This document shows positions 1 through 23,091 of a DNA stretch of 23,091 nucleotides, in pieces. Under the pieces are notes generated by a model. That model did not search any database. It had not been told where the DNA came from and saw only the letters and a list, made by a program, of their open reading frames with translations. The stretch is taken from the NCBI GenBank assembly GCA_045540315.1, contig JAZQHA010000108.1, positions 1 to 23,091 on the forward strand. The letters run 5' to 3'. Origin of the DNA: Acutalibacteraceae bacterium. GTDB taxonomy: Bacteria; Bacillota; Clostridia; Oscillospirales; Acutalibacteraceae. Position numbers and translations under genes: made by a program. How positions within the stretch are numbered: position 1 is the first letter of the stretch; the number at the start of each line of letters is the position of its first letter.

Positions 1-17
1 TTTATCATTTCCTTTCC

Positions 18-275
18 TTAACAGTCAACTCGTTTAATTGTATATTTATCCCAACTAAATTTAGGAACAATTTTTAATAAAGTTAAAGAATCTTTTATAC
101 TAAAATGCTGACAGTTTTCACAAAAGCATTTATATTCATAATCTTCGGTTAATGTTAAAACCATTTCCTCAGCGTTTTCCAAAGTGTCGCAAACACAGAT
201 TAAATCATTGCTAAATCGAGGTTCTCGATAGACTTTTAATCTATTTTTTTCATAAATAAGATATTTATTACACAT
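18..275 (-). CDS. Hypothetical small Cys-rich protein (85 aa; CVC...CFCENCQH pattern, possible Zn-binding)
   Basis: ORF with AAGGAGG RBS 6-7 nt upstream of ATG at 275; directly downstream of promoter copy P1; no recognisable family. Confidence 0.5.
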   Translation of the reverse strand: MCNKYLIYEKNRLKVYREPRFSNDLICVCDTLENAEEMVLTLTEDYEYKCFCENCQHFSIKDSLTLLKIVPKFSWDKYTIKRVDC

Positions 276-302
276 TGGTTTCCTCCTTAACTTTATATAT
301 AT

Positions 303-331
303 ATTATAACATATTTTTATAAAAAAATCAA
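303..331 (-). promoter_or_regulatory. Early promoter copy P1 (minus strand reads TTGATT-N17-TATAAT)
   Basis: rc of 303-331 = TTGATT + 17 nt + TATAAT; followed by conserved ATATATATAAAGTTAAGGAGG leader into gene 18..275. Confidence 0.6.
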
Positions 332-363
332 TAAAGCCTCGACTCGCTAGGAATCGAGGCTTT
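330..363 (-). terminator. Rho-independent terminator after gene 368..715
   Basis: GCCTCGA...TCGAGGC 7-bp stem (336-360) followed on minus strand by TTTATTGATTTTTTT. Confidence 0.6.
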
Positions 364-367
364 ATAA

Positions 368-715
368 TTACATCAAATCAACTTCATATTGAGCATAGTC
401 TTTGAATTCCATGTTTTCAACATAGTCATCGACAGTTTCATCATCAGCCTTGCGACTTCTAACCCAATCCCAAAAATGATTATCATAGCATTCTGGCATG
501 GATTTAAGTGCTTCATAAAGAGAATCTCCATACCAAGACCAGTTGTCAACACCACCTGCATCTAGTGCCATTAATTTCATCTGGTCTGCAATAAGGTCAA
601 TCATTTCACTTACTGGAACAGCAATATATTCCTCTTCTGGTTTAGGGTCAGAAAGAAAACGAATTTTGCACATAGGTTCAATTTCGCCAATAAAACTATC
701 TTCAGTGTGTTCCAT
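368..715 (-). CDS. Hypothetical acidic protein (115 aa, Asp/Glu-rich)
   Basis: ORF, GGAG RBS upstream of ATG 715, TAA stop; no family recognised. Confidence 0.5.
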   Translation of the reverse strand: MEHTEDSFIGEIEPMCKIRFLSDPKPEEEYIAVPVSEMIDLIADQMKLMALDAGGVDNWSWYGDSLYEALKSMPECYDNHFWDWVRSRKADDETVDDYVENMEFKDYAQYEVDLM

Positions 716-732
716 AATTACTCCTTATTATT

Positions 733-1137
733 CTAATAATTAGTCCACATATCATTTAAGACTTGGTTAGCAACCTTCATATCAAAATGCTTAGCCTTAC
801 AATCCGGCATTAAAGATTTCATAAAAGCACCTTTATTATTGGTAGGAATTGTCAAATCTTGAGTAATCCAATAACTAATAGCTTCCTTAATTTCATTATA
901 GTCACTTACAACTTTTGGAGCATACTCTTCAACAATTGCTAACTTAGTTTGATATTCAGTAAGTTTAGTTGCATACTGTTCGGTCTTAGGACAAGTATCA
1001 ACCATTTCTTGAACTGTCTTTTTATATTTAATTAAAACTTCATCGACCATCTGGTCAGTAATCATACTTCTAGATTTAGCACTAATAGATGCTTTTTCAA
1101 TAGAAGCACAAATATCTGAAAGAACCAGACGTCTCAT
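733..1137 (-). CDS. Hypothetical protein (134 aa). Possible N-terminal extension to ATG at 1189 through an in-frame TAG at 1147-1149
   Basis: ORF ends at TAG, with TAA 5 codons further on. An upstream in-frame ATG (1187-1189) has a strong AAGGAG RBS, whereas the annotated ATG at 1137 has no clear SD. Confidence 0.5.
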   Translation of the reverse strand: MRRLVLSDICASIEKASISAKSRSMITDQMVDEVLIKYKKTVQEMVDTCPKTEQYATKLTEYQTKLAIVEEYAPKVVSDYNEIKEAISYWITQDLTIPTNNKGAFMKSLMPDCKAKHFDMKVANQVLNDMWTNY

Positions 1138-1210
1138 TTTGTCGCCCTACTTTAAGGCGACATTACTATCTTCCTTAATTTTTTCGTAGGTCATTTTATT
1201 CTCCTTAATT

Positions 1211-1993
1211 TTATACATGAGAGAGTTTCTCTTCAGTCTCAGCAGAACGCACAAGACTAGAAGTAGTAAACACTCGATTAATCAAACCGCAGGTAAATAC
1301 ATTACCTTTACTAATGGCATCTTCGCAATGAGTAACATAGAGGTTAATTTCTTCTGCTCCAGCCGCATGAAGAGCTTCAGCAGCCCGCACAAAAGTATTA
1401 CCATAAGAGCAAATGTCATCAATAATAATAATTCGTTTGCCCTTAATATTCTCTACTCCCATAATATCCAGTCCCTCAATTTTCATAGTTTCCCAATTAC
1501 GCTTTTTGATGCCAAAAGCCTGAGGAATATTGGGGAACATTTCGCCATATCGTTTCTGCGCACCTTCATCGGGGAAGAACAGAGCTAGATTTTCTTTGCT
1601 ATAATTCATCAGCACATCTTCAATGAAGGACTTAGGAGACAGATTACGAACTCGGTCTAGCAGAGCTACACCAACATTACTATGAGCATCCCATACAGTT
1701 ACACGCTGAAAGTAAAGAGCATTGATATGATTGCAAAACATTTTTAAGGTAAAAACATCTCCAGGGTTCTTTACTCGGTCCATACGTGCGTGAGGCAAAT
1801 AAGGCATCACCAGGTAACAAGGATTTTTCTGATAAAAGCCACGGATACAAGCAACAGTGAAATACTCAGCATCACTTTCATATTTCCACATAATAGTGAT
1901 ATTAGTATTATCATCTACTGGGGTCAGCTTAATTTTCAGCTCGCCCGCAGAGAAATGCTCCTGCTCAATCTTTTCGCCATTAACAAAAATCAT
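1211..1993 (-). CDS. Ribose-phosphate pyrophosphokinase (PRPP synthetase, Prs)-family protein, 260 aa
   Basis: Prs signature blocks in order: FSAGELKIKL (cf. FSDGEVSVQI), PYLPHARMDR (cf. PYFGYARQDR), DAHS (cf. DLHA), and the PRPP-binding loop IIIIDDICSYGNTFVRAAEALHAAGA (cf. [25 protein letters not shown]). Confidence 0.8.
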   Translation of the reverse strand: MIFVNGEKIEQEHFSAGELKIKLTPVDDNTNITIMWKYESDAEYFTVACIRGFYQKNPCYLVMPYLPHARMDRVKNPGDVFTLKMFCNHINALYFQRVTVWDAHSNVGVALLDRVRNLSPKSFIEDVLMNYSKENLALFFPDEGAQKRYGEMFPNIPQAFGIKKRNWETMKIEGLDIMGVENIKGKRIIIIDDICSYGNTFVRAAEALHAAGAEEINLYVTHCEDAISKGNVFTCGLINRVFTTSSLVRSAETEEKLSHV

Positions 1994-2005
1994 ACCTTAC
2001 CTCCA

Positions 2006-2599
2006 TTAGATAATTTCAATCTGACACAGCTTCATAGCTTCAATTGCAGTCTTATGAGATTCGGGAGTTACGCAAGCACAGCAATCAGCCACCACGCGCA
2101 CAGGAACTTCGGGCAGGGTAGCCTTAGCCAGCATTGCATTGGACAGAACGCAAATACCAGTACACAGACCCATTAGTGTAATCTCAGCAACTTCGCCGGG
2201 CTGAGTGCCAGTCATATCATCAATGACATACAGCAGGTTTACCAGGTCCAGAGAACCAAAAGTAGGCTTACAGACGATGTGATCAGCAACGTAAGGGAAG
2301 TAAGAGTCAAAACCAAAATACTTATCACGAGTATCATAAATTGCCTCCTGGATTGCGGGAGCCAGTTCCCAACCATGAGTATTCTTGATACAATGGGCGA
2401 CCGGCAGATTCTTACCTTCCAGGGTTTCCATATAATCAGTATTGTGGGTATCTTTGGTTACCAGCAGAATAGTATCCTTATTAGCGCGGGCGCGAATCTG
2501 GTCAGCAACTTTATTCACGATTGCCTGTGCTTCGGGAGTGCCCAGGGCGCCATCAACAAAGTCATTCTGCATATCAACTACAATAAAAACATTTTTCAT
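2006..2599 (-). CDS. Isochorismatase/nicotinamidase (PncA-like) cysteine hydrolase family protein, 197 aa
   Basis: N-terminal VVDMQNDF motif, mid Lys (LLVTKD) and GLCTGICV catalytic-Cys motif typical of the Asp-Lys-Cys triad of the isochorismatase/PncA fold. Confidence 0.8.
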   Translation of the reverse strand: MKNVFIVVDMQNDFVDGALGTPEAQAIVNKVADQIRARANKDTILLVTKDTHNTDYMETLEGKNLPVAHCIKNTHGWELAPAIQEAIYDTRDKYFGFDSYFPYVADHIVCKPTFGSLDLVNLLYVIDDMTGTQPGEVAEITLMGLCTGICVLSNAMLAKATLPEVPVRVVADCCACVTPESHKTAIEAMKLCQIEII

Positions 2600-2632
2600 A
2601 ACACATTATTTCCTTTCTTATCTTATAAATAT

Positions 2633-2661
2633 ATTATAACATATATTTTTATAAAAATCAA
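2633..2661 (-). promoter_or_regulatory. Early promoter copy P2 (TTGATT-N17-TATAAT on minus strand)
   Basis: rc = TTGATT + tttataaaaatatatgt + TATAAT; conserved ATATTTATAAGATAAGAAAGG leader into gene 2006..2599. Confidence 0.6.
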
Positions 2662-2667
2662 TTAAGA

Positions 2668-2937
2668 TTAATGAGTCGTGTGATTATAAGGTTTTCCTCT
2701 TGAAATAACCTTATAATTAGTCCCATAAATTGGTTTTTCTGTGGTATCAATCCATTGAATACATCCTTCGATTGTTTCTTTATAACAATCCTCACAAGTC
2801 CAATTTGGGTCATCCCATTTATCTTCTCTGCGACATCCTGGTTCACATCCAAGAGCATCATCAATACTATTCATATAGCTTAATAATGCTTTCTTAATAT
2901 TTTTTAATTCATGAGCTTCTCCACTGATAGTAACCAT
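2668..2937 (-). CDS. Hypothetical Cys-rich protein (89 aa; GCEPGC...CEDC...C)
   Basis: ORF; its ATG overlaps the upstream gene's stop as TAATG. Confidence 0.5.
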   Translation of the reverse strand: MVTISGEAHELKNIKKALLSYMNSIDDALGCEPGCRREDKWDDPNWTCEDCYKETIEGCIQWIDTTEKPIYGTNYKVISRGKPYNHTTH

Positions 2938-3125
2938 TAATCCTCCGCAAATGAAAGAAAATTAACACTTTCTATTTCAAAATGGTCATCATCCATATCA
3001 GTACTCATTGCTAAAGATTGAAGACCAACAGAAAAGAAATCTTCTCCTAACTGTCGACCTTCATAATCATCTTCTGCATCAAGGATTCGAAGGCGAACTC
3101 TCGCCTCCATAATATACTCAGCCAT
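2937..3125 (-). CDS. Hypothetical small acidic protein (62 aa)
   Basis: ORF; its ATG overlaps the stop of 3125..3988 as TAATG. Confidence 0.45.
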   Translation of the reverse strand: MAEYIMEARVRLRILDAEDDYEGRQLGEDFFSVGLQSLAMSTDMDDDHFEIESVNFLSFAED

Positions 3126-3988
3126 TATTTAACCTCACTCTCAATGCCTTCATAGAAGGCAGGACTCTTAGGCAACCACCAGTCCAATTCGCCAGTTTTG
3201 TCATACTTATCCCACCGAGCAATAATATCTTCTACATATTCATATTCTTGATAAAATTGTTCCACATAAGGCCGTTCAACCCGGTCCGCATGATAATGAC
3301 CAAATAAGTAATATTTCCAATTAACACTATCTTTTAATTCATCAAGCCACACTTCCATAGATTTATCTACAGTAGACTGGTCAATACAATTAAGGAACAA
3401 ATCGATAGGCTCCCAGGAGAGAGGACAGGTGTGAGAAAGAATAAAATCAACAGATTCGCCTTGAACTTCTTTAATAATAGTATTCATTTCTGCGGCAGTC
3501 AGGCATTCATCCTTAAACCAACCACATTTCTTGGGATTTGCGGTTTCCGCTTCTTCTGGAGAATAGCCAGCCCGCGCAAGCCGATACCACTTATCAACAG
3601 AATAAGCACCGCCAATTACGAGAGCACTATATCCAAGTAAATCATAAATTTTACCATCAACAAAATACCGAATATTGGGGAAGGCAGGCTCCATCCATAC
3701 CTTATTATGAACATTCTCATCGCTTACTAAAAGCATACTTTTAATTAGCTCTGGCCGCTGTTCATGATTACCCCGAACGCAATAAATATGATAACCCATA
3801 GAGTTAAGAAGTTTTTTATGTTTATTATCAGTATTATTTAAGTAAAAATTCAAACCAGCATCACCAAGAATAACAACCATTGTTTCTTCGGGCTTATACT
3901 CAGGCATATTCCGTTGAATGTTGCCAATCCGACTAATAGTTGCTACACCACCATGGGTATCGCCAGTAAAAATTAAATGTTTAATCAT
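3125..3988 (-). CDS. Calcineurin-like metallophosphoesterase (PPP-family lambda-phosphatase/ApaH-like), 287 aa
   Basis: GDTHG, GDAG(LNF) and VRGNHEQ motifs in the canonical order of PPP phosphatases (lambda PPase has VRGNHEQ). Confidence 0.8.
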   Translation of the reverse strand: MIKHLIFTGDTHGGVATISRIGNIQRNMPEYKPEETMVVILGDAGLNFYLNNTDNKHKKLLNSMGYHIYCVRGNHEQRPELIKSMLLVSDENVHNKVWMEPAFPNIRYFVDGKIYDLLGYSALVIGGAYSVDKWYRLARAGYSPEEAETANPKKCGWFKDECLTAAEMNTIIKEVQGESVDFILSHTCPLSWEPIDLFLNCIDQSTVDKSMEVWLDELKDSVNWKYYLFGHYHADRVERPYVEQFYQEYEYVEDIIARWDKYDKTGELDWWLPKSPAFYEGIESEVK

Positions 3989-4014
3989 ATTTATTCCCTC
4001 ACTTTCTTATAAAT

Positions 4015-4043
4015 ATTATAACATATTTTTATAAAAAAATCAA
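4015..4043 (-). promoter_or_regulatory. Early promoter copy P3 (TTGATT-N17-TATAAT)
   Basis: rc = TTGATT + tttttataaaaatatgt + TATAAT; ATTTATAAGAAAGTGAGGG leader into gene 3125..3988. Confidence 0.6.
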
Positions 4044-4077
4044 AAATAGCTCCTTAACTCTAAGTTAAGGAGCTATA
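4042..4077 (-). terminator. Rho-independent terminator after gene 4065..4424
   Basis: Perfect 12-bp inverted repeat TAGCTCCTTAAC/GTTAAGGAGCTA (4047-4075) followed on minus strand by TTTTTGATTTTTTT. Confidence 0.65.
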
Positions 4078-4424
4078 TCATCATAGCCATGTGGATACCA
4101 ATCCACACCATGTTCATCATAATCATGTTGAATGTTTAAATCAGGATGTCTGAAAAGAATAGGCTCTGGAGGATGTTTAGACAAAGTTTCCTTCAGTAAC
4201 TCAGTAAGTCTATTTAACTCTTCCTCCGTTGGCTTTTTCATTTCAAAAGGTGTATTATTCTTTATATAAAGTTTAATAGCTTGTTTAATTAAACAACCAT
4301 CATCATACATTACACATTTATCAGAACAATCAATATTAGCATAATGAGATGTGCTTTTAAAAGGGCAAGTTTTAATCATAAATTTCCCTCCGCACACTCT
4401 TTTCCATGATGCGATATTGAACAT
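4065..4424 (-). CDS. Hypothetical protein with Cys-rich N-terminus (119 aa)
   Basis: ORF, TAA stop inside terminator hairpin; start overlaps end of 4372..5187. Confidence 0.5.
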   Translation of the reverse strand: MFNIASWKRVCGGKFMIKTCPFKSTSHYANIDCSDKCVMYDDGCLIKQAIKLYIKNNTPFEMKKPTEEELNRLTELLKETLSKHPPEPILFRHPDLNIQHDYDEHGVDWYPHGYDDIAP

Positions 4425-5187
4425 CTCTCATTAGAGCGATAGTGTCTTCATTTTCAGTATTATCATACTTAGTGCAAAATTCGTCTCGAACTTTTCTGGC
4501 TTCAGCTAGGCTCCACTCAGACATAGCAACGGCTTCTTCAACCTTTAAACCATGTCGTTTCATCATCTTGAGGTAATAAGGCTCAAAAGGTTCGTGAATA
4601 CAGTTCCAGTAGGTTTCACCGGCCGCATACTTAATCATTGCGTGACGCACTCTCTCTTGGTGAGAAAGCTGCTTGCCGTCATAACCAAACTCATCGATGA
4701 TATGCTGTTTTGCTGGGTAGCGATGCTGTAGTGCATGGTTCTTTTCAGCACACATACCGCACATTGCCTGCATTACTCGATAAGGGTTTAAGTGTGCGAT
4801 TTCCTCTCTATGAGATACAAGAATATCCCAATCATCCTTATACATAGGGTTAATGATAAAATAATCTGTAAAAAGAATTTCGAGGAAGTTCATATTGCCT
4901 TTGCGGAAAGTTTCAATATAAAGACGGATGTCTTTAAGGTCAATATGTTCTTCATTCTCGCGCACATAAGTAGTAGAAATCGGCTTCTCGTTCATAGCCA
5001 ATTCCTTAAAAGAAGGAGTGACAATAAGTTTGGTATCAATGTCACTACCCTCAGTATCTAGTCCATAGTTCTGACTACCCTGTAAGAAAATACCTACAAT
5101 TCGTTCTTCTGGAAACATTGTTAATGCTTCAGTATAATGAGCTGTTAAGCCAGCCCAAATCTTCTGCTCTCTATCCAAATTAGCCAC
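4372..5187 (-). CDS. Pol-beta superfamily nucleotidyltransferase (GS-x10-DxD), 271 aa
   Basis: QGSQNYGLDTEGSDIDTKLIV matches hG[GS]x9-13Dh[DE]h with downstream acidic IDLKDI. Apparent GTG start overlaps the lipoprotein gene stop, so the start is uncertain. Confidence 0.6.
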   Translation of the reverse strand: MANLDREQKIWAGLTAHYTEALTMFPEERIVGIFLQGSQNYGLDTEGSDIDTKLIVTPSFKELAMNEKPISTTYVRENEEHIDLKDIRLYIETFRKGNMNFLEILFTDYFIINPMYKDDWDILVSHREEIAHLNPYRVMQAMCGMCAEKNHALQHRYPAKQHIIDEFGYDGKQLSHQERVRHAMIKYAAGETYWNCIHEPFEPYYLKMMKRHGLKVEEAVAMSEWSLAEARKVRDEFCTKYDNTENEDTIALMRDVQYRIMEKSVRREIYD

Positions 5188-5530
5188 TCCTTTCTAATTT
5201 ATATCTTACTTCACCAGTATTATAGGTAATAGTAATATATTCCATCTGGATAGTTTCACCGATTCTATTTTCATAATATTCGTATAATTCCTTACTATCA
5301 ATAGAAGCAGTGACACCATTATATTCTACATAAATATCATAATCAGCCGGAATGTGCTGAAATGTTATGATTTTACCAACCATCATAGGTTGATTGCGAG
5401 GGGGGTCATAATCCACCGAAGTGACGATTGCATCTACCAATTCAATTTCTCTGGAAACTTCTTTGGCAATATGACAGCCAGTTAGTAGCAAAGCTACAAC
5501 TAACAGCAATAAACAAATTTTAGTCTTCAT
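5180..5530 (-). CDS. Lipoprotein (signal peptide + lipobox LLTGC), 116 aa
   Basis: MKTKICLLLLVVALLLTGC N-terminus; AAGGAGG RBS 6 nt before ATG. Confidence 0.65.
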   Translation of the reverse strand: MKTKICLLLLVVALLLTGCHIAKEVSREIELVDAIVTSVDYDPPRNQPMMVGKIITFQHIPADYDIYVEYNGVTASIDSKELYEYYENRIGETIQMEYITITYNTGEVRYKLERSG

Positions 5531-5546
5531 AGAGTCCTCCTTACCC

Positions 5547-5741
5547 TTATATGAAAAGTAAACCTACAACAGTTAGTGCAAGAAAAATAAAACAAGTTAT
5601 ACTTGAATCTTCTGTCATTGCAAAACAGAACCGTTTAATAGGATGATTAGTTAATTCTGCAATTAACCAGGCTGTACAAAACATCATTGCCGTAAAAAAA
5701 GAAATAATTGTCATTCCATAAAATATATTAACAAGTACCAT
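5547..5741 (-). CDS. Small membrane protein (2 predicted TM helices, 64 aa)
   Basis: Two long hydrophobic stretches; same strand and operon. Confidence 0.45.
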   Translation of the reverse strand: MVLVNIFYGMTIISFFTAMMFCTAWLIAELTNHPIKRFCFAMTEDSSITCFIFLALTVVGLLFI

Positions 5742-5764
5742 ATTTTTATTTCCTTTTATTTATT

Positions 5765-5977
5765 TTAGAACAACAGTGTGAAACCGAACAAGCCAATTAA
5801 GGCGCCAAAAGCAAGGATAAACAATCCAGCAACGATAGGAATGATAATCATTGTCATGGCAATTTTAAATAAAACTTCTGTAAAATCAAAGAAAATATCA
5901 AAGAACATCAGAAGGAAAGCCAGAAATAACAATGCCACGCCAAGTATAAAAGAAAGTGCTCCAATTGCAAAAAGCAT
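5765..5977 (-). CDS. Small highly hydrophobic membrane protein (70 aa)
   Basis: Almost entirely hydrophobic residues (LFAIGALSFILGVALLFLAFLLMFF...). Confidence 0.45.
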   Translation of the reverse strand: MLFAIGALSFILGVALLFLAFLLMFFDIFFDFTEVLFKIAMTMIIIPIVAGLFILAFGALIGLFGFTLLF

Positions 5978-5980
5978 TTT

Positions 5981-6283
5981 TTAATCCTCCTCATCACAGA
6001 GCGTCAATCCCATCTGAAAAGTGCGCCCGCAGTAAAACAATCTCAAACCTATACCTTCATTAGTAAAGTAAATGTCTGTATCTTGTTCCCAGCCATTAGC
6101 CAGACAATCGTTATATTCATATCCCATTGCTTCGAGAATATCAATAACATTCTCGGGACACAAATCCTCTTTGGTTAAATCTACAGTTTCAATATATCCA
6201 GCTTTTAATTCGTTAATCTTTCTTTCAAAGAAAGCTGTCCAATGCGGTTTTTCCCAATCTCGCAAATTCCATTCGCCTCTCAT
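5981..6283 (-). CDS. Hypothetical protein (about 100 aa; start placed at MRGEW with GGAG RBS)
   Basis: ORF 5981..6307. The internal ATG at 6283 is preceded by AAAGGAGATAAT, so it is preferred as the start. Confidence 0.45.
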   Translation of the reverse strand: MRGEWNLRDWEKPHWTAFFERKINELKAGYIETVDLTKEDLCPENVIDILEAMGYEYNDCLANGWEQDTDIYFTNEGIGLRLFYCGRTFQMGLTLCDEED

Positions 6284-6495
6284 ATTATCTCCTTTCACAT
6301 TTATCAATGAGAATCACAAAAGCTAATCCCATTATAATAATAGCTCCTAAATAAACCATTAAGTCCTCGTTCCTGCTAGTAACTTTAAAATTCTTTCCAT
6401 ATTATAAGTACTCATAGTACAAGAAATTTTGGGGCAAGTCCATCCACCATTTTCAGTAGGTTTAGAATGCTCACAAAATGCACATTTACAAAACA

Positions 6496-6765
6496 CTAAT
6501 TATCCTCCCATTTTCTTCCAATAGTACAGAGCTTATAAAACCAATAAAGGCAAGCCCAAGGTCCTGCAATAATATGAGCTAAAATGGTTAATACAATACA
6601 TCCAAACCAATTGACATGAACATTATTATAAATTACGATTGGATTAATCCATTGAAGGCCAACTTTATCACCATTCTCTAGCGATACTGTCATTATAAAC
6701 AGATGAATCAAGCTAGTAGCAAATGTATATATCATAAATGGTAACATTAAAATACTTCCTTCCAA
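6496..6765 (-). CDS. Hypothetical membrane protein (89 aa, 2-3 TM)
   Basis: Hydrophobic segments; ORF ends at TAG. Confidence 0.4.
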   Translation of the reverse strand: MEGSILMLPFMIYTFATSLIHLFIMTVSLENGDKVGLQWINPIVIYNNVHVNWFGCIVLTILAHIIAGPWACLYWFYKLCTIGRKWEDN

Positions 6766-7163
6766 CCATTGCGCTCGATAATGGCACGCATATTAGCCAC
6801 GCCAACAGGATTAAAGCTATGAATACGGAAAGCACATTTAACCTTATATCCATGATGTGCTCGATATTCCAAATAATTTAGAATATTGATATAATCGCCA
6901 CCATCGGGGGCATAAATACCGGCATCGTGATCAAGGTCAATGATATCAATGTGCTGAAGCTTTTCAACGCAAACACCATGTTCCCAACGCTCGCACCAAG
7001 AACTTCTCTCAGATTCTTCAATTGCTCTCTTGGCTTCATTGACACTATTGGCAATCATATATACTTCCTCAGGACGATTGGGCGGGTTGCGCAGGTCATC
7101 AACCCAAAGACAAAGAGTCTTATCATTCTTATTCATCGCTATTATCCACTCCTTTAAAACCAA
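6747..7163 (-). CDS. Hypothetical protein, 138 aa; acidic-residue pattern (DD...IIDLDHD...K) suggestive of a flavodoxin/receiver-like fold
   Basis: ORF; pattern LCLWVDD / IIDLDHDAG / KVKCAFRIHSFNP spaced like REC-domain landmarks; weak inference. Confidence 0.45.
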   Translation of the reverse strand: MVLKEWIIAMNKNDKTLCLWVDDLRNPPNRPEEVYMIANSVNEAKRAIEESERSSWCERWEHGVCVEKLQHIDIIDLDHDAGIYAPDGGDYINILNYLEYRAHHGYKVKCAFRIHSFNPVGVANMRAIIERNGWKEVF

Positions 7164-7470
7164 TCATTGCTTGAATAACTGTATCACAAGCATCTTTATA
7201 TGTTTTAATTTCTCTTTCAAAAATTTTCATAACTTGGTTTTCAGCATCAGTAAATACTTCTTCGTCAGTCTCTCCATGAGCAACAAAGTGATGAGTGAAA
7301 ATTTCATTGTGGCGGTCACCCCGACGCAATGTAATTAGACCAGGATATTCATTTTCTTTGTAATTGTTATTGTGAGTTAAAGAAATAATAATCTTATCTT
7401 TATCTTTATTGATATAAGTACTTGCAAACATACCATCACTAAGCACTTTCTTACCCCATTTTAAAAACAT
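7129..7470 (-). CDS. Hypothetical protein (113 aa, start MFLKW with AAGGAGA RBS)
   Basis: ORF 7129..7488. AAGGAGA lies 6 nt upstream of the internal ATG at 7470. Confidence 0.45.
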   Translation of the reverse strand: MFLKWGKKVLSDGMFASTYINKDKDKIIISLTHNNNYKENEYPGLITLRRGDRHNEIFTHHFVAHGETDEEVFTDAENQVMKIFEREIKTYKDACDTVIQAMIGFKGVDNSDE

Positions 7471-7481
7471 AAGTATTCTCC

Positions 7482-7781
7482 TTAACAAACAAAACTATCT
7501 AAATCATAGCCCTGCTCCTCCAAAGAAGCTACAGCCGCATAAACCATCCTACCCTTACTCTTACTCTTGGTTTTCTTTACAAGACCTGCTTCAACAAGGT
7601 CACCGAGTTCTCTTGCCATTTTCTGAGTAGTTACATAAGTAAGTGTCAGGTCTGCCGCACAAATTTCGCTAATAGTTAATGGTTTACCTGCGTCTACAAG
7701 CACACCTAATGCGGTTAGTCGGATTTCTGCAGTTTTTTCTCTTGTATATTTCGCTTGCTTAAATGCGGGCATATTATTCAT
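7482..7781 (-). CDS. Small putative winged-helix DNA-binding protein (99 aa), first gene after promoter P4
   Basis: Segment TISEICAADLTLTYVTTQKMARELGDLVEAGLVKK resembles an HTH recognition helix plus wing; inference only. Confidence 0.45.
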   Translation of the reverse strand: MNNMPAFKQAKYTREKTAEIRLTALGVLVDAGKPLTISEICAADLTLTYVTTQKMARELGDLVEAGLVKKTKSKSKGRMVYAAVASLEEQGYDLDSFVC

Positions 7782-7805
7782 TTCCTTTCTTAACTTTCTA
7801 TAAAT

Positions 7806-23091: not shown

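Follow-up and report, generated by a model that had tools for sequence, protein, structure and literature searches.

NAD+ depletion is among the commonest bacterial antiviral strategies, and to our knowledge the phage answers to it are the pathways NARP1, NARP2 and NARP3. The locus described here raises the question of whether there is a further one. In the window, by which we mean the whole stretch of DNA that was analysed (the complete contig, 23,091 bp, the left end of which truncates an island of NAD genes), an earlier note had pointed to adjacent genes for a nicotinamidase-like and a Prs-like protein. It had taken them for a candidate phage module of NAD+ reconstitution, with reference to phage Prs-like enzymes that act as ADP-ribose pyrophosphokinases, and also to the Preiss-Handler route, which PncA and a supply of PRPP would feed. 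We find that the gene pair is not an isolated curiosity, but half of a conserved module that consists of PncA, Adps, a Namat homolog with Ser or Ala in place of Asp215, and NadE. The pair seems to make up the first half of an undescribed, widely distributed set of four enzymes that rebuilds NAD+ via nicotinic acid once bacterial defences have destroyed it.

Results

Operon structure

Both open reading frames are present where they had been reported (Table 1). They are separated by a gap of 12 nt, and each is preceded by a ribosome-binding site (GGAGG/AAGGA). The layout agrees with the earlier claim that the two genes are co-transcribed from a consensus promoter of their own, since such a promoter with an extended TG stands ahead of the pair, and from 2599 down to 368 the genes are not interrupted by any predicted terminator; a strong one follows only past the gp5.9-like gene. 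Near-identical copies of the promoter, all on the minus strand, occur four times in the window (303-331, 2633-2661, 4015-4043 and 7806-7834), versus none expected by chance (100 shuffles). We infer that the promoter is active and that its timing is 'early'. The PncA-like, Adps-like, YqeY-like and gp5.9-like genes thus probably form one four-gene operon that is driven by a host promoter.

Table 1. Predicted features of the putative operon, in the order of transcription, with positions in the window
Feature	Position	Strand	Basis
Predicted sigma-70-type operon promoter, TTGATT / 17 nt / TGnTATAAT	2633..2661	-	consensus match, extended TG
Putative PncA-type nicotinamidase, 197 aa, operon gene 1	2006..2599	-	Pfam Isochorismatase, triad, metal site
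Putative Adps-type (ADP-ribose pyrophosphokinase) Prs homolog, 260 aa	1211..1993	-	PHROG 619, Adps homology
YqeY-like gene, probably co-transcribed	721..1194	-	Pfam YqeY 1.2e-6
T7 gp5.9-like RecBCD-inhibitor homolog, 115 aa, probably co-transcribed	368..715	-	Pfam Phage_T7_Gp5_9 3.2e-10, above cut-off
Predicted intrinsic terminator, end of the putative four-gene operon	331..365	-	15-bp stem, 6 GC pairs, then T-run

The YqeY-like open reading frame encodes 134 aa from position 1137 with genetic code 11; readthrough of two in-frame TAG codons would give 158 aa. Its product is 95.6% identical to the 158-aa protein called in a relative (L025), and in the 15 codons that precede the TAG, all differences from L025 are synonymous. 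We know of no NAD connection for this gene. The gp5.9-like gene keeps its position in the relatives L025, L191 and L193, and as a homolog of a RecBCD inhibitor in the same operon it fits the earlier remark about anti-defence neighbours.

A megablast search with positions 1-6000 of the window gave no match in 50,697 phage records, and an exact 48-mer from the window is absent from IMG/VR. No relative came up when related loci were sought with the Adps-like protein as the only query, and alignments were needed instead.

The Adps-like protein

The Prs blocks that had been noted in the 260-aa protein are indeed present, with the phosphoribosyltransferase loop IIIIDDICSYGNTF at residues 188-201. 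Pfam detects Pribosyltran (3.8e-9), with Pribosyl_synth and Pribosyltran_N both under the cut-off, and PHROG 619 'ribose-phosphate pyrophosphokinase' is matched with 3.5e-66. The protein fails the TIGR01251 Prs model (81.6 bits versus a cut-off of 113), and remains far under the cut-offs of all Prs equivalog models. Its best INPHARED matches include the biochemically characterised Adps enzymes of SPbetaL1 and FADO, to which it is 38% and 37% identical, respectively, over 95-100% of the length. In a neighbour-joining tree of 143 Adps-like proteins with E. coli Prs as the single Prs outgroup, it is nested among Namat-linked Adps, and a long branch leads to E. coli Prs.

The catalytic lysine, which is K162 in SPbetaL1 Adps and K197 in B. 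subtilis Prs, has its counterpart in K163 (in GIKKRNW). The protein also has the family motifs K.RNW and DDICSYGNT, the latter of which replaces the Prs ribose-5-phosphate loop DDMIDTGGT. It had been described as shorter than housekeeping Prs, and this holds: by comparison with E. coli Prs (315 aa), about 26 residues are missing from the N-terminal region, but the C-terminal deficit is about 30 residues and not the 60 that had been estimated. The Adps family as a whole is short in this way (median 275 aa). With its position inside the Adps radiation and its failure at the Prs cut-off, the assignment of the 260-aa protein to the phage Adps clade, and not to ordinary Prs, is well supported. A sequence search of the PDB found no Adps structure, and the structure of Adps is stated to be unresolved (PMC12774641). 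A Namat homolog has been reported within about 10 genes for 97% of the Adps clade (bioRxiv 10.1101/2024.02.11.579819).

The nicotinamidase-like protein

The two motifs from which the 197-aa protein had been recognised as an isochorismatase/PncA relative, VVDMQNDF and GLCTGICV, are found at residues 7-14 and 144-151. The assignment stands, with a complete active and metal site, and with nicotinamidases as the top matches by both sequence and fold. Pfam Isochorismatase is matched with 3.2e-21, and the nearest solved structures by sequence are the nicotinamidases 1ILW/1IM5 (5e-12), 3PL1 and 2H0R. The triad (D9, K111, C150) and the metal ligands (D50, H52, H69, aligned with Asp52, His54 and His71 of P. 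horikoshii PncA) are invariant across 91 unique phage homologs of 36-91% identity, as is the motif HC(I/V)xNTxG. An Asp-His-His metal site is typical of nicotinamidases among the enzymes of the isochorismatase family. The AF2 model (pLDDT 79, with low-confidence loops around residues 55-80 and 105-120) confirms an isochorismatase-like fold, and its best Foldseek match in the PDB is again 1ILW. At a TM of about 0.6, the fold search does not cleanly separate nicotinamidases from other cysteine hydrolases. The NCBIfam PncA equivalog NF008623 gives 33.3 bits versus a cut-off of 174, in a match that covers residues 2-57 only, and the PHROG family of the protein, 19305, has no assigned function. On sequence grounds, it is well supported that the 197-aa protein represents a divergent phage subfamily of PncA-type nicotinamidases.

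Partner genes beyond the contig end

A tblastn search found no Nampt/Namat homolog in the window, which ends three genes downstream of the Adps-like gene. The transferase and NadE are not visible here because the assembly stops 1.2 kb after this gene. The earlier note had suspected that a NAMPT-like partner lies outside the window, and this fits three relatives, with Adps proteins 93%, 90% and 82% identical to the one in the window, in which a Namat-like gene is found 2-4 kb further on, 4-7 genes downstream of Adps. Deletion of Namat from the phage was considered and rejected, since the contig simply ends and the gene is present further downstream in these relatives. Together with the Namat-like gene, they have NMNAT-like, Macro, NadE and NADAR genes; the NMNAT-like gene is of the NadM type and adjoins the Nampt-like gene. 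The Namat-like partner has Ser at the Asp215 position (SF[ND]KTSTI) in each of four relatives from the lineage of the window.

Asp215 and the transferase pocket

In the crystal structure of SPbetaL1 Namat, Asp215 hydrogen-bonds nicotinamide, and the D215A exchange lowers activity 8-fold (PMC12774641). The base specificity of human NAMPT is set by Asp219 (PMC7096376). Among the seven residues of the nicotinamide pocket, a switch from one group of Namat homologs to the other is confined to Asp215 (to Ser/Ala) and Ala242 (to Ser), and Gly213 is Lys or Asn in the Ser/Ala group. All ribose- and phosphate-binding residues are invariant across both groups. The variants differ in part of the adenine 'clamp' (Tyr396 to Val/Pro, in many also Arg40 to Met, and an insertion), which could mean that they make weaker use of ADPR-pyrophosphate (ADPR-PP), the presumed product of Adps. 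A profile-profile comparison of the Namat homologs with a phage PncB, aimed at the residue that true nicotinate PRTases have at the Asp215 position, aligned the C-terminal part only.

Survey of the module

PncA, Adps, Namat-like and NadE genes form one same-strand module at about 150 loci in gut-phage contigs and Clostridia MAGs, and in every such module Asp215 of Namat is Ser or Ala. The sources are large gut phages and MAGs of Lachnospiraceae, Oscillospiraceae and related Clostridia. Among the 80 IMG/VR loci nearest to the Namat-like protein of a relative, all have Ser/Ala at this position, and 73 carry same-strand genes for PncA, Adps and NadE. The control set consisted of the 80 loci nearest to SPbetaL1 Namat. 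Asp is found at 61 of these, which all have Adps (61/61) and lack PncA and NadE (0/61 each), whereas PncA and NadE accompany all 19 Ser/Ala loci of the same set. In GTDB genomes, the residue could be read at 72 loci; it is Ser or Ala at all of them, and the same contiguous module is present at 63. Asp215 is thus retained at none of about 170 loci with PncA and NadE, and at 61 of 61 without them.

Macro genes are frequent in the Ser/Ala modules. The Adps proteins keep the Adps loop, with no reversion to the DTGGT of Prs, and are present in nearly all of these modules; in most, no NMNAT-like gene was detected within 8 kb. Some phages with neither Adps nor Namat likewise have PncA and NadE (L007, L009 and L011-L014). 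In one of them (L009), the same PncA family is clustered with a true PncB, NMNAT and NadE, and is in this sense used wherever nicotinate is the base. On the Adps tree, the Ser/Ala modules form one clade, so that the PncA/NadE association may reflect one ancestral event. The association speaks for maintenance over a long time rather than for repeated convergence.

Discussion

The best reading of the data, which we consider somewhat more probable than its competitors taken together, is a deamidated variant of NARP1, in which PncA, Adps, the transferase and NadE rebuild NAD+ via NaAD. NAD+-cleaving defence effectors would release nicotinamide and ADP-ribose. PncA would convert the nicotinamide to nicotinate and ammonia, and Adps would convert ADP-ribose and ATP to ADPR-PP. 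The Ser/Ala Namat-like transferase would join nicotinate and ADPR-PP directly to NaAD, and NadE, an ammonia-dependent NAD synthase, would amidate the latter to NAD+. The joining of nicotinate and ADPR-PP is proposed because Asp215 is replaced by Ser or Ala in the transferase, and it is from this that we infer the NaAD step. The more specific claim, that the PncA-linked Ser/Ala Namat homologs act as nicotinate ADP-ribosyltransferases, with NaAD as the direct product of ADPR-PP and nicotinate, and form a fourth kind of phage pathway with PncA, Adps and NadE, is tentative, and we would not quite call it probable. In the searchable literature, a reaction of nicotinate with ADPR-PP is not described, and there is nothing on a nicotinamidase together with phage NARP1, or on Namat together with NadE or nicotinic acid.

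In an alternative chemistry, a PRPP-based booster of the Preiss-Handler route, the Prs-like protein would make PRPP, PncA would make nicotinate, and the Ser/Ala Nampt-like enzyme, acting as a nicotinate phosphoribosyltransferase, would combine the two to NaMN. A phage NMNAT-like enzyme or host NadD would then form NaAD, and NadE would form NAD+; alternatively, in the Francisella-type order, NadE would amidate NaMN to NMN ahead of NMNAT. The NadM-type gene beside the Nampt-like gene in the window's lineage speaks for such a route, phage clusters of PncA, true PncB, NMNAT and NadE exist, and pncB-nadD-nadE clusters have been reported from gut jumbo phages (PMC11662467). Moreover, SPbetaL1 Namat still takes PRPP in vitro (PMC12774641), and the variants have a partly changed adenine clamp. 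However, the 260-aa protein falls inside the Adps clade and lacks the DTGGT loop of Prs, and SPbetaL1 Adps is reported to have no Prs activity (bioRxiv 10.1101/2024.02.11.579819). The scarcity of NMNAT-like genes near the Ser/Ala modules, set against the near universality of Adps, also speaks against PRPP, and the Macro-domain genes suggest that ADPR is handled. We regard the PRPP-based route as unlikely. The role in NAD+ reconstitution that the earlier note had proposed is supported, with the refinement that a route via ADPR-PP is more likely than one via PRPP.

It is less likely still that the locus encodes an ordinary NARP1 with a side branch, in which the Namat-like enzyme keeps using nicotinamide and ADPR-PP, and PncA and NadE merely speed up the host's Preiss-Handler salvage of surplus nicotinamide. 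The Adps and Namat-like genes are always together, and PncA and NadE do occur in phages that have neither. Against this stand the strict exclusion between Asp215 and the PncA/NadE pair in the survey, and the 8-fold drop of nicotinamide-dependent activity in D215A (PMC12774641); a nicotinamidase from the same operon would also compete with Namat for nicotinamide. That the 197-aa protein is an isochorismatase-family hydrolase for another substrate, such as an immune signal that contains an amide or ester, with an indirect link to NAD, would suit its low PncA equivalog score (33 versus 174 bits), the indiscriminate fold search and the unannotated PHROG, but is very improbable in view of the invariant metal site and HC(I/V)xNTxG motif, the lead of nicotinamidases in sequence and structure matches, and the tight, wide linkage of the gene to NadE.

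The deamidated variant shares much with NARP1, which consists of Adps and Namat (Osterman et al., bioRxiv 10.1101/2024.02.11.579819), and with NARP1-AP, which adds the Macro phosphatase Adpp (10.64898/2026.01.28.702374). There is an Adps-clade enzyme in the window, and in the relatives a Nampt-family transferase and often a Macro gene, in one same-strand block. Both systems are phage-encoded, and the presumed role is the rebuilding of NAD+ from the products of NADase defences. The module differs in the added nicotinamidase and NAD synthase, which are not mentioned in the searchable NARP papers, and in a transferase that has Ser/Ala for Asp215 and Ser for Ala242, and so departs from canonical NARP1. 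Moreover, a distance of 2-4 kb separates Adps from the transferase in the window's lineage, and the two belong to different transcription units.

With the Preiss-Handler pathway (PncA, PncB, NadD, NadE), the module has in common the PncA-type start, the ammonia-dependent NadE end and nicotinate as the base, but Adps and the Nampt-family enzyme appear to replace the PncB and NadD steps, and a true PncB is limited to certain other phage loci (L009). Clustered NAD salvage and Preiss-Handler genes, with mentions of phage pncA and NAMPT genes, have been catalogued in gut jumbo phages (Microbiome 2024, PMC11662467). However, this is a KEGG-level catalogue of phages above 200 kb, which describes neither Adps nor the PncA-Adps-Namat-NadE module nor the exchange of Asp215. 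NARP2 (Nampt and a bifunctional Nmnat, which use nicotinamide and PRPP) and NARP3 (PnuC and NadR, for the import of nicotinamide riboside; PMC13464706) are likewise phage pathways that restore NAD+, and the window's relatives have an NMNAT-like gene, but neither pathway has Adps, PncA or NadE. NARP3, with its unrelated PnuC and NadR, was rejected as an explanation. The NMNAT-like gene of the window's lineage would be superfluous on a direct route to NaAD, which counts against such a route.

If the deamidated reading is correct, PncA-Adps-Namat-NadE is a further, apparently undescribed answer to NAD+ depletion, conserved at about 150 loci. It predicts that the natural exchange of Asp for Ser or Ala should turn Namat from nicotinamide to nicotinate, and that the pathway should depend on a nicotinamidase before this step and on an NAD synthase after it. 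A new enzymatic reaction would be added, and a fourth kind of pathway would be common among the phages of gut Clostridia, but missing from the cultured model phages. The variant would then have been overlooked because only 7 of the 50,697 records in the phage collection, all of them uncultured, have the PncA gene. It also raises the question of why phages of these hosts send salvage via nicotinate. One may speculate that the host deamidates nicotinamide fast, that the charged base is retained inside the cell, or that niacin is available in the gut. The module is also present in two cultured strains, Dysosmobacter segnis BX15 and Hominicoprocola fusiformis CLA-AA-H269, with which experiments could begin.

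The PncA-Adps operon

The two NAD-related genes are neighbouring ORFs with exactly the coordinates given in the earlier note, separated by 12 nt and each preceded by a ribosome-binding site. The sequence motifs cited in that note are found in both proteins, and the operon does have its own consensus promoter (TTGATT-17-TGnTATAAT at 2661-2633). This promoter and the terminator at 365-331 therefore delimit one transcription unit of PncA-like, Adps-like, YqeY-like and T7 gp5.9-like genes. Four promoter copies, none expected by chance, split the minus-strand block into transcription units, and a strong terminator lies before each of two copies.

Features of the window and of related contigs
Feature	Position	Strand	Remark
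Promoter copies	303-331, 2633-2661, 4015-4043, 7806-7834	all (-)	TTGATT-N14/15-TGTTATAAT, near-identical consensus
Terminator	365-331	(-)	15-bp stem
Terminator	4076-4046		
T7 gp5.9-like RecBCD-inhibitor homolog	368-715	(-)	shares operon with NAD genes
YqeY-like gene, code-11 "stop"	733-735	(-)	TAG; Glu in L025
YqeY-like gene, codon 16	1147-1149	(-)	TAG in frame
Adps-like gene	1211-1993	(-)	260 aa
PncA-like gene	2006-2599	(-)	197 aa
Calcineurin-like metallophosphoesterase	3125-3988	(-)	upstream in same minus-strand block
RlaP/pol-beta-type nucleotidyltransferase	4372-5187	(-)	upstream, minus-strand block
cREC_REC (cyclic-phosphate processing receiver) domain protein	6747-7163	(-)	upstream, minus-strand block
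Vault-protein-like ORF	7871-10399	(-)	842 aa
Tail-fibre N-terminal domain protein	10969-11325	(+)	opens plus-strand block
Further signs of TAG read-through	15287-16702, 18735-19946, 20745-22861	(+) for the first two	
L025, nucleoside 2-deoxyribosyltransferase-like	14437-14841		
L025, NADAR	16273-16719		
L009, NAD cluster	5558-9568		Nudix-NrtR-NMNAT fusion, PncA, true PncB (NAPRTase_N + NAPRTase), NadE

Pfam places the 197-aa protein in the Isochorismatase family (3.2e-21), and its closest solved relatives by sequence are, in line with the earlier assignment, nicotinamidases (1ILW/1IM5 of P. horikoshii, 5e-12; M. tuberculosis 3PL1; yeast Pnc1, 2H0R). Its catalytic Asp, Asp-x-His metal ligands and HC(I/V)xNTxG histidine align with those of solved nicotinamidases, and none of D9, K111, C150, D50, H52 and H69 varies among 91 unique phage homologs (36-91% identity). 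The AlphaFold2 model (pLDDT 79) finds 1ILW first and then many PncA structures, in a fold search that separates nicotinamidases from other cysteine hydrolases only weakly for this protein. Because the NCBIfam PncA equivalog cut-off is not reached, the protein is placed in a divergent phage subfamily.

The 260-aa protein, for which the earlier note had proposed a comparison of Prs with the phage ADP-ribose pyrophosphokinases (Adps), groups with the latter. Pfam Pribosyltran is matched, two Prs-specific Pfam domains are matched only below cut-off, and the curated Prs model TIGR01251 gives 81.6 bits (cut-off 113), against 224 bits for PHROG 619. The best INPHARED phage matches include the Adps proteins of SPbetaL1 (38% identity) and FADO (37%), for which the activity has been demonstrated (bioRxiv 10.1101/2024.02.11.579819). 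A distance-based (neighbour-joining) tree built from 143 Adps-like proteins, with E. coli Prs as single outgroup, nests the protein in the Namat-linked Adps radiation and gives Prs a long branch. The catalytic lysine is retained (K163), as are the family-wide motifs K.RNW and DDICSYGNT, the latter instead of Prs DDMIDTGGT. The short N- and C-terminal regions are a family trait (median 275 aa). A PDB sequence search with the protein found no Adps structure, and the structure is stated to be unresolved (PMC12774641).

Partner genes in related contigs

As the earlier note said, there is no Nampt/Namat homolog anywhere in the window; the window is a whole 23,091-bp contig, and the partner genes are not visible in it. 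The PncA-like and Adps-like genes are the part present here, and their putative partners are seen in relatives. The closest, L025, is a 146.8-kb contig with an Adps 93% identical to that of the window, and is syntenic with the window minus strand from the vault-protein-like gene onward. After the gp5.9-like gene follow genes for a NadM-type NMNAT-like protein, a 485-aa Nampt-family protein, a nucleoside-deoxyribosyltransferase-like protein, a Macro-domain protein, an ammonia-dependent NadE and NADAR. The same island is found in relatives with Adps 90% and 82% identical. The deoxyribosyltransferase-like and NADAR genes, conserved between or after the Namat-like and NadE genes, may handle further NAD- or ADPR-derived molecules.

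A PncA-Adps-Namat-NadE module with altered Asp215

This PncA gene occurs in only 7 of 50,697 phage records, all from uncultured gut phages. In IMG/VR and uncultured gut-phage records, homologs of the PncA-like gene occur in two settings: as part of PncA-Adps-Namat-like operons, or next to NadE where Adps and Namat are absent. Nearly every locus with PncA also has NadE. Phage phAss-1 has an operon of the first kind, with its PncA, Adps and Namat-like genes annotated as nicotinamidase, Prs and Nampt.

All Namat homologs linked to PncA have Ser or Ala at the position of Asp215 in the SPbetaL1 protein. The 80 IMG/VR loci nearest the variant protein all have Ser or Ala, 73 with PncA, Adps and NadE on one strand within 8 kb. 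Among 80 control loci nearest the SPbetaL1 Namat, 61 have Asp, all 61 with Adps and without PncA or NadE; Ser or Ala is found in the remaining 19, each of which carries both PncA and NadE. In 80 further GTDB loci the position was readable in 72, always as Ser or Ala, and 63 of these have the contiguous module. The GTDB carriers are mostly gut MAGs (Lachnospiraceae, Oscillospiraceae, Ruminococcus, Acutalibacteraceae), plus two cultured strains. In the latter, Dysosmobacter segnis BX15 (387.8-kb contig) and Hominicoprocola fusiformis CLA-AA-H269 (164-kb contig), the module is contiguous at identical spacing with an Ala-type Namat, and a large resident phage or a prophage is its probable carrier. 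On the Adps tree, the Ser/Ala modules group in one clade; their association with PncA and NadE may go back to a single event and have persisted through deep divergence.

Nicotinic acid is a substrate for NAMPT carrying the D219S mutation. Asp219 of the human enzyme, which sets base specificity (PMC7096376), is equivalent to Asp215, which hydrogen-bonds nicotinamide in the SPbetaL1 Namat crystal and whose change in D215A lowers NAD+ formation 8-fold (PMC12774641). When 39 Asp-type sequences were compared with 88 of the Ser/Ala type, five of the seven nicotinamide pocket residues proved invariant in both groups, and only Asp215 and Ala242 (Ser in 88/88) switch. Discriminating positions number 22 of 491, including these two (about p = 0.03 by a hand-made binomial approximation). 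Lys or Asn stands in place of Gly213, and the residues that bind ribose and phosphate are all conserved. The adenine clamp is partly altered, with Phe392 retained, Tyr396 replaced and Arg40 changed to Met in many variants.

Proposed pathway

NADase effectors would cleave NAD+ to nicotinamide and ADP-ribose. PncA would deamidate the nicotinamide, Adps would convert ADP-ribose to ADPR-pyrophosphate (ADPR-PP), the Ser/Ala transferase would join nicotinate and ADPR-PP to NaAD, and NadE would restore the amide, possibly with ammonia from PncA. The enzyme identities are assigned from sequence; the substrates, above all in the NaAD step, we infer.

The main rival is a PRPP-based Preiss-Handler route, which the NMNAT-like gene in the lineage of the window favours. 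The same PncA family does occur in phage clusters with true PncB, NMNAT and NadE, such as the viral contig L009, whose predicted products make up a complete Preiss-Handler set. The ADPR-PP/nicotinate route is supported by these PncB clusters, by the retention of Adps in virtually all variant modules with no reversion to the Prs loop, and by the Macro-domain genes common in the module. An ordinary NARP1 (Adps and Namat) plus a side branch is at odds with the absence of Asp215 from all the variants.

Targeted literature searches found no description of the module. Nicotinamidase and NadE, present here, are unmentioned in the papers on NARP1, NARP1-AP and the RyDEP extension, and NARP3 consists of PnuC and NadR (PMC13464706). 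The gut jumbo-phage catalogue (PMC11662467) reports clusters for salvage and for the Preiss-Handler pathway and names pncA among phage genes. It does not describe Adps, the module or the Asp215 change.

Other features of the contig

The 842-aa ORF has hits to the shoulder domain of the Major Vault Protein (9.4e-19) and to Vault_3 (2e-9), unusual in a phage. Its GC content is about 0.47, compared with about 0.36 around it, and it is conserved in L025 and in the further relatives L191 and L193.

There are signs that TAG is read through (code 15-like). In the YqeY-like gene, the 15 codons before the first TAG differ from L025 only synonymously, and L025 is annotated at its source with TAG read through. 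With TAG as sense, ORFs are merged or filled in the gene-poor 20.7-22.9 kb. The window has no tRNA genes; phAss-1, a distant relative, is a code-15 phage with tRNA-Sup-CTA.

Beyond position 10479, the plus-strand block is not common to L025. Its large ORFs, up to about 19946 (458, 820, 301 and 488 aa), have no family match and probably encode receptor-binding or tail proteins.
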